From NCBI GenBank assembly GCA_965215505.1, contig OZ244065.1, forward strand, positions 2,912,001 to 2,976,000: a stretch of 64,000 nucleotides of DNA, written 5' to 3'. Shown here piece after piece: positions 1 to 64,000 of this stretch. The position numbers and the translations under genes were made by a program. Positions within the stretch are counted from its first letter, which is position 1. Every line of letters begins with the position of its first letter. The DNA is from Capsulimonadaceae bacterium. GTDB lineage: Bacteria; Armatimonadota; Armatimonadia; Armatimonadales; Capsulimonadaceae. The notes under the pieces are model-generated. The model was given only the letters and a program-made list of their open reading frames with translations, did not search any database and was not told the origin of the DNA.

Positions 1-538
1 GTGGGTTGGCGGGGTCGGCATTGCGCCGGTAGAAGTCCTTCATCTGGGACTCGGTGGGAACCGCCCCCTGGGCCGCAAGCGCCTCGCGCGCCAGGCTGAC
101 GCGCAGAGCGCCCCGGACGGCGTCCGGCGTCAGGCCGAGGGACGCGGAGCGCGCGGCGAAGCCGGGGGCGGCGGCGAGCAAGGCGTACCGCGCCTGCACG
201 GCCGCGTCACCCGGCAGCAGCCCCTTCCGGCGGGCGTACTGCGTTTGCAGCTCCTCGTCGATTATCTGGTGCAGGACTGCGCCCCGCGTCGCCGTGTCCA
301 GCCGGGCCTCGTAGTCGGCGCGGCGGATGACCACGCCGTTGACCGAGACGAGGGCGTCCAAAGCGTGGGCGCGCTGACGCATGACTAGCGCGCCGCCCGC
401 CGCCCCGGCCACCAGGGTCAGGGCCAGCAGGCCGGCCAGGGCCGGGCGCGTCAGGGACAGGCGCGGCACGGCCCGCTTGGGCGGCGTCATCGTCCACCGG
501 GCGGACGACGTTCCACCCTGGGGGAGGGGGGATTTCAT
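1..538 (-). CDS. SurA-N/PrsA/EpsD-like periplasmic chaperone or PPIase (5' part only; runs off the window start)
   Basis: Manual translation from ATG at 538: N-terminal TM (LAGLLALTLVAGAAGGALV), then LVSVNGVVIRRADYEARL..VLHQIIDEELQTQYARRKGL..PTESQMKDFYRRN, typical of SurA-N/PrsA. Absent from the ORF track because there is no stop in the window. Confidence 0.6.
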   Translation of the reverse strand, partial: MKSPLPQGGTSSARWTMTPPKRAVPRLSLTRPALAGLLALTLVAGAAGGALVMRQRAHALDALVSVNGVVIRRADYEARLDTATRGAVLHQIIDEELQTQYARRKGLLPGDAAVQARYALLAAAPGFAARSASLGLTPDAVRGALRVSLAREALAAQGAVPTESQMKDFYRRNADPANP

Positions 539-553
539 GTCTTGCGCCTTGCC

Positions 554-1258
554 TTACTCCGCGCCCGCCGCCCCGCGCGCCTGGCCCCGGCGGGCGCGCA
601 GGGCGCCCACGCCGAACAGGCCCATCAGGAGGCCCAGGCTCGTCACCGTCCCGAGTTCCGGCGTCGCCGAGGGCGCGCTGGTCGTCGTGTAGGTCTTGCC
701 CGACGTGTACCCGAAGTTTTGCGCGGAATAAGTACCGTCCGCCGCGCGCGTCAGCAAGAAAAGGGCACCCCGGTTCGGATCATCGTTGGTCGCCACCTGC
801 GCGGACTGCGTGTTGTCAAAAAGATCGAAGAAAAACTGGTCCGGTGCCCCGCCCGATGCGGCCATGAGTTGCGTGGCGTCCACCTTGAAACTCAGCAGGC
901 TGCCCTGGTTGAAGTCCTGGCTGAACTCGTTAAAGGTCGAGGCAGTCTTGGAACTCAGGGACACCCCCGAGGCGAGATCCCCAGTGACATCCCCGAAGTA
1001 TCCCGGCGGATTGCTAAGGTTCGCGCTGCCCCCGCCGAACATGAAGCTGCCCACGTTGACGGTGCTGTCGGGTGTGGTGGCACCCTGGTTGAGCTGCAAG
1101 TCTATAGCGTAGCTATCTGTGGGGTTCAGCCCCGTCGTGTCCAAGGAGACATCGTAGGTTTGGGCGTGGGCCGTGGCCGCAGCCAGAGCAGACAGGCCGC
1201 CCGCGATGGCCGACAGGCGGGCCATCCGGCAGAAATGAGATCGGGTCGTTGAGGACAT
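554..1258 (-). CDS. Secreted PEP-CTERM-type sorted surface protein
   Basis: Signal peptide ending AHA-Q; Ser/Thr-rich beta domain (GDVTGDL..FNEFSQDF..LSF..PDQFFFDL); C-terminal TPELG + TM + RARR tail. Confidence 0.75.
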   Translation of the reverse strand: MSSTTRSHFCRMARLSAIAGGLSALAAATAHAQTYDVSLDTTGLNPTDSYAIDLQLNQGATTPDSTVNVGSFMFGGGSANLSNPPGYFGDVTGDLASGVSLSSKTASTFNEFSQDFNQGSLLSFKVDATQLMAASGGAPDQFFFDLFDNTQSAQVATNDDPNRGALFLLTRAADGTYSAQNFGYTSGKTYTTTSAPSATPELGTVTSLGLLMGLFGVGALRARRGQARGAAGAE

Positions 1259-1428
1259 TGGCTTTCCTTATGATTCGAGACGAGCGGCTTCCGGCGGCTT
1301 CGCCCTGAAGAGGCCACGGTTGACCTTCAAGCCCTCATCCAGCCGCAGGAGCGTCTCTGGGGGTCTGATTTGATCGGCGTGGCTGCGGCAGGACAGGCTT
1401 GAGTGAGGATTCGTCAATGATAACATGC

Positions 1429-1444
1429 TGCAAGAATCGTGCCA
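1429..1444 (-). promoter_or_regulatory. Sigma-54 (-24/-12) promoter upstream of the PEP-CTERM gene
   Basis: Minus strand reads TGGCACG-ATTC-TTGCA, an exact match to TGGCACG-N4-TTGCW. Confidence 0.75.
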
Positions 1445-1612
1445 ACTCAGGCCCAGGACGGCTTTAACAATAAAAATGTTCCATGTTGTAGCAGCAACAA
1501 CGAAATAAGATGGGAAAAGCGGTGCCGAGTGGAGTGCGGGCGGGCACCCGGTGCATGAGCGGCCCGGCGCGTCTGCGCCGGGCCGCCGTTGTCTTTGGTC
1601 TGCGTCCCTCGG

Positions 1613-4186
1613 CTAAGGCACGACTTCCTCGGCGGGCAGCTTGCCGTCTATCATGCGCTCGACGCTTGCGACGCGGTCGTCTTCAGCCAGGTTGATGGCG
1701 CGGACGCCCTGGGTGTTGCGGCTGGATGAGCGGATGTCGTCCACGCGGAGCTGGATCGTGATGCCCTCGCGGGTCATGATCAGCAGCCGGTCCTCGGGGC
1801 TGACGATCTTGGCGTCCACGATGTCGCCGGTCTTGTCGGACAGCGACATGGTCAGGACGCCCTTGCCGCCGCGCGTCTGAGGGCGATAGTCCTTCAGCGG
1901 CGTCCGCTTGGAGATGCCGCGCTCGCCGATCACCAGCAGGTCCAGGGCGTTGTCCACGACGGCCATGCCGACGATCATGTCGTCCGTGGCTTCCGAGAGC
2001 GTGATGCCCCGGACGCCGCCCGCCGAGCGCGAGCGCGGGGTCAGGTCGGTCTCGGCGAACCGGATGGACATGCCCTTGCGGGTGACCAGGATGATCTCAT
2101 CCTCGCCGGAGGTGTGGGCGACCCAGCGCAGGGCGTCGTCCTCCTCGATGTCGAAGACGATCAGGCCGTTGTTGCGGAGGTTGACGAACTCGGCCAGCGG
2201 CGTCCGCTTGACCTCGCCGCACTCGGTCGCGAAGAGCAGGAAGCCCTCGACGTCCTTGTACTCCTTCATCGGCACAGTCGCCGTGATCCGCTCGCCGGGC
2301 TGGATGTTGATGAGGTTGATGACCGCCGTCCCCATCGCCGTCCGCGAGGTCTGCGGCACCTCATACGCCTTCAGGCGGTAGACGCGGCCCCGGTCGGTGA
2401 AGAACAGGATGTAGTGGTGCGTCGTCGCCACGAAGAGGTGTTCGATGCTGTCTTCTTCCTTGATGGACGCCCCGATGCGCCCCCGCCCGCCCCGGTGCTG
2501 GGTCGGGAATGTCTCCTTGGGGACCCGCTTGATGTAGCCGTCGCGGGTGATCGAGACGATCATCTCCTCTTCGGGGATCAGGTCCTCGTCGCCGATTTCC
2601 TCCGCTTCCATCGGAACGATGCGCGTCCTTCTCTCGTCGCCGTACTTGTCCCGAAGCTGCCGAAGCTCCTGCTTGATGATGGCCGTCACGCGGGCCGGAG
2701 TCGCCAGGATGTCCTCGTAGTAGGCGATCTGCTTGAGAAGCTCTTTGTACTCGTTCTCCAGCTTCTCGCGCTCCAGGCCCGTCAGGGCGCGGAGCTGCAT
2801 GACCAGGATGGCGTCGGCCTGGAGTTGGGACAGGGCGAAGGTCCCCATCATCTCGTTGCGGGCCAGTTCCGGCGTCCGCGACCGCCGGATGAGGGCGATG
2901 ATCTCGTCCAGGAAGTCCAGCGCGATCTGGAGGCCCTCCAGGATGTGGGCGCGTGCTTTGGCCTTGTTCAGCTCGAACAGCGTCCGGCGGACGATCACCT
3001 CGCGCCGGTGCGTCAGGAAGTGCCCCAGAGCGTCTTTCAGTGTCAGGATGCGCGGCTGACCGTCCACGAGGGCCAGCATGTTGACGCCGAAAGTGGTCCG
3101 CAGGGGCGTGTGCTTGAGCAGGAAGTTCAGCACCTTGCGCGGGTAGGCCTCGCGCTTGAGGGTGATGACGATCTTCATGCCGGTCCGGTCGGAATAGTCG
3201 TTGAGATCGGCGATGCCCTCGATCTTCTTCTGCTTGACGAGGTCGGCGATCTGCTCGATGAGCCGGGACTTGATGACCTGGTACGGCAGCTCAGTGACGA
3301 CGATCTGGTTGCGCCCGTTCTCGATCGGCTCGATGGAGGTCCGCGCCTGCATGACGACCGAGCCGCGCCCGGTGGCGTAAGCCTGCCGGATGCCTTTGGT
3401 GCCGAGAATCAAAGAGGCGGTGGGAAAGTCCGGCCCCTTGATAAACGTCATCAATTCTTCAATGTCCGCGTCGGCATTGTCCAGCAGGTGGATCGCACCG
3501 TCCACGATCTCGCGCAGGTTGTGCGGCGGAATATTGGTCGCCATGCCGACGGCGATGCCGGACCCGCCGTTGCACAGAAAGTTCGGGAACTTGCCCGGCA
3601 GCACGGTCGGCTCGCGCCGGGTCTGGTCGTAGTTCTCGGCCCAGTCCACGGTGTCCCGGTCCAGGTCTTGCAGCATCTCCATCGCGAACGGCGTCATGCG
3701 CGCCTCAGTATATCTTTGAGCCGCAGGCGGATCTGCATCGATTGATCCAAAATTCCCCTGCCCGTCCACGAGCGGGTACCGCATGTTGAAGTCCTGCGCC
3801 ATGCGAACCATCGTCGCGTACAGGGCCACGTCGCCGTGCGGGTGATAGTTGCCCATGCATTCCCCAATGATCTTGGCGGACTTGCGGTGCTGGCCGGCGG
3901 GGGTCAGGTTCAGGTCGCTCATCGCCATCAGGATGCGGCGGTGGACGGGCTTCAGCCCGTCGCGCACGTCCGGCAGGGCGCGGGCGATGATCGTGGACAT
4001 GGCGTAGTCGAGGTACGACTGCCGCATCTCGTCTTCGATGCTCACGTTGAGCAGCTCGCGGGCGATGGACTGGGGGGCGAGCGCCATCAGGGCAGTCGCC
4101 GTGCCGCCGTCGGAGGCGGGGTCGAGGGGCGACTCGGGGGCGGGGTCGGGAGTCGAGTCGGGAACGGGGATTTCTTCGTCAGCCAT
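1613..4186 (-). CDS. gyrA: DNA gyrase subunit A
   Basis: RALPDVRDGLKPVHRRIL, YHPHGD, catalytic AAQRYTE, GPDFPT, GyrA-box QHRGGRG and C-terminal pinwheel repeats. Confidence 0.97.
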   Translation of the reverse strand: MADEEIPVPDSTPDPAPESPLDPASDGGTATALMALAPQSIARELLNVSIEDEMRQSYLDYAMSTIIARALPDVRDGLKPVHRRILMAMSDLNLTPAGQHRKSAKIIGECMGNYHPHGDVALYATMVRMAQDFNMRYPLVDGQGNFGSIDADPPAAQRYTEARMTPFAMEMLQDLDRDTVDWAENYDQTRREPTVLPGKFPNFLCNGGSGIAVGMATNIPPHNLREIVDGAIHLLDNADADIEELMTFIKGPDFPTASLILGTKGIRQAYATGRGSVVMQARTSIEPIENGRNQIVVTELPYQVIKSRLIEQIADLVKQKKIEGIADLNDYSDRTGMKIVITLKREAYPRKVLNFLLKHTPLRTTFGVNMLALVDGQPRILTLKDALGHFLTHRREVIVRRTLFELNKAKARAHILEGLQIALDFLDEIIALIRRSRTPELARNEMMGTFALSQLQADAILVMQLRALTGLEREKLENEYKELLKQIAYYEDILATPARVTAIIKQELRQLRDKYGDERRTRIVPMEAEEIGDEDLIPEEEMIVSITRDGYIKRVPKETFPTQHRGGRGRIGASIKEEDSIEHLFVATTHHYILFFTDRGRVYRLKAYEVPQTSRTAMGTAVINLINIQPGERITATVPMKEYKDVEGFLLFATECGEVKRTPLAEFVNLRNNGLIVFDIEEDDALRWVAHTSGEDEIILVTRKGMSIRFAETDLTPRSRSAGGVRGITLSEATDDMIVGMAVVDNALDLLVIGERGISKRTPLKDYRPQTRGGKGVLTMSLSDKTGDIVDAKIVSPEDRLLIMTREGITIQLRVDDIRSSSRNTQGVRAINLAEDDRVASVERMIDGKLPAEEVVP

Positions 4187-4250
4187 CGCTCATCCTTTAC
4201 ATAAAAACACTACAAAGAGTAGTACAGAGGGGTGCCGTTATCGTGGTAAC

Positions 4251-4279
4251 ATTATAGCGTATTTGGCAGCAAATGTCAA
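4251..4279 (-). promoter_or_regulatory. Sigma-70 promoter of gyrA
   Basis: Perfect TTGACA-N17-TATAAT on the minus strand. Confidence 0.8.
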
Positions 4280-4293
4280 GAGGGCGGGCCAGG

Positions 4294-4322
4294 TTGCGTT
4301 TCTCATGCTTGTGTGCTATACT
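4294..4322 (+). promoter_or_regulatory. Divergent sigma-70 promoter for the 4363 gene
   Basis: TTGCGT-N17-TATACT with extended TG. Confidence 0.55.
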
Positions 4323-4362
4323 ACGAATGATACGCCACAGAGACGCCACAGGAGAAACCACG

Positions 4363-4665
4363 ATGACCCACTCATTCACCGCTTCGTTCACCGCACTGAC
4401 CGCTGCCGCACTGGCCGCAGTAGCCCTCACCGCCTCGGTACAGGCCGCCCCCGCTAAGGCCGGCAAGCCGGCCGCCGGCAAGATGGTGTCGCTGTACCAA
4501 GCCGACAAGTGCCAGATGTACTTCACCCCCGCCCAGGCCAAGAAACTCGGCTACGCCTGCCCCCACAGCAAGGGCAAGATGAAGCCGGTGCAGGTCACGG
4601 CCGCCGTCGCCAAGGCGGAGATCGCCAAGACGACCGCCGAACTGGCCCCCAAGAAGGCGATGTAG
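4363..4665 (+). CDS. Small secreted Ala/Lys-rich protein with two Cys (KCQMYF...YACPH), possibly metal-binding
   Basis: AGGAG RBS before ATG 4363; signal peptide ending VQA; terminator follows. Confidence 0.7.
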   Translation: MTHSFTASFTALTAAALAAVALTASVQAAPAKAGKPAAGKMVSLYQADKCQMYFTPAQAKKLGYACPHSKGKMKPVQVTAAVAKAEIAKTTAELAPKKAM

Positions 4666-4682
4666 GACGAGGATCAGACAAA

Positions 4683-4719
4683 GGAAGGGCGCGGACCATA
4701 CGGTCCGCGCCCTTCTTCC
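4683..4719. terminator. Hairpin terminator between convergent genes
   Basis: GAAGGGCGCGGACC-ATAC-GGTCCGCGCCCTTC. Confidence 0.7.
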
Positions 4720-4739
4720 GTCTTCCCCGGCGTCCCCTG

Positions 4740-5087
4740 CTAGGCCCCCCCGAACTCCTCGCCCAGCCCCACGGCCTGCCGCTGCTCGGACAGGATGTGC
4801 GCGGGGACCTGCTTCAAGAAGAAGTTGCCGGCGAACAGGACGATGCCGATGTCATCCAGGGCGCCGATGACCGGGATGAAGTTCGGCAGGTTCAGCGGGC
4901 TGACCGCGAAGACCAGCGCGCCCACCAAAATGGCTTTCGGCAGGACGGGGATGCGCGGGTCCAGCAGCAGGCGGCGGAACAACTGGAACTGCTTGGGGGC
5001 GGTCTGCGCCAGCGTCACCGCCGCCTTCCAGCCGCCGACGCGCCGGGTCATCTGAAATATGCGTAGGACTTGTTTCCAGAGGTTCAT
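4740..5087 (-). CDS. YkvA/DUF1232 family membrane protein
   Basis: DPRIPVLPKAIL..SPLNLPNFIPVIGALDDI motif. Confidence 0.85.
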   Translation of the reverse strand: MNLWKQVLRIFQMTRRVGGWKAAVTLAQTAPKQFQLFRRLLLDPRIPVLPKAILVGALVFAVSPLNLPNFIPVIGALDDIGIVLFAGNFFLKQVPAHILSEQRQAVGLGEEFGGA

Positions 5088-5284
5088 TTGTTGGCTCCTT
5101 TGTGTGACAAACGCGACATGCTAGGGCATTAAGCCCGTTCTATGAACACCGCATGCGCCGATTTGTTCCGTAGCAAGACAGTATTTTGCATCGCGGGTTC
5201 GATGCGCCGTATTTACCCGCGCCCGGCGTCCTTAAATCGCCGCGCGTTGGCAGCGGGGGCAGATCAGGAGGGGAAAGGCGAACA

Positions 5285-5421
5285 CGGAGGGGAAGGGGGA
5301 ACACAAGGTTCGCCCCTACATGACGGGAAAAGAGGGCACAATAGGACAAGAGGGCGCGATGAATCGCGCCCCTACGGGGCAAGCAGACAGGATGTACGGA
5401 CGGGCGAACCTTGTTCGCCCT
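5285..5421. repeat. Cluster of GTAG-type REP-like hairpins (three copies)
   Basis: GGGGGAACACAAGGTTCGCCCCTAC, AGGGCGCGATGAATCGCGCCCCTAC and an inverted GGGCGAACCTTGTTCGCCC. Confidence 0.7.
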
Positions 5422-5496
5422 CATCCCGCCCTCCCTCTGCAACTCCATCACACCTAGAAACGCACGCCGCGCGCCCATATCGGGTACATTGGGTGC

Positions 5497-5967
5497 ATGA
5501 GCAACACCACTAACCAAACCGCCACAGAGCGGGCCGAAGCACTGCTGACGCGCTGGGAACAGCGCCTGAGCCAGTCCGGCAAACAAACGCCCCCGGCCAC
5601 GACGGAGGGCACGACCGAAGCCGAGAGCGCGGTCCAGCGGGCGGAGGCCCTACTGGGGGGCAAGGGGGCGAAGGCTGAAGGCCCGGAGAGCAGTGGCCCG
5701 AAGAGCAGCGGGCGGGGGCTGATGGGGGCGGCGGCGCACGTCTATGTCGCCCTGGCGGCCAAGACCGGCGAGGTCGTCACCCCCGTCGTCAAGAACTGGC
5801 AGGCGAGCGTGGACGAGGCGAGGCGCGAGCAGGAGCAGAAGGCAGCCCAAGACCCGAACAAACCCAACGCACAGCAGGAAGGCTCAGACGAGAAGGAAGG
5901 CGAAAAGGCCCTGGGGAAGACGGCGGACGCGACGGCCGAGGCCGCAGGCACGGCGGCGGGGGCGTAA
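5497..5967 (+). CDS. Hypothetical hydrophilic protein
   Basis: 156-aa ORF with host-like codon usage, upstream of the ABC gene. Confidence 0.65.
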   Translation: MSNTTNQTATERAEALLTRWEQRLSQSGKQTPPATTEGTTEAESAVQRAEALLGGKGAKAEGPESSGPKSSGRGLMGAAAHVYVALAAKTGEVVTPVVKNWQASVDEARREQEQKAAQDPNKPNAQQEGSDEKEGEKALGKTADATAEAAGTAAGA

Positions 5968-6038
5968 CGTCACCTCCCGGCCCGGCAAGCGGCGGGGCGT
6001 CCGGGCCGCCGTAAAACGGCAGGCAGGAGGGGTGGGAC

Positions 6039-7928
6039 ATGCCTCGGAGCGAAGCGCGGAACGGGCGGAAGACAGAGGGCGGCCCGGCACCCGCCCCGCT
6101 GCCCCTGCGGAAGCGGTGGGCCAAGTTCAGGGCCGACTCGCGGACGACGTTCGCCGGCCTGCCGCGCGCCTTCGGGCTGGTCTGGAGGGCGAACCGGGGG
6201 TTCACCGTCAGCCTGGCCTTGTTCGCCGTCATCGGGGGCGTCATCCCGGTGGCGACGGCGTGGGTCAGCAAGCTGCTGATTGATGCCGTGGTGGCCGCCG
6301 CGAGCCGGGGCGGCGGGCCGGGCTGGGTTCGCTGGGTGCTGGTCCTGGTGGCGGCGCAGTTCGGGCTGTACCTGGCGGGTTCCCTACTCCAGGCGTTGCA
6401 GTCGGTCACGCAGCAGGCCTTGCAAGAATTGACCGGCGACCACGTCCAACTCACGATCATGGAACACGCGAATAGGCTGGACCTGGCCTTCTTTGAAGAG
6501 CCGAAGTTTTACGACACCCTCCAAGAAGCCCAGCGGGAGGCATCCCAGCGGCCCCTCGGCATGGTGCAGCAGGTCTTCAACATCACACGCTCTTCGATCA
6601 CCTTCCTCTCGATGGTCGCCCTGATGGCGCGGCTCGGGTGGATCGTCGCCGCCGTAGCCCTGATCGCGCCGGTTCCCAGTTTCATCGCCTCGACCCGCTA
6701 CGGCTGGCGCGGCTACTGGATGGCGCGGCGGCAGTCCTCCGACCGGCGGCTGATGCTCTACTTCGCGGACCTCTTGACCAAGGACACTTACCACAAGGAG
6801 ATCAAGCTGTTCGGGTTGGGCGAGCATTTCACCGACCGCTGGAAGGTGATCGCCGACCGCTTCTACCGGGAGCATTTGGCCCTGCTGACGCGCCGCTCGG
6901 CCATGGGCTTCCTGTGGGGCAGCCTGACGACCCTGGTGACCAGCGGGACCTTTTTGTATGTTGCCCTCCAGGCCATCGCGCGGCGGCTGACCTTGGGCGA
7001 CCTGACGCTCTACACGCAGGCGGTCAGCGGCGTCCAGTCCAGCTTTCAGGGGATATTGGGCGGCGTTTCCTCGCTGTACGAGGGCGGCCTGTATCTCAAC
7101 AACCTGTTCGAGTTTTTAGATTACGAGCCGAAGATCCGCGACCGACCGGACGCCGTCCCGCTCCGGTTCCCTCTGCACGAAGGCATCGAGTTCCGGGGTG
7201 TCAGCTTTACCTACCCCGGCAAGGACGCGCCGGCCCTGCGCGACGTCAGCTTCCGGGTGGCCCTGGACGAAACCGTGGCCCTTGTAGGCCAGAACGGGGC
7301 GGGCAAGACCACCATCGTCAAGCTGCTCACGCGGCTGTACGACCCCGATGAGGGCCAGATCCTGGTCAACGGCCGGGACATCCGCGAGTACGAGCTGGCG
7401 AGCCTGCACGCGGCCATCGGCGTCATCTTCCAGGACTACGTCACCTACTTTTTCAGCGCGGGGGAGAACATCGGCGTCGGGCGGCTGGCCGACATGGGGG
7501 ACCGCGTTCGGGTGAAAGCGGCGGCGGCCCGGAGCGGGGCGGACGCGGTCATCGCGCGGCTGCCGAGCGGCTACGACACGACGCTGGGCCGGTGGTTCGA
7601 CGAGGGCTTTCAGCTTTCGGGGGGCGAGTGGCAGAAGGTGGCCCTTGCCCGCGCCTTCATGCGCGACGCCGAGGTGCTGATCCTCGACGAGCCGACGGCG
7701 AGCCTGGACGCCCGCGCCGAGTACGAGATCTTCGCCCGGATGCAGGCTTTGACCGAGGGGAAGATGGGCTTGTTCATCAGCCACCGCTTCAGCACCGTGC
7801 GCCTGGCCGACCGAATCCTGGTGCTGGGAGGTGGGCAGATCAGCGAGGACGGCACGCACGAGGAGTTGCTCGCGCTGGGCGGCACCTACGCCGAATTGTT
7901 TAACCTTCAGGCCGCCGCCTACCGGTGA
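6039..7928 (+). CDS. ABC transporter, fused permease and ATP-binding domains (exporter type)
   Basis: N-terminal TM domain; Walker A GQNGAGKT, LSGGEWQK signature, ILDEPT, SHR. Confidence 0.93.
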   Translation: MPRSEARNGRKTEGGPAPAPLPLRKRWAKFRADSRTTFAGLPRAFGLVWRANRGFTVSLALFAVIGGVIPVATAWVSKLLIDAVVAAASRGGGPGWVRWVLVLVAAQFGLYLAGSLLQALQSVTQQALQELTGDHVQLTIMEHANRLDLAFFEEPKFYDTLQEAQREASQRPLGMVQQVFNITRSSITFLSMVALMARLGWIVAAVALIAPVPSFIASTRYGWRGYWMARRQSSDRRLMLYFADLLTKDTYHKEIKLFGLGEHFTDRWKVIADRFYREHLALLTRRSAMGFLWGSLTTLVTSGTFLYVALQAIARRLTLGDLTLYTQAVSGVQSSFQGILGGVSSLYEGGLYLNNLFEFLDYEPKIRDRPDAVPLRFPLHEGIEFRGVSFTYPGKDAPALRDVSFRVALDETVALVGQNGAGKTTIVKLLTRLYDPDEGQILVNGRDIREYELASLHAAIGVIFQDYVTYFFSAGENIGVGRLADMGDRVRVKAAAARSGADAVIARLPSGYDTTLGRWFDEGFQLSGGEWQKVALARAFMRDAEVLILDEPTASLDARAEYEIFARMQALTEGKMGLFISHRFSTVRLADRILVLGGGQISEDGTHEELLALGGTYAELFNLQAAAYR

Positions 7929-7950
7929 AACAAAGCCGGAGACAAAGAAC

Positions 7951-7980
7951 GGGCCGCTCCCCCGGTTGGGGGAGCGGCCT
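7951..7980. terminator. Hairpin terminator between convergent genes
   Basis: GGCCGCTCCCCC-GGTT-GGGGGAGCGGCC. Confidence 0.65.
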
Positions 7981-8003
7981 CGTCGGGCGCGGGGCGCGGG
8001 CCA

Positions 8004-8627
8004 CTACTTCAAGGTGTGCAGGTACATATAGATGCTGGCCGCCTGGGTCGGCGTCATCGGCGGGGGCATGTTCCTCCCACCGGGGCCGCCGGGGCCTCCG
8101 GGCCGCATGCCGCCCGGACGCATCCCGCCGGGAGGGGGACCGCCGGGGCCGCCCATTCCGCCGGGAGGCGGGCCGCCATCCGGCCCGCCGGGGCGCATCC
8201 CGTCAGGCGGTCCGCCGGGACCTCCGGGACGCATTCCGCCGGGACGCATACCGGGACGCATCCGCATCATTCCCGCGCCGTAGGCGGGCATGGGGGGCTT
8301 GACGTGGCCGCCGTCAGGCGTGATGCCGGTGAGCAGCATGTGGACGAAGCTGGCCTGCTTGTATTCTTTGAGGCTGGCGTTCGGGTACAAGCTGGGCGAG
8401 AAGCCCTGCCGGCCGGCCAGGTTCGGCGCGTGGCACCGGTTGCAGCCGTACTGGCCGACGAGGGCCTTGCCCTGGGTGGCCGAGGCGACCAGGACCGGCT
8501 TCGGCGGCGTCTTGGCGGCGGCGGGGGTGTGGCCGGCATAGAAAAGTGCGGAGGCGAGCGCAATAGTCGCCCCAGCGGCGACCTTCGGGAAGAGAGACGT
8601 GTTCACGGATGAATCCCCTTTCGGCAT
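8004..8627 (-). CDS. Secreted monoheme c-type cytochrome with a Pro/Gly/Met-rich insertion
   Basis: Signal peptide, CNRCH heme motif, PPMP axial Met region, C-terminal helix QAASIYMYLHTLK. Confidence 0.85.
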   Translation of the reverse strand: MPKGDSSVNTSLFPKVAAGATIALASALFYAGHTPAAAKTPPKPVLVASATQGKALVGQYGCNRCHAPNLAGRQGFSPSLYPNASLKEYKQASFVHMLLTGITPDGGHVKPPMPAYGAGMMRMRPGMRPGGMRPGGPGGPPDGMRPGGPDGGPPPGGMGGPGGPPPGGMRPGGMRPGGPGGPGGRNMPPPMTPTQAASIYMYLHTLK

Positions 8628-8700
8628 GTGAATGTCGCTATAGTACCTGATCGCCGGTTTTTTATCCCTGTATGCTAAGATTTTATCTCTGTTCGCTGTT

Positions 8701-9551
8701 TACACCCAAACGCTGGGAATGCGCCTGGTCAAGAAGACGGTCAACCAGGACGACGTTTCGGCCCTCCACCTATTCTACGGCGACTCGGTGGGTCATACGG
8801 GCACCGAGATGACCTTCTTTGATTGGCGTCAGGCCGCCCCCAACCGGGATGGCGTCGGCGCGATCTCGGCGACTGCCCTGCGCGTCAGCGGCCCCGAGGC
8901 ACTGGCCTAGTGGCAGGCGCATTTCGACAGCCTCGGCGTCCCGCACGGCGGGATCGTGGAGGTCGCGGGCCGCCGGACACTGCGCTTCACTGACCCGGAG
9001 GGGCAGGCCTTGAGCCTGGTCGCGGACGGCGGGGCGGCGGGCGGCACGCCCTGGGACAGGAGCGCGGTCCCCGTAGAACAGGGCATCCGGAGCCTAGACG
9101 GCGTGACCCTGACCGTGCGCCGTCTCGCCCGGACGGCGGACGTGCTGGTGGATGCTCTTGGCTTTCGCCGAACGCGCGAATACCAGACGGAAGCGGGCCG
9201 GCCGGTGGTTGTCTTTGAAGCGGGGACGAGAGGCCCGACCTTCCGCCGGTGCGGCCGGGCGCGGGCGGCATCCACCATGTCGCCTTCCGCACCCCCGGCG
9301 TCACGGAGCAGCAGGAATGGCGGCGGTGTCTGGTCAGGGCGGGATTGGCGGTTTCCGAACAGATCGATCGGTACTATTTCCAGTCGCTCTACTTCCGGGA
9401 GCCGAACGGCATCCTTTTCGAGATCGGCACCGTCGGCCCCGGCTTCGCCACCGACGAGGACCCGGCGCATCTGGGCGAGCGCCTGGCCCTGCCGCCGTTC
9501 CTGGAACCGCGCCGCGCGCAGATCGAGGCGGGCCCGCGGCCGTTAGGGTGA
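8701..9551 (+). pseudogene. Ring-cleaving dioxygenase (MhqA/MhqO-like VOC family) pseudogene
   Basis: YTQTLGMRLVKKTVNQDD..HLFYGD..TFFDW; in-frame TAG at 8908-8910; frameshift near 9225-9250; [28 protein letters not shown]; 5' end missing. Confidence 0.85.
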
Positions 9552-9716
9552 GGCATGCCGCGGTTTCAACCCGTGGCATTTTGCGACATTTGCGAGACGT
9601 TTACGCACAGGCAACGGCCATCCATGTCGGCTCTTACCCTTCTCAGCGCATTCTTCCGCCGCTGTTAACGGCTTCTCCGTGCGTATCCCGTGCCGCCGTT
9701 AGCGAACACTGCCCCC

Positions 9717-9826
9717 TAGACCAGACACCCCGAACCTGCCATAATAAAATCACGTTGCCGAAATTGACGGCGACAACCAAAGCAGCGTACAAGAGAGCGA
9801 CGACCCGAGGGGTCGCCGCTTTTTTT
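9717..9826 (+). ncRNA. Candidate small RNA or orphan attenuator (promoter 9717-9745, RNA ~9751-9826)
   Basis: TAGACC-N17-CATAAT, hairpin GTTGCCG/CGGCGAC, then an intrinsic terminator with a T7 tail; no ORF. Confidence 0.4.
9796..9826 (+). terminator. Intrinsic terminator (possibly bidirectional)
   Basis: AGCGACGACCC-GAG-GGGTCGCCGCT-TTTTTT. Confidence 0.8.
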
Positions 9827-9847
9827 GCGTCTGCACCTTACCGCGCC

Positions 9848-11182
9848 TCAAGCGGCGGCCTCTACTGGGACAGGCGGCAGCGTCTCTAGTGCCGCCTCGG
9901 GAGCCTCCTCCAATCCGGCCTTCTTCCCGTCCAGCAGGCAGGTGACGGTCATGTCGCCCATGACATTGATTGCCGTCCGGCAGCGGTCCAGGAACCAGTC
10001 CAGGGGCAGCAGCAGGGGGATGTACTCGGTCGGAAGGTGGACGGCGGTGAAGACGGCAAGCATCGTCACCAGCCCCGCTTCGGGGATGCCCGCCGCGCCG
10101 ACCGAGGCCAAAATCGCCATGAAGACGACCACCACCTGCTGCCCCAGGCCCAGGTGCAGGCCCAGGGCCTGCCCGATGAACAGGGCCGCCATCGCCTCAT
10201 ACAAGGCCGTCCCGTCGTGGTTGAACGTGCCGCCCACCATGACCCCCAGCCCCGCCGAAGCCTCCCGTACCTTCATTCCGTCCTTCACGGCCGCATAGGT
10301 CACCGGCAAAGTCGCCGCGCTGCTGGCCGTGGAGAAGGCCATCATCAGGGCGTCCGATCCCGCCGCCAGGAACTTGCCGGGACGGACCCAGGAGCCGAGC
10401 CGCAGGCGGGCCATGTAGAAGACGGCCTGGAGGGCGAGTGCCAACAGGACGGCGATGACGAACACGCCCATGGACAGCAGGGGCCGGATGCCGGACGTCC
10501 CGACGGTCCGGGCGACGACCGAGAAGACGGCCAATGGGACCAGATCGAAGATCCAGTGCAGCATGACCATGACGCACTGGAACGAGGTGTCCAGGAAGCT
10601 TTCTACGCCCCGGTAGCCCGTCACGCCCTCGGCGCTCTGCCGGACGCGCACGATCCGCAGGGCGCTCCCGAGGGCGACGGCGATGATGATGATGGAGATG
10701 ATCTCGTTGTGCAGGAACGGGTCAATCAGGTTCGCCGGGATCTTGTCCAGCATGTCATGGACGGGGTTAAAAGGCGCGGCGGTCAGCGTCCCTCCGGGCG
10801 GCGCGAGGTGCGCCCAGTGGCCGGGCCGGATGATGTTAGCAACCAGCAGCCCGATCAGGATGGCGGCGACGGTGTTTGTAATCAGAAAAAAGAACAGGCG
10901 CGCGCCCGTCTTCCCGCTGACGTCCGCTTTCATCAGGGCGTGGATCACGGCGACCAGGATAAGCGGGGTCGCCAGCAGCCGCAGGAGCTGCAAGACGATG
11001 TCGCTGAAGGGCTTGAAGACGACGGCCCTCGCCCCCATCAGCTCGCCCACCAGGATGCCCAGGGCCAGAGAGATGAGGATGCGGATGTACAAGGGGATGC
11101 GCCGATACCAGGCGAGGCGGTCGGCGGGCGCGGCCTCGCCCGGAGGCATGACGGGATGGGATGGGACGGCAGGACTGGACAT
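9848..11182 (-). CDS. Dicarboxylate/amino acid:cation symporter (DAACS/GltP family)
   Basis: AFSTASSAATLP, TFNHDGTALY, LDRCRTAINVMGD; GAGGAG RBS supports a start at 11182. Confidence 0.93.
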   Translation of the reverse strand: MSSPAVPSHPVMPPGEAAPADRLAWYRRIPLYIRILISLALGILVGELMGARAVVFKPFSDIVLQLLRLLATPLILVAVIHALMKADVSGKTGARLFFFLITNTVAAILIGLLVANIIRPGHWAHLAPPGGTLTAAPFNPVHDMLDKIPANLIDPFLHNEIISIIIIAVALGSALRIVRVRQSAEGVTGYRGVESFLDTSFQCVMVMLHWIFDLVPLAVFSVVARTVGTSGIRPLLSMGVFVIAVLLALALQAVFYMARLRLGSWVRPGKFLAAGSDALMMAFSTASSAATLPVTYAAVKDGMKVREASAGLGVMVGGTFNHDGTALYEAMAALFIGQALGLHLGLGQQVVVVFMAILASVGAAGIPEAGLVTMLAVFTAVHLPTEYIPLLLPLDWFLDRCRTAINVMGDMTVTCLLDGKKAGLEEAPEAALETLPPVPVEAAA

Positions 11183-11329
11183 GGGATTTGTCTCCTCTCG
11201 GTTCCTTTGCATTATACCATCGGTTTTTCTAATATAGCATATTGTAATAAAAAATAATACTAAATGAATATCGCCTGTGCTATCGGGTAATATAAGAGCC
11301 TACCGATCAGGATACAAACGGAGACTCCG

Positions 11330-12355
11330 ATGCACGGCGATGAAGAATCAGGCGACAAGCAGGGCGACGCGGCGGGGGCGGAGTCGCCCTCCGCCATTTC
11401 ACTGCGGGACCGGAAGCTCAAAAAGGTCCGGAAGATATTCGGCGTTACCGCCCAGCAGCTCGCGGCCCTGGCTCAGTTCGCGCCCTCGGTCGTCTCCCAG
11501 GTCGAAACCGGGCGTCGGCAGTTGAGCGACGAGACGCGCGAAAAGATCTGCCGGGCTTTGGGCTTCCCGGACTACGTCTGGGGGCGGCCGTGGCTGTTCG
11601 AGGAGGTCACGTTTGTACGCAAGGCGACTTATGACGCCCTCCCCGCCTCGGTGCCGTCCGGCCTGCGGGATGTCCGCCCGACGCGGACCTGGAACGCGGA
11701 AAAGCAGGACTGGGTGCGCTACAATGCCCACCCGACCATGGTCACGAATGCCCTCTATGCGTTCCTCAGCATGGAAGAACTCCAGGAGCATGAGCGGCCC
11801 CGGCCCTCCTCCGAGCCGTTCAGCGTGTTCGAGGGCGGGGCGATGCAGCTCAGTCTCCTGGAATTCTCCGTGGACAGCCTGGACCGGCTGGTCATTGACG
11901 CCCATGAGGGGGAAGAAGTATATTATGTGATGGAGGGGAACATCGACCTCGCCATCATGGAGCGCCCGCCCCAGGATTTAGCTCCGAAAGAGGATCGCGA
12001 CGACTTCCCGCTCAAGCGCCAGCGCTACTTCCGGTCGGACGTGACGGGCCGGGTGAAGGTAGAGGCGCAGGCCTTAGACCTGCTCCGCGAGGAACACCCG
12101 AAGCTGGAAAACTGGCTGGACCAATTTGAACCCGTCCGCAGCCCGCTCTATGAAGGGCGGTTCTGCGAGGTCCCCTGCGAGATCTTTTCGCTCGGACCGG
12201 GCGACATCGTGCGGGTGAACTCGAAATGGCCCCACGGCGGGTTTGCACGAGTGAACGGGGGAAGCGGTCCGCGCGCCCGCGCCCTGTTTACGGTCACAGG
12301 GAGCTATTTCGCCGAGACGGTTCAGGAGGATACGCAGGGCCGCGCTCGTTCTTGA
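11330..12355 (+). CDS. XRE-family HTH plus cupin transcriptional regulator
   Basis: LKKVRKIFGVTAQQLA..SVVSQVETGRRQ HTH; cupin motifs HEGEEVYYVMEG and LGPGDIVRVNSKWPH. Confidence 0.75.
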   Translation: MHGDEESGDKQGDAAGAESPSAISLRDRKLKKVRKIFGVTAQQLAALAQFAPSVVSQVETGRRQLSDETREKICRALGFPDYVWGRPWLFEEVTFVRKATYDALPASVPSGLRDVRPTRTWNAEKQDWVRYNAHPTMVTNALYAFLSMEELQEHERPRPSSEPFSVFEGGAMQLSLLEFSVDSLDRLVIDAHEGEEVYYVMEGNIDLAIMERPPQDLAPKEDRDDFPLKRQRYFRSDVTGRVKVEAQALDLLREEHPKLENWLDQFEPVRSPLYEGRFCEVPCEIFSLGPGDIVRVNSKWPHGGFARVNGGSGPRARALFTVTGSYFAETVQEDTQGRARS

Positions 12356-12428
12356 GATACCGGCCATTCATGGCCGGTGCCTCTTCCCCCGGCAGGAGAA
12401 GCGCCCCACCCCGCCGAACAACCCCCGA

Positions 12429-13646
12429 ATGACACCCAAAGGGCTGACACCCAAGCGGCGCGTCCTCCTCCTGATCTGGCTGATGATGGCGGTCGCCTAC
12501 CTCGACCGGACCAACATCACCGTGGCCGGGCCGACCATGATGGCCGACCTGCACCTCAGCCACGCCCGGTTCGGGTGGGTGCTGGCCGCCTTCACCTTCG
12601 GCTACGCGCTGATGCAGATACCGGGCGGTTGGCTGGCCGACCGCATCGGGTCGCGCCCGCTGCTCATCGCCGCCCTCCTGATCTGGTCCGTCTTCACCGC
12701 GCTGACCGGCCTGACGGGCGCACTCGTCCCGCTGCTGGCCGTCCGCGCCCTGTTCGGGGTCGGGGAGGGGATCGAGAACGGGGCGCAGTTCAAGCTGATC
12801 GGCGACCACTTCGCCGCGCGGGAGCGGTCGGCGGCGACCGCCTTCTTCCTGACCGCCCTGCCGCTCGGCCCGGCCCTCGGTGCGCCGGTCGTGAGCTGGC
12901 TGCTGGGCCGGACCGGGTGGCACGCCATGTTCCTCTGGTTCGCGCTGCCCGGCCTGCTCGTCGCGCTCCTGCTGTTTTGTTTCTTGCCGAGGCAGGCGCG
13001 TGAGGTGGTGCATACCGAGGTCCGGGGCGAAACGGGGCGGGAATTAGGCTGGGGCGATGCGCTGAAGCGGCAATCTTCGTGGCTGACGTTTGCCGCTTAC
13101 GGCTTCTTCAACGTCGCCTTCTGGGGGTTCATCGGCTGGATGCCGACCTACCTCAGCCAGAGCCGCCACATCGAACTAAAGTCGCTGGGGCCGCTCGCCT
13201 CTGTCCCCTACCTCTGCGGCTTCGTGGGCATGGTGGTCATCGGCAGGCTTGGCGCGGGAGTCTTCTTCGGCCGCCGGGCCGCGCTCATCGCCGCGAGCTA
13301 TGGGTTCGCCGCCGTGTTCCTCTGCGTGACCTTCACAGCGACCAACATCCCCCGTTGCCTCGCGGGCCTGTCACTGGCCGCCTTCTTCCTTTACGGCGGC
13401 TTCGGCCCATTCTGGGCGGTCGCGCTGGACCTGACCCCGGACCGGATGCGCGGGGCGTTCACGGGCTTCGTCAACATGGGCGGGCAGATCGGCGGGTTCC
13501 TCGCGCCCATCGTCGTCGGCGCGCTCGTGACGCGGACAAAATCGTTCACCGACGGCTTTCTGTTCATGACGGCCGCGCTCGTTCTGGCCTCCATTTGCCT
13601 GCTCCGGCTGCAAACGGCGGAACTTTCGGGCAAAGAAGGCCGTTAG
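12429..13646 (+). CDS. MFS transporter (anion:cation symporter-like)
   Basis: YLDRTNI, QIPGGWLADRIGSR, about 12 TM segments. Confidence 0.92.
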   Translation: MTPKGLTPKRRVLLLIWLMMAVAYLDRTNITVAGPTMMADLHLSHARFGWVLAAFTFGYALMQIPGGWLADRIGSRPLLIAALLIWSVFTALTGLTGALVPLLAVRALFGVGEGIENGAQFKLIGDHFAARERSAATAFFLTALPLGPALGAPVVSWLLGRTGWHAMFLWFALPGLLVALLLFCFLPRQAREVVHTEVRGETGRELGWGDALKRQSSWLTFAAYGFFNVAFWGFIGWMPTYLSQSRHIELKSLGPLASVPYLCGFVGMVVIGRLGAGVFFGRRAALIAASYGFAAVFLCVTFTATNIPRCLAGLSLAAFFLYGGFGPFWAVALDLTPDRMRGAFTGFVNMGGQIGGFLAPIVVGALVTRTKSFTDGFLFMTAALVLASICLLRLQTAELSGKEGR

Positions 13647-13652
13647 AGAAGA

Positions 13653-14222
13653 ATGATTCGCCCGAGACTTCTACCCATCCGACTGTCCACGCCGGTAGAA
13701 CGTCTGCCTCTCGGGCCGTTCTGGGCCGCTCTCCTCTGGCCGTTCGGCGCGTTCCTGCTCCTGGCTCTCTGCACCCAACTGACCTGGCCGAGCCACGCCG
13801 TCCACCGCGCCGGCGACTTCGGCAGCCACACCCTCTATCAGTCGTTCATGGGCATCGCCGCCGCGCTGCTGATTTGGCGCGCGCTCCGCACCGGCCCCAA
13901 GCGCCTCCTGTGGTGGCCCCCCGCCGTCGCCGCCGGCACGGGGCTGTGCGTGGAAGTTTTGAAGCGGGCCACCCACCTGCCGCGCCCCGACGGCGACCCG
14001 ACCGGCTTCCCCAGCGGCCACACGACGTTTTCCTTTGCCATCGCTTGGCTGCTGACCCGGACCCACCCCAAGCTCGCCCCGCTCTGGTACGTCGTTGCCG
14101 TCGGCATCGGCTGGTCGCGGGTGGAGGGTGAGGCCCACTTCCCCTATCAGGTGCTTTGCGGGGCGGCTTTGGGGACGCTGCTGGCCTGGGCCATCAGCCG
14201 TTTCCTTCCAGCGCGGCGGTGA
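13653..14222 (+). CDS. PAP2-family phosphatase
   Basis: KRATHLPRP, FPSGH, SRVEGEAHFPYQV motifs. Confidence 0.88.
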   Translation: MIRPRLLPIRLSTPVERLPLGPFWAALLWPFGAFLLLALCTQLTWPSHAVHRAGDFGSHTLYQSFMGIAAALLIWRALRTGPKRLLWWPPAVAAGTGLCVEVLKRATHLPRPDGDPTGFPSGHTTFSFAIAWLLTRTHPKLAPLWYVVAVGIGWSRVEGEAHFPYQVLCGAALGTLLAWAISRFLPARR

Positions 14223-15315
14223 TCGGGAACGTCCACGTCTGGGAGGCTTCGGCCCGCAGGAGCAGGGTTTTTGCGGTCGCGTCTTTGGCGAGGGGGAAGA
14301 CGACCCGAAACGTATACTCTTCCCCCTGCTTGAAGTCGTGTTCCGGCTTCTCGCGGCTCTTTGCCTTCAGGAAGGCCACGTCCTTGTCGGTTTCGCCGTC
14401 CGAATCCGTGATGGAACACGGCGCGGGGTCCCCGGCCGTGAAGTCGTTCATGGTCTGCGTCGCGGCAATCAAGCTCTTCACCGTGATCGTCGCCACGGCA
14501 TACTTCTTTCCGTCTTCGGGGGCTTCCCGGTTCGGGAGCGCGCCGGTGTCATAGCTGAGGCTGTCCAGCCGGAGCGCGAAGTGGCCCGACGGCAGGAAGA
14601 CGCCGGCTGCCCCTTTGCCGCTGCCCAGGGCGGTCGCGCCGGTGGGGTCCGACGGGTCCCGGACGTTGTCGGGCAGCGGGGCGATCACGTTCCTGGGGTC
14701 GCCGGCCTGGCCCGCCTCGGCCTCCGTCGCGCCGGCCACGAAGTAGCGCAGGACCTTCTCGCCGCTGTTCAGGCGGCCCTGGTTGACCATGATCTTGACG
14801 ATCCGCGCTTTGGCCGGGATGACCATGCTGTAGCGCAGGGGGTCGTGCCGCTCCGGCTGCCCCAGCCCCTGTCCGGGCCGCAGGGTCCAGCCCGCCTCTT
14901 TGTCGCTCGTACTCGCGAGGACCATGTCCGCGATGCTGTTCGGGTACAGCTCGCCCTGGGCATCCACCAGCGTGATGTAGGCGTCCGCATTGTAGTAACT
15001 GTCGGACGGCCTGGCGTTCTTGATCGCCACATCCAGCACCACCAGCTTCTTGTCCGCCTGGGCCGCACGCGTCTCATGGGCCGGAATCGGCTCGACGGTG
15101 TAGCGGGCGGACAGCACTTCAAAGTTGAACCCGTCCTTCAGGCTGTAAACGGTGCCGAACGCGGCATCGCCCCCCGCGATCTGCTTCTGCCCCTTCGACT
15201 GATTAGGCATGGGCGTGTGGGCAGGGCGCTTCGCCTTGGGCGGGGCGGCTAGGCACAGGGTCGCGGCGGAGAAGAGGACGAGGGAGAGGGCTACAGGGCG
15301 GGCTTGGCGGTGCAT
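14194..15315 (-). CDS. Secreted protein with two DUF4352-like beta-sandwich domains
   Basis: Signal peptide; repeated KKLVVLDVAIKN..TLVDAQGE / KKYAVATITVKS..ITDSDGE; AGGAG RBS. Confidence 0.7.
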   Translation of the reverse strand: MHRQARPVALSLVLFSAATLCLAAPPKAKRPAHTPMPNQSKGQKQIAGGDAAFGTVYSLKDGFNFEVLSARYTVEPIPAHETRAAQADKKLVVLDVAIKNARPSDSYYNADAYITLVDAQGELYPNSIADMVLASTSDKEAGWTLRPGQGLGQPERHDPLRYSMVIPAKARIVKIMVNQGRLNSGEKVLRYFVAGATEAEAGQAGDPRNVIAPLPDNVRDPSDPTGATALGSGKGAAGVFLPSGHFALRLDSLSYDTGALPNREAPEDGKKYAVATITVKSLIAATQTMNDFTAGDPAPCSITDSDGETDKDVAFLKAKSREKPEHDFKQGEEYTFRVVFPLAKDATAKTLLLRAEASQTWTFPITAALEGNG

Positions 15316-15379
15316 GGGTGATGGCTCCTTTGGTTGGCTAATGTTACCCGCCAGTCGAGGCTGGCTGGGACAAGCGAGT

Positions 15380-15532
15380 GCGGGTTAGGACGAGTGATTA
15401 AAATCACTCGCTCCGGTAGGATTTGTCCAAGGGACAAGGGGATGAAGCAACGCCGCCCTGCCCTTCTCCCTCTTCTGTCCCCTGGACAGGTCCAGTGGCA
15501 GTGAGTGATTTTAATCACTCATCCTAGCTCGC
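15380..15532. repeat. REPIN-like long inverted repeat
   Basis: GCGGGTTAGGACGAGTGATTAAAATCACTCGC at 15380-15411 and an inverted copy at 15501-15532; inner TGTCCA..TGGACA arms. Confidence 0.7.
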
Positions 15533-15552
15533 TTTTGGCCTGCTCAAGTGCC

Positions 15553-15695
15553 GTGACAGACCCCGCGCAACGTCAGTTGGATGAAAAGACACCCGGCCGC
15601 CATCCTGCAAGATGTTCACGGCGGCGTTCGTGTCCCGTTCCAGCACCAGGCCGCATTCGGAACACCGATGGTGCCGCAGGGACAGCGTCTTCGGC
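15553..15695 (-). pseudogene. tnpB: tnpB 3' fragment (Zn ribbon plus RuvC-III) with a degenerate IS605 right end (..GTCAC)
   Basis: PKTLSLRHHRCSECGLVLERDTNAAVNIL, followed by TGAC...GGGGTCTGTCAC. Confidence 0.8.
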
Positions 15696-15759
15696 GCGAA
15701 CCGACCGTACCAAACGCGACGGTGAGGAGGCCAAAGGGGCAGAATGCCGTTGAGGTGGT

Positions 15760-15790
15760 AAAGGGGCACGATCTGTCGCGCCCTTTTTTA
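15760..15790. terminator. Bidirectional intrinsic terminator after the LRR gene
   Basis: AAAGGGGCACGA-TCTG-TCGCGCCCTTTTTT. Confidence 0.65.
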
Positions 15791-15796
15791 TTCAGG

Positions 15797-16234
15797 CTAG
15801 CTGATCTCTATTTCGGGCAGTGCGCTACGGAGGGTCTTTCGTCCCACTTTGGAGATCTGAGTTTCGTCTAGGCCGATTTCTCGCAGGCCGGTCATGGAGC
15901 GGAGAGCAAGCAGAGACCCATCGGTGACCTGGCAGCCGTATAAGAAGAGGTAGTGAAGTGTGGTCATCCCACCCAGGGCTGCGATACCGGCGTCCGTCAC
16001 AGCGGTGTCGGACAGCTCAAGCCATTCGAGTTGAGGCAGTTCCCGGAGCGCCGACACCCCCTGATCAGTGAGGCCGGTGCCACCCATATAAAGTGTCTTA
16101 ATTGTCGGGTGCCCCAAGAGAGTCACTACTGCGGCGTCCCCAATCTCATGGTGATTAGAAAGATCTACCGAAATAGCCTCGCCGCCTTCCCACTCAATGC
16201 GGTGGTCGCCTGCCACTAAGTCTTCTAGACGCAT
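15797..16234 (-). CDS. Leucine-rich-repeat protein (~24-aa repeats)
   Basis: Repeated LxxLxxLxxLxLxxTxVTDxG; lower GC than the flanks. Confidence 0.85.
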   Translation of the reverse strand: MRLEDLVAGDHRIEWEGGEAISVDLSNHHEIGDAAVVTLLGHPTIKTLYMGGTGLTDQGVSALRELPQLEWLELSDTAVTDAGIAALGGMTTLHYLFLYGCQVTDGSLLALRSMTGLREIGLDETQISKVGRKTLRSALPEIEIS

Positions 16235-16281
16235 GGTGTCCGTGTTCCTAATCAGTGTGAGGCAGAATTTCCCAGTTCAGA

Positions 16282-16304
16282 TAGCCACAGGTTTCAACCT
16301 GTGG
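16282..16304. repeat. REP-like hairpin (GCCAC..GTTTCAACC..GTGG family)
   Basis: TAGCCACAGGTTTCAACCTGTGG; related copies at 9555-9579, 63747-63769 and 63877-63899. Confidence 0.65.
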
Positions 16305-16316
16305 TGCCCTCTCGCC

Positions 16317-16496
16317 TTACGACAGACCAGCCTGCTGCTCGAACCATGTGGGCGAGCGCCCTAGGCAGTCGTAGTCATAAGCACGCCAGTGAAGCAGGGA
16401 GTTGTAGGGGTTGCGGCAGGTGTCCAGGGTATCCGTGAGAACGCGGGCCTGTGCTTTGGTGGGATAAAGCCGGTAGCGGAACGTCTGGTAAATCAT
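16317..16496 (-). pseudogene. tnpB: tnpB 5' fragment (HTH_OrfB_IS605-like), 59 aa
   Basis: MIYQTFRYRLYPTKAQARVLTDTLDTCRNPYNSLL..R..Y..GRS..FEQQ; GGAAGG RBS. Confidence 0.85.
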
Positions 16497-16549
16497 GGCC
16501 GCCTTCCCTAGCGAGCGTGTGAGGGGCAGGTAAACCCAGGACCACCTCA

Positions 16550-16727
16550 GTGACATATCCCGCCGTCGTGCATGGCAGGCCTTCTCCGTCAGGGCGACGA
16601 AAGCATTGATGCCCCAATGCCGAGGCTGGCAGTTTCGGAGAACCCGAAACCCCAATAGTGGCACTTCCCGCCGTGGTACAATGGCAGGCTTTCTTCGCCA
16701 AAGCGAACACATTAGCGCCCTAATGTG
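16550..16727 (-). ncRNA. Two tandem ~70-nt structured units resembling IS605 right-end/TnpB omegaRNA scaffolds
   Basis: Units at 16658-16727 and 16550-16621, each with three hairpins, ending GAAA/GAAG-GCCTGCC..GGCGGG-N4-G(C/T)CAC; TGGC/GCCA versus TGAC/GTCA covariation. Confidence 0.55.
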
Positions 16728-16729
16728 AG

Positions 16730-16804
16730 TGGTGGGTCGGTCGGGGCTCGAACCCGAAACCCTCTCATTAAAAGTAAGATGCTCTACCATTGAGCTACCG
16801 ACCC
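16730..16804 (-). tRNA. tRNA-Lys (anticodon TTT)
   Basis: GGGTCGG TAGCTCAATGGTAGAGC A TCTTA CT-TTT-AA TGAGA GGGTT TCGGGTTCGAGCCCCGA CCGACCC ACCA cloverleaf with encoded CCA. Confidence 0.96.
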
Positions 16805-16812
16805 ACGCCAAC

Positions 16813-16841
16813 ATTGTACCCAGTAAGGCGACCAAAGTCAA
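16813..16841 (-). promoter_or_regulatory. Sigma-70 promoter of tRNA-Lys
   Basis: TTGACT-N17-TACAAT. Confidence 0.75.
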
Positions 16842-16943
16842 CCTTTTTAGTCAAAGAAGCGGCAGGAGACGGGGGCAACGAAGGCGAACTAAAAGGGCAA
16901 GAACAAGCATTACACAAGTATCACAAACGGAGGCACGAGACAC

Positions 16944-18410
16944 ATGGCGGATAAACCGAATTTCGGACTGACGGGGCTTGCGGTCATGGGGCAGAACCTG
17001 GCGCGGAACGTCGCGCACAAGGGGTTCCCCATTGCCGTCCACAACCGGACGACGGAGAAGACCGACAAGTTCATGCAGGAGCACGGCGGCGAGGGGGCTT
17101 TGGTCGGGTCGCAGAGCGTGGAGGAGTTCGTCGGCGCGCTCCAGTCGCCGCGCGCCATCATGATCATGGTCAAGGCGGGCCGGGCCGTGGACGACGTCAT
17201 CGCCGAGATCAAGCCGCTGCTGGCTAAGGGCGACCTGCTGATCGACGGCGGCAACTCGCTGTTCTCGGACACCGAGCGGCGCGTCACCGAACTGGCCCAG
17301 GACGGCATCCTGTTCCTCGGGACGGGCGTCTCGGGCGGCGAGGAGGGGGCGCTGAACGGGCCGAGCATCATGCCCGGCGGGAACGAGGCGGCTTACAAGA
17401 TCGTCGAGCCGATCTTCACCAAGATTGCCGCCCAGGTGGATGGGACGCCCTGCTGCACCTACATCGGCGACGGCGGGGCGGGCCACTACGTCAAGATGGT
17501 CCACAACGGCATCGAGTACGCCGACATGCAGCTCATCGCCGAGGCGTATGACCTGCTCAAGAACGGGGCCGGGCTGACCAACGACGAGCTGCACGCGGTC
17601 TTCACGCAGTGGAACGAGGGCGACCTGGACTCGTTCCTGATCGAGATCACCGCCCAGATCTTCGCCAAGAAGGACGACGACACCGGCGACTACCTGGTGG
17701 ATCGCGTCCTGGACCGGGCCGCCCAGAAGGGGACCGGCAAGTGGACCGTCCAGAGCGCCTTGGACCTCGGCATCCCCGTCACGGCGATCACCGAGGCCGT
17801 TTTTGCGCGCGGCCTGTCGTCGTTCAAAGAGCAGCGCGTGGCCGCCTCCAAGGTCCTCCCCGGCCCGACCGGCGGCAAGGTCGAGGGGGATCGGCAGGCC
17901 TTCATTGACGCCGTCCGGGACGCCCTCTATGCCTCCAAGGTTGTCGCCTACGCCCAGGGGTTCGACCAGATGCTTGCGGCGGCACACGAGCATGGCTGGC
18001 AGCTCCACCCCGGCGAGATCGCGACCATCTGGCGGGGGGGGTGCATCATCCGCGCCCGCTTCCTGGACCGGATCAAGGACGCCTATGACCAGAACCCAGA
18101 CCTCGCGAACCTGCTGCTGGCCCCCTACTTCACCGAGGCGGTCGCCAAGGGCCAGGACGGCTGGCGGCGGGTCGTCGGCGAGGCCGCGCGGCTCGGCATC
18201 CCCATCCCGGCCTTCTCGTCGGCCCTGGCCTACTACGACGGCTACCGCCGCGAGCGGCTGCCGGCGAACTTGATCCAGGCCCAGCGCGACCTGTTCGGCG
18301 CACACACCTACGAGCGGACCGACAAGCCCGGCGCGTTCCACTCGCAGTGGGCCGAGGAGAAGCAGGAGCCGAAGTCGGAAGAGCAGCACGGCGTCCAGAC
18401 GACGGAGTGA
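16944..18410 (+). CDS. gndA: NADP-dependent 6-phosphogluconate dehydrogenase
   Basis: [49 protein letters not shown]. Confidence 0.97.
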
Positions 18411-18441
18411 GCAGATGAAAGGGCGGCAGGGACGAACAAAG

Positions 18442-18467
18442 AGGGCGGGGACAAGCCCCGCCCCTAC
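18442..18467. repeat. GTAG-type REP-like hairpin
   Basis: AGGGCGGGGACAAGCCCCGCCCCTAC. Confidence 0.65.
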
Positions 18468-18485
18468 GCCACCGGGGATCATCTG

Positions 18486-19616
18486 ATGTCTGACCTCTCA
18501 CCCACTGCCCAAACTAGGCTCTCGTTTGAAGTCGCAGGCTTAGACGTTTCTGTGGGGCGTCGCGGCGAGTCCGCGATTGCCATGAATGACCACGGCCAGA
18601 TCGTCGGTGTCGCAGGGGAGCAGGCTTATCTCTGGGAGGCGGGCCGCATCCACTATTTAGAGGCTTTGCCTGGTACGCATTATCTGTCCCCACGCGCCAT
18701 CAATAATGCCGGTCAGATCGTTGGGGTCGCCTACCATCCGGACCTCGACGGTCGACGCGCGTTCCTTTGGGAGAAGGGCAAAACACACGACCTAGGAATG
18801 CCGCCGGACGAACTCTCCGAAGCATCGGACGTTAATGAGCGGGGGCAGGTCATCGGCAGGTCTTACCGGACGATTTTGAAGAACGAGGTGGAGAGGTGGA
18901 TAGACCTTTCCCACAATTTCCTCTGGAGCGAACGCGCCGGGTTCCAGAAGCTGGAAAAACCCGTGGATAATTTTGGTGACGGGCTATCCGCGATCAATGA
19001 CCGGGGCCAGATCACCGGCTCCTCCGGATTGCTGGGGATGGAGCAGAAGAAGGCAAAATTGGCTGCCCTTGCGCCCGACAAGAGGCCCTACGAGGGCAAC
19101 ATCCTCCCCGATGGAGCATTCATCTGGCAGGACGGAGTGACAACAAGCCTGGGTTTGGCGGAGGCGTGGAGCAGCAGTGGGACTGACATCAATAACCACG
19201 GTGAGATCATCGGGCGCATGTCGCTCTACCCTGACACGGACCATGTCGTCACATCCGGCGACATGGCGGAGATCAGGGACAGACTACGCCACTCGCACCA
19301 CTTCTTCCTGTGGAGGGATGGACAGGCCAATGATCTGGGCGAAACAGGCAATGACCATTCGGCGACGCGACCCGCGATCAACGATGCCGGCGATGCGATT
19401 TTCTCCTACATCGACCCTTCGCAGCCAAAAGCGGCCGACATGGGACGCCGCAGCATCCTTCACCAACACGGCGGGAGACACCGCTTGGAGAATTTCGCCG
19501 CCCACGATTCCGGCTGGCTTCTGTCCACAGCCGTTGACATCAACAACCGAGGCCAGATACTTGGGAACGGGTTCTACCAGGGGCGGGGGCGTGCATTCCT
19601 GCTCACGCCGAGCTGA
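18486..19616 (+). CDS. HAF-family extracellular repeat protein
   Basis: Repeated A(I/M)N(D/N)xGQI(V/I)G..AFLW..G..DLG. Confidence 0.85.
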   Translation: MSDLSPTAQTRLSFEVAGLDVSVGRRGESAIAMNDHGQIVGVAGEQAYLWEAGRIHYLEALPGTHYLSPRAINNAGQIVGVAYHPDLDGRRAFLWEKGKTHDLGMPPDELSEASDVNERGQVIGRSYRTILKNEVERWIDLSHNFLWSERAGFQKLEKPVDNFGDGLSAINDRGQITGSSGLLGMEQKKAKLAALAPDKRPYEGNILPDGAFIWQDGVTTSLGLAEAWSSSGTDINNHGEIIGRMSLYPDTDHVVTSGDMAEIRDRLRHSHHFFLWRDGQANDLGETGNDHSATRPAINDAGDAIFSYIDPSQPKAADMGRRSILHQHGGRHRLENFAAHDSGWLLSTAVDINNRGQILGNGFYQGRGRAFLLTPS

Positions 19617-19674
19617 CTCATGCCGGCACGAGCCGCGCCCGCCTGTCGGCGGGAGCCACTAAAAGAGAGACTTT

Positions 19675-20760
19675 ATGTTTTCTGGCTTGATGTTTTCTAG
19701 ACGGGAGGCGTTCCTCAGATACCCTCTATTTATGGCACTGCCCGCGCTGATCGGTGCTTCTCTGCTCATGTCACCTGGGCAGACGCGGGGGCAGGTGCCG
19801 CCTGCCCCTTCGCAGACGGATAAACAGGCGGACAAAGACGCCGCGCTGGTGGCGGCGGTGGGCTGGCACGGGGTCAGGCAGGCGGAAGTTCTCATCGGGC
19901 AGGGGGCGAACGTCAATGCCCACACCGCACAGGGCGTCCCGATGCTGGAGGTGGCGGCCGGCGGCATTTTCCCCGAAGACCCGGAGTTTTTCAGGATATT
20001 GCTGGACAAAGGGGCCGACGTGAACGCGATGGACTCCCAGGGCCGGACGGCTCTGATGGTCGCGTCGGCGCGCGGCGACCTGGCGGAGACGCGAGCCTTG
20101 CTCGCCGACGGGGCGCGGGTGAACGCCAGGACCCGATGGCGTTGGACGGCCGTCGGGGCCGCAGCCGCCAACGGGTGGCCGGCCTTGGTCGCGTTCCTGC
20201 TGGACCACGGGGCGCGCGCGGAGGACGTCCAGGCGGTGGCCCCGCCCCCCGCCTTCCGCAACATGCAGAATGGCCTCATCACCTCCGCGCAGGAGTTCTT
20301 GAAGGCGGGGGGCGACATCAACGTGCTGGGGGCGAGCGGAGACACGGTGCTGATCGGCTCCGTGCAGCAAGGGAAAGAAGCGATTGTGCGTTTCCTGGTC
20401 GCGCATGGGGCCGATGTGAACGCCAGGAACGCACGGGGCGAAACCGCGCTCCTCTGTGCGGCCTGCACGGGGTCGGTCGGGACGGCGCGGTTCCTGCTGG
20501 ACCACGGCGCGCGGCCCAATGATCAGGATGACCGGGGCCGGACGGCCCTCATAGACGCGGCGGCCATGCCGATGGCGGGTTCGGCCTTCTACATCTCCGA
20601 CCGAGACTGGCCCGACATCGTGCGGCTGCTCCTGGGGCGCGGCGCGAACACGGGCCTCAAGGACAGTGCGGGCCGGACGGCTCTCGCCTATGCCGGGACT
20701 GATGCGGGGGATTACCGCAGGACGCAGATCGTCGCGGCACTGAAGAGAACGGCCCATTAG
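19675..20760 (+). CDS. Secreted ankyrin-repeat protein
   Basis: Multiple GADVN..GxTALxxA ankyrin repeats; N-terminal SRREAFL plus hydrophobic signal (start uncertain). Confidence 0.88.
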   Translation: MFSGLMFSRREAFLRYPLFMALPALIGASLLMSPGQTRGQVPPAPSQTDKQADKDAALVAAVGWHGVRQAEVLIGQGANVNAHTAQGVPMLEVAAGGIFPEDPEFFRILLDKGADVNAMDSQGRTALMVASARGDLAETRALLADGARVNARTRWRWTAVGAAAANGWPALVAFLLDHGARAEDVQAVAPPPAFRNMQNGLITSAQEFLKAGGDINVLGASGDTVLIGSVQQGKEAIVRFLVAHGADVNARNARGETALLCAACTGSVGTARFLLDHGARPNDQDDRGRTALIDAAAMPMAGSAFYISDRDWPDIVRLLLGRGANTGLKDSAGRTALAYAGTDAGDYRRTQIVAALKRTAH

Positions 20761-20887
20761 TAGAGGAGATGCCCTGCTCCAAGAGAATCATCCGCTGGCG
20801 CAAGGACAACAGCGGCTGTTGCGGATTCTTGTTGATCAGCAGAGAACAGACTTCCAGCATCCCAGGGCGCAGAGGAAAGGCTGTGAC

Positions 20888-22543
20888 ATGTCACCGAAAA
20901 ACATCATCCTGATTGCCTCAGCCCTGCTGCTGACGGCCGTGGCACCACGCGTGGCCCCAGCCCAGACCGCCCCGGCGGGGTGGCAGTCGGCGGCGGTCGG
21001 CGACCGGTCCGTTTTTACGCCCCCGGACCTCGGCCCGTCCGAGTTCTACCAGATCACCGTGTACCCGCCTGCCGCGCTGGCCGGAGCGTCCCTCACCGAC
21101 TTCGTGAACGAGGCCGCCGGGCGCGAGGCCGCCGCCCTGGGCAAAGAGGCCGCCGCCCCGATCATCGCCAAAGCCAACAGCGCCAAGGCCGCCACCACAA
21201 CGCACACCTTCACGACGCCGCAGGGGCAGACGCGGGCCGCCGTCTTCACCGCCCTGTCTCTGGACGGGGAGAACGCCCGCGTCATTGAAATCGTGTTCTC
21301 AAACCTCGCTGTCCTCCGCCGCTACCAGCCGCAGCAGATGGCGGTGATCGCCGGCGTGCTGCGGCAGGAGAAGACCACCATGCCCCGGCGCGGGACGACA
21401 CCGGGCATGACGCCCGGCGGCCAGGTCGTGCCGGGCATTTACGCCGGGAACGCCGTCTACAGCGACACCGGCAAGATCGCCCGGCAGCGCCGGCTGTACC
21501 TGTTCCCCTCGGGCGAGTTCCAGATGTGCGACGCCGCAGGCAAGGAGGTCGAGTACGGGGCCGACACCTGTCGCTACGACCCGGTCACCGGCAAGATGGA
21601 CATCGGCACCATGTCCCTGAGCCTCTACAACAGCAGCCTCGGCCCGGACGATGCCTATTGCCTCTACGGGCGCGACCTGGATGGCAAGCCCTGTATCCGC
21701 GCCAGAGACAATCGCGGGTTCGAGTATCTGGTGACGACCCTGCGCTACGTCGGCCCGCCCGACCGGCCCCCGCCCCGTCAGCAGAAAGAAGCCAAAGCCG
21801 CCGCCGAGGCGGAGGCGGCCCGCTACAAGTTCGTGACGCCGCCCGGCAAGGGGGTCCAGGCGGCGCAGATCGCCGGCATCTTCCATGATTACAAGTTCCG
21901 GTACAACCTCGCCGCCACCGACGAGTCGTACCTGCTGCTCAAAGACGGCACGGTCCACGACGGCCTGCCCGTCCCATCGGACGAGCTGGACATGCCCCTG
22001 TCGCGCAGCCGCGAGCCGGAGAAGTGGGGGCACTGGCGGCGGCAGGGGGCTAAAATCCTCGTGTCGTGGCCGGACCAGCCCAACCACTTTACGGCGCTTG
22101 AGGGCGAGATGGCGTCCCCGGCCACGGCGGGCGAGCGGATGTCGGGGCGCTTCGGGACGGGCGAAACCAGCGGGTCAATGGTCACGGGCGGCTCCTATCG
22201 GCTGTGGGGCGTGACGTTCACTCCCGAAGGCCGCTTCCTGAAAGATAGTAGCGGCGGCGCGAGCGGCGGCAGCTTGGGGGCGACCACGAACGGCTTCAGC
22301 GCGGACACGGTGTACGACGATCAAGGTTCCGCCACGATCATCAGTGCGCCCGCCGTCGGCGGCGGGGTCACGCGCAAAAAGCCGTGGGGGCACCGGGGCG
22401 GAACCTACTCAGTGAGCGGTTACACCCTGACCCTGCACTATGATGACGGGCGGGTCGCCCGCCTGCCCTTCTTCTCCGCCTCGCCCAAGCACGACCAGAT
22501 CTATTTTGACGGGGCGACGCTGGGCCTGGATGCCGGGAAGTAG
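20888..22543 (+). CDS. Secreted hypothetical protein
   Basis: AGGAAAGG RBS, ATG 20888, signal peptide ending APA-Q, host-like codon usage. Confidence 0.75.
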   Translation: MSPKNIILIASALLLTAVAPRVAPAQTAPAGWQSAAVGDRSVFTPPDLGPSEFYQITVYPPAALAGASLTDFVNEAAGREAAALGKEAAAPIIAKANSAKAATTTHTFTTPQGQTRAAVFTALSLDGENARVIEIVFSNLAVLRRYQPQQMAVIAGVLRQEKTTMPRRGTTPGMTPGGQVVPGIYAGNAVYSDTGKIARQRRLYLFPSGEFQMCDAAGKEVEYGADTCRYDPVTGKMDIGTMSLSLYNSSLGPDDAYCLYGRDLDGKPCIRARDNRGFEYLVTTLRYVGPPDRPPPRQQKEAKAAAEAEAARYKFVTPPGKGVQAAQIAGIFHDYKFRYNLAATDESYLLLKDGTVHDGLPVPSDELDMPLSRSREPEKWGHWRRQGAKILVSWPDQPNHFTALEGEMASPATAGERMSGRFGTGETSGSMVTGGSYRLWGVTFTPEGRFLKDSSGGASGGSLGATTNGFSADTVYDDQGSATIISAPAVGGGVTRKKPWGHRGGTYSVSGYTLTLHYDDGRVARLPFFSASPKHDQIYFDGATLGLDAGK

Positions 22544-22913
22544 TCTTTCATGGCTGTAAAAGAGCGGCAGTAACCTATAAGAAAAGGCTGTGACCGCGCG
22601 ACTGCTGATTGGGGTCTCTTTCTGAGTTCCCCCCTGCTCACCGGATGCGGCGGGGGCACCTCTATCAAAGAAACAGGCGAAGGCCGTGATCGAGACGGCG
22701 GCCTTCTTCGGATCAACACAGCCCTGAGCGCTCTAGACGCCGCGTTCCGGAAAAGCGGCCCGAGCATCCAGTTCAACGCCGCCGCGACTGGCGATACGGA
22801 GGGGACTGCGGACGGGCCGAACGGCATTAATATCATCCTCACCAGCATCAAACTGCTTTGAGCGATCCGGCGGCATAAAAATATATTTTGCCTGCCCGTA
22901 GGAATGCGAGTAT

Positions 22914-22929
22914 TGGCATGATTATTGCT
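22914..22929 (+). promoter_or_regulatory. Sigma-54 promoter upstream of the flp/tad cluster
   Basis: TGGCATG-ATTA-TTGCT. Confidence 0.65.
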
Positions 22930-23003
22930 GTATAATGACTCGACAGCCAGAGCGGGACGCCCGCGACGGAAGGTAGCCTGACGGACTAGGATGCGCCACA
23001 CTC

Positions 23004-23219
23004 ATGGAAGAAACAACGACACTCGCCCCCGTACTCTCTTCTCTGCATTCCGCCCTTGCCCGACTCTGCCGCGCCTTCTGGCGGGAAGAGGACGGCGCAA
23101 CGCTCGTTGAGTATGTCCTCCTCATCGCTCTCATCGCCGCCGTCTGCGTGGGTGCCATCACCCTGCTCGGCACCAACGCCAATGCCAAGTTCGGCGCGGC
23201 CTCCGACATGCTCAAGTAG
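23004..23219 (+). CDS. flp: Flp family type IVb pilin
   Basis: FWREEDG/ATLVEYVLLIALIA Flp motif. Confidence 0.93.
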   Translation: MEETTTLAPVLSSLHSALARLCRAFWREEDGATLVEYVLLIALIAAVCVGAITLLGTNANAKFGAASDMLK

Positions 23220-23308
23220 CCCCCTTCAGGTAGTCCACCGCATCGTTCACCGCAAGTCTTCACACGGACGCGCCGGCCACGGAGGGCCGGTGTGGATCGG
23301 AACTAAGG

Positions 23309-23536
23309 ATGGAAACAGTCATGTTCACCGCTCTCGCCACCACATTTCACGCCTCCACACTCGGTCCCACGCTCCGCGCCGCCGTCCGCCGCTTCCTGCA
23401 TGACGAGGAGGGCGCGACTCTCGTCGAGTACGTCCTGCTGGTCGCGCTCATCGGGGCCGTTTGCGTCGCCGCCGTGACGCTGCTCGGCACGAACGCGAAC
23501 ACCAAACTGACGAACGCCGCCAACACCATTAAGTGA
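23309..23536 (+). CDS. flp: Flp family type IVb pilin (second copy)
   Basis: FLHDEEG/ATLVEYVLLVALI. Confidence 0.93.
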   Translation: METVMFTALATTFHASTLGPTLRAAVRRFLHDEEGATLVEYVLLVALIGAVCVAAVTLLGTNANTKLTNAANTIK

Positions 23537-23540
23537 CACC

Positions 23541-24053
23541 TTGATGATGCTGGCATTGGCGGTCCTGCTGACCCTCGCGGCCGTCTGCGACATCCGTTCC
23601 CACCGGATTCCCAATCCGCTGGTCCTCGCGGGCCTGGCCGTGGGACTGGCTTGGCACGGGTGGCACGGCGGCTGGCTGGGCCTGCTCCTGTCTTTGGAGG
23701 GCATGGGCGTCGCCGCGCCGGCCCTGCTGCCCTATGCCCTGGGGGGCCTGGGGGCCGGGGACGTCAAGCTGCTCGGCGCGGTCGGCGCGCTGATGGGGCC
23801 TGTCTTCCTGCTCTGGACACTGCCCGGCACTGTCCTGGCGGGCGGCCTGCTCGCCCTGGCCTGGGCCGCCCGGCGCGGCGTCCTACGGGAGACGGTCCAT
23901 AACACCCTGCTCGGCCTGCACCTGCTCGGGGCGGGGGCAGGCCTGGGCGCGCTCGCGTCCGCCTCACGGGCCGGCAAGATGCCGCTCGCCCCGGCCATCG
24001 CGCTGGGCGCGGTTTTTGCTTTCTTCCGGCTGCATGGGAGACTCCTGCCATGA
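23541..24053 (+). CDS. cpaA: A24 prepilin peptidase (CpaA/TadV)
   Basis: CDIRSHRIPN, GAGDVKL, MPLAPAI. Confidence 0.9.
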   Translation: MMMLALAVLLTLAAVCDIRSHRIPNPLVLAGLAVGLAWHGWHGGWLGLLLSLEGMGVAAPALLPYALGGLGAGDVKLLGAVGALMGPVFLLWTLPGTVLAGGLLALAWAARRGVLRETVHNTLLGLHLLGAGAGLGALASASRAGKMPLAPAIALGAVFAFFRLHGRLLP

Positions 24054-24475
24054 ACCGGCGACAACGGCGCGGGGCCGCGCTGGTCGAGTTCGCCCTGGTC
24101 AGCGGCCTGCTCTGCCTGTTACTGTTCGGGATCATCGAGGTGGGCCTACTGTTCGGCGATCAGGCGCTGGTCGGCGCGGCGGCGCGCGAGGCCGTCCGCT
24201 CCGCCGCCGTGGGTACTTCGACGGCGACGGCCCAGGCGCGGGGAGTGAGCGGCGGGGCGGGCCTCCCCCTATCTGCGGCTAACATCGTGCTGGAGGATAG
24301 TACGGACGGCGGCTTGACGTGGGGCGCTTTGGGCGGCACTGCCGCCGGCAATAGTGCCCCGTCCAACAGCCTCCTCCGCGCGACCGTGACGTACAGCCAC
24401 CCACTGGTCACGTCTCTGGTCTTCACCGGCAGCACCAAGACGCTGACGGCAAAACTGGTGATGCGTCGTGAATAG
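24050..24475 (+). CDS. tadE: TadE-like pseudopilin
   Basis: RRG/AALVEFALV..GIIEVG..AAREAVR. Confidence 0.9.
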   Translation: MNRRQRRGAALVEFALVSGLLCLLLFGIIEVGLLFGDQALVGAAAREAVRSAAVGTSTATAQARGVSGGAGLPLSAANIVLEDSTDGGLTWGALGGTAAGNSAPSNSLLRATVTYSHPLVTSLVFTGSTKTLTAKLVMRRE

Positions 24476-25568
24476 AGACTCACGAGAACGGCGAACAGGC
24501 GCGGCGCTCCCGCTGGTCGTCTTCATGCTGACCGCCCTGATGGGCGTCGCCGCGTTGGCGCTCGACATCGGCCTGATGGGGCTGGCCCGGCAGCGGGCGC
24601 AGAACGTCGCCGACGCCGCCGCGCTGGCCGGAGCGCAAAACCCCGGTACGGAGACGGCCGCAGTTGCGTCCGTCAGTGCCGTCAACAACGCCAATGGGTC
24701 AGCCTTCCAGGGCGGCGTGACGACCGTGAACGGCGACGGCTCGGTGACGGTGCGCGGCTACATCAACGCGCCGCTCTCCTTCGCCCCCGCCGTCGGCTAC
24801 GCGCCGACCTCGACGGACGGGACGGCCAACACGCTCTCGGTCTCGGCGACGGCGACGGCCGCCATGCAGAACGTGTGCGGCCTGCCGAAAGGGATGCCGA
24901 TCGCGCCCTTCGGCCTCATCGGCGATGATCCGTCCAATACGGACCCGGCGATCGCGTATGTCGCCGCGCTGCTGAGTGGCAAGAAGACGCTGACGCCGGG
25001 CGCGTACCAGCCCGCGAGCGGCCAGGTCGTCCTGAGCCTCAACGTCTGGGACAACACGGGCAAGCTGGCCTCACCAGGCAGCTTTGACCCACTTCTGACC
25101 AGCGGCGGCAGCGCGACCTACTTCGACACGATTTCGCAGACGTCCGACCAGACGCTTTCGGCAGGCCAGACGCTTCCGACCCCACCGCTGGGCTATGACA
25201 ACGTCGGCTTCACACGGCAGTACCTCGCGGCCCGGCTCTCGGGGAGCAATGTGATCTATAGCCATAGGTACGCGGCGTATGACCCCTGGTTTACCGGCGG
25301 CAACCTGATGTTCCCGAATACACCGAGCGATGCCCTTCCTGAAGACCATCTGCTGATCGTCCCGGTCTTCAGCCAGGCCGTCAAAAACAAGCAGGGGAAC
25401 GTGACCATCATCGCGTTTGCCCTCTTCTTCGTGGACCAGCCCTACCCTGTGGGCCTGCCGGGCAACGGGATCGCCCTCGGGCGGTTCATCGGCCTTTCCG
25501 TCCCCGGCGGGGCGGGCGGGTCCTGCGCGGGCGCGGGCGGTAAGACGCCGCCGGCCTTGATCCAATGA
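24468..25568 (+). CDS. tadG: TadG-like pilus assembly protein
   Basis: G/AALPLVV..LALDIG..AQNVADAAALAGA. Confidence 0.85.
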   Translation: MNRDSRERRTGAALPLVVFMLTALMGVAALALDIGLMGLARQRAQNVADAAALAGAQNPGTETAAVASVSAVNNANGSAFQGGVTTVNGDGSVTVRGYINAPLSFAPAVGYAPTSTDGTANTLSVSATATAAMQNVCGLPKGMPIAPFGLIGDDPSNTDPAIAYVAALLSGKKTLTPGAYQPASGQVVLSLNVWDNTGKLASPGSFDPLLTSGGSATYFDTISQTSDQTLSAGQTLPTPPLGYDNVGFTRQYLAARLSGSNVIYSHRYAAYDPWFTGGNLMFPNTPSDALPEDHLLIVPVFSQAVKNKQGNVTIIAFALFFVDQPYPVGLPGNGIALGRFIGLSVPGGAGGSCAGAGGKTPPALIQ

Positions 25569-25578
25569 AAGGGGCCGT

Positions 25579-25728
25579 GCCACGGGGCTGAACCCCCATG
25601 CTTCGGGAGTGCAAGCCCCCGCCTGCGCGGGCGAAGACAAAAGGGCGCGGCGAGCAGCGCCCCTACCCATCCTATGCCCTCAACCCTCGGGGAGTTGCTT
25701 TACCGAAGCCCAGGGGTTTAGCCCTGGG
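25579..25728. repeat. Composite REPIN-like element inside the tad operon
   Basis: Outer inverted arms GCCACGGGGCTGAACCCCCATGCTTCGG / CCGAAGCCCAGGGGTTTAGCCCTGGG enclosing a REP at 25642-25666. Confidence 0.6.
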
Positions 25729-25778
25729 TCCTACCCGCCGGGGGCGGACCACTGAGTCCTTTCCATCGTGAGGCAGCC

Positions 25779-26759
25779 ATGCACGTCGTCCCACAACTGA
25801 AGCCGCAGGTGCCGAAAATGCAGGTGCCGAAAATGCAGGTGCCGAAGGTGCGCGGGCCGCGCGGGGGCGGGCTACTGGGCGCGCGGGGCGGGACGGTGAG
25901 CCTCGCACTCGCCGCCGGGCTGGCCGCCGCCCTGCTGGCTTTCCTTCTGGTGCGCGGGCGGCCGTCCGCTTCGCCGGTCGCCCCAACCCGTGTGCCGGTC
26001 GTGGTCGCCGCCCGCGACATCCCCGCCCGCACCCGGCTTTCCGCCGCCTGGATGCGCGTCCGGCTGGCCGCGCCCGCTGACCTGCCGGATGGGGCTGGGG
26101 CGACTGTCTCTGCGTTTGCCGGCAAGGTCACGACGGAGCCGGTCGCGGCGGGTTCGGCCATCACGCGCCAGACCGTCACCGCCCCGAGTGCCGCACTGGG
26201 CATGGCCTTCGCCTTGACGCCCCCACTACGCGCCATGACCGTGACACTCGACCCCAGCGACGGAGCCGACCAGTTCGTCCGCCCCGGCGACCATGTGGAC
26301 ATCCTCGCGACCGACGAGCCGGGGAGCGGCCCCGCCGAGGCGCGGACGGTGCTGCAAAACGTCCGCCTCCTGGCCGTGGGCGCGCAGACGGCCCCCGACG
26401 CCGCGCCGCCTCCGCCGACGAGTGGGCCGGCCCGCGTGACCGTCGCCGTCTCGCCCGCCCAGGCGCAGGCCCTGGTGCTGGCCGCCGCGCGCGGCAAGAT
26501 TCACCTGACGCTACGAGCGGCGGACGACGAGGCGGTCGCGGCCCTGCCCGTCTTCCCAGCCATGCCGACCGTGCGAGAGGCGTCCCGGCCCGCGCGGCGG
26601 GCAGCGACGCGCCGCCCGCCGGTGCCCGCGCACGCCCCCGAGGAGGAGGCGCTGCCCCTGCCGCCGCTGCCGGTCCGGCTCGCGCCCCTGCCGCCCGCCC
26701 GCGTCTCGGTGACGATCATCAAGGGCGGTCAGAGTCAGACGGTTTCGGTGGAGCCGTAG
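25779..26759 (+). CDS. cpaB: Flp pilus assembly protein CpaB/RcpC
   Basis: SAF domain VVVAARDIPA, LRAMTV..FVRPGDHVDIL, VLQNVRLLAVG; start uncertain because of the QVPKM repeats. Confidence 0.9.
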   Translation: MHVVPQLKPQVPKMQVPKMQVPKVRGPRGGGLLGARGGTVSLALAAGLAAALLAFLLVRGRPSASPVAPTRVPVVVAARDIPARTRLSAAWMRVRLAAPADLPDGAGATVSAFAGKVTTEPVAAGSAITRQTVTAPSAALGMAFALTPPLRAMTVTLDPSDGADQFVRPGDHVDILATDEPGSGPAEARTVLQNVRLLAVGAQTAPDAAPPPPTSGPARVTVAVSPAQAQALVLAAARGKIHLTLRAADDEAVAALPVFPAMPTVREASRPARRAATRRPPVPAHAPEEEALPLPPLPVRLAPLPPARVSVTIIKGGQSQTVSVEP

Positions 26760-26804
26760 TCTTGACGGGCCGGGGATAGTCCTAACGGGCCGGGGATAAG
26801 AACG

Positions 26805-28628
26805 ATGCCGAACACGCGAACAGCCTGCGCCTTCCTGACCCTCCTCCTGCTGCCGCTGGCGGCGGGGCGCGCGCAGAACCGTCCGCACCCACCCGACGCC
26901 AAGACGCTCATCAAGACCCTCGCGGTCGGCGAGTCAGACGTCTACGAGTTCGACCACATGACGGCGGCGGCCGTCGGCAGCCCGACGGTGGCGGACATCG
27001 TGCCGCTCTCGTCGCGCCGCCTGCTGGTCAACGCGAAGAGCGCCGGGGAAACCACGCTGTTTGTGTATGACCGCCGGGGCAAGCATACCTTCCGGCTGGC
27101 CGTGGCCCTGCCCGCCCCCGACCTCGGCCCCGTGGCCGCGCGGGTCCAGGCGGAGATCGGCCTGCCGGGTGTCACGGTCCGCGCCGTCAGGGACACCCTG
27201 TTTCTGGAGGGGGGAGTGTCGAGCGTCGTGGCCTTGCAACGCGCCTCGGCCATCGCCGGGGTGTACACGGCCCGGACCAGGAACCTGCTCACCATCCTCC
27301 CGCCGGCCGAGAGCGCCCCCGCCCTCACGCTGGCCCAGACCTACGCGGCCCTGCTGACGGACAGCCTCGCCGGGACGGGCGTTAAAGTGCAGGTCGTGGA
27401 CGACAAGACCATCGCGCTGACGGGCCAGTACGCCTCCCACATCGCCGCGCCTTCTTCGTCTTCCGGGGCGTCCCCCGCCCGTGCCCGAAAGACCATCAAG
27501 CCTAAACGGGCGCGTCAGGGCGCGGACGGGGCGGAGGCGGCCCCTGACGAGAGCGCGCCGGTGATCGACCTGAAGGAAGCGGCCCCAAGACGGCCGGCGG
27601 ACGGCACGCCGCGCGACCCGCTGGACCGCCTGATCGAGTCGCTGCCGCCGGAGCTGAAGGTCGTGGACCTGGTGAACCTGGGCAGCCGCCCGACGCGGCA
27701 GATTCTTGTTCATGCGAAGATCATCGACATCAACCGGAACGCCTCCAAGAGCCTCGGCGTCAGTTGGGGGACGATCTCCTCCAGCGCCTCGCGCGGCGGG
27801 GATATCTACGCCCTCGCACCGCAGCCGATCCTGTTCGGGCAGATCTCCGGCCAGCAGGCGGGCGCGAACGGCGGCGGGTTCCTCTCGGGCGGCCCGGTCA
27901 CGCGGGTCTACCCCCTGGCCGCCCAGCTCGACGCGCTCGTCGGGGAGAACAAGGCGCGTGTCCTTTCTGAACCCAGCCTTATGGTACTCGACGGCAGCGA
28001 GGGCAGCATCCTGGTCGGCGGCGAGATCCCCGTCCCGGTCGCACAGTCCAGCAGCGGCACGAACGGCAGCAGCGCCTCGGTTTCCATCGAGTACAAGCAG
28101 TACGGGGTCCGGCTCTCGGTCGGTGCGGCAATCGTCGGCGACGGCGTGGTCGAGCTGACGGTGACGCCCGAGGTCAGCGACCTGAACTACGCGGCCACGG
28201 TCCAGATCGGGGGCAACGTCATCCCGTCCCTGACGGTCCGGCGCGCGACCTCGACGCTGCAAATGGCGGACGGCGAGACACTGGTGATCGGCGGGCTGTA
28301 CAGCAGCACCACATCGCGCGAGGTAGAGCGCATCCCCCTCCTGAGCCAGATCCCCGTGCTGGGCGAGTTCTTCAAGCACACCGTCACGCGCAAAGCCGAG
28401 GACGAGCTGCTGATCCTGATCCAGCCGGAGATCGTCACGCCCCGGACGGCGGGCGCGCACCCGCCCGCGCCGGGCAGCCTGGAGAACCTGCCCATCGCGC
28501 GGCCCGATGTCCGGCGCAATGAATTCGACAAGGACTTCCCCGAGCTACAGCACGGCGGCGGGGACCACGAAGCACCCGGCCCGGCGGTGAACCTGCCGCC
28601 TCTACCCGTGCCAGTGGAGCCGAAATGA
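26805..28628 (+). CDS. cpaC: Pilus secretin CpaC/RcpA
   Basis: T2SS-T3SS pil_N domain, BON-like region, secretin motifs VLSEP..GGEIPVP..IPLLSQIPVLGEFF. Confidence 0.92.
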   Translation: MPNTRTACAFLTLLLLPLAAGRAQNRPHPPDAKTLIKTLAVGESDVYEFDHMTAAAVGSPTVADIVPLSSRRLLVNAKSAGETTLFVYDRRGKHTFRLAVALPAPDLGPVAARVQAEIGLPGVTVRAVRDTLFLEGGVSSVVALQRASAIAGVYTARTRNLLTILPPAESAPALTLAQTYAALLTDSLAGTGVKVQVVDDKTIALTGQYASHIAAPSSSSGASPARARKTIKPKRARQGADGAEAAPDESAPVIDLKEAAPRRPADGTPRDPLDRLIESLPPELKVVDLVNLGSRPTRQILVHAKIIDINRNASKSLGVSWGTISSSASRGGDIYALAPQPILFGQISGQQAGANGGGFLSGGPVTRVYPLAAQLDALVGENKARVLSEPSLMVLDGSEGSILVGGEIPVPVAQSSSGTNGSSASVSIEYKQYGVRLSVGAAIVGDGVVELTVTPEVSDLNYAATVQIGGNVIPSLTVRRATSTLQMADGETLVIGGLYSSTTSREVERIPLLSQIPVLGEFFKHTVTRKAEDELLILIQPEIVTPRTAGAHPPAPGSLENLPIARPDVRRNEFDKDFPELQHGGGDHEAPGPAVNLPPLPVPVEPK

Positions 28629-29812
28629 TCCGCGTCCTCCTCGCCGACAGCCGCGCCGACCGGCGGGAGCTTGTCCGTGCCGCACTGGCCGCCGACGGCC
28701 GGATGGAGATCGTCGGGCAGGCGCGCGACGGGCAGGAGGCCGTCCAGCGGGCGTGTGCCCTGCGGCCCGATCTGGTCCTGCTTGCCTCCGATCTGTCCGG
28801 GCGGGACGGGTTCGCGGCGGCGGAGGTGCTGGCTTCTCTGGGCCTGCCTGGCGAGAGCGTCCTGCTTTCCGAGGAGGCACTGCCCGATGACCTGCGCCGG
28901 GCGATGCGGGCGGGGGCGCGTGAGTGCGTGCCGTGGCCCTGCTCCGGCGCGGCCATGTGCGAGACACTCTGCGGCGTGCATGAGGACAGCCTGCGGCGGC
29001 GATCCGCTGATTTCGCTGCGGCAGCCGACCCGCGCGCCCAGCCGCGCATTCTCGCCGTGACCGGGGCGAAAGGCGGCGTCGGCAAGACGACCCTGGCCGT
29101 CAACCTCGCCGCCGCCCTGGCCGCCGAAACCGGCGAACCGACCGTGCTGCTGGACCTCTACACGCAGTTCGGCGACGCCGCCCTGCTGCTGAACCTGACG
29201 CCGCGCCGGACTCTGGCCGATCTGGTCCGCCTGGACTCCGCCGAGTTGGACGAGCGGCTTTTGGAAGACCATCTGGAACGCCACTCGTCCGGCCTGCGCC
29301 TGCTCGCGGGCGCGAGCGCCCCGCTGCCGCTGGACGCCTTGACGCCCGCCTGCCTCGACCGCATCCTCGGCCTGCTGAAGAACAGCCACCGCTACCTCGT
29401 GCTGGACGTGCCCCCGCTCCTGCATGCGACGACGCTGCACGCGCTGACTCACGCCCACGTCGTGCTGCTGGTCGCGAACCTCTTCGACCTGACGACGCTG
29501 GCCGACACCCGCCTGTGGCTGGAAGCCGTCGCGGGCCGGCACGTCGCCCCCGAAGCCGTCCAGGTCGTCCTGAACCGCGCCCTGCCCCGGAACCGGCTGC
29601 AAGCCTCGGACATCGAGCGGACATTAGGCCGGGCCGCCGCCTGCCAGGTGCCCAATGACGGCAAGCTGGTCCCGCACTCGGTCAACGCGGGCGAACCGTT
29701 CGTCCTGTCGCACCCGAACAGCCGGGTTGCCCGGAGCGTCTACGCGCTGGCCCGGCGGCTGGCGGCGGAGCCGAGCGGGATTCCCGAGGCCGCCGAGAGG
29801 AGCAGCCGATGA
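28625..29812 (+). CDS. cpaE: CpaE/TadZ receiver plus ParA/MinD-like ATPase
   Basis: Degenerate receiver domain; GAKGGVGKTT. Confidence 0.9.
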   Translation: MIRVLLADSRADRRELVRAALAADGRMEIVGQARDGQEAVQRACALRPDLVLLASDLSGRDGFAAAEVLASLGLPGESVLLSEEALPDDLRRAMRAGARECVPWPCSGAAMCETLCGVHEDSLRRRSADFAAAADPRAQPRILAVTGAKGGVGKTTLAVNLAAALAAETGEPTVLLDLYTQFGDAALLLNLTPRRTLADLVRLDSAELDERLLEDHLERHSSGLRLLAGASAPLPLDALTPACLDRILGLLKNSHRYLVLDVPPLLHATTLHALTHAHVVLLVANLFDLTTLADTRLWLEAVAGRHVAPEAVQVVLNRALPRNRLQASDIERTLGRAAACQVPNDGKLVPHSVNAGEPFVLSHPNSRVARSVYALARRLAAEPSGIPEAAERSSR

Positions 29813-31092
29813 CTTCCCTCCATCTCGCCTCTCAGATCCCTCCTCAGCCCGCCGCCCTGCCGCCGGCGGCCACCGACTTGAAGCGCCGACTCCATGCCCA
29901 GATCGTGGCCGAGTCCGATGCCGCGCGCCTGAGCCGCCTGCCCCGCGCGGCGCTGACGGAGCAGGTCGGGGCGCTGGCCCTGCGCCTGCTGGCCGAGGAC
30001 GGCCCGGCCCTGATCGGGCGGCAGCGCGACGCTTTAGTGCAGGCCGTCGTGCATGAGCTGACGGGGCTGGGGCCGCTGGAGCCGCTGCTGGAAGACGAGA
30101 CGGTTTCGGAGATCATGGTCAACGGGCCGGGGAACGTCTACGTCGAGCGGCGCGGGCGGCTGTCGCGCACGGACGTTGTCTTTGATGACGACGCCCACCT
30201 GCGGCGCATCATCGAGCGCATCCTGGCCCCGCTGGGCCGCCGCGCCGATGAAGCCTCGCCGCTCTGCGACGGGCGGCTGGCCGACGGCAGCCGGATCAAT
30301 GTCATCCTGCCGCCACTCGCCGTGCATGGGCCGGTCCTGACCATCCGCAAGTTCGCCCGGCAGCCGTTGACGGCGGCCGACCTGGTCCGCCTGAACACGC
30401 TGACGGCTCAGGCCGCCGCCTTCCTGCGCGCCTGTGTTGCGGGCCGACGGAACATCCTCGTTTCGGGCGGCACGGGCAGCGGCAAGACGACCACATTGAA
30501 CGCGCTGTCGTCGTTCATCCCCGACGGCGAGCGCATCATCACGATTGAAGACGCCGCCGAATTGCAGTTGCAGCAGGCACACGTCGTCACTCTGGAAAGC
30601 CGCCCGCCCAACCTGGAAGGGCGCGGCGAGGTCACCATCCGCCAGCTCGTGCGGAACGCCCTGCGGATGCGCCCCGACCGCATCCTACTAGGGGAAGTGC
30701 GCGGGGCCGAAGCATTGGACCTGCTGATGGCGCTGAATACGGGTCACGACGGCTCCCTGTCTACCGCCCACGCCAACGGCCCGCGCGACGCCCTGGCCCG
30801 ACTGGAAACGATGGTGCTGATGGCGGGCACGGAGCTTCCCCTGCGAGCGGTCCGGGAGCAGATCGCGAGCGCGGTGCATCTGGTTCTGCACCAGGAGCGG
30901 GCGCGCGATGGCAGCCGCCGCGTGACGCACATCAGCGAGGTCACCGGCATCGTCGGCGACGTCATCGGCCTGCAAGACCTCTTCCGCTGGGACACGGCGC
31001 AGTCGGCCCTCCGCGCCACGGGCCTGCGCCCCGCCTGCGCGGCTGGCCTGGAAGAGCAGGGACTTTCGCTGCCCCCGGAGCTATTCCAATGA
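29809..31092 (+). CDS. cpaF: CpaF/TadA pilus ATPase
   Basis: GGTGSGKTT, TIEDAAEL, LRMRPDRI, NTGHDGS. Confidence 0.95.
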   Translation: MTSLHLASQIPPQPAALPPAATDLKRRLHAQIVAESDAARLSRLPRAALTEQVGALALRLLAEDGPALIGRQRDALVQAVVHELTGLGPLEPLLEDETVSEIMVNGPGNVYVERRGRLSRTDVVFDDDAHLRRIIERILAPLGRRADEASPLCDGRLADGSRINVILPPLAVHGPVLTIRKFARQPLTAADLVRLNTLTAQAAAFLRACVAGRRNILVSGGTGSGKTTTLNALSSFIPDGERIITIEDAAELQLQQAHVVTLESRPPNLEGRGEVTIRQLVRNALRMRPDRILLGEVRGAEALDLLMALNTGHDGSLSTAHANGPRDALARLETMVLMAGTELPLRAVREQIASAVHLVLHQERARDGSRRVTHISEVTGIVGDVIGLQDLFRWDTAQSALRATGLRPACAAGLEEQGLSLPPELFQ

Positions 31093-32048
31093 ACCCGCTG
31101 CTGACGATCGCCCTGAGCTTCCTGTTGACGGCGGGCCTGGTCTACGCCGTTGCCGAGGCGCGGGCGCGCTCGGCCCGGCATCTTCGGGATCGCCTGGACC
31201 GGATCACGGGCCGCTACCACTTCGCGCCCGCCTCGGCTCCCGAGGCGTCTGACGCCCCGCGCCCCGACGTGCTGCCGACCGTCACGCGCTGGCTGGGCGG
31301 CGACCTGGGGAAGCGCCTGCGGCTCGCCATGCTGCGGGGCGATCTGCGCCTTCGGCCCGCCGAGTGGGCCGCCTTGTGCCTCGCCGCGCCGCTGGCCGCC
31401 GGGACACTCGGCCTGGCAGCCACGCATCAGGCTCTCGCCGGACTGGTTATGGCCCTGCTCGGGCTGGTCGTCCCGCCCCTCGTCCTTCAGTCGCGGCAGG
31501 CGTCGCGCCTGCGACGGTTTGACGCCCAGCTACCCGACGCCCTCATGCTCCTGACCGCCTCCCTGCGCGCGGGCCATTCGTTCTCCCAGGCCATGCTGAC
31601 CGTCGCCGCCGAATTGCCGCCGCCCCTGGCCGCCGAGTTCGCCTGGGCCTCCGGGGAGGCCGCGCTTGGTGTTCCATTGGACACGGCTTTGGGCCGCATG
31701 ACCGAGCGGGTGCCGTCGCCGGACCTCGACCTGGTCGTGACCGCCATCCTCATCCAACTCCCCCTCGGCGGCAATCTGGCGGAAGTGCTGGACGCCATCG
31801 CCGAGACCATCCGCGAGCGCGTCCGCCTGGCCGGCGAGGTGCGGACCTTGACGGCGGAAGGCAGCCTGTCCGCCGTCATCCTGATCGTCCTCGCCCCCGC
31901 CCTGGCCGTGCTGCTCTGCCTCCGCAGCCCCGCCTACTTCCAGCCCTTGTTGGATAGCCCGACCGGCCACTGGCTCATCGGCGGCGCGGCACTGGGCCAG
32001 ATAATCGGCGGTCTGATTATCCGCCGCATGGTGGCGCTGGACTTGTAG
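31089..32048 (+). CDS. tadB: TadB (T2SS F family)
   Basis: QLPDALMLL..LRAGHS, GGNLAEVL, TAEG. Confidence 0.92.
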   Translation: MNPLLTIALSFLLTAGLVYAVAEARARSARHLRDRLDRITGRYHFAPASAPEASDAPRPDVLPTVTRWLGGDLGKRLRLAMLRGDLRLRPAEWAALCLAAPLAAGTLGLAATHQALAGLVMALLGLVVPPLVLQSRQASRLRRFDAQLPDALMLLTASLRAGHSFSQAMLTVAAELPPPLAAEFAWASGEAALGVPLDTALGRMTERVPSPDLDLVVTAILIQLPLGGNLAEVLDAIAETIRERVRLAGEVRTLTAEGSLSAVILIVLAPALAVLLCLRSPAYFQPLLDSPTGHWLIGGAALGQIIGGLIIRRMVALDL

Positions 32049-32096
32049 GAGGAGCCTGCCGGCCTTACGCAGAACTTGTCCGGGGGAGGCAGATCG

Positions 32097-32195
32097 CCCC
32101 CCGGCCCCGATTCTGGGGGAACCGGAGGGGAAGGGCGAACACAAGGTTCGCCCCTACCTTGTTCCTTCCCTACTCCCCCAGAATCGGGGCGGGGA
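32097..32195. repeat. Composite REPIN-like element
   Basis: CCCCCCGGCCCCGATTCTGGGGGA / TCCCCCAGAATCGGGGCGGGG arms enclosing a REP at 32132-32157. Confidence 0.65.
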
Positions 32196-32220
32196 CTTCC
32201 TTATCCATCAGGAGTACCAG

Positions 32221-32685
32221 ATGCCGGACAATGACGTATGGCCGCCGAAACCCGATCTGCCTGACCCGCTGACCGAGTACGACGAGGTGATTGCGGCGAA
32301 ACTTGCGGCGCCTTCTCCGGCTATAACGGGGCGGCTCACGCTGGTCAAAGTCTTGCGCGAACAAGAAGGGCTGGATTTGCGCCAGGCAATTGCCCTTGCG
32401 AACAACTACTGTGACAGGCATGGGCTATTTGTCAGCGGCAGAGTCACCAAGGCATTTGGCTGGGGAGGCTGCGGGATGGCTTTCGCGGCTTTGTGCCTAG
32501 CCATTTTCAGCGGCTATCTGTCGATAGTCCGCCTGGAAGCGGTTCTGAGTCAGCCACATCACCATGCGGCGCTCATGGCGTTGGACAGGCAGGAGATGGT
32601 GGTCGCGGCAGCGATTGTGTTGCTGGTGATTGGAAGCGGAATTATCTCTGTCACTATCCGAGGAATCAGCCGAAGGGGGGGATAA
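32221..32685 (+). CDS. Hypothetical two-TM protein inserted between tadB and tadC
   Basis: AGGAG RBS; lower GC; LVKVLREQEGLDLRQA resembles an L7/L12 C-terminal-like helix pair. Confidence 0.7.
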   Translation: MPDNDVWPPKPDLPDPLTEYDEVIAAKLAAPSPAITGRLTLVKVLREQEGLDLRQAIALANNYCDRHGLFVSGRVTKAFGWGGCGMAFAALCLAIFSGYLSIVRLEAVLSQPHHHAALMALDRQEMVVAAAIVLLVIGSGIISVTIRGISRRGG

Positions 32686-32688
32686 GCT

Positions 32689-33636
32689 ATGCCCATGCCA
32701 CTACTGCTAATTCTTGCCCTAGCCTTTCTCGTCGGCGCGCTCCTCACGCTCGCCGTGACCGGCCTCCTCGGCGCGGAGCGGGAGGCGGTCGCGCGGCGGC
32801 TGGATAACCTAGCTCGGCCCGCCGCATCCGCCGACCCGCTGCCGTCGCTGGCGGACGCGGAACTGGAAGGGACCTGGCGGGAGCGGCTGTGGCAGCCTAA
32901 CTTGCGGCGGCTGGCGCGGATGGGGGCGCGGCTGACCCCGGCGGGGGCCTCGGACCGACTGCGGGCGTCGCTGGCGAAGGCGGGGAACCCCGCCGGGCTG
33001 GGGGCGCGGGAATTCGGGGGCCTGCGCGTGGTCGGCGTGGCGGTTTGCCTGTGCCTGATCGGGCCGATGTGCCTCTTCGTGCCGTCACTCGGGGCGCGGG
33101 TACTGCTGCTCGCGCTGGGGGCGTTGGTCGGGCTGACCCTGCCGGAGACTCTGCTGGAGCGGGCGATCCGGCGGCGGCAGGCGCGCATCCGTCGCGCATT
33201 GCCGGACGCGATTGATCTGCTGGTGGTGAGCGTCGAGGCGGGGATGGGGCTGGACGGGGCGATGGCGAAGGTGACGGAGAAGATGCGCGGGCCGCTCGCC
33301 GACGAGCTGACGCGGGCGCGGAACGAGATGCTTTTGGGCAAGACACGCGGGCAGGCCTTACGGGACATGGCGGCGCGGCTGGAGATGGGGGAGGTGAAGA
33401 CGTTCGTCGCGGCGATCTACCAGGCCGACCAGCTTGGGACGAGCATCGCGCGGGTCCTGCGGGCACAGAGCCAGATGGCGCGGGCGGCGCGGGTGCAGCG
33501 GGTGCGGGAGCAGGCGGCACGTCTGCCGGTGACGATGCTGTTCCCGCTGGTCCTGTTCATCTTCCCGGCGATCTTCGTCGTCCTGCTCGGCCCGAGCCTG
33601 ATGCGGCTGATGGCGACGTTAGGGCACATGAAGTAA
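32689..33636 (+). CDS. tadC: TadC (T2SS F family)
   Basis: LPDAIDLL..VEAGMGLD, QADQLGTSI, MLFPLVLFIFP. Confidence 0.92.
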   Translation: MPMPLLLILALAFLVGALLTLAVTGLLGAEREAVARRLDNLARPAASADPLPSLADAELEGTWRERLWQPNLRRLARMGARLTPAGASDRLRASLAKAGNPAGLGAREFGGLRVVGVAVCLCLIGPMCLFVPSLGARVLLLALGALVGLTLPETLLERAIRRRQARIRRALPDAIDLLVVSVEAGMGLDGAMAKVTEKMRGPLADELTRARNEMLLGKTRGQALRDMAARLEMGEVKTFVAAIYQADQLGTSIARVLRAQSQMARAARVQRVREQAARLPVTMLFPLVLFIFPAIFVVLLGPSLMRLMATLGHMK

Positions 33637-33665
33637 CTGACGCTACGCTGACTTCTCCGGGGGTC

Positions 33666-34981
33666 GTTAGTGTAAAATGTTTTCTGTAAATTGATGGCCT
33701 GAAGTAGTAGGTCAGGGAGTATTCTTGGAGTTACCACACAACAAGGAAACTACCCATGACCTACCACAACGATTCTACTCTGTCCGATGCCCTTTTGGAG
33801 CAACTTTCGGCGCAAGGGATGGAGGCCCTGCCCGATCTGTTCCGTGTCCTGCTCAACGCCGCCATGCAGATCGAGCGACAGAAGCACCTGGGCGCGGCCC
33901 CGCATGAACGGACAGAGCAGCGCACGGGCCACGCCAACGGCTACAAGGACAAGACGCTTGCCACCCGCATCGGCCAGATTACTGTCGCCGTCCCTCAGGT
34001 GCGTGAGGGAGGCTTCTACCCGCAGAGCCTGGAACGGGGCACCCGCTCTGAGCGCGCCTTGAAGCTTTCGCTGGCCGAGATGTATGTGCAGGGCGTCTCC
34101 ACCCGCAAGGTGGCCGCCATCACCGAGCAGTTGTGCGGGTTCTCGGTCAGCAGCGGCCAGGTTAGCCAGGCGGCCAAGGAACTCGATGCCACCTTAGAAG
34201 CCTGGCGCACCCGCCCTCTGACGGCTTGCCCGTATCTGCTGCTGGATGCCCGCTACGAGAAGGTACGCCAGGGCGGCATCGTGCAGGATGCCGCCGTCCT
34301 CATTGCCATGGGCGTGGATGAGGCGGGCAAACGCTCCATTCTGGGCGTCTCTGTCGCCTTGTCCGAGAAAGAGGTCCACTGGCGGCAGTTCCTGCAAAGC
34401 CTGACCCAGCGCGGCCTGTGCGGAGTGAGGCTGGTCGTCAGCGATGCCCATGAAGGGCTAAAGGCGGCACGGATGGCGGTGCTGGGCAGCATCCCGTGGC
34501 AGCGATGCCAGTTCCACTTGCAGCAGAACGCCTCCGCTTATGTCCCCAGGCAGGACAGGAAGGCATCCGTGGCCGCAGACATTCGGGCCGTCTTCAACGC
34601 CCAGGACAGAGCCGAAGCCGACGCGCTCTTGAAGCGGGCGGTGCAGAAGTACGAAGCGGCGGCACCCAAGCTTGCGGCCTGGCTGGAAGAGAACCTGCCC
34701 GAAGGCTTGACGGTGTTTGCGTCTCCTGAGCCGCATCGCCGCCTGCTGCGGACTACCAACGGCGTCGAGCGCGTCAATCGTGAGGTGCGCCGCAGGACGC
34801 GGGTAGTGAGCATCTTCCCGAACGAGGCATCGTGCCTGCGGCTGGCGAGCGCCCTGCTGATGGAGATCAGCGACGACTGGCAGGCAGGCAAAGCCTACCT
34901 GACGTTCGCAGAACAAGACTAGCGAAGCCGACGAGACCGCGAGGACGCTCCCAGCTTTTACAGAAACGGCTTGATACTATC
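33666..34981 (+). mobile_element. IS256-family insertion sequence (1316 bp)
   Basis: Imperfect TIRs GTTAGTGTAAAATGTTTTCTGTAAA / GATAGTATCAAGCCGTTTCTGTAAA; 8-bp TSD CGGGGGTC at 33658-33665 and 34982-34989. Confidence 0.92.
33756..34922 (+). CDS. IS256-family (mutator-type) transposase
   Basis: EMYVQGVSTRKV, LDARYEKVR, VSDAHEGL, WQRCQFH, TTNGVERVNREVRRR. Confidence 0.96.
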   Translation: MTYHNDSTLSDALLEQLSAQGMEALPDLFRVLLNAAMQIERQKHLGAAPHERTEQRTGHANGYKDKTLATRIGQITVAVPQVREGGFYPQSLERGTRSERALKLSLAEMYVQGVSTRKVAAITEQLCGFSVSSGQVSQAAKELDATLEAWRTRPLTACPYLLLDARYEKVRQGGIVQDAAVLIAMGVDEAGKRSILGVSVALSEKEVHWRQFLQSLTQRGLCGVRLVVSDAHEGLKAARMAVLGSIPWQRCQFHLQQNASAYVPRQDRKASVAADIRAVFNAQDRAEADALLKRAVQKYEAAAPKLAAWLEENLPEGLTVFASPEPHRRLLRTTNGVERVNREVRRRTRVVSIFPNEASCLRLASALLMEISDDWQAGKAYLTFAEQD

Positions 34982-35014
34982 CGGGGGTCAAGAACCGCTC
35001 GACTCCAAAAGCCT

Positions 35015-35623
35015 TCAATCCCCCTGTCCGTCATAGTGCCAATCCGTCATGATGGAACCATCACTCTGCTGCTTGACATGATTATCCGCGAAGACTCCTT
35101 GAAGGACGTATTCTTGCGGCGGTCCATGCCAGTACCCCGCATCCTCGCAGAGCGGCATCATTGCGGGGGACAAATCGTTGCTGTCGGTTTCAGCAAATTC
35201 ATTGTAGCGATAGCTACTGCCCCATGTCAGGAAATCATTGTTTGGGAACAGATCTGACCCTTGCTGCGGTGGCCTCCCTGTGTCAGACATACATCGGAAC
35301 ACCTGGCGAGATCGAAGGTAAGGCTGCAAGACATCGGTATAAAGGGGGATTGAAGGGATGTCCTTCTTTGAATAGGCTGACGTTGCCGCATCAAATCGAG
35401 ACAAGGGATTGACAGCATGAGGATAGATCGTGTCATACTCTTGGGCGTACTGTGTGATAGCAATACCTATCTGTTTGAGATTGTCCAAACAGGCGGATTG
35501 TCGTGCTTTCTCTCTCGCTCGGACAAACACTGGAAAGAGGATTGCCGCCATGATGGAAATGATCGCTGTCACAACGAGCAATTCAATGATGGTGAATCCT
35601 CGTAGCTTCTTGTTATGCATCAT
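35015..35623 (-). CDS. Prepilin-type N-terminal cleavage/methylation protein (DUF1559, H-X9-DG-like)
   Basis: RG/FTIIELLVV.AII.IMAAILFPVF.RAREKARQSACL.NLKQIG; C-terminal WH..VFADNHVK. Confidence 0.88.
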   Translation of the reverse strand: MMHNKKLRGFTIIELLVVTAIISIMAAILFPVFVRAREKARQSACLDNLKQIGIAITQYAQEYDTIYPHAVNPLSRFDAATSAYSKKDIPSIPLYTDVLQPYLRSRQVFRCMSDTGRPPQQGSDLFPNNDFLTWGSSYRYNEFAETDSNDLSPAMMPLCEDAGYWHGPPQEYVLQGVFADNHVKQQSDGSIMTDWHYDGQGD

Positions 35624-35630
35624 TGTTTCT

Positions 35631-36596
35631 TCACTGGAGCAGTGCCGTCACCGGAACTGTGATGCGTTGTTCAATAGGGTCGTTAGTCTGTAAAACGATG
35701 TTGCCGCTCATAATACGGTTTGAATGGTCGCTAGTGCATGTTGCCGTGAGTAGAACGTGTCCACCCTGTCTCTCAACATGAGCCGAAACAGAGTGTGGGC
35801 AGGAGAGTACTGTGATCTGCGGGATTCTCTTGCCTGTGTTAATCATCGTCGAAATAGTTCGTGTAATTCTCACACTGTCAAAAAGCAGTTGTGGCTTCTG
35901 GACCGTGTACTTACCAGTTGCGTTGAAATGGACCGACACCTCGACATCTTCAATGCTAGGAACATCCGTGGTAATGTTCAGTTTATCAAAACGCTCCCCT
36001 GATGTCTTCATGGGAGCAGAAGTCACTACAAGGCTCGTCTGCTCGGCAGACTGCTCAATAGTATGTACTCGTAGTTCTGAGTCCGCACTGACGTGCGTGA
36101 CATGAAAGTGAGTGGTCGGTTTCTGTGAGCGCAGCATGATGGTTTGGCTTGCTGTCTGTCCTAGTCGCAAATTCCCAAAATCCAGGGCGTTACGGCTAAT
36201 AGAGACATACGGAAACACATGAGCCTTTACAGGGATGTTGATCTCTGTCTTGTCTACCAACTTTAGCACGATGAACCGTAAGACATCGCCGTTGTAACTC
36301 TCCCCCGAGAAACGCACATGTAATGGGATGCTACCCTTCGGCTCGACGGTATCGGCATCCAGGCTGGCCTGTGTACAGCCACATGATGTGGCCACCGATT
36401 GAATGCGTATAGCTTCGCCGGATCTGTTAATCAGGCGTATGTCTTTGCTGCTAACCGACAACTGAGCCACATCCCCAAAATCAACGTCATGGGGCAGGCA
36501 AGACAGTTCCTTTTGTGATTGGTAGTGGGCGTATGCACCGGCCAATGCCGCAGCGGTGGTAATCAGGGCGGCTATGAAAACACTTTTCGTCTGCAT
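35631..36596 (-). CDS. DUF1573-domain (Ig-like repeats) exported protein
   Basis: DFGDV..LINR..ATSCGCT; second LDFGNL repeat; TNDP..ITVPV. Confidence 0.8.
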   Translation of the reverse strand: MQTKSVFIAALITTAAALAGAYAHYQSQKELSCLPHDVDFGDVAQLSVSSKDIRLINRSGEAIRIQSVATSCGCTQASLDADTVEPKGSIPLHVRFSGESYNGDVLRFIVLKLVDKTEINIPVKAHVFPYVSISRNALDFGNLRLGQTASQTIMLRSQKPTTHFHVTHVSADSELRVHTIEQSAEQTSLVVTSAPMKTSGERFDKLNITTDVPSIEDVEVSVHFNATGKYTVQKPQLLFDSVRITRTISTMINTGKRIPQITVLSCPHSVSAHVERQGGHVLLTATCTSDHSNRIMSGNIVLQTNDPIEQRITVPVTALLQ

Positions 36597-36602
36597 ATAA
36601 GT

Positions 36603-37178
36603 TTACTGGACTTGACCCCTGTATCCCATCTTCCCAAGCGATCTGAGTGCCATCCTCTTCACATCTGGGTCGGGGTCCGCAGCGGCTCTCAGCAGGGGAG
36701 TTAAAGAGCTTTTTTGTCGTAGTTCCCCTAAAAGGCGCGCTTCAGTAAGGCGCACGAGGGATTCGCTACTCGTGAGAGCTGGCAGGGTGGTTTGGGCGAT
36801 ATATTCCTTCTTGGCGTCAGGGATGGATGCGTTCATGTTCGCAGTCAACAGTGTAGCACAAGCCTTCGACTGAACGATGGCATCCGTGGGTCCGGCCGTG
36901 GCTCTAGACAGAGTCTCTATGTCCTGGTCGGAAAGTGTATGGCTTTCCCGGTACTTGAGTTGAATGTCCATCACGGTTTTTAGATCAGACGTGCTGCTTA
37001 CGACGCCCGTGGAGCCAAGATACTGCACCGTTTTGGCGATGCGCGCCTTCTCCACCTTTTCATGCTGCTGTCGTTGCATGGTTCCGACACTGTACGCAGT
37101 GATGCCGCCAAGCATGAATACGCCAATTATGACAGACACGATAATGGATGTTTTTTTTGACACCAGCGAACCCCTCAT
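36603..37178 (-). CDS. Membrane-anchored HEAT-repeat protein
   Basis: N-terminal TM; LVRLTEARLLGEL, DPDPDVKRMALRSLGK. Confidence 0.75.
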   Translation of the reverse strand: MRGSLVSKKTSIIVSVIIGVFMLGGITAYSVGTMQRQQHEKVEKARIAKTVQYLGSTGVVSSTSDLKTVMDIQLKYRESHTLSDQDIETLSRATAGPTDAIVQSKACATLLTANMNASIPDAKKEYIAQTTLPALTSSESLVRLTEARLLGELRQKSSLTPLLRAAADPDPDVKRMALRSLGKMGYRGQVQ

Positions 37179-37240
37179 CTTCCCGAAGCCCTGTTACTAT
37201 GTCTATACAACAGGGCCTCGGATTCCTGGCTCACTAACGG

Positions 37241-37516
37241 CTATGCCGGGCTGCTTACGCACTTCTTGTAAGCAGCAGTGATGCAGTTCTGGAGGGCTGT
37301 GCCCGAGGCGCAGCCTGAACAGCCGCGGTTGGTGCCATCTGATCCATCGGCGCAGTCCTGGCAAAGCGTTGGGTCCGTGGTCCCGCTGGCGCATTTGCTA
37401 CCGACCGTACCTCCAGAGCAGCTAGCGTAGACCGCATGAACGAACATTGTGAACCCTAATGCCAGCAGGGCAGTTGTAGTCGCAGTGGCTCGTCGCCTTG
37501 AGCGTATTGAGAGCAT
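37241..37516 (-). CDS. Small secreted Cys-rich peptide (8 Cys, two CxxC)
   Basis: AAGGAAG RBS; signal peptide ending VYA; mature SCSGG..KC..CQDC..CSGC..NC..KC. Confidence 0.7.
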   Translation of the reverse strand: MLSIRSRRRATATTTALLALGFTMFVHAVYASCSGGTVGSKCASGTTDPTLCQDCADGSDGTNRGCSGCASGTALQNCITAAYKKCVSSPA

Positions 37517-37549
37517 GATTTGTCTTCCTTTTTGGGAGAAATGCTAGAG

Positions 37550-37744
37550 TTAATGCGTGTGGCTCGGTGGTGCCACTTCTTCCTGACCAGTCGCTTCACA
37601 CCCACAATCCTGTTGCACCACGATATGTGCAGAGCGGTTACGCGCAAAAGCATAAGCGGACGCCGTGGCAATGACGAGGACGGCTGTGAGTGCGAATAAT
37701 GTAAATGCTACTGCCTTTCTTTTTATTAGTGTGTTGTATGACAT
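37550..37744 (-). CDS. Small secreted or membrane peptide with a CGC motif
   Basis: Basic N-terminus plus hydrophobic stretch, DCGCE, C-terminal HTH tripeptide. Confidence 0.55.
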   Translation of the reverse strand: MSYNTLIKRKAVAFTLFALTAVLVIATASAYAFARNRSAHIVVQQDCGCEATGQEEVAPPSHTH

Positions 37745-37770
37745 AGCCCAGTCCCTGATCTGTGTTAATG

Positions 37771-37805
37771 GTAACATTGTTACATGACGGCATGAAATCT
37801 GTCAA
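37771..37805 (-). promoter_or_regulatory. Promoter and palindromic operator for the low-GC island operon
   Basis: TTGACA (37800-37805), -10-like TAACAAT, palindrome GTAAC-ATT-GTTAC (37771-37783). Confidence 0.5.
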
Positions 37806-37822
37806 GAACATTGCATTCGGCA

Positions 37823-37940
37823 AAAATCGGGGCGAAAGACCGATAAAATCGGGGCGAAAGACCGATAAAATCGGGGCGAAAGACCGATAAAATCGGGGCG
37901 AAAGACCGATAAAATCGGGGCGAAAGACCGATAAAATCGG
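37823..37940. repeat. Perfect tandem repeat, 22 bp x 5.4
   Basis: AAAATCGGGGCGAAAGACCGAT at 37823, 37845, 37867, 37889 and 37911, plus a partial copy at 37933. Confidence 0.97.
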
Positions 37941-37997
37941 TTCAAGTTATGAACACTAACTGAGTGAGGCGGATAGTACGTTTGATGCGTCTCGTAA

Positions 37998-38597
37998 ATG
38001 TGCCAAAATAGTGCTGTGGGAAAGACGAAAGACATCCGCACGCGGGGGGCGAAGCCGCAGGACCCCGACGAGCGGGCGGCGCGGGTCAAGGCCGCCGTGC
38101 GGGATTTGGAACGGATCGGGGCCGCCTTCACGGTGGCCGAGGTCGCCGAGCGGGCGGGCATCTCGCGGGCGACATTGTACCGCAGCCCGGACCTGCGCGC
38201 CCTGGTCGGGGCGAAAGGCGACGGGCCGCGCGTGGTGGACGCGGCGGTTCACGACAAGGTGTGCGCGCGGCACGAGGCGCAGAAGGCGAAGACGCGCGCC
38301 CTCCGGCGCGAGCTGGCCGAGGCCGAGGCGAGCTGGGAAGAAATGCGCGAGCGCGCCCGGACGGCCGAGTCGAAGCTGGCCGCCGCCGAGCGCCGGGCGG
38401 AGGTCCTCGCCTCGCAGGCGCGGGGCGGCATCGGCGGGTCGCTGGGGGCGGTCTCGGTCGCGCTGGGGCCGGAAGAGATGCGCCGCGCCCGGCGCGTCCT
38501 GGCCCGCGCCCTGCACCCGGATTTGTTCGCGCAGGACGGCGCGACGGCGGCTTTGGCGACGGAACTATTGAAGACGCTGAACGCGCTGGCGGAATAG
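37998..38597 (+). CDS. HTH (DUF6262/TetR-like) - coiled coil - HPD (J-domain-like) protein
   Basis: FTVAEVAERAGISRATLY HTH; heptad region; RRVLARALHPD..ELLKTLN; start may be GTG ~38016. Confidence 0.7.
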   Translation: MCQNSAVGKTKDIRTRGAKPQDPDERAARVKAAVRDLERIGAAFTVAEVAERAGISRATLYRSPDLRALVGAKGDGPRVVDAAVHDKVCARHEAQKAKTRALRRELAEAEASWEEMRERARTAESKLAAAERRAEVLASQARGGIGGSLGAVSVALGPEEMRRARRVLARALHPDLFAQDGATAALATELLKTLNALAE

Positions 38598-38646
38598 CAG
38601 AAACGAGGCGGCAGGAAAACCGCCGCCGCTTGGGGAAACAGCCGCC

Positions 38647-39117
38647 ATGCCTGACCTACTCGTATCCCTCTACAAGCTGCCGCCCCGCGAGACCGGCGCG
38701 GCCTCCGTCCGCGACGCGGGCGTCATCATCCGCCGCGCCAACCCGTTCGAGCAGACCCCGGTCGGCGACTTCATCCGCACCCACTTCAGCGTGGGCTGGG
38801 CTGAGGAGATGGCCGTCACCTTCGCCCGCCAGCCGATCACCAATTTCATCGCCATCGAGGACAAGAAGGTCATCGGCTTTGCCGCCTTCGAGTCCACCCG
38901 CAAGGCCTTCTTCGGGCCGACCGGCGTGGACCACGCCCACCGGGGGCGGGGCATCGGGCGTGCCCTGCTGATCGAGTCGCTGTGGGGCTTGTCCGACCTG
39001 GGCTACGCCTACGGCATTATCGGCGCGGCGGGGCCGGTGGAGTTCTACAAGAAGGCCGTCGGCGCGGTCGTCATCCCCGATAGCTGGCCAGGCGTCTACG
39101 CGGATCTGCTGCGTTAG
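38647..39117 (+). CDS. GNAT N-acetyltransferase
   Basis: FGPTGVDHAHRGRGIGRAL, FYKK. Confidence 0.9.
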   Translation: MPDLLVSLYKLPPRETGAASVRDAGVIIRRANPFEQTPVGDFIRTHFSVGWAEEMAVTFARQPITNFIAIEDKKVIGFAAFESTRKAFFGPTGVDHAHRGRGIGRALLIESLWGLSDLGYAYGIIGAAGPVEFYKKAVGAVVIPDSWPGVYADLLR

Positions 39118-39122
39118 GAAAG

Positions 39123-39147
39123 AGGGCGCGATGAATCGCGCCCCTAC
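39123..39147. repeat. GTAG-type REP-like hairpin, identical to 5351-5375
   Basis: AGGGCGCGATGAATCGCGCCCCTAC; overlaps the TAG stop of the SPFH gene. Confidence 0.75.
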
Positions 39148-40082
39148 TGGCCTGACGTGTCTGCCGCCGGGGCGGGCGGGGCGGCCTGCGGAGTGGATTG
39201 GGGCGCGGCAGGGGCAGCGTCTTGAGCGGCGGCGTCGGGCGGCAGGTTGATGATGGCCCCGCGCGGGACGCCGACGATCTCGATGTCCTTGATGTGCCGG
39301 GACTTGACCAGGCGCGGGGTCAGCGAGGCGGCGCGGATGTGGGCAGCCTTCGCCTCGGCCTGGGCCTTCAGAACGGACTTCTGGTTGACGATCTGCTGGA
39401 GTTGGAGGTTGAGCTGGGACAGCTTCAAGTTCTGCTGGGCCGCCAGCCGCGAGCGCAGGGCGACCTTAGTGGCGTCGTCCGGATAAATGGCCCGGATGCG
39501 GACCTCATCAATGACAATCGAGTCCGGGTTGAAGCGGTCGTTCAGCTCTTTCAGCGCGTAGGTGGCCGCCGCCTGTTTGCCGTCGCCGCTCATGTTCTGG
39601 GCCGTATTCGCCAGCCCGAAGGCGTCCACGATGGCCTGGCGGAAGGCGGGGCGGAGCTGCGCCTCCTCGAAGTTGCCGAAGTCCGAAAATTGGTTCCGGT
39701 ACTTGCCGTAAAGCGCGGTGATGCGCTCCGGGTGGTCGGCGTCCCAGGCGATGTGGTAGGTGATGCTGGTATCTACTCTGAGTGTGTTGGAGGAGAGCGT
39801 GTTGACGAGGACGCTGTCGTCCTGCTCGGCGTGCGCGCCTTCGCCCGAACCCTGCACCATCGTGTAGGTGCGCTCGTAGGTGGGGATCTCGATCAGCTCG
39901 TTGCCCGAGAAGGGCGGCTGGGCGTTGAACCCGGCGTGGCGGATGCGCGGGTCCACGCGGCCCGTGTAGTGGTTGATGACTAGGCCGACGTTGCCGGTCT
40001 TGACGACGAACCCGCTGGTGTTGCGGGCGAGCAGCAGGCCGACGACGAGGATGATGCCGAGGGCGATGAACAGTGTTTTCAT
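39144..40082 (-). CDS. SPFH/band-7 (prohibitin-like) protein
   Basis: N-terminal TM, VKTGNVGLVI, VDTSITYHI, coiled coil with AQAEAKA. Confidence 0.85.
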   Translation of the reverse strand: MKTLFIALGIILVVGLLLARNTSGFVVKTGNVGLVINHYTGRVDPRIRHAGFNAQPPFSGNELIEIPTYERTYTMVQGSGEGAHAEQDDSVLVNTLSSNTLRVDTSITYHIAWDADHPERITALYGKYRNQFSDFGNFEEAQLRPAFRQAIVDAFGLANTAQNMSGDGKQAAATYALKELNDRFNPDSIVIDEVRIRAIYPDDATKVALRSRLAAQQNLKLSQLNLQLQQIVNQKSVLKAQAEAKAAHIRAASLTPRLVKSRHIKDIEIVGVPRGAIINLPPDAAAQDAAPAAPQSTPQAAPPAPAADTSGQ

Positions 40083-40091
40083 TGATTTGTC

Positions 40092-40979
40092 TTATTTGTT
40101 GAGCAGGCCCATGAGCTGGTCGGAGGGCAGGTACAGCTTATGCACCTGGCCCAGTTCCTGGTCCTGGACGTAGAGGTCGGTCAGGGTGCTGTTTTGCAGG
40201 CGGTTGACGGTGGCCTCAGCGGTGGCCTGTTGGAGCAGGGTCTGGTTGTCGAATCCCTGCTGCTGCAAGGCGAGTTTGGCGTTGTCTATCTCCTGCATCT
40301 TGGACAGCGTGGTCGAGAGCAGGTCCTTGCTGGCCTGGTCCTGCTCGATGCCACGGATCATCAGATTAGAAAAGACGACGCCGCGCCCGCCCCACTCGTC
40401 ATTGAGCGTTTTTAATGCCCCCTGTTCCGCGCGCTGCTTGCCCGCCGTGGTCAGGGCGGTGGCGGTGTCCATGTCGCCGATGGCGTAGTTGATCGCGCCC
40501 TTGACAGCAGGCTCCAGGTTGACAGCCTCGAACTGGCGCAGGTTGGCGAACTGGTCCTGGTAGGCGCGGTACAGGTCGTCGGCCTTGTCCGGATCAATGC
40601 GGTACTGGGCGGACACGTCCACTTGCAGCATGTTGGAGGCCGTGTTGACCTGGACGGCCCCGGTCGGGTCGGCGGATGTCAGCGACAGGGTCCGCTGGGC
40701 GGTGGGCACCTCGATGACCGTCTCCCAGACGCCCTGCCAGTGTGTCCCTGCGGGCATCAGGTCCTTCTCGATCGTGCCGTGGTAGTTGTTGATGACCAGG
40801 CCGACGTTGCCCGGCGCGATGTGTGTCGGCCCGGCCATGTGCCCGCCGCGCTGGAGCGAGAGGTTCAGGAACAGGAACCCGCCTAAAAGCAGTAATCCTA
40901 GAAGGCCCACTGTCCGTGTGCGCGGCGAGAGTGGCGGGGTGTGTTTCAGTGTGATGGTGTGTTTCGGACTGGTCGCCAT
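40092..40979 (-). CDS. SPFH/band-7 (prohibitin-like) protein
   Basis: TM, IAPGNVGLVI, VDVSAQYRID, coiled coil with ATAEA. Confidence 0.85.
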   Translation of the reverse strand: MATSPKHTITLKHTPPLSPRTRTVGLLGLLLLGGFLFLNLSLQRGGHMAGPTHIAPGNVGLVINNYHGTIEKDLMPAGTHWQGVWETVIEVPTAQRTLSLTSADPTGAVQVNTASNMLQVDVSAQYRIDPDKADDLYRAYQDQFANLRQFEAVNLEPAVKGAINYAIGDMDTATALTTAGKQRAEQGALKTLNDEWGGRGVVFSNLMIRGIEQDQASKDLLSTTLSKMQEIDNAKLALQQQGFDNQTLLQQATAEATVNRLQNSTLTDLYVQDQELGQVHKLYLPSDQLMGLLNK

Positions 40980-41006
40980 TGTTCAGCGCCCTCTTTTCTA
41001 TCGTTT

Positions 41007-41315
41007 CTATCGTTGCGTGTTTTCTTGACCGTTGTTCTCTTGTTTGGTCTTCTGGTACTCCACCTCGGGCGTCACGAATGAACCCAGGTGGCAGCCCGGA
41101 CAGCCCGTATCGGGCAAGGGGCCTTTGAATTTTTTGTCGCAGTTCAGGCAGCGGAGCCATTCGCCCTTGCGCTGCAAGCGGGCCTCGCGCTCGGCGGCCA
41201 CGCGGGCCGCTTCGGCCTCGGCCTTGTCGCGCGTGACGCTGCCGCGCAGGGACCAGAGCCAGAGGCCCACCATCACGAGGCCCGCCGCGAACATCCCGTC
41301 GAACACAAGTTGCAT
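41007..41315 (-). CDS. Small membrane protein with a zinc ribbon
   Basis: N-terminal TM, CLNC...CPGC. Confidence 0.7.
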   Translation of the reverse strand: MQLVFDGMFAAGLVMVGLWLWSLRGSVTRDKAEAEAARVAAEREARLQRKGEWLRCLNCDKKFKGPLPDTGCPGCHLGSFVTPEVEYQKTKQENNGQENTQR

Positions 41316-41339
41316 CTGTCAGTCTTTCTCTTATCATAT

Positions 41340-41376
41340 TGACACGCGCGGGCCGAAAAAGTTGCCGCGCGTGTCA
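41340..41376. promoter_or_regulatory. 12-bp inverted repeat in the divergent SPFH/pao intergenic region
   Basis: TGACACGCGCGG-N13-CCGCGCGTGTCA. Confidence 0.45.
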
Positions 41377-41436
41377 CATCACGTCAATTTGGGTAAACCG
41401 TTTCTGTTTTCGTCCCCGCAAGAAAGGACCGCCTGC

Positions 41437-42462
41437 ATGGACCATTCCATCGCGCCCCTGCCGCCCGGCACGCCCGCCCCTGATTTTACCCTGTCCGGCC
41501 CGCCCGATGCTCCCGTTTCCCTGTCCGGCCTGCGCGGGCAGCCCATCGTCCTGGCCTTCACCCCGTCCGGCTGGGACCCGGCCCGCGCGACTCAGATGGA
41601 GCAGTACGGCAAAGTTCTGTCCGAGGCATTCGCCGACGAGCAGATCCGGTTCCCGCTGCTGACCGACGCTGCGGTCGCGGAGCAGTACGGCGTCGCGGGC
41701 CGGCAGGCGTTGTTCGTCGTGGACGCCGAGGGCGTCATCCGCTGGAGCCATGTCGCGCCCGCCGGGCTGGCCCCGCGCGCCGAGGAGCTTCTAGCTGGGC
41801 TGGACAGCCTGCGCCCCCGGCCCCGGAGCGGCGGGCTATCGCGACGCGAGTTCCTGGCGACGACCCTGGCCGCCGCGTTCGCCCTGGCCCTGCCGCTGGG
41901 CGCGGGCCGGGCCGAGGCGCAGGGGCCGGGGACCGTCGCACCCGGCCCAGCGGCTTCGCCGCCTGCGGGGACAATGCCCGTGACGCTTACGGTCAATGGG
42001 ACCGAACACGCCCTGAACATTGACCCGCGCGTCTCGCTGCTGGACGCCCTGCGCGAGCGGATCGGCCTGACCGGCTCCAAGAAGGGCTGCGACCACGGTC
42101 AGTGCGGGGCCTGCACGGTGCAGGTTGACGGGCGGCGCATCAACTCGTGCCTGTCGCTTGCCGTCGCCAACCAGGGCAAGAAGATCACGACCATCGAGGG
42201 GCTGGCGCACGGCGACGACCTGCACCCGATGCAGGCGGCGTTCCTGGCCCACGACGGCTTCCAGTGCGGCTACTGCACGTCCGGGCAGATCGTGTCCGCC
42301 GTGTCCCTGCTGGATGAGCCGGTCGGGCCGACCGATGCCGACGTGCGCGAGAGCATGAGCGGCAACCTGTGCCGCTGCGGGGCGTACCCGAACATCCTCG
42401 CCGCCATCCAGGATGTGCGCTCGGCCAGGGGAACGGAGGGGAATAAGAATGTACCCGTTTGA
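41437..42462 (+). CDS. paoA: PaoA-like 2Fe-2S subunit with an N-terminal AhpC/TSA-like domain and internal Tat motif
   Basis: GAAAGGA RBS; APDFTL..SLSGLRGQPIVLAF; SRREFL; GSKKGCDHGQCGAC..NSCL, QCGYC, NLCRC. Confidence 0.85.
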   Translation: MDHSIAPLPPGTPAPDFTLSGPPDAPVSLSGLRGQPIVLAFTPSGWDPARATQMEQYGKVLSEAFADEQIRFPLLTDAAVAEQYGVAGRQALFVVDAEGVIRWSHVAPAGLAPRAEELLAGLDSLRPRPRSGGLSRREFLATTLAAAFALALPLGAGRAEAQGPGTVAPGPAASPPAGTMPVTLTVNGTEHALNIDPRVSLLDALRERIGLTGSKKGCDHGQCGACTVQVDGRRINSCLSLAVANQGKKITTIEGLAHGDDLHPMQAAFLAHDGFQCGYCTSGQIVSAVSLLDEPVGPTDADVRESMSGNLCRCGAYPNILAAIQDVRSARGTEGNKNVPV

Positions 42463-43435
42463 TTATGTGCAGGCCACCGATGAGGGCGCGGCCGTCAAGT
42501 CCGTCGCGCCCCGGCCCGATGCCAAGTATCTAGCGGGCGGCACGACTCTGATTGACCTGATCAAGCTGCACGTCGAGCGGCCCGCGCATTTGGTTGATGT
42601 CACCGGCCTGCCGCTGGCACAGATCGCCGACCTTCCCGGCGGCGGCGTCCGCATCGGTGCGCTGGTCAAGAACAGCGACCTGGCCCACGACGCCCGCATC
42701 CAGAAGGGCTACCCTGTTCTGTCCGAGGCGCTGCTGTCTGGTGCCTCGCCGCAGCTCCGCAACATGGCGACCACGGCGGGGAACCTGATGCAGCGGACGC
42801 GCTGCTACTACTTCCGGGACACGGCGACGCCCTGCAACAAGCGCGAGCCGGGTTCCGGCTGCCCGGCAATCGGCGGCTACAACCGCATCCACGCCGTGCT
42901 GGGCACGAGCGAGAAGTGTATCGCCTCGCACCCCTCCGACATGTGCGTCGCGATGACTGCCCTGGATGCCGTGATCCGTGTTCAGGGGCCGGGCGGCGAG
43001 CGCGTCATCCCCATCGGCGAGTTCTACATCCCCTATGGGGAGGACCCCGTTCGGGAGACGGTTTTGCAGCACGGCGAGTTGATTACGGCTGTTGATCTGC
43101 CCGCGTCGCCGTTTGCCGCCCGTTCGCATTATTTGAAGGTCCGTGACCGGGCCTCCTACGCCTTCGCGCTGGCCTCCGCCGCCATCGCTTTGGACGTGCA
43201 GGGCGGCAAGATCGCGCAGGCCCGCGTCGTCATGGGCGGGGTCGGCTCCAAGCCCTGGCGCTCCCTGGACGCCGAGAAGACCCTGGTCGGCCACGCGCCC
43301 GGCCCGGATGTTTACCGCACGGCGGCGGAGGCGGCTTTGAAGGGCGCGAAGGGCTACAAAGACAACGCCTTCAAGATAGAGCTGGCAAAGCGGACGGTGG
43401 TTCGCTGTTTGACGACCGTTGGGAACATGGCTTGA
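42449..43435 (+). CDS. paoB: PaoB/YagS-like FAD-binding subunit
   Basis: LAGGTTLIDL, ASPQLRNMAT, RCYYFRD..CNKR..C, KVRDRASYAFAL. Confidence 0.93.
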   Translation: MYPFDYVQATDEGAAVKSVAPRPDAKYLAGGTTLIDLIKLHVERPAHLVDVTGLPLAQIADLPGGGVRIGALVKNSDLAHDARIQKGYPVLSEALLSGASPQLRNMATTAGNLMQRTRCYYFRDTATPCNKREPGSGCPAIGGYNRIHAVLGTSEKCIASHPSDMCVAMTALDAVIRVQGPGGERVIPIGEFYIPYGEDPVRETVLQHGELITAVDLPASPFAARSHYLKVRDRASYAFALASAAIALDVQGGKIAQARVVMGGVGSKPWRSLDAEKTLVGHAPGPDVYRTAAEAALKGAKGYKDNAFKIELAKRTVVRCLTTVGNMA

Positions 43436-43442
43436 AGTGCCA

Positions 43443-45721
43443 ATGAGCGGCGACACGGAACAGCAGACCGGCGGCAGTCAGGCCGTGGTCGGCCGGCCCC
43501 TCAGCCGGGCCGACGGGCGGCTGAAGGTGACCGGGCAGGCCAAGTACACGGCGGAAACCGATCTTCCGGGCATGGCCTGTGCCGTCCTCGTGCCGAGCGA
43601 GATCGCGCGGGGGCGGGTCCTGAGTGTAGATACGAAAGACGCCGAGGCCGCGCCGGGCGTCCTCGCCGTCCTGACGCACCTCACCATGCCCAGGCTGACC
43701 GAAGCGCCGGTCCTGCTGGCACAGTCCGGCCAGAGCAGCCCCAAGGGTTCGGCGGGCCAGCAGTTCCTGCCGATGCAGGGTGACGTCATCCACTACGCGG
43801 GCCAGCCGATTGCGCTGGTCGTGGCCGAGACGCTGGAACGGGCGGCGGGCGCGGCGGAGTTGGTCAAGGCGCGGTATGCGCGAGAGAAACCGCGCGCAGA
43901 CTTCGAGGCGGCACGGTCACGCGCGTTCCGGCCCGTCAACGGCTGGCCGGAGCCGGCGGAGACGGAGCGGGGGACGTGGCGGCGGGGCTGGGCGCGGCGG
44001 ACGTGCGCGTCACCCAGGTCTACCACACGGCCTTGCAGCACCATGTCACGATGGAACCCCACGCGACGGTGGCCGAGTGGGACGGCGACGCGCTCACGCT
44101 GTATGAGCCGTCCACCTGGGTGCAGGGTGTGACCAAGACCGTCGCGACGTGGCTGGGGGTGCCGCCGGAAAAGGTGCATGTGATCCAGAAATTTGTCGGC
44201 GGATCGTTCGGCAGCAAAGGTCCCACCTGGCCGCACGTCGCGCTGGCCGCCGTGGCGGCGCGGCAGGTGGCCCGGCCCGTCAAGCTGGTCCTGAGCCGTC
44301 AGCAGACGTTCTGGTCGAACGGCTACCGGCCGCGCATCCGGCACTTCGTCCAGATTGGCGCGAAGGCCGACGGCACACTGACCGCCCTGCGGCACGAGGC
44401 GACGACGCACACGGCCCCATTCGACCGGCGCATCGTTGCGCCGGTGACGAAGACGAGTTCCCGGCTGTATGCCTGCCCGAACGTGGCGACGGCGTACCGG
44501 ATGACCCGCCTGAACCTGAGCGGGCCGTTCACGATGCGCGGGCCGGGCGAGACGCCTGGCCTGTTCGCCGTCGAGTCGGCCATGGACGAGCTTGCCTACG
44601 CTCTGGACATGGACCCCGTCGCCCTGCGGCTGAAGAACTACGCCGAGAAGGACCCCGAGGAGGGCAAGCCCTGGTCGTCCAAGTCCCTGCGCGCCTGCTA
44701 CGAGCAGGGCGCGGCGCGGTTCGGCTGGGGCAAACGGACGATGGCCCCCGGCTCCATGAAGGCCGACGACGGCAGGCTCATCGGCTGGGGCATGGCGACG
44801 ATGATGTACGACGCCAAATCCGCCCCGGCGTCTGCTTCGGCCCGGATGGAGCCGGACGGCAGCGTCGTCCTGCGGAGCGCGACCTGTGACCCCGGCACCG
44901 GCCCGTACACGATCATGCCGCAGATCGCCGCCGACATCCTGGGCGTCCCCGTGAGCCGCGTCCGGCTGGAACTCGGCGATTCGCGGCTGCCGAAAGCGCC
45001 GCTGGCCGCCGGCTCACAGACCTCGGCCAGCGTCGGGTCGGCGGTGCGGGCGGCCAGCGAGTCGCTGCGGCGTTCGCTGCTGGCGGCATCGTTCACGGAC
45101 GCGGCCTCCCCCCTCTTCGGGCTGACCGAGGGACAGGTCTGCACGGAAGGCGGGCGGGTCTTCGCCCGCGCCGAGCCGGGCAGGGGGCAGACCTACGCGG
45201 ATATCTTAGCCCGGCACGCGCCCGAAGGCATGGAGGCGACCGAGGAAGTAGACCCGCACGGCGGGGCCAAGGACTTCTCCCTGTACTCGTTCGGCGCGCA
45301 CTTCGCCGAGGTGAAAGTAGACCCGGATTTGGGCGAAATCCGCGTCACGCGCTACGTCGGGGCGTTCGGCGCGGGGCGCATCCTGAACGCCAAGACCGCC
45401 CGGAGCCAGTTAATCGGCGGCGTCATCTGGGGGCTGGGCATGGCCCTCCATGAAGAGACGCACCTGGACACGAAGATGGGGCGCATCGTCAACCCGGACC
45501 TGGCCGAATACCACATCCCGGTGAACGCCGACGTGCCGGACCTGGACGTGTTTTTTGTGGAAGAAGAGGACGCCCACGTCAACCCGCTGGGCGTCAAGGG
45601 CATCGGCGAGATCGGCACCATCGGCGCGGCTGCGGCGGTCGCCAATGCCGTGTATCATGCGACGGGCCGGCGCGTCCGCGACCTGCCGATCACGCCGGAC
45701 AAAGTCATGTCGGACAGATAG
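43443..45721 (+). pseudogene. paoC: PaoC/YagR-like molybdopterin subunit, copy 1, with a single frameshift in a G5 run (43969-43973)
   Basis: N-terminal RADGRLKVTG..ETERG joins (D)VAAGL in another frame; GGSFGSK, MRGPGE, KGIGEIG are intact. Confidence 0.85.
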
Positions 45722-45733
45722 GAAACGGAACCT

Positions 45734-47998
45734 ATGGACAGCACACAGATACCAGCGGCCCCGAATGCGGAGCCGGACAAATCGGTCGGCCAGCCCCTGA
45801 GCCGCGTTGATGGGCGGCTGAAAGTGACCGGCGGGGCGCGCTACTCGGCGGAGATGCCCGTGTCGGGGCTGGTCTACGCCGTCATGGTGATGAGCACGGC
45901 GGCGAACGGCCGGATCACGGCCATTGATGCGAGCGCGGCGGAGGCGCTGCCGGGCGTGCTGAAGGTGATCACGCCCGCGAACGCCCTGCGCCTGCCCAAG
46001 CAGCCGGACAGCCAAGGCAGCGCCGCGCCGCGCCCGACCGACCGCAAGCTGTCGCTGCTCCAGGACACGATGGTCTACTACCAGAACCAGCCCGTCGGCG
46101 TCGTGGTGGCCGAAACGTTCGAAACGGCCTCCTACGCGGCCTCCCTGGTCCGCTACCGGTATGACACCGAGAAGCCGCGCACGGAGATGGAGCGGGAGAA
46201 GAAGCACGCCTACCGGCCCGCGAAGGCGAACCAGGACAAGACCGACTCGAAGCGCGGCGACCTGGGGCAAGGCATGGCGTCGGCCTCGGCGCGCGTGACG
46301 CAGACCTACCATACGCCGGTCGAGAACCACAACCCGATGGAGCCGCACGCGACCATCGCCGTCTGGGAGGGGGACAAGCTGACCGCCTACGACGCCACGC
46401 AGGGCGTCTTCGGGGCGCGCAAGGTGCTGGCCAAGACGTTCGGCCTGCCCCCCGAGAACGTCCGCGTCGTGTCGCACTTCCTGGGCGGCGGGTTCGGCTG
46501 CAAAGGCTCCGTCTGGTCGCACGTCCCGCTGGCCGCCATGGCGGCCCGGATGGTGGGGCGTCCGGTCAAGCTGGTCCTGACCCGGCAGCACATGTTCGGG
46601 CCGGTCGGCTACCGGCCCCGGACGGAGCAGAAGCTCCAGCTCGGCGCGGGCAAAGACGGCGCGCTGACGGCTGTTGGACACGAGAGCCATTCGCAGACCT
46701 CCACGTTTGATGAGTTCGTGGAGGCGACGGCATCGGCCTCGCGCATCCTTTACGACTCCCCGAACTCAGAGACTTCGCACCGGCTGGTGCGGCTGGACGC
46801 CGGGACGCCGACCTTTATGCGCGGGCCGGGCGAGTCGTCGGGCACCTTCGCCCTGGAATCGGCGATGGACGAGCTGGCCTATGCTTTGGACATGGACCCC
46901 ATCGCGCTCCGGCTGAAGAACTACGCCGAGCGTGACCCCGAGGAGGGCAAGCCCTGGTCGTCCAAGTCCCTGCGCGCCTGCTACCAGACGGCTTCTGACA
47001 AGTTCGGCTGGGCCAAGCGGACGGCGGCCCCCGGCTCCATGAAGGCCGACGACGGGCGCTTGATCGGCTGGGGCATGGCGACGGCGACCTACCCGACGCG
47101 GCGCAGCGCATCGTCCGCCCTGGCCCGGCTGCTGCCGGACGGGACGGCCTATGTCCAGGCGGGGACGCAGGACCTGGGCACAGGAACCTATACGGTGATG
47201 ACGCAGACGGCGGCCGACGCGCTGGGGCTTGCCCCCGCCCAGGTGCGGTTCGAGCTGGGCGACACGGAGATGCCTGAGACGCCGGTTTCGGGCGGGTCGC
47301 AGACGGCGGCGAGCACCGGCTCCGCCGTCCACGCGGCCAGCCTCGCCGCGAAGAGCCAGGCGATCCGGCTTGCTGTCGCCGATGCCTCCTCGCCCTTACA
47401 CGGGCTGACCGAGGCGGACGTAGACGTGAAAGAAGGCCGCCTGTTCTTCAAAGCAGACCCGACCAAGGGGGAGACGTATGCCGCCCTGATGGCCCGGCAG
47501 AACCTGCCGAACATCGAGGCGAAGACGAAGTCCGCGCCTGGCGAGGAGAAGGACAAGTACGCCATGCACTCCTTCGGCGCGGTCTTCGTCGAGGTGCGCG
47601 TGGACCCCGATCTGGGGGAGGTGCGGGTCACGCGCGTCGTCGGCGCGTATGGGGTCGGCAACATCCTGAACGCCAAGACCGCCCGCTCCCAGCTACTCGG
47701 CGGCGTCGTCTTCGGCATCGGCATGGCGCTCTTGGAAGAGACGAGGGCGGACACCCGCACGGGCCGCGTGATGAACCCCGATCTGGCGGAGTACCACATC
47801 CCCGTGAATGCCGACGTGCCCGAGATCGACATCACGTTCGTCCCCGAGAAGGACCCCTACGTCAACCCCTTGGGGGTCAAAGGAATCGGCGAGATCGGAA
47901 TCACGGGCGTCGTCGCCGCCATCGCGAACGCGGTCTACCATGCCACCGGGAAGCGGGTGCGGGACCTACCGATTACGGTGGACAAGGTGATGGCCTAG
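45734..47998 (+). CDS. paoC: PaoC/YagR-like molybdopterin subunit, copy 2
   Basis: RVDGRLKVTG, HNPMEPH, GGGFGCK, MRGPGE, QDLGTG, KGIGEIG. Confidence 0.93.
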   Translation: MDSTQIPAAPNAEPDKSVGQPLSRVDGRLKVTGGARYSAEMPVSGLVYAVMVMSTAANGRITAIDASAAEALPGVLKVITPANALRLPKQPDSQGSAAPRPTDRKLSLLQDTMVYYQNQPVGVVVAETFETASYAASLVRYRYDTEKPRTEMEREKKHAYRPAKANQDKTDSKRGDLGQGMASASARVTQTYHTPVENHNPMEPHATIAVWEGDKLTAYDATQGVFGARKVLAKTFGLPPENVRVVSHFLGGGFGCKGSVWSHVPLAAMAARMVGRPVKLVLTRQHMFGPVGYRPRTEQKLQLGAGKDGALTAVGHESHSQTSTFDEFVEATASASRILYDSPNSETSHRLVRLDAGTPTFMRGPGESSGTFALESAMDELAYALDMDPIALRLKNYAERDPEEGKPWSSKSLRACYQTASDKFGWAKRTAAPGSMKADDGRLIGWGMATATYPTRRSASSALARLLPDGTAYVQAGTQDLGTGTYTVMTQTAADALGLAPAQVRFELGDTEMPETPVSGGSQTAASTGSAVHAASLAAKSQAIRLAVADASSPLHGLTEADVDVKEGRLFFKADPTKGETYAALMARQNLPNIEAKTKSAPGEEKDKYAMHSFGAVFVEVRVDPDLGEVRVTRVVGAYGVGNILNAKTARSQLLGGVVFGIGMALLEETRADTRTGRVMNPDLAEYHIPVNADVPEIDITFVPEKDPYVNPLGVKGIGEIGITGVVAAIANAVYHATGKRVRDLPITVDKVMA

Positions 47999-48013
47999 CC
48001 CCGGAAGCCGCCG

Positions 48014-49186
48014 ATGAAAGAACTGCGCGAAATACTCCTCGCCTATGAGGCGCTCTGTCGGCAGGGCCGCCCTGCCGCGCTGGCAACGGTCGTCGCCGTC
48101 AGCGGGTCGTCTTACCGCCGCCCCGGCGCGCGGATGCTGCTGACGGCGGACGGCTGGGTGGCCGGCGGCGTCAGCGGCGGGTGCCTGGAAAGCGATGTCG
48201 CCCAGCGGGCGCGGGTCGTCCTGGAGTCGGGGCAGGCGGATATCGTCACCTATGACACCACGGAGGACGGCGACATCGTGTTCGGGGTGGGCCTGGGCTG
48301 CCGGGGCGTGATCCAGATTTTGATTGAGCCGCTGGCGGGTGACCGGCCTGATCTGGACTTCCTGGCGGCCTTGGCCCGGCGGCGCGAGGCGGGCGTCTGC
48401 GCGACGGTTTTCCGCAGCGAGGGCGGCTCCCCTGCCCTCCTGGCTGACCGGCTGCTGCTGTCCGAGACGGGGGACGATCACGACGGGCTGGCCGACGCGG
48501 GACTTGCCGCGCGTGTTCGGGTGGACGCCGGGGACGTGCTGAGGTCGGGAGTGTCGCGCGGACGCGAGTACGCACTGTCCGGCGGCTCCGTGTCCGTCTT
48601 CCTGGAGGCGCTCGCCCCCCCACAGCCGCTCGTCATCTTCGGGGCGGGGCATGACGCTCCGCCGCTGGTCCGGCTGGCGAAGGAGCTGGGCTGGCACGTC
48701 ACCGTTGCCGACGCGCGCCCTGCCTACGCGACGGCCGAACGCTTCCCCTCCGCCGATGCCGTGGTCGTCTGCCCGCCGGAAGAGGCCGCCTCGCGGCTGA
48801 CGCTGGACGCGCGGGCGGCGGTCGTGCTGATGACGCATAACTATCTGCACGATCTGGCCCTGCTGGAACGGTGGCTCCCCTGCCCCATTCTGTATCTTGG
48901 TGTCCTCGGCCCCAAGCGGCGCACGGAGCGCCTGCTGGGCGAGATGCCGCCGGGCCTGGTCACGGACGGGGCCTTGTCGCGCCTGCACAGCCCGGTCGGG
49001 CTGGACCTCGGGGCGGACACGCCGGAGACGATCGCGCTTGCGATCATCGCCGGCATCCAGGCCGTGGCGGCGGGTCGGCCCGGCGGCTTCCTGCGCGACC
49101 GCACGGGGCCAATCTACGCGCCGGAGCCTCCCATCCTGCCTGCCACCGTCGGCATCGTGCCGCAGTGCGCGATCGGCACCCCATGA
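48014..49186 (+). CDS. xdhC: XdhC/CoxI molybdenum cofactor insertion protein
   Basis: GSSYRRPGARM, SGGCLE, GLGCRG, FGAGHD, MTHNY, PVGLDLGADTPE. Confidence 0.93.
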   Translation: MKELREILLAYEALCRQGRPAALATVVAVSGSSYRRPGARMLLTADGWVAGGVSGGCLESDVAQRARVVLESGQADIVTYDTTEDGDIVFGVGLGCRGVIQILIEPLAGDRPDLDFLAALARRREAGVCATVFRSEGGSPALLADRLLLSETGDDHDGLADAGLAARVRVDAGDVLRSGVSRGREYALSGGSVSVFLEALAPPQPLVIFGAGHDAPPLVRLAKELGWHVTVADARPAYATAERFPSADAVVVCPPEEAASRLTLDARAAVVLMTHNYLHDLALLERWLPCPILYLGVLGPKRRTERLLGEMPPGLVTDGALSRLHSPVGLDLGADTPETIALAIIAGIQAVAAGRPGGFLRDRTGPIYAPEPPILPATVGIVPQCAIGTP

Positions 49187-49788
49187 GGCCGAATGTCGGC
49201 CTGATCCTCCTGGCGGCGGGTGGGTCGTCCCGGCTGGGGCATCCCAAACAACTGTTGCCGTATCAAGGCCGGACACTGCTGCGCCACGCGGCGGAGACTG
49301 CCCTGCGGCCCGCCTGCCGCCCCGTCGTCGTCGTGCTTGGATCGGAGCCGGACCGCCTGCGCCCGGAACTCACCGGGCTGGAAGTGCTTGTCGCCAACAA
49401 CCCCGACTGGGAGCAGGGCATGGGTTCTTCCATTCGCGCCGGGCTGGCCGCCCTGGAAGCGTCCGCGCCGGACATGGGCGGCGTCGTCCTGATGCTCTGC
49501 GACCAGCCGCTCATCACATCCGCCTCCCTGGGCGCACTCGTTCAGTCCCATCTCGACACGGGCAGCCCGCTCGTCGTTTCCGAATACGGCGGCACGCGCG
49601 GCGTCCCCGCCTTCTTCAGCCACGCCCTATTCCCTGAACTGCGCGCCCTGAAGGACGCGCAGGGGGCCAAGGCCGTCATCGCCGCCCATGCGGCTGAGGC
49701 GGTCGCCCTGCCCCTGCCGGCGGGCGTCTGGGACGTGGATACGGCGGAAGACTTCGAGCGGCTGCGGTCACGGGATGGGCAGCCATGA
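49183..49788 (+). CDS. mocA: Molybdenum cofactor cytidylyltransferase (MocA-like)
   Basis: LAAGGSSRLGHPKQLL, GMGSSI, CDQP, DVDT. Confidence 0.9.
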   Translation: MRPNVGLILLAAGGSSRLGHPKQLLPYQGRTLLRHAAETALRPACRPVVVVLGSEPDRLRPELTGLEVLVANNPDWEQGMGSSIRAGLAALEASAPDMGGVVLMLCDQPLITSASLGALVQSHLDTGSPLVVSEYGGTRGVPAFFSHALFPELRALKDAQGAKAVIAAHAAEAVALPLPAGVWDVDTAEDFERLRSRDGQP

Positions 49789-50237
49789 GACACGGCCGCA
49801 TCCGCCCTATCGCCCTCTGCCTGTTCCGGCATGGGGGCTGCATCCTGGTCGGCAATGCTTATGACGCGGTGAAGCAGGACCACTACTGCCGGCCGCTCGG
49901 CGGCGGCATCGAGTTCGGGGAGCGCGGGGCGGAGGCGGTCGTGCGCGAGATTCAGGAGGAACTAGGCGCGGAGATCGAGGACGTGCGATGGCTGGGAACT
50001 TTGGAAAACCTGTTCACCTGCGAAGGCGAGCCGGGCCACGAGATCGTGCTGGTCTATGACGCCGTGTTTGCCGACCGTTCGCTGTATGACCGGGCGGTCC
50101 TGCACGGGTACGAGCAGGGTGCGGCGACTGAGGCATTCACGGCGGAATGGAAAACGCTGGACGAACTGGCGTCAGGGCCGGTGCGGCTGGTGCCGGAGGG
50201 TCTGATGGCGTTCCTGGTCGGCCTGGAGGGTGGATGA
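49785..50237 (+). CDS. Nudix hydrolase
   Basis: GGGIEFGERGAEAVVREIQEELG Nudix box. Confidence 0.92.
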   Translation: MRHGRIRPIALCLFRHGGCILVGNAYDAVKQDHYCRPLGGGIEFGERGAEAVVREIQEELGAEIEDVRWLGTLENLFTCEGEPGHEIVLVYDAVFADRSLYDRAVLHGYEQGAATEAFTAEWKTLDELASGPVRLVPEGLMAFLVGLEGG

Positions 50238-51013
50238 TGTTCGGGTTAACGCCGAAGTCTCCGGTCAGCGCGGAGGCAGGCGCGTGGGTCGAGGACTCCA
50301 TGCGCCGGTTCGTCGGCTTGTACGGGCAGGAGCGGCTTCAGGCATTGCCGGTGGTGCTGCCGACGGAAGAATTCTTTCCCGACGACTTCCAGGCGACTGA
50401 GGAGTCGGTTCAGGACACACTGCGGCGCGTCTGTGGGTTCCTGCGGGTGGACCCGAGCCGGGTGGTCCTGGAGGTTTTCGAGGACACCGAGGCGGAGTTG
50501 AGGGGGAAGCTCAGGGAAGCATTGCCCTCGTGGAACGACGACTCGACCGGTGCAGCGGGGACGTACAGCGAGGACGCGGAGGCGGCGATGTTCACGATCA
50601 GGGTCAAGCGCGACCTGCTGAGAGAGCCGGTGCGGCTCATCGCGACGCTGGCCCATGAGCTTTGCCATGTGCTGCTGCTGGGTGGGAGGCACATTGACCG
50701 GGAGGCCCCGGACATGGAGCCGCTGACCGACCTCCTGACCGTCTTCCTAGGAATGGGCGTCTTCACGGCGAATTCGGCGGCACACTTCACCCAGCACGAC
50801 GACGGCACCAAGCACGGGTGGTCGTTCCGCCGGCTCGGCTACCTTTCGGAGCCGATGTTCGGCTACGCGATGGCCGTCTTCGCCTCCGAGCGGGGCGAGT
50901 CCAGACCCGCGTGGGCGAAACACCTCTCGGTGAATGCCGGGGGCTACTTCCGGCAGGCTGTCAAGTTTCTCGCGCACCAGCGCGCACAGCAGGACAGGGG
51001 CAGTAGGAGGTGA
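50234..51013 (+). CDS. Hypothetical protein with an HExxH zincin-like motif
   Basis: TLAHELCHVLL..MEPLTD; start overlaps the Nudix stop. Confidence 0.75.
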   Translation: MMFGLTPKSPVSAEAGAWVEDSMRRFVGLYGQERLQALPVVLPTEEFFPDDFQATEESVQDTLRRVCGFLRVDPSRVVLEVFEDTEAELRGKLREALPSWNDDSTGAAGTYSEDAEAAMFTIRVKRDLLREPVRLIATLAHELCHVLLLGGRHIDREAPDMEPLTDLLTVFLGMGVFTANSAAHFTQHDDGTKHGWSFRRLGYLSEPMFGYAMAVFASERGESRPAWAKHLSVNAGGYFRQAVKFLAHQRAQQDRGSRR

Positions 51014-51022
51014 CGCGCTCTT

Positions 51023-52750
51023 TCAGAACTTCATGCCCAGATTTGCCGAGGCGTTGTAGTCTGAGGCGGCGGCGGAGGTCTGCTGGCGCTTGCCGTTCAG
51101 GGACAGGCTGAAGCGGTCCCCAAGATTATGCGTGAAGCCGACGGTGTAGGCGACCGACTGGGATGTGGAGGGGTCGAGGGCGTTCTGGCGGGTCTGGAAG
51201 CCGACCGTGAGGCTGGTCGCCGAGGAGAAGCGCAGGCCGAGGTCGGCGTGGATGGTTTCCTCGGTGTCGGGGGCGTCATAGCGGCGGGACCAGTCATAGC
51301 CGCCGGAGAGGCCGAGCGCGCCGAAGGTCGTTTCCAGCCCGAGGCCCTTCCGGGCCAGCCGCTGGGGCGCGTCGCCGTCGTCGGGGTTCTGGGCATAGGT
51401 GCCGGTCAGATGCACCGTCTTGAAGGGGGACAGGGCGACTCGGGCGGCGCTGGTGTCGAATAGGTCGCCCGGCGCGGCGTCGGCGGCGGGTGCCATGCGG
51501 CTCTTGTAGCTGCCGGAGAACTCCACGAACGAGAGCGGGCGCAGGGCACCGCTGACCGAGGCGACGGCGGTATTGAGTGAGTCGGGCGAGCCGTTTGTCG
51601 CTTTCTGGTGCAGGGCGAGGCCCGCGCCGAACTGCACGGCGGGGTGCGGGGTGAGCGAGAGGGCGACGGATTGCTGGTCGGTGGTCGCCGCGCCGAGCCG
51701 GGACTGGCCCGCCGAGGTTTCGACCGAGACGGTCTTGGTCGGCGTCAGGACCGTCTTGAGGCTGAGGCTCTGGCTGTCGGCGTCCGTGCCTGGGGCGTTC
51801 TTGCCGTCGTAGGCGGCACTGACCTCCAGTTTGGCCGTCGGGTGCGTGTCCACGGTGAGGCCCTGCGTCTGGGTCATTCCGGACGTCCCGGTCCCGGTCT
51901 GGTCGAGGGTGGCCCCTACTTTCGTCCTATCGCTGGGCGTGACCGTCAGAGACAGAGACGTGTCTTTGGCGGCGACCTGGGGGCCATCAGTGGGACTGGA
52001 GTCGTGGAAACTCACCTGCGCCTGGACGATCTTGGTGGGCGTGAACCGGCCGCTGAGGGTGAGCGACTGCTGCCCGGCGCGCAGGCTGTCGTCGCCGGCG
52101 TTCTCCAGGCCGACCCCGGCGCGGGCGAAGCCGAACGAGAACAAGGCCCAGCCGGAGGCCGCCGTGGAGCCGGCGAGGGACAGCCCCATGCGCTTCGCGG
52201 GCGAATCGGCATCGGCGTCTTTGGCCGGCAAGGCGGTAACGGGAGTGTAGAAAAAGTGCGACGAGAGCTGGGCGTTGTGATTCCCCGACCAGCCCGCGCT
52301 GGCACCTAGAGTCAGGCCGCCGGTGTCCTGGCCCTGTTTCCCCAGCGCGTCAAACGAGAAGTAGCCGTGTTCGCCGCGCAGCAGGTCTACGGAGAGCGGG
52401 AGGGTGCGGGCGGTGTCATTGCGCTGGGCCTGCGTGGGGTCCGGCTCATAAGTGACGGCGGCGACGGAGCGGGCGGGGAGGGCGCGGGTGAAAGTGACGG
52501 TGCCGTTGTCGGCATCCAGGGCATAGTCCAGCCCGCGGAGCTGCGGCAGGCCGTTGACGCTCACGCTCTCGGTGGCGGGCGTGATGTGCTTCCAGCTCAG
52601 GGTGAACGGGCCGGGCGTACCGTTGCCCAGGCAGAGGTCCTGCACGGGCGGCGTGCTGCACGCGCCGGGGAGGGCGAGGAGCAGGCCGAGTGTGGTCAGC
52701 AGACTGACTGGCGGGGCGAGGCGGGAACGCATGGCGGGTTTGATCTCCAT
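51023..52750 (-). CDS. Exported protein, probable outer-membrane beta-barrel
   Basis: Signal peptide; N-terminal ESVSVNG..GLDYALDADNGTVTF; long amphipathic strands; C-terminal ANLGMKF. Confidence 0.7.
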   Translation of the reverse strand: MEIKPAMRSRLAPPVSLLTTLGLLLALPGACSTPPVQDLCLGNGTPGPFTLSWKHITPATESVSVNGLPQLRGLDYALDADNGTVTFTRALPARSVAAVTYEPDPTQAQRNDTARTLPLSVDLLRGEHGYFSFDALGKQGQDTGGLTLGASAGWSGNHNAQLSSHFFYTPVTALPAKDADADSPAKRMGLSLAGSTAASGWALFSFGFARAGVGLENAGDDSLRAGQQSLTLSGRFTPTKIVQAQVSFHDSSPTDGPQVAAKDTSLSLTVTPSDRTKVGATLDQTGTGTSGMTQTQGLTVDTHPTAKLEVSAAYDGKNAPGTDADSQSLSLKTVLTPTKTVSVETSAGQSRLGAATTDQQSVALSLTPHPAVQFGAGLALHQKATNGSPDSLNTAVASVSGALRPLSFVEFSGSYKSRMAPAADAAPGDLFDTSAARVALSPFKTVHLTGTYAQNPDDGDAPQRLARKGLGLETTFGALGLSGGYDWSRRYDAPDTEETIHADLGLRFSSATSLTVGFQTRQNALDPSTSQSVAYTVGFTHNLGDRFSLSLNGKRQQTSAAASDYNASANLGMKF

Positions 52751-52792
52751 GCCGTTAGAGTGCGGGGCGCAAAGATTGTTTCAAAAGAGGAG

Positions 52793-52820
52793 GCGGGCAC
52801 CATTTACGGTGCCCGCCTTT
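52793..52820. terminator. Hairpin between the anti-sigma and barrel genes
   Basis: GGCGGGCACC-ATTTAC-GGTGCCCGCC. Confidence 0.55.
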
Positions 52821-52836
52821 GCGTGTCTGGATCGCC

Positions 52837-53844
52837 CTAAGACTTGTAGACGTAGAACGTGTTGCCGGACAGTGTCTGGACCGAGTAGCCGGCGGCCTTC
52901 GCCATCGCCTGGAGCGGGGTCGCCGCGTCGGGGGCCGAAAAGGCGTCCGATACCGGCTGTGTGGGGACGGCATTAACATCCACCACGACGGTCGCGCCGT
53001 AGTGGCTGGCGACGGCCTGCATGGCGTCCAGGAAGTCCGCGTTCGCCGGGGCCGCCGTTGCCGCGTCCGCCGCACCGTAGGGGGTGTAGACGACTTCGGA
53101 GCCGGACGCCACGCTCGGGTCATCCGGCGCCCACTTCACCAGCAGGTCCAGCGTCTCGCCGGCGGGCGGCGCGACGGTCGCCGCGATGGGGATCGAAACG
53201 CCGGTGCTGTTGTCCAGGTGTTCCTTCAGCACGGGCGTCGCCTCACCCAGATGGGCGGGGTCCGTGACCTGCTCCGCCCCGGTCACGACGTAGGCGGTGA
53301 CTGCGGCGGCGGGGACGTTCGGCGGCAGGTGCAGGTGGAACTGGTGATAGTTGTTGCTGTCACCGCCCATCCGCGTGTCCACCTTCTGTACGACGGCGGC
53401 GTTCGCCGGGGTCGCGACCGAAGACGTAATCGGGTTGATGTTGGTATCGAACCCAGGCCCCTTCGGAGTCGAATGCGTGAAAAGCACACCGAGGAACACT
53501 GCTGCCGCAAGGCCCGTCAGCGCTCCGCCCGTCATGCGCCGGTGTGAGACGGTCGAGAACCACCCGCCGGGGGCGGCACCCGGCGCGTGCGTCGTGAAGG
53601 TCGTTTCCCGCCGAGACTGCCCCGCCGCGACCTGCTCCAGAATCTTCGCCCGGAAGCCCGGCGGGACGTCCGCCTCGGCCCCCAGCGGCTGTTCCAGCAG
53701 GGCGTAGACGCGCGCGAACCGCGCGTAGTCCGCGCGGGCCGACGGGTCGGTCTCAAAGTGCTGATCCAGGGCCTGCCGCAGCGCAGGGGCCAGCACGCCC
53801 TCCGCGTAGTCCGAGTAGAGTTCCTGCGCCCTTTCCGGTTTCAT
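52837..53844 (-). CDS. Transmembrane anti-sigma factor
   Basis: N-terminal AQELYSDY.EG.L..LDQHF (degenerate ZAS), single TM, periplasmic domain with an STN/FecR-C-like end; directly downstream of the ECF sigma. Confidence 0.75.
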   Translation of the reverse strand: MKPERAQELYSDYAEGVLAPALRQALDQHFETDPSARADYARFARVYALLEQPLGAEADVPPGFRAKILEQVAAGQSRRETTFTTHAPGAAPGGWFSTVSHRRMTGGALTGLAAAVFLGVLFTHSTPKGPGFDTNINPITSSVATPANAAVVQKVDTRMGGDSNNYHQFHLHLPPNVPAAAVTAYVVTGAEQVTDPAHLGEATPVLKEHLDNSTGVSIPIAATVAPPAGETLDLLVKWAPDDPSVASGSEVVYTPYGAADAATAAPANADFLDAMQAVASHYGATVVVDVNAVPTQPVSDAFSAPDAATPLQAMAKAAGYSVQTLSGNTFYVYKS

Positions 53845-53926
53845 GGTTAACTGTCCTTGCGTCCTAAAAGTGCATCCAGAATGATGTCGTGGGCGGGGCG
53901 TAAGCCGGCCCGCATTTCCGACGACG

Positions 53927-54553
53927 CTAGGTATTGAAAAGTTCCCGGATGCCGGAGAGTTTTTCTTTCAGAGCCAGGCGGGCACGGTTCAGGCGGCTCT
54001 TGACCGTGCCGATGGGCAGGTCCATGATCTCGGCGATCTCCTCATACGACTTCTGCTGGCCGTGGTAGAGGGTGACCATCGCGCGCTGGTACTCGGGCAG
54101 GCCGCCGATGGCTTTCTGAAGGAGCTGGGCGCGCTCGCTCTCTTCCAGGACGGCCTCGGGGCTTGGGGAGGGGTCCTCGATCTGACGGGCGACGCTGGAC
54201 TCGTCGAGTTCAAGGTACTCGTCGAGCGAGGCGTGCGGGTGCGCCTTGGCGCGCTTGCGTTCATCCAGGAAGACGTTCGTGGTGATGCGGAACAGCCAGG
54301 TGGAGAACGAGGCATCGCCACGGAAGGTGCCGATGGCATTGAAGACGCGAAGGAAGGCATCCTGGGCGACATCATTGGCGTCATCGTAGTTGCCGGTCAG
54401 TCGGTACGCGAAGTTGTAGACCTGCTTCTCGTACTTACGGACCAGGTCATTGAAAGCCGCCAGGTCCCCGCGCTTGCAGCGCTCGATGAGCGCCTTTTCT
54501 TCGGCAGAAACCGTCGCGCGGGGCCGCGCGGGGCGTGGAGCCGCATCATCCAT
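53927..54553 (-). CDS. ECF sigma factor (SigW/RpoE-like)
   Basis: DDANDVAQDAF, FSTWLFRI, SYEEIAEIMDLPIGTVKSRLNRAR. Confidence 0.95.
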   Translation of the reverse strand: MDDAAPRPARPRATVSAEEKALIERCKRGDLAAFNDLVRKYEKQVYNFAYRLTGNYDDANDVAQDAFLRVFNAIGTFRGDASFSTWLFRITTNVFLDERKRAKAHPHASLDEYLELDESSVARQIEDPSPSPEAVLEESERAQLLQKAIGGLPEYQRAMVTLYHGQQKSYEEIAEIMDLPIGTVKSRLNRARLALKEKLSGIRELFNT

Positions 54554-54671
54554 TGGTCATCCTCGGCGGCGGGATCGGGGAACACATTCCTAGGAGCATA
54601 CTGAAAAGTTTTTTACCCAGCGGAGACGCCCTTTACGCCTGTCATCCTTGCTTGGACTGAGTCCTGAAATC

Positions 54672-54700
54672 AGTATGACGCGCGGCGGGGCGGTTGTCAA
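54672..54700 (-). promoter_or_regulatory. Sigma-70 promoter for the ECF operon
   Basis: TTGACA-N17-CATACT. Confidence 0.6.
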
Positions 54701-54796
54701 GCGGCCCCGGAGGCCGGGGAGGCGTCGGAACAAGGACTTTCACGCCGCGCCGCCTAATGATAGGCGCAACACGACAAGTACAAGGGGCATTCAACG

Positions 54797-56272
54797 ATGA
54801 CAACCGAACAGACCACTCAGTCGGGCCAGGCCGCCGGGAACGCACTGCCGCGCAGCGCACCCGAAGCGCAGGGGCTTCCCGCTTCCGCCGTGCTGGCCCT
54901 CGTGGACGAGGCGGAGCGCAAGGCTTTGGGGGTCCACGGCCTGATGGTCCTCCGTCACGGCCACGTCGTCGCCGAGGGGTGGTGGGACCCTTACGGGGCG
55001 CAGCGCCCGCACATGCTGTATTCGCTCTCGAAGAGCTTCTGCTCGACGGCGGCGGGCCTGGCCGTGGCGGAGGGAAACTTATCGCTCGACGACACCGTCC
55101 TGTCCTTCTTCCCCGACGAAGCGCCCGCAGCGCCCGACGCGAACCTCTCCGCCATGCGCCTGCGCCACCTGCTGTCCATGTCCACGGGGCATGAGCAGGA
55201 CACGACGGGGCGGTTGCGGGACGCCGAGGGCGGGGACTGGGTGCGCGGCTTCCTGGCCCTGCCGGTGGAGCGGACTCCCGGCACACACTTTGTCTACAAC
55301 AGCGGCGCGACCTACATGGTTTCGGCCATCGTCCAGAAGGTGACGGGGCAGACCGTCCTGGACTATTTGGGGCCGCGCCTCTTCGGGCCGTTGGGCATCC
55401 AGAACCCGACCTGGGAAACCAGCCCGCAGGGGATCAGCGTGGGAGGCTGGGGCCTGAGCATCACGACCGAGGACATCGCCCGGTTCGGCCTGCTCTATCT
55501 CCAGGAGGGGGTCTGGCACGGCGAGCGCCTGCTGCCCGCTGCCTGGGTGGCCGAGGCGACCTCGAAGCAGGTGGAGAACGGGGAGAACCCGGACAGCGAT
55601 TGGGGGGTCGGGTACGGCTTCCAGTTCTGGCGCTGCCGCCACAACGCCTACCGGGGTGATGGGGCCTTCGGCCAGTTGTGCGTGGTCCTGCCGGAGCAAG
55701 ACGCCGTCGTGGCGATCACGGCGGGCACGAGCGACCTGGGCGGCGTCCTGAACCTGATCTGGGACCACCTGCTGCCCGCGATGGGTTCCGAAGTCCTGCC
55801 GGAAGACCCGGCGGCGGAGGAACGGCTCCGCGCGCGGCTGGCCGGCCTGTCCATGCCCGCGCCGGAGGGGGAGGCATCGTCGCCCGTCGCCGCCTCCGTC
55901 TCGGGCATGACGTATGCCTTTGACGCGGGCGATGCCAACGAACACAAGGTCGAGACGGCCCGGTGGGACTTCAGCCCGGACGGGGCGGCCGTAACTGTAA
56001 AAGATGCATTGGGGGAACACCGCATCGAGGCCGGGGCGGACGGATGGCGGCACGGGACGACGACACTGCGCGAGGGCCGCGCGCTGCCGGCGGCGGCGCG
56101 GGGCGCGTGGGTGGCCGAGGACACTTACACCCTCACGGCCTTCTTCACCGAGACGCCCTACGCCCTGACGCTCTCGGCGCACTTCTCGGAGGGCGGGGTG
56201 CGGCTCGACCTGCGCCAGAACGTCTCATTCGGCCCGACCGACCGGCCACTGCTGGAAGGGAGGGCGGCGTGA
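54797..56272 (+). CDS. Serine hydrolase, beta-lactamase class C-like
   Basis: SLSK (SxxK), LLSMSTG, YNS, YGFQFW. Confidence 0.9.
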   Translation: MTTEQTTQSGQAAGNALPRSAPEAQGLPASAVLALVDEAERKALGVHGLMVLRHGHVVAEGWWDPYGAQRPHMLYSLSKSFCSTAAGLAVAEGNLSLDDTVLSFFPDEAPAAPDANLSAMRLRHLLSMSTGHEQDTTGRLRDAEGGDWVRGFLALPVERTPGTHFVYNSGATYMVSAIVQKVTGQTVLDYLGPRLFGPLGIQNPTWETSPQGISVGGWGLSITTEDIARFGLLYLQEGVWHGERLLPAAWVAEATSKQVENGENPDSDWGVGYGFQFWRCRHNAYRGDGAFGQLCVVLPEQDAVVAITAGTSDLGGVLNLIWDHLLPAMGSEVLPEDPAAEERLRARLAGLSMPAPEGEASSPVAASVSGMTYAFDAGDANEHKVETARWDFSPDGAAVTVKDALGEHRIEAGADGWRHGTTTLREGRALPAAARGAWVAEDTYTLTAFFTETPYALTLSAHFSEGGVRLDLRQNVSFGPTDRPLLEGRAA

Positions 56273-56317
56273 GCGGTGCCGGACTTTCCAGAGTTCAACG
56301 GAGAAAACCACAGACAC

Positions 56318-57355
56318 ATGGATGACCTTGCCGCAAACCCCGAGGGCTATGACGACTTCCTGCACGATCTAAAGACCCGCGTCCGTGCCGCCCAGGTCAA
56401 GGCGGCTTTGTCCGTCAACCGGGAGTTGGTTCTGCTCTACTGGCAGATCGGGCGCGACATCCTCGCCCGCCAGCAGGCACAGGGCTGGGGGGCCAAGGTG
56501 ATCGAGCGCCTGTCCCGCGATCTGCGGCGCGAGTTCCCTGAGATGAAGGGGTTCTCCCGCACGAACCTGATGTACATGCGGGCCTTCGCCGAGGCTTACC
56601 CAGACGAGTCAATTGTCCAGCAGGCTGCTGGACAATTGCCCTGGTTCCATAACTGTGTCCTGCTGGACAAGGTCAAAGACGAAGCTGAAAGGCTTTGGTA
56701 CGCGCATCAGACGGTCGGGCACGGCTGGAGCCGCAACGTCCTGGTCCACCAGATCGAGAGCGGGCTGTTCCGTCGGCAGGGCAAGGCGCAGACGAACTTC
56801 GCCCAAACGCTGCCCGCGCCGCAGTCCGAACTGGCCCAGCAGATGCTCAAAGACCCCTACAATTTCGAGTTCCTCAGCCTCGGGGCGGACGCGCAGGAGC
56901 GGGACTTGGAGCAGGGACTTCTGGCGCATGTGCGGCAGTTCCTGCTCGAACTCGGCACGGGCTTCGCCTTCGTCGGCAGCCAGTATCATCTGGAAGTGGG
57001 CGGGGATGACTTCTATCTGGACCTGCTGTTTTACCATGTGCGCTTGCGCTGCTACATCGTGGTGGACCTGAAGATCGGCAAGTTCACGCCCGGCGACGCG
57101 GGCCAGCTCAACTTCTACCTGTCCGCCGTGGACGACCTGCTGCGTCACCCGGATGACCAGCCGACGCTGGGGCTGCTCCTGTGCAAGTCGAAGAATGAAA
57201 CAGTCGCCGAGTATGCTCTGCGCGACATCCGCAAGCCGCTGGGCATCGCCGAATACCACCTGCAAGACGCCGTCCCCGCCGAGTACCGGGGCAGCCTGCC
57301 GACGGTGGCGGAGTTAGAGGCGGAGCTGCACCGCGCCCTCCCCGGAGACGAATGA
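56318..57355 (+). CDS. yhcG: YhcG/DUF1016 PD-(D/E)xK nuclease domain protein
   Basis: VNRELVLLYWQIG, KDPYNFEFL, FLLELGTGFAFVGSQ, DLLFYH..VDLK; alternative start at 56276. Confidence 0.92.
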   Translation: MDDLAANPEGYDDFLHDLKTRVRAAQVKAALSVNRELVLLYWQIGRDILARQQAQGWGAKVIERLSRDLRREFPEMKGFSRTNLMYMRAFAEAYPDESIVQQAAGQLPWFHNCVLLDKVKDEAERLWYAHQTVGHGWSRNVLVHQIESGLFRRQGKAQTNFAQTLPAPQSELAQQMLKDPYNFEFLSLGADAQERDLEQGLLAHVRQFLLELGTGFAFVGSQYHLEVGGDDFYLDLLFYHVRLRCYIVVDLKIGKFTPGDAGQLNFYLSAVDDLLRHPDDQPTLGLLLCKSKNETVAEYALRDIRKPLGIAEYHLQDAVPAEYRGSLPTVAELEAELHRALPGDE

Positions 57356-57364
57356 GGCCACCCC

Positions 57365-57817
57365 ATGCCTGAACTCTACACCATCGGCTACCAGGGCGTC
57401 TCGCAGGCGGCCCTGCTCCGAACGCTGGCGTTCCACGCCGTCCAAACCCTGCTGGACATCCGCGAGCGGCCCCAGAGCCGCAAGCCCGGCCTATCCAAGA
57501 CCGCCTTGGGGCAGGCCGCCGCCGGCTTCGGCATCCGGTACGCGCACCTCGGCGCGCTGGGAACGCCCCGCGAGGTGCGTTACCGGCGCAAGATGGACCA
57601 CGATGCCGAGGCGTTCAAAGAGGGGTATCTAGAATATCTCGCGACGCAGGACGAGGAGATGGCTGCCTTGGTCACACGGGCGGAGCGGGAGAGCTGCTGT
57701 CTGCTGTGTTACGAGAAGGACGCGCAGGAATGCCACCGCCTGTTCGTCGCCGAACAGGCGGAGCGGATGAGCAGGGGGCATCTGATGCCCGTGCATCTGG
57801 CGGTGTCGGAGGATTAG
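57365..57817 (+). CDS. DUF488 family protein
   Basis: LYTIGYQG, LDIRERPQSRKPG, CLLCYEKD..CHR. Confidence 0.9.
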   Translation: MPELYTIGYQGVSQAALLRTLAFHAVQTLLDIRERPQSRKPGLSKTALGQAAAGFGIRYAHLGALGTPREVRYRRKMDHDAEAFKEGYLEYLATQDEEMAALVTRAERESCCLLCYEKDAQECHRLFVAEQAERMSRGHLMPVHLAVSED

Positions 57818-57841
57818 GGGAAGGGCCTGCGTGTCACTCAG

Positions 57842-58036
57842 TCAGCGCGTGCGCTTCGGGACGCGCAACGTCAGCCGGGGCCGGAGGCGGCGGAACGTCC
57901 GGTCCTTTAGCGACCGGACCCGCTGCCAGTGGGAACGGCGGGTGTGGGCAGCAGCGGTCGTCGCTGCCGTCTCCGTCAGTCTGAGGTAGAAGAGGGCGGC
58001 CAGAGCGAGATAAATGCCGAATAGTCCTAACATCAT
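57842..58036 (-). CDS. Small membrane peptide with a basic tail
   Basis: Hydrophobic MMLGLFGIYLALAALFYL followed by an Arg-rich tail; start uncertain. Confidence 0.35.
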   Translation of the reverse strand: MMLGLFGIYLALAALFYLRLTETAATTAAAHTRRSHWQRVRSLKDRTFRRLRPRLTLRVPKRTR

Positions 58037-58170
58037 CACTGCCACACGCTTTCCGATGCCCGCAAACCTCGGCATCCATTAACTGGTTTATCTCACGGAA
58101 CAGCCGTGCCTAAACATCAGCCGCGTGTGGCGCACGCTTATCACCGCCGGAACATCAACAGGAGGACGCT

Positions 58171-58557
58171 ATGAACGCCGTGTTCGAGACAGCCGCACCT
58201 TACCAGGGCGACGTGATGGAACTGCCCGTTGGAAACCTGGAAGAAGCCATCCCCTTTTACGAGTCGGTGATGGGGTTCCGGGTCGTGTCCCGCCGGGAAG
58301 CGCCGCACCGGTCCGCCGTCCTGGGCCGGGACGGCATCGAGATCGGCCTAGCCGAGAACGGCGGCGACCCCGCCCAGAACGGCTGCTTCTTCGCCGTGGA
58401 CGACGTCGAAGCCGCCTTCGCCGAACTCAGAGCGAACGGCCTGGGCCGGCAGGAAGCCGGTTTCCGGCTGGACCGCTATGGGGACGCCGCCTACCGCGTC
58501 TTCTTCGTCATCGCCCCGGACGGGCTGTGTTATTCCCTCGGCCAGCGTCAGGACTGA
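58171..58557 (+). CDS. VOC/glyoxalase family protein
   Basis: AGGAGG RBS; FYESVMGF, FAVDDVEA, APDG. Confidence 0.85.
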   Translation: MNAVFETAAPYQGDVMELPVGNLEEAIPFYESVMGFRVVSRREAPHRSAVLGRDGIEIGLAENGGDPAQNGCFFAVDDVEAAFAELRANGLGRQEAGFRLDRYGDAAYRVFFVIAPDGLCYSLGQRQD

Positions 58558-59831
58558 GGCGCGGGGTCGGTCGAGGCCACGGGACCGGGCACGGCCAGCA
58601 GGGCGGGCGTCCGGTCGGGCATGTGCCAGTCGCTGTCGAGGTACTCGGTCCAGACGCGGTCGTAGGTCTGGATCGTCTGCCGCGCGATGGTGTGCCAGTT
58701 GAAGGTCGTCTGCACCCGCTCGTAGGCGGCCTCGACCATGCGGGCGGCCGTCTCCGGCTCGTGCAGCAGCTTCAGCAGGCCGTCGGCCAGCGAGTTGGGG
58801 TTGCCGGCGTAGGTGGTAATGCCGGTGACGTTGTTCTCGACCACTTCCGGCAGGCCGCCGCCGTCGGAGACGACGACCGGGACGCGGGCGGCCATCGCCT
58901 CCAACGCGACGATGCCGAACGGCTCATAGAGAGAGGGGAAACAGGCAATATCTATGATGCTGTAGATCTTCAGCAGGTCGTCGTCGGGCACGAAGCCGGC
59001 GAAGTAGACGTGCCGCTCCATGCCGAGATACGCGGCGAGGTTGACCAGGTGTTCGCGCTGGCCCCCGCCGCAGATGAGCAGTTTGGCGTCGTGGTAGCCC
59101 CAGCGGACCTTGGGCAGCGACTCGATGAGGACCTGGACGCCCTTCTCGCGCACCATGCGGCCCACGAAGAAGATGATCTTTTCTTCCGGTGCGGCGTACC
59201 GGGCGCGGAAGGCGGCCTTCTCCTCCGCCGTGAAGTGCGGCAGCCGGAACTTGGCGGCGTCCACGCCGTTCGGGATGATGTCCATCTTGTCCCAGGGCGT
59301 GTGCAGGGCGTGGTGACACTCGCGCTCCATGAAATGCGTACAGACGATGACGCGCCAGGCCTCGTTCTGGAGCTGGCCTTCCACCGAGTTGATATACTCC
59401 TGGGTCGGCCCCTTGATGCCGCTGTTGCGCCCGTACTCGGTGGCGTGGATGGTGGCGACGAGCGGCAGGTGGTATTTGTGCTTGAGCGCGGCGGCGGCGA
59501 AGTGGGCGAGCCAGTCGTGGGGGTGGAGCAGGAGCGGCATGCCGTCCGCCCTGTCCAGCAGGGCGGCGACGAGGGTGTCGGCGCGGGCGAGCATGGCGTC
59601 GTTGAGGAGCTGGACCCAGTGGACGAAGTCGTTGCCCGGCCCCGAGGGGGTGACGCGGTAGATGTGGATGCCGTCCTCGACCTCCTCGGCGAGCGCGCCG
59701 GGGTGTTCGCAGGTGACGACGTGGACCTCGATGTCCAGCTTGACCAGCGCGTGGGCCAGGTCATAGACATGGCGCGAGATGCCGCCGACGATCTTGGGGG
59801 GGTACTCCCAGCTTAACATGATGACGCGCAT
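58548..59831 (-). CDS. Glycosyltransferase family 4
   Basis: LSWEYPP, HDWL, TIHATE, FVGRMVREKG, PSLYEPFGIVALEAM. Confidence 0.93.
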   Translation of the reverse strand: MRVIMLSWEYPPKIVGGISRHVYDLAHALVKLDIEVHVVTCEHPGALAEEVEDGIHIYRVTPSGPGNDFVHWVQLLNDAMLARADTLVAALLDRADGMPLLLHPHDWLAHFAAAALKHKYHLPLVATIHATEYGRNSGIKGPTQEYINSVEGQLQNEAWRVIVCTHFMERECHHALHTPWDKMDIIPNGVDAAKFRLPHFTAEEKAAFRARYAAPEEKIIFFVGRMVREKGVQVLIESLPKVRWGYHDAKLLICGGGQREHLVNLAAYLGMERHVYFAGFVPDDDLLKIYSIIDIACFPSLYEPFGIVALEAMAARVPVVVSDGGGLPEVVENNVTGITTYAGNPNSLADGLLKLLHEPETAARMVEAAYERVQTTFNWHTIARQTIQTYDRVWTEYLDSDWHMPDRTPALLAVPGPVASTDPAPQS

Positions 59832-59849
59832 GAGTTCAAGCGCCTCCCT

Positions 59850-60365
59850 TCATTCCAACAAACGGTAGAACAGTTGCGTAGTTTCCAGCACACCGTCGCT
59901 GCTCAACGCATATTGCGGAATGGCACCCGCGCGCTGGTAGCCGAGCTGAACATACAGACTCGCGGCGTCATTCCCGGACGTGTCCAGCACCAGGAGCGTC
60001 CGCCCCGCGTCGCGAGCGGCCACTTCCACGGCGGCCAGGAGTGCCTTGGCGATGCCCCGTCGGCGATGGGCGGTGTGAACAAACAACTTCTGCACTTCGG
60101 CGCGGTGACGACCGTTGGGCGGAGTGTCGAGTCCGAGCTGAACCGCCCCTAGAACTTCATCGCCCTCACGCATTGCCAGCAGGATGCGGGTCCCCTCGTG
60201 GACGCTCACAAGAACCTGCTCCCAGTACCGCTCGGCGTCTTCGGCGGGCAGCGGAGCCAGGAACCCGACCGAAGCCCCGCCGTGTACGGCGTCCTGTAAG
60301 AGACGGACGAGGAAATGAACGAGGTGCCGCGCGGTAGGGCCTTCAAGATGCTCGACGGGTGCCAT
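59850..60365 (-). CDS. GNAT N-acetyltransferase
   Basis: GASVGF, HRAEVQKLFV..RRRGIA, LVLDT. Confidence 0.9.
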   Translation of the reverse strand: MAPVEHLEGPTARHLVHFLVRLLQDAVHGGASVGFLAPLPAEDAERYWEQVLVSVHEGTRILLAMREGDEVLGAVQLGLDTPPNGRHRAEVQKLFVHTAHRRRGIAKALLAAVEVAARDAGRTLLVLDTSGNDAASLYVQLGYQRAGAIPQYALSSDGVLETTQLFYRLLE

Positions 60366-60375
60366 TCATGGGTCC

Positions 60376-61674
60376 CTACGGGGCAGCCTCCGCCCGGTGT
60401 CCGATGTCGGTGCGGTAGTGCATATGGTCGAAGCTGAGGTTCTTGACGGCGGCGTAGGCCCGCGCCCGCGCCTGCGTGAAGTCGTCGCCCAGGGCGGTCA
60501 CGCCCAGGACGCGCCCGCCGGCCGTGACGACCCGGCCCTCGGCATCGAACCGCGTCCCGGCGTGGAAGGCGACGACGTCTGACAGGTGCGCGACCTGTTC
60601 CAGGCCGTCAATCGGCAGGCCCGTGGCATACGCGCCTGGGTAGCCGCCCGAGGCGAGGACGACGCAGACGGCGCTCTGCGGCTTCCATACCACCTCGACT
60701 TCGTCCAGGTGTGCGTCGGTGACGCCCAGCAGGATGTCCACCAGGTCCGTTTCCAGCAGGGGCAGGACGACCTGAGTTTCGGGGTCGCCGAAGCGGCAGT
60801 TGAACTCCAGAGTCTTGAGCGAGCCGTCTTTGGTGATCATGATGCCCGCGTACAGCACGCCCTTGTAGGGGATGCCGGACTCGCGGATGGCTTCCACGGC
60901 GGGCCGCAGGATCTGGTCTACGGCCTGCTGGTACAGGGCGGGCGTGACGACCGGAACAGGCGAATAGCAGCCCATGCCCCCAGTGTTGGGGCCGAGGTCG
61001 CCGTCCAGAGCGCGCTTGTGGTCCTGGACCGGAACCATGGGGATGATGGTGGTGCCGTCGGTGAAGGCCATCAGCGAGGCCTCTTCGCCCTCCAAAAACT
61101 CCTCCACGACCACAGTATCACCGGACGCGCCGAAGACGCGCTCGCGCATGATCTGCGACAGCGCCTCCTGCGCCTCGGCCTCGGTGCGGCAGATGAAAAC
61201 GCCCTTGCCCGCCGCCTCGCCGTCGGCCTTGACGACCAGGGGCGCGTCGGCCTGCGCCTGGAAGTGGGTGCGGACGTAGTAGGAGGCGGCTTCGTGCGAG
61301 GTGAACGTGGCGAAGTAGGCGGTCGGGATGTTGTAGCGCAGCATCAGCCCTTTGGCGTAGGCCTTGGAGCCTTCGAGCAGGGCCGGCTCGCGGGCCGGGC
61401 CGAAGATGCGGAGGCCGCGCTGCTCGAACTGGTCCACGATGCCGGCGATGAGCGGCACTTCCGGCCCGACCACGGTCAGGTCAATGCCGTTCTCGACGGC
61501 GAACTGGAGCAGACCGTCGCCGTCGGTGATCGCCAGCGGCACGCACTCGGCCAGATTCGCGATCCCGGCGTTGCCCGGCGCGCAGAAGAGCCGGCTCACC
61601 TGCGGACTCTGCGCCAGCTTCCAGACCAGAGCGTGTTCGCGCCCCCCGCCGCCGATCACCAGAACTTTCAGCAT
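60376..61674 (-). CDS. purD: Phosphoribosylamine--glycine ligase
   Basis: GGGGREHAL, VVGPE, QDHKR..GPNTGGMG, EFNCRFGDPE, GGRVL. Confidence 0.97.
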   Translation of the reverse strand: MLKVLVIGGGGREHALVWKLAQSPQVSRLFCAPGNAGIANLAECVPLAITDGDGLLQFAVENGIDLTVVGPEVPLIAGIVDQFEQRGLRIFGPAREPALLEGSKAYAKGLMLRYNIPTAYFATFTSHEAASYYVRTHFQAQADAPLVVKADGEAAGKGVFICRTEAEAQEALSQIMRERVFGASGDTVVVEEFLEGEEASLMAFTDGTTIIPMVPVQDHKRALDGDLGPNTGGMGCYSPVPVVTPALYQQAVDQILRPAVEAIRESGIPYKGVLYAGIMITKDGSLKTLEFNCRFGDPETQVVLPLLETDLVDILLGVTDAHLDEVEVVWKPQSAVCVVLASGGYPGAYATGLPIDGLEQVAHLSDVVAFHAGTRFDAEGRVVTAGGRVLGVTALGDDFTQARARAYAAVKNLSFDHMHYRTDIGHRAEAAP

Positions 61675-61699
61675 CCGTTCTCTTCTCTCCTGAATCTCC

Positions 61700-63205
61700 C
61701 TAGAACCCGGTCGGCTCGTCCGTGCGCGTCAGATCGAGGTCCACGAATTTTGCGAACTGAGGTAAAAATCCGACCTTGACCATGCCGGTCGGCCCGTTGC
61801 GGTGCTTGCCGACGATGATCTCCGTCTCCTCCATCTCCGCCATCTCGGGCCGCTCCCCGCCCTCGACGTTGAAGGCTTCCTTCATCTTATAGTATGCCTC
61901 GCGGTACAGGAAACAGACCATGTCGGCCTCGGCCTCGATGGACCCCGATTCTCGAAGATCTGAGAGCATGGGCCGCTTGTTCTCGCGGCTCTCGACGGCG
62001 CGCGAGAGCTGGGACAGGGCGACGACAGGGACTTTCAGTTCACGGCCCAAGGACTTCAGGCCGCGCGCGATCTCGCCGATTTCCTGGACGCGGTTCTCCG
62101 TTTTACGGTGGGAACGCATGAGCTGGAGGTAGTCCACGATGATCAGCCCCAGGCCGTTATGCTCGGCCATCAGGCGGCGGCACTTGGCGCGCATGGTCAA
62201 GGCAGACGTGTCGGTGGCATCATCAATGAAGATGGGGGCCTCGTACATGTTCTGGACGACCTCGGCCAGTTTGGTCCATTCGTCCTCGTTCAGGTGGCCG
62301 GTCCTGAGTTTGTGCGAGTTTACCTGTGCCTGGGAGCAGAGCATCCGCAGGGCGAGCTGTTCCTTGGACATTTCCAGCGAGAAGATCGCGACCGGCTTGT
62401 GTTCCTTGATGGCGACGTGTTCGGCTATCGATAGACACAACGAAGTTTTTCCCATGCTCGGCCGGGCTGCCACAATGATCAGGTCCGTGTTTTGCAGGCC
62501 CGACGTGATCATGTCGAAGTCGTGGATGCCGGTAGACAGGCCGGAGATGCGGGACTTCATCTCGCTGAGTTCTTCGGCCTTGTCGTAGACCGAGAGCAGC
62601 AGGGTCCGCAGGGGGGAGAAGTAGGCGACGGCGCGCTGCTGGGAGACGCTGAAGATGGACCGCTCGGCCTCGTCCAGCACCTCGCTGACGTCTTCCACCT
62701 CGCCGCGCGCCGACCCGATGATCTCCAGGGAGGCGGAGATCAGGCGGCGCAGGGTGGCCTTTTCTTCGACGATCTTGGCGTAGTATTCGACGTTGGCCGC
62801 CGTCGGGACGGTGTCGAAGAGGGCGGCGAGGTAGGCCATGCCGCCGATGGCGTCCAGTTGGTCGCGGTTCTTGAGTTCGTTGGGGACCGTCACCAGGTCA
62901 ATCGGCTCGTCGCGCTCGGCGAGGAAGGTGATGACGTCGAAAAGGGTCTGGTGGTTTTCGCGGTAGAAGTCTTCCTTGTCCAGAATCTCGAAGACTTTTT
63001 CGACGGCCGTGCGCTCGATCAGCATCGCGCCCAATGTGGACTGTTCTGCTTCGATGGAGTGCGGCGGGACGTAGGCGCCCAGCGGCCCGCCGCCGCTGCC
63101 GCCGAAGGCGTTGCCTCCGTTGTAGCCGCCATTGCCGTTGCCGTTGCCGTTGCCGCCGTTATAGCCGCCGGGGCGGCCTGATTTGTAGTCGCTGCGTTCA
63201 GGCAT
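61700..63205 (-). CDS. dnaB: Replicative DNA helicase
   Basis: PPHSIEAEQ, ARPSMGKT, FSLEM, DYLQLM, SQLSR, DLRESGSIE, KHRNGP. Confidence 0.97.
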   Translation of the reverse strand: MPERSDYKSGRPGGYNGGNGNGNGNGGYNGGNAFGGSGGGPLGAYVPPHSIEAEQSTLGAMLIERTAVEKVFEILDKEDFYRENHQTLFDVITFLAERDEPIDLVTVPNELKNRDQLDAIGGMAYLAALFDTVPTAANVEYYAKIVEEKATLRRLISASLEIIGSARGEVEDVSEVLDEAERSIFSVSQQRAVAYFSPLRTLLLSVYDKAEELSEMKSRISGLSTGIHDFDMITSGLQNTDLIIVAARPSMGKTSLCLSIAEHVAIKEHKPVAIFSLEMSKEQLALRMLCSQAQVNSHKLRTGHLNEDEWTKLAEVVQNMYEAPIFIDDATDTSALTMRAKCRRLMAEHNGLGLIIVDYLQLMRSHRKTENRVQEIGEIARGLKSLGRELKVPVVALSQLSRAVESRENKRPMLSDLRESGSIEAEADMVCFLYREAYYKMKEAFNVEGGERPEMAEMEETEIIVGKHRNGPTGMVKVGFLPQFAKFVDLDLTRTDEPTGF

Positions 63206-63261
63206 GGGGAAAGTCCGGGGCGCGTCTCAGTGAAAGAGCGCGCGCCCCGTGTCGGGAGGGC

Positions 63262-63708
63262 CTATTCGGCGATGACGGCGACTTTGAGGGGGACGGTGAC
63301 GTCGCGGTGCAGCTTGATGGGCACGTCGTACTCGCCAACGGCCTTGATGGGGTCCAGAAGGCCGACCTTGCGCTTGTCCAGCTTGACGTTCAGGTCGCGC
63401 TCGACGGCCTCGGCGATGTCTCCGGCCGTGATGCGGCCGTAGAGGCGGCTGTTCTGGCCGGCCTTGACGGTGAGGGTGATGGTCTTCTCGTTAAGCATCT
63501 CCGCCGTGCGGTCGGCGTCGGAGCGCATCCGCTCGGTGCGGCGCTCTTCCAGGGCGTGTTTGGTCTGGAGGTTCTTGAGCGCCCCCCCGGCGGCCTCGAT
63601 GGCGAGCTTGCGGGGGTAAAGGTAATTACGGGCATAGCCGTCGGCGACGGTGACGACTTCCCCCTGCTTGCCCTGGTTGGCGATGTCTTGCAGCAGTATG
63701 ACTTTCAT
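63262..63708 (-). CDS. rplI: 50S ribosomal protein L9
   Basis: MKVILLQDI..GEVVTVADGYARNYL; GGAAG RBS. Confidence 0.96.
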   Translation of the reverse strand: MKVILLQDIANQGKQGEVVTVADGYARNYLYPRKLAIEAAGGALKNLQTKHALEERRTERMRSDADRTAEMLNEKTITLTVKAGQNSRLYGRITAGDIAEAVERDLNVKLDKRKVGLLDPIKAVGEYDVPIKLHRDVTVPLKVAVIAE

Positions 63709-63746
63709 GGTGCGTTCTTCCTTTGCGTGTGTAGTAATGATAGTCC

Positions 63747-63899
63747 GCCACGGGTTGAAACCCGAGGCTCCGAAGTGTCCACCGTCGAAGCGACGTGAGA
63801 CATGAACAGGAGGGCGGGGGGACCCCGCCCCTGCAAAACCTGGCCTCTTGCGTCCCGTGGACGCTGGGCTTTTCTCAGCCCCGGGTTTCAACCCGTGGC
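63747..63899. repeat. Composite REPIN-like element
   Basis: GCCACGGGTTGAAACCCGAGGCT / AGCCCCGGGTTTCAACCCGTGGC arms enclosing AGGGCGGGGGGACCCCGCCCCTGC. Confidence 0.7.
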
Positions 63900-63900
63900 C

Positions 63901-64000
63901 TCATTTCGACTGCCGGTATTCCAGCCCGAACAGGGTGCCGGCGTGGCGGTTCAGGCTTTCGCCGCCGACGACCAGGCCGAGTTCGGGGGCCAGCATCAGG
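63901..64000 (-). CDS. 3' end of a gene starting outside the window
   Basis: Open frame LMLAPELGLVVGGESLNRHAGTLFGLEYRQSK-stop. Confidence 0.55.
   Translation of the reverse strand, partial: LMLAPELGLVVGGESLNRHAGTLFGLEYRQSK

What the first reader, a model, noticed from the sequence alone, without database searches (positions are those of the whole stretch)
16497..16841. tRNA-fused tandem array of TnpB omegaRNA-like scaffolds upstream of tnpB
Seen (minus strand): a strong promoter, then tRNA-Lys, then after 2 nt unit 1 (CACATTAG-GGCG-CTAATGTG TTCGC-TTTG-GCGAA GAAA GCCTGCC-N10-GGCGGG AAGT GCCAC), a 36-nt unique segment, unit 2 (GCATTGG-GGCA-TCAATGC TTTCGTC-GCCCT-GACGGA GAAG GCCTGCC-N9-GGCGGG ATAT GTCAC), a 53-nt unique segment, and the RBS/ATG of tnpB. 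Stems are kept while sequence diverges, and a long-range pairing covaries (TGGC 16697-16700 with GCCA 16659-16662; TGAC 16588-16591 with GTCA 16551-16554). Known: IS200/IS605 right ends finish with a hairpin and a TCAC/TCAA-type tetranucleotide, and the TnpB omegaRNA closes a pseudoknot with these last bases, using the following flank as guide. It normally lies downstream of or overlapping tnpB as a single copy. Inference: this is a multiplexed scaffold-guide array upstream of tnpB, transcribed from a tRNA promoter and possibly released by tRNA 3' processing (guides would begin TATTGGGGTTTCGGGTTC and TGAGGTGGTCCTGGGTTTAC). It could act in trans with another TnpB/TldR. Alternative: two stacked non-autonomous PATE-like elements, with the first hairpin acting as the tRNA terminator.
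Basis: partly seen in the sequence, partly recalled or inferred. Interest (0 to 1): 0.8.

Follow-up and report, generated by a model that had tools for sequence, protein, structure and literature searches.

The report
tRNA-fused TnpB guide-RNA scaffold cassette
Two copies of a transposon-derived guide-RNA scaffold sit directly behind a lysine tRNA gene and in front of an RNA-guided nuclease gene (broken in this genome, intact in relatives), and the sequences they would use as guides are old pieces of that same tRNA gene.

Summary
On the minus strand lie a promoter, tRNA-Lys(UUU), two ~70-nt three-hairpin units and a tnpB start. The units are homologous to the right ends (omegaRNA scaffolds) that lie just downstream of canonical tnpB homologues. 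This holds in both directions: a model built from canonical right ends finds the units, and a model built from the units finds canonical right ends.

The last bases (-7..-3) pair with the loop of hairpin 1. That pairing covaries strongly in 55 canonical right ends and is kept in 6 of 7 cassette units, so each unit is a complete scaffold.

The "unique segments" are not unique. Both are decayed tRNA-Lys 3' halves that begin exactly after the anticodon-loop TTTAA.

The units occur nowhere else in this genome. The cassette promoter-tRNA-Lys-unit(s)-tnpB recurs in G022 and in metagenome loci L136, L137 and L140. There tnpB is intact, under purifying selection (dN/dS 0.11-0.22), and has no right end of its own.

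In this window tnpB is a wreck (59 codons, an LRR-gene insertion, a C-terminal stub). No RNA data exist.

Best reading: tRNA-cotranscribed omegaRNAs that aim TnpB at tRNA-Lys alleles; here a recent relic.

The parts
16813..16841 (-). sigma70-like promoter of tRNA-Lys (TTGACT-17-TACAAT)
   Evidence: The same site is present in G022 and L136. It is the only promoter-like site on this strand between gnd and the end of tnpB in those loci.
16730..16804 (-). tRNA-Lys(UUU) gene with encoded CCA. The anticodon stem is the genus-typical type (TCTTA/TGAGA); the T stem is like that of L136.
16658..16727 (-). unit 1: a complete omegaRNA-type scaffold (hairpin 1 with pseudoknot loop, hairpin 2, GAAAGCC, hairpin 3, tail ...GUGCCAC)
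   Evidence: Canonical right-end model R1: 12.8 bits, E 0.0029 in 1.7 kb. Unit model R2: 85 bits. Pair counts.
16621..16657 (-). spacer 1: decayed tRNA-Lys 3' half (35 nt + 2), starting at tRNA position 39. Its first 17 nt match the L136/L140 tRNA allele at 16 of 17 positions. This is the would-be guide 1.
16550..16620 (-). unit 2: second scaffold copy. Hairpin 1 still reads as the last codons of a tnpB (A-L-G-H-Q-C). Tail ...AUGUCAC.
   Evidence: R1: 18.4 bits, E 0.0027 in 78 kb; 18.3 bits, E 6e-5 in 1.7 kb. R2: 84 bits. Compared with canonical ends.
16519..16549 (-). spacer 2: older decayed tRNA-Lys 3' half of the genus-typical TGAG type. This is the would-be guide 2.
   Evidence: (p 0.03 against the outgroup allele)
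16497..16518 (-). 22-nt leader with ribosome-binding site in front of tnpB, conserved in G022, L136 and L140
16317..16496 (-). tnpB N-terminal fragment (59 codons + stop; HTH_OrfB_IS605)
   Evidence: It is 86% identical to the intact protein P0003.
15712..16329 (-). 618-nt segment that replaces about 790 nt of tnpB (about codons 55-318). It carries an LRR ORF at 16234..15797 and is unique in the genome.
15585..15711 (-). tnpB C-terminal remnant (zinc ribbon and RuvC-III motif; Cas12f1-like_TNB)

Best explanation
The two units are complete guide-RNA (omegaRNA) scaffolds of an ISDra2-like IS200/IS605 TnpB lineage. They have been moved from their usual place, the 3' end of tnpB, to a site fused behind tRNA-Lys and upstream of tnpB.

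The locus is periodic. An intact tRNA is followed by [scaffold + displaced tRNA-Lys 3' half] once or twice, and then by a 22-nt leader and tnpB.

Proposed working in relatives with intact tnpB (inferred):
1. One transcript starts at the tRNA promoter.
2. tRNA 3' maturation sets the 5' end of scaffold 1 a few bases before its first stem.
3. The 16-18 nt after ...G(U/C)CAC act as the guide.
4. Because each guide is a former tRNA-Lys 3' half that follows the anticodon-loop TTTAA, TnpB is aimed at tRNA-Lys(UUU) alleles of that type, with TTTAA as the TAM.
5. The resident tRNA escapes because its anticodon stem or T stem is recoded in the seed.
6. The net effect would be homing into, or exclusion of, 'naive' tRNA-Lys alleles.

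In this genome tnpB has been destroyed, so the array is a recent, still well-formed relic.

Shown: homology, structure, covariation, conservation, selection on tnpB, tRNA origin of the spacers.
Inferred: transcription, processing, TnpB binding, TAM, target cleavage, homing.
For: 1. Canonical homologues carry the same architecture immediately downstream of tnpB: hairpin 1 over the last codons, hairpin 2, AGAAGCC, hairpin 3...GTCAC. A regex found 75 such matches in 73 of 110 loci; after dropping 3 false matches, 62 were distinct.

2. Model R1 was built from 55 of those 62 right ends and contains none of the units. It finds unit 2 (E 0.0027), the L136 unit (0.0019) and both L140 units (~0.035) in 78 kb. 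With filters off it finds units 2 and 1 at E 6e-5 and 0.0029.

3. The reverse test also works. Model R2, built from the 7 units, finds only G000 x2 and G022 x2 at 77-85 bits in 61 genomes. Its weaker hits are canonical right ends, and at least 5 of them abut the 3' end of tnpB homologues listed.

4. The pseudoknot between the hairpin-1 loop and tail -7..-3:
- In 55 canonical ends, 99.3% of 275 cells pair, 38 cells are changed on both sides, and 0 of 500 shuffles reach this.
- In the 7 units, 33 of 35 cells pair, 3 pairs show compensatory change, and 5 of 500 shuffles reach the covariation score.
- The topology is that of ISDra2, where a stem-1 loop pairs with -5..-3 and stem 4 has a UUUA tetraloop (passages of PMC10097598). 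ISDra2 TnpB is the closest solved relative (E 1e-46).

5. Hairpins 1-3 are kept with compensatory changes.

6. The cassette recurs in G022, L136/L137 (one unit) and L140 (two units).

7. tnpB there is intact, has the D/E/D motifs by eye, and is under purifying selection:
- dN/dS 0.17, dS 0.88, 359 codons (G022-L136)
- dN/dS 0.11 (L136-L140)
- dN/dS 0.22 (G022-L140)

8. tnpB has no right end of its own in G022 or in L136, where its stop overlaps a convergent gene.

9. The units change more slowly than synonymous sites: 0.14-0.18 against gnd pS 0.29 for G000-G022, and unit 2 0.20 against tnpB pS 0.45-0.49 for G022-L140.

10. The tRNA promoter is the only promoter-like site, and there is no same-strand terminator-like site before tnpB in G022 or L136.

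11. The spacers derive from tRNA. Shuffle p is at most 0.001 for 4 of 7 spacers, 0.01-0.03 for 2, and not significant for 1.

12. All 7 would-be guides have at least 3 mismatches in their first 12 nt to their own tRNA. Five of 7 are within 2 of 16 of an allele in another genome.

13. tRNA-Lys is unusually diverged in the loci with intact tnpB. It differs from the outgroup at 11-18 positions, against an outgroup pairwise maximum of 11. The anticodon stem is CAATA/TATTG or CGATA/TATCG, against TCT[TC]A/TGAGA in 18 of 18 loci without the cassette. That stem type was found in 2 of 401 sampled genomes of the phylum.
Against: - No RNA evidence. No listed run is on record as RNA, so transcription past the tRNA, processing and TnpB binding are untested.
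- In this genome tnpB is broken, yet the units look as good as in G022. This fits either a recent loss or a role that does not depend on TnpB.
- Unit scores against the canonical model are low: 18 and 13 bits here, and G022 unit 1 scores 2 bits, not significant.
- Hairpin 3 has a 9-10-nt loop instead of the canonical TTTA.
- G022 unit 2 breaks 2 of the 5 pseudoknot pairs.
- Hairpin 1 of unit 1 scores as a weak terminator here.
- The guides are simply the old insertion flank, which a relic would also show.
- The better preservation of spacer positions 1-17 (106 of 119) than of 18-35 (68 of 126 with gaps) was measured against the allele chosen on positions 1-17. It could also come from gene conversion with the neighbouring tRNA.
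- Independent lineages are few: G000, G022, L136 = L137 = L138 (97-99% alike) and L140.
- The TAM is inferred. Canonical left flanks read TTAC, TTAAC or TTATC by eye, not TTTAA.
- How the first module arose is not explained.
Confidence: 0.55

Rival explanations
1. Inert or nearly inert scar. An IS605-family element once inserted into or next to tRNA-Lys, and rearrangement and tandem duplication left two right-end stubs with their tRNA flanks. Any conservation reflects a role in tRNA 3' maturation, transcript stability or the 5' UTR of tnpB, not guide-RNA function. The cassette TnpB would use omegaRNAs of other copies in trans, or none.
For: - tnpB is dead in this window while the units persist.
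- The guides are just the former flank.
- G022 holds 19 canonical right ends that could supply RNA in trans.
- Unit scores against the canonical model are low.
- There are no RNA data.
Against: - The pseudoknot and all three hairpins are kept by compensatory change after the units diverged. This is hard to explain without selection on the folded RNA.
- The units begin exactly at the first base of stem 1, so they are whole scaffolds, not random stubs.
- tnpB is under purifying selection at a fixed locus and has no right end of its own.
- The cassette TnpB is at most 58% identical to the canonical homologues found in the 39 family genomes searched.
Confidence: 0.27
2. Stacked non-autonomous PATE-like elements moved by a Y1 transposase (TnpA) in trans, with the first hairpin ending tRNA transcription.
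For: - Y1_Tnp genes exist: 8 matches in G000 and 10 in G022.
- The units end in the family's cleavage-type motif.
- Hairpin 1 of unit 1 is terminator-like in this genome.
- One contig in run X9 (depth 2.4) skips exactly one 106-nt block, so copy number may vary.
Against: - No left-end hairpin is present. Canonical left ends have one.
- The units are confined to one locus in G000 and in G022.
- The T-rich tail after hairpin 1 is missing in G022, L136 and L140.
- TnpA needs only the subterminal hairpin (recalled from the IS608 literature, not from a call), whereas hairpins 1 and 2 and the pseudoknot are also maintained.
- Block loss or gain is equally explained by recombination between the tRNA-half repeats.
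Confidence: 0.08
3. A CRISPR-like multiplex array whose two guides are independent and aim at targets other than tRNA-Lys, possibly serving another TnpB or TldR in trans.
For: The layout is repeat-spacer-like, and the scaffolds are complete.
Against: - The two spacers are homologous to each other and to tRNA-Lys.
- Neither guide has another near match in this genome. At up to 4 mismatches in 20 nt the search returned only the self site plus one hit with 4 mismatches for guide 1, and five hits each with 4 mismatches for guide 2.
- The only other tnpB locus here is frameshifted and belongs to another lineage.
Confidence: 0.05

Closest known systems
ISDra2-type TnpB with its omegaRNA (reRNA), IS200/IS605 family
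   Same: - The protein is homologous over its full length (E 1e-46 to 8h1j/8exa; Pfam HTH_OrfB_IS605, OrfB_IS605 and Cas12f1-like_TNB).
- The scaffold has the same topology: stem 1 whose loop pairs with the bases just before the guide, middle stem(s), and a last stem next to the guide.
- The guide is the sequence that follows the right end.
   Different: - The scaffold lies upstream of tnpB and is fused 2-7 nt behind a tRNA gene, not overlapping the 3' end of tnpB.
- It is present in one or two tandem copies.
- It is shorter, about 70 nt against 116 nt.
- There is no left end and, in G022 and L136, no right end after tnpB.
- The locus is fixed, not dispersed.
TldR (TnpB-like nuclease-dead repressors) and other domesticated TnpB
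   Same: The context lacks tnpA and recognisable LE/RE around the gene, and a guide RNA is encoded next to it (passages of PMC10705468).
   Different: - TldR guide RNAs are encoded downstream of the gene and the RuvC site is dead.
- Here the D/E/D motifs are present in G022 and L136.
- Here the scaffolds are upstream, and the guides match a tRNA gene rather than a promoter.
Homing endonuclease genes, and TnpB-assisted transposon retention by cleavage and recombination
   Same: The proposed logic is the same: cut the allele that lacks the element, and let repair copy the element in. The element-bearing allele is immune. The 2026 OMEGA review (passages of PMC13565253) mentions the T4 SegB endonuclease, which cleaves tRNA genes, and transposons specific for tRNA genes.
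   Different: - Recognition would be RNA-guided.
- Immunity would come from a recoded copy of the essential tRNA half, not from interruption of the site.
- None of this has been shown here.
Integrative elements that insert in tRNA genes and leave partial 3' tRNA copies
   Same: An intact tRNA is followed by displaced partial 3' copies of itself.
   Different: - The ORF listing of 13000-19500 shows no integrase between or beside the copies.
- The inserted module is about 108 nt.
- The breakpoint abuts an IS200/IS605-type right end.
Engineered polycistronic tRNA-gRNA arrays (recalled from the genome-editing literature; only a plant tRNA-processing paper appeared in the listing)
   Same: The guide RNA is placed directly behind a tRNA, so that tRNA maturation would free it.
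   Different: Those are synthetic. This would be a natural instance, and processing is unproven.

Membership tests
IS200/IS605 right end / TnpB omegaRNA scaffold | Sequence and structure homology to the right ends of tnpB homologues | tested here: met
   R1 (canonical ends only) finds units 2 and 1 at E 6e-5 and 0.0029 in 1.7 kb and unit 2 at E 0.0027 in 78 kb. R2 (units only) finds canonical ends next to tnpB.
IS200/IS605 right end / TnpB omegaRNA scaffold | Complete scaffold, including stem 1 and the pseudoknot with the bases just before the guide | tested here: met
   The pseudoknot (hairpin-1 loop with tail -7..-3) pairs in 99.3% of 275 cells in canonical ends and in 33 of 35 cells in the units. 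Hairpins pair in 97.5% of cells.
IS200/IS605 right end / TnpB omegaRNA scaffold | Lies at or overlaps the 3' end of tnpB, single copy, at the transposon boundary | tested here: not met
   The units lie 5' of tnpB, behind a tRNA, in one or two copies. Hairpin 1 of unit 2 still reads as terminal tnpB codons.
IS200/IS605 right end / TnpB omegaRNA scaffold | Ends in the family's conserved terminal motif, followed by unrelated flank (the guide) | tested here: met
   Units end in ...GTCAC or ...GCCAC, as do the canonical ends (TCAC invariant in 55 of 55). The flank is a tRNA-Lys half.
IS200/IS605 right end / TnpB omegaRNA scaffold | Transcribed, 5'-processed and bound by TnpB | not testable with these tools
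   No RNA run is listed.
Mobile IS200/IS605 element or PATE | Left end with a TnpA-binding hairpin, plus a right end | tested here: not met
   Canonical left ends show a hairpin like hairpin 3. Nothing like it lies between the tRNA and tnpB.
Mobile IS200/IS605 element or PATE | Several copies at different sites in a genome | tested here: not met
   The two units exist only at this locus in G000 and only at the same locus in G022.
REP/BIME-type dispersed repeats | Genome-wide dispersal | tested here: not met
   By contrast, a true dispersed repeat lies next door at 15380-15525, with 226 BLAST hits.
CRISPR-like guide array | Repeats separated by unrelated spacers | tested here: not met
   The spacers are homologous to each other and to the tRNA.
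TldR (nuclease-dead TnpB repressor) | Inactivated RuvC D/E/D | tested here: not met
   GLDVG, AVEAL and RDTNAA are present in the G022 protein, with equivalents in L136 (read by eye).
tRNA-targeting integrase island | A tyrosine or serine recombinase beside the partial tRNA copies | tested here: not met
   The ORF listing of 13000-19500 shows none. The only mobile-element gene there is tnpB.

The most novel reading that the evidence does not exclude
A self-immune, RNA-guided allele drive in an essential tRNA gene. TnpB is guided by natural tRNA-fused omegaRNAs whose guides are the displaced tRNA-Lys 3' half. It cuts 'naive' tRNA-Lys(UUU) alleles next to the anticodon-loop TTTAA. Repair copies in the cassette, which brings a recoded tRNA half (a new anticodon or T stem) that restores the tRNA and escapes the guide. 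Successive rounds stack modules like a two-entry array.
Probability: 0.3. Interest if true: 0.9.

Novelty: new variant of a known kind. Interest (0 to 1): 0.72.

Why it matters
TnpB guide RNAs are known only at the 3' end of the gene, tied to a transposon end. A conserved lineage with complete scaffolds upstream, fused to a tRNA and repeated, would show three things:
- The scaffold-guide module can be uncoupled from the transposon end and arrayed. That is a step on the road from omegaRNA to CRISPR-like arrays.
- Nature may use tRNA maturation to release guide RNAs, as engineers do.
- A nuclease-active TnpB can persist at a fixed locus, aimed at an essential tRNA gene, with the resident tRNA recoded. 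That makes guide-imposed evolution of a tRNA directly testable.

The analysis also yields a compact (~70-nt) scaffold for this TnpB family, with a pseudoknot supported by covariation.

Tried and rejected
- Rfam scan of 14500-17500 at E up to 1: only the tRNA and chance hits.
- Folding the whole 321-nt region: z -1.9, uninformative.
- BLAST, regex and pattern searches for further unit copies in the genome: none.
No complement of the terminal TCAC at any fixed place in 62 canonical ends.
- RNAalifold on 38 of the 62 canonical ends extended to 130 nt proposed pairing of the RuvC-III Asp codon GAC with GUC at -5..-3. There is no covariation (pairs invariant or changed on one side only), and I now regard it as spurious next to the hairpin-1-loop pseudoknot.
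- R1 with default filters missed window unit 1 and both G022 units. At whole-genome scale R1 reports nothing in G000 at E up to 1.
- A possible native right-end remnant after the C-terminal tnpB stub (15621..15553, ending in GTCAC): 2.5 bits, E 4.1, not significant.
- No RNA holder is listed for the locus.
- Contigs of four DNA runs laid on 15250-16950 gave only weak hints: one low-depth contig skipping one block, and several unresolved joints.
- ARAGORN on 155 fetched tnpB loci: a tRNA-Lys directly upstream of tnpB only in the cassette clade, so I found no full element of the form tRNA half-tnpB-right end.
- Literature searches and passages read gave no description of a tRNA-fused or upstream TnpB guide RNA. 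Supplementary tables of those papers, which list TnpB/gRNA loci, could not be seen and might hold such loci.
- I could not derive a convincing step-by-step origin of the first [tRNA half + scaffold] module. I considered insertion at TTTAA, insertion after the tRNA 3' end, tandem IS copies with deletion, and repair scars. None is demonstrated.
Full report
**What is at the coordinates**

Read on the minus strand, the locus runs in this order:
- the start of a divergent 6-phosphogluconate-dehydrogenase-like gene (+ strand, 16944..18410);
- a sigma70-like promoter, TTGACT-17-TACAAT, at 16841..16813 (10 of 12 matches, the only such site in 15200-17000);
- tRNA-Lys(UUU) at 16804..16730;
- 2 nt, then unit 1 (16727..16658), a 37-nt segment, unit 2 (16620..16550) and a 53-nt segment;
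- an ATG at 16496.

The ORF after that ATG is only 59 codons long (HTH_OrfB_IS605). About 790 nt of tnpB are replaced by a 618-nt segment, unique in the genome, that carries an LRR ORF. A C-terminal stub with the zinc ribbon and RuvC-III motif follows. After it comes a 146-nt dispersed repeat. So tnpB is a pseudogene in this genome. Its pieces are 85-86% identical to an intact 400-aa protein, P0003, from a metagenome.

**Are the units a genome-wide repeat?**

No. BLAST with short words, regular expressions and an exact pattern find only these two copies in the 6.18-Mb genome. A covariance model built from seven units (R2) finds only these two (85 and 84 bits) and the two orthologous ones in G022 (79 and 77 bits) among 61 related genomes. 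The genome has one other tnpB locus, which is of another lineage and frameshifted.

**What the units are**

I took the full-length orthologue from G022 (P0001) and collected homologues.

Canonical homologues are about 370 aa. Immediately after the RuvC-III motif they carry this series: hairpin 1 over the last codons (...LGQQCL...), hairpin 2, (T)AGAAGCC, hairpin 3 with a TTTA loop, and GGGGAGTWGTCAC. After that the flanks diverge. A regular expression found 75 such matches in 73 of 110 loci. After I dropped 3 false matches, 62 were distinct. This is the architecture of the two units, and hairpin 1 of unit 2 still reads A-L-G-H-Q-C.

A covariance model (R1) built from 55 of the 62 distinct canonical ends contains none of the units. 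I left out seven Firmicutes-type ends with long inserts. R1 finds:
- window unit 2 (E 0.0027), the L136 unit (0.0019) and both L140 units (~0.035) in a 78-kb search;
- with filters off, units 2 and 1 at E 6e-5 and 0.0029, each match ending exactly at the unit's last base.

G022 unit 2 scores 16.7 bits and G022 unit 1 scores only 2 bits.

In the reverse direction, the weaker hits of R2 (38-20 bits) are canonical right ends. At least five of them abut the 3' end of tnpB homologues listed.

The closest solved protein is ISDra2 TnpB (E 1e-46, residues 7-355).

**The pseudoknot**

It fails in 3 of 7 orthologous units and is no better than shuffled controls. Canonical ends have no fixed complement of TCAC.

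A blind scan of the unit alignment for any 4-bp partner of the tail pointed to the loop of hairpin 1. I then tested that pairing:
- In the 55 canonical ends, the five pairs between the hairpin-1 loop and tail positions -7..-3 form in 99.3% of 275 cells. Thirty-eight cells are changed on both sides, 0 of 500 shuffles reach this, and slid controls give 21-56%.
- In the seven cassette units, 33 of 35 cells pair. Three pairs show compensatory change, 5 of 500 shuffles reach the covariation score, and slid controls give 17-60%. The exception is G022 unit 2.

This is the ISDra2 topology. There, stem 1 (-116..-86) encloses the partner (-105..-103) of -5..-3, the last stem has a UUUA tetraloop, and the bound RNA is 5'-processed to the start of stem 1 (passages of PMC10097598).

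The 70-nt units therefore begin exactly at the first base of stem 1 and contain every element of the scaffold. Hairpins 1-3 are also maintained: 97.5% of 121 cells pair, four pairs show compensatory change, and 0 of 500 shuffles reach this. According to the IS608 literature (recalled, not from a call), TnpA-type DNA recognition needs only the subterminal hairpin. Maintenance of hairpins 1 and 2 and of the pseudoknot therefore points to selection on an RNA.

**The 'unique segments'**

They are homologous to each other. The real period is about 108 nt.

Each begins, directly after ...G(T/C)CAC, with the sequence that follows the anticodon loop of a tRNA-Lys(UUU). Spacer 1 is 35 + 2 nt, which is the length of a tRNA 3' half from position 39 to the discriminator.

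Against shuffled spacers, the resemblance to tRNA-Lys 3' halves reaches:
- p at most 0.001 for four of seven spacers;
- p 0.01-0.03 for two;
- not significant for one (L140 spacer 2, p 0.09).

The match is allele-specific. This genome's spacer 1 matches the L136/L140 tRNA at 16 of 17 positions. L140 spacer 1 matches the genus-typical allele at 16 of 17. The live tRNA of G011 differs from the G022 spacer 1 at 1 of the first 18 positions (by eye).

Positions 1-17 are better kept (106 of 119) than positions 18-35 (68 of 126 even with gaps). However, the reference allele was chosen on positions 1-17, and gene conversion with the adjacent tRNA could contribute.

Formally, then, the locus is an intact tRNA followed by [scaffold + displaced tRNA 3' half] twice, and then a 22-nt leader and tnpB.

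**Relatives**

Of 61 related genomes, 45 match the tRNA and its promoter. Only G022 matches through the whole array (78% identity). There the order is gnd, promoter, tRNA-Lys, unit 1, spacer 1, unit 2, spacer 2, a full tnpB, and the same downstream gene.

Eighteen other tRNA-Lys loci of the genus and family have unrelated sequence after the tRNA.

A metagenome scan added four loci:
- L136 and L137: one unit each. They are 97% identical to each other from 75 nt upstream of the tRNA onward.
- L138: starts inside tnpB.
- L140: two units.

In L136 the tnpB stop overlaps the end of a convergent transporter gene, so there is no room for a right end. G022 has none either.

tnpB evolves under purifying selection:

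| pair | codons | dS | dN/dS |
|---|---|---|---|
| G022-L136 | 359 | 0.88 | 0.17 |
| L136-L140 | 158 | 0.32 | 0.11 |
| G022-L140 | 158 | 0.70 | 0.22 |

The units change more slowly than synonymous sites. For G000-G022 the unit distances are 0.14 and 0.18, against gnd pS 0.29. For G022-L140, unit 2 is 0.20 against tnpB pS 0.45-0.49.

In G022 and L136 the tRNA promoter is the only promoter-like site, and no same-strand terminator-like site precedes tnpB. In this genome, hairpin 1 of unit 1 has a T-rich tail and scores as a weak terminator.

**Guides and the resident tRNA**

I treated the first 16-20 nt of each spacer as a guide and the anticodon-loop TTTAA as the TAM. Both are inferences.
- All seven guides have at least 3 mismatches in their first 12 nt to the tRNA of their own locus.
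- Five of seven are within 2 of 16 of an allele present in another genome.

The tRNA itself is unusual where tnpB is intact. The anticodon stem is TCT[TC]A/TGAGA in 18 of 18 loci without the cassette. It is CGATA/TATCG in G022 and CAATA/TATTG in L136 and L140. These tRNAs differ from the outgroup at 11-18 positions, against an outgroup pairwise maximum of 11. The variant stem was found in 2 of 401 sampled genomes of the phylum. One is G011 (same genus), where the contig ends inside the tRNA. G022 was not in that sample.

This genome, with dead tnpB, has the native anticodon stem but an L136-like T stem.

The pattern is what self-targeting avoidance predicts. It rests, however, on two or three independent lineages, and it could also reflect import of a foreign tRNA half together with the module.

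**Verdict**

The identity of the units as complete omegaRNA-type scaffolds, their tRNA fusion, the tRNA origin of the spacers and the conservation of the cassette are shown.

That the scaffolds are transcribed with the tRNA, released by its maturation and used by the downstream TnpB against tRNA-Lys alleles is the best-supported mechanism (about 0.55). It is inferred, because no RNA data exist.

In this window the system has lost its nuclease and is a recent relic.

The main rival is a scar whose hairpins serve transcript processing (about 0.27). A TnpA-moved PATE stack and a CRISPR-like multiplex array fit the data poorly.

I found no description of an upstream or tRNA-fused TnpB guide RNA in three full-text searches or in the passages read. 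[quoted passage not shown] Supplementary tables were not available.

Noticed in passing
window 15380-15525: A 146-nt element with terminal inverted repeats (GAGTGATTAAAATCACTC type) sits just after the tnpB stub. It gives 226 BLAST hits at about 80% identity across this genome and very high summed depth in four metagenome runs, so it is a high-copy MITE/REP-like repeat.
   Followed up: partly
window 25688-25730 (R1 partial hit at 25705-25728, + strand): A GAAGCC-hairpin with a TTTA loop resembles an IS200/IS605 end hairpin. BLAST gives 15 hits in the genome, the query's own site included. The genome also has 8 Y1-transposase (PF01797) matches. This may be a REP/RAYT-type system.
   Followed up: partly
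window 15712-16329: The middle of tnpB is replaced by a unique 618-nt segment that encodes a 145-aa leucine-rich-repeat protein (LRR_6, LRR_4). The segment starts next to an 8-bp hairpin at about 16285-16310. How it got there is unknown.
   Followed up: partly
genome C1:2221338-2221409 (outside the window): A second tRNA-Lys(UUU) gene with a very different sequence, possibly foreign. It could have buffered disruption of the tRNA-Lys gene at this locus.
   Followed up: no
genome C1:5980165-5980369 (L001): The only other tnpB in the genome. It is from a different lineage, and its C-terminal zinc-ribbon part is in another frame (frameshifted).
   Followed up: no
L207 (G011 contig C62, end): A same-genus genome has a tRNA-Lys with the rare CAATA/TATTG anticodon stem, and its contig ends inside the T loop. 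Its 3' half differs from the G022 spacer 1 at 1 of 18 positions. A cassette may lie beyond the assembly break.
   Followed up: partly
L144:2368-4054: A distant tnpB homologue (36% identity) is followed within 150 nt by an array of five tRNA genes (Phe, Asp, Phe, Thr, Met).
   Followed up: no
G022 genome (L185-L194 and others): G022 carries 19 canonical right ends of this family (up to 73 bits) but only about four tnpB homologues at E<=1e-60. Many of the ends may therefore be solo ends or PATE-like derivatives. G000 has none.
   Followed up: no
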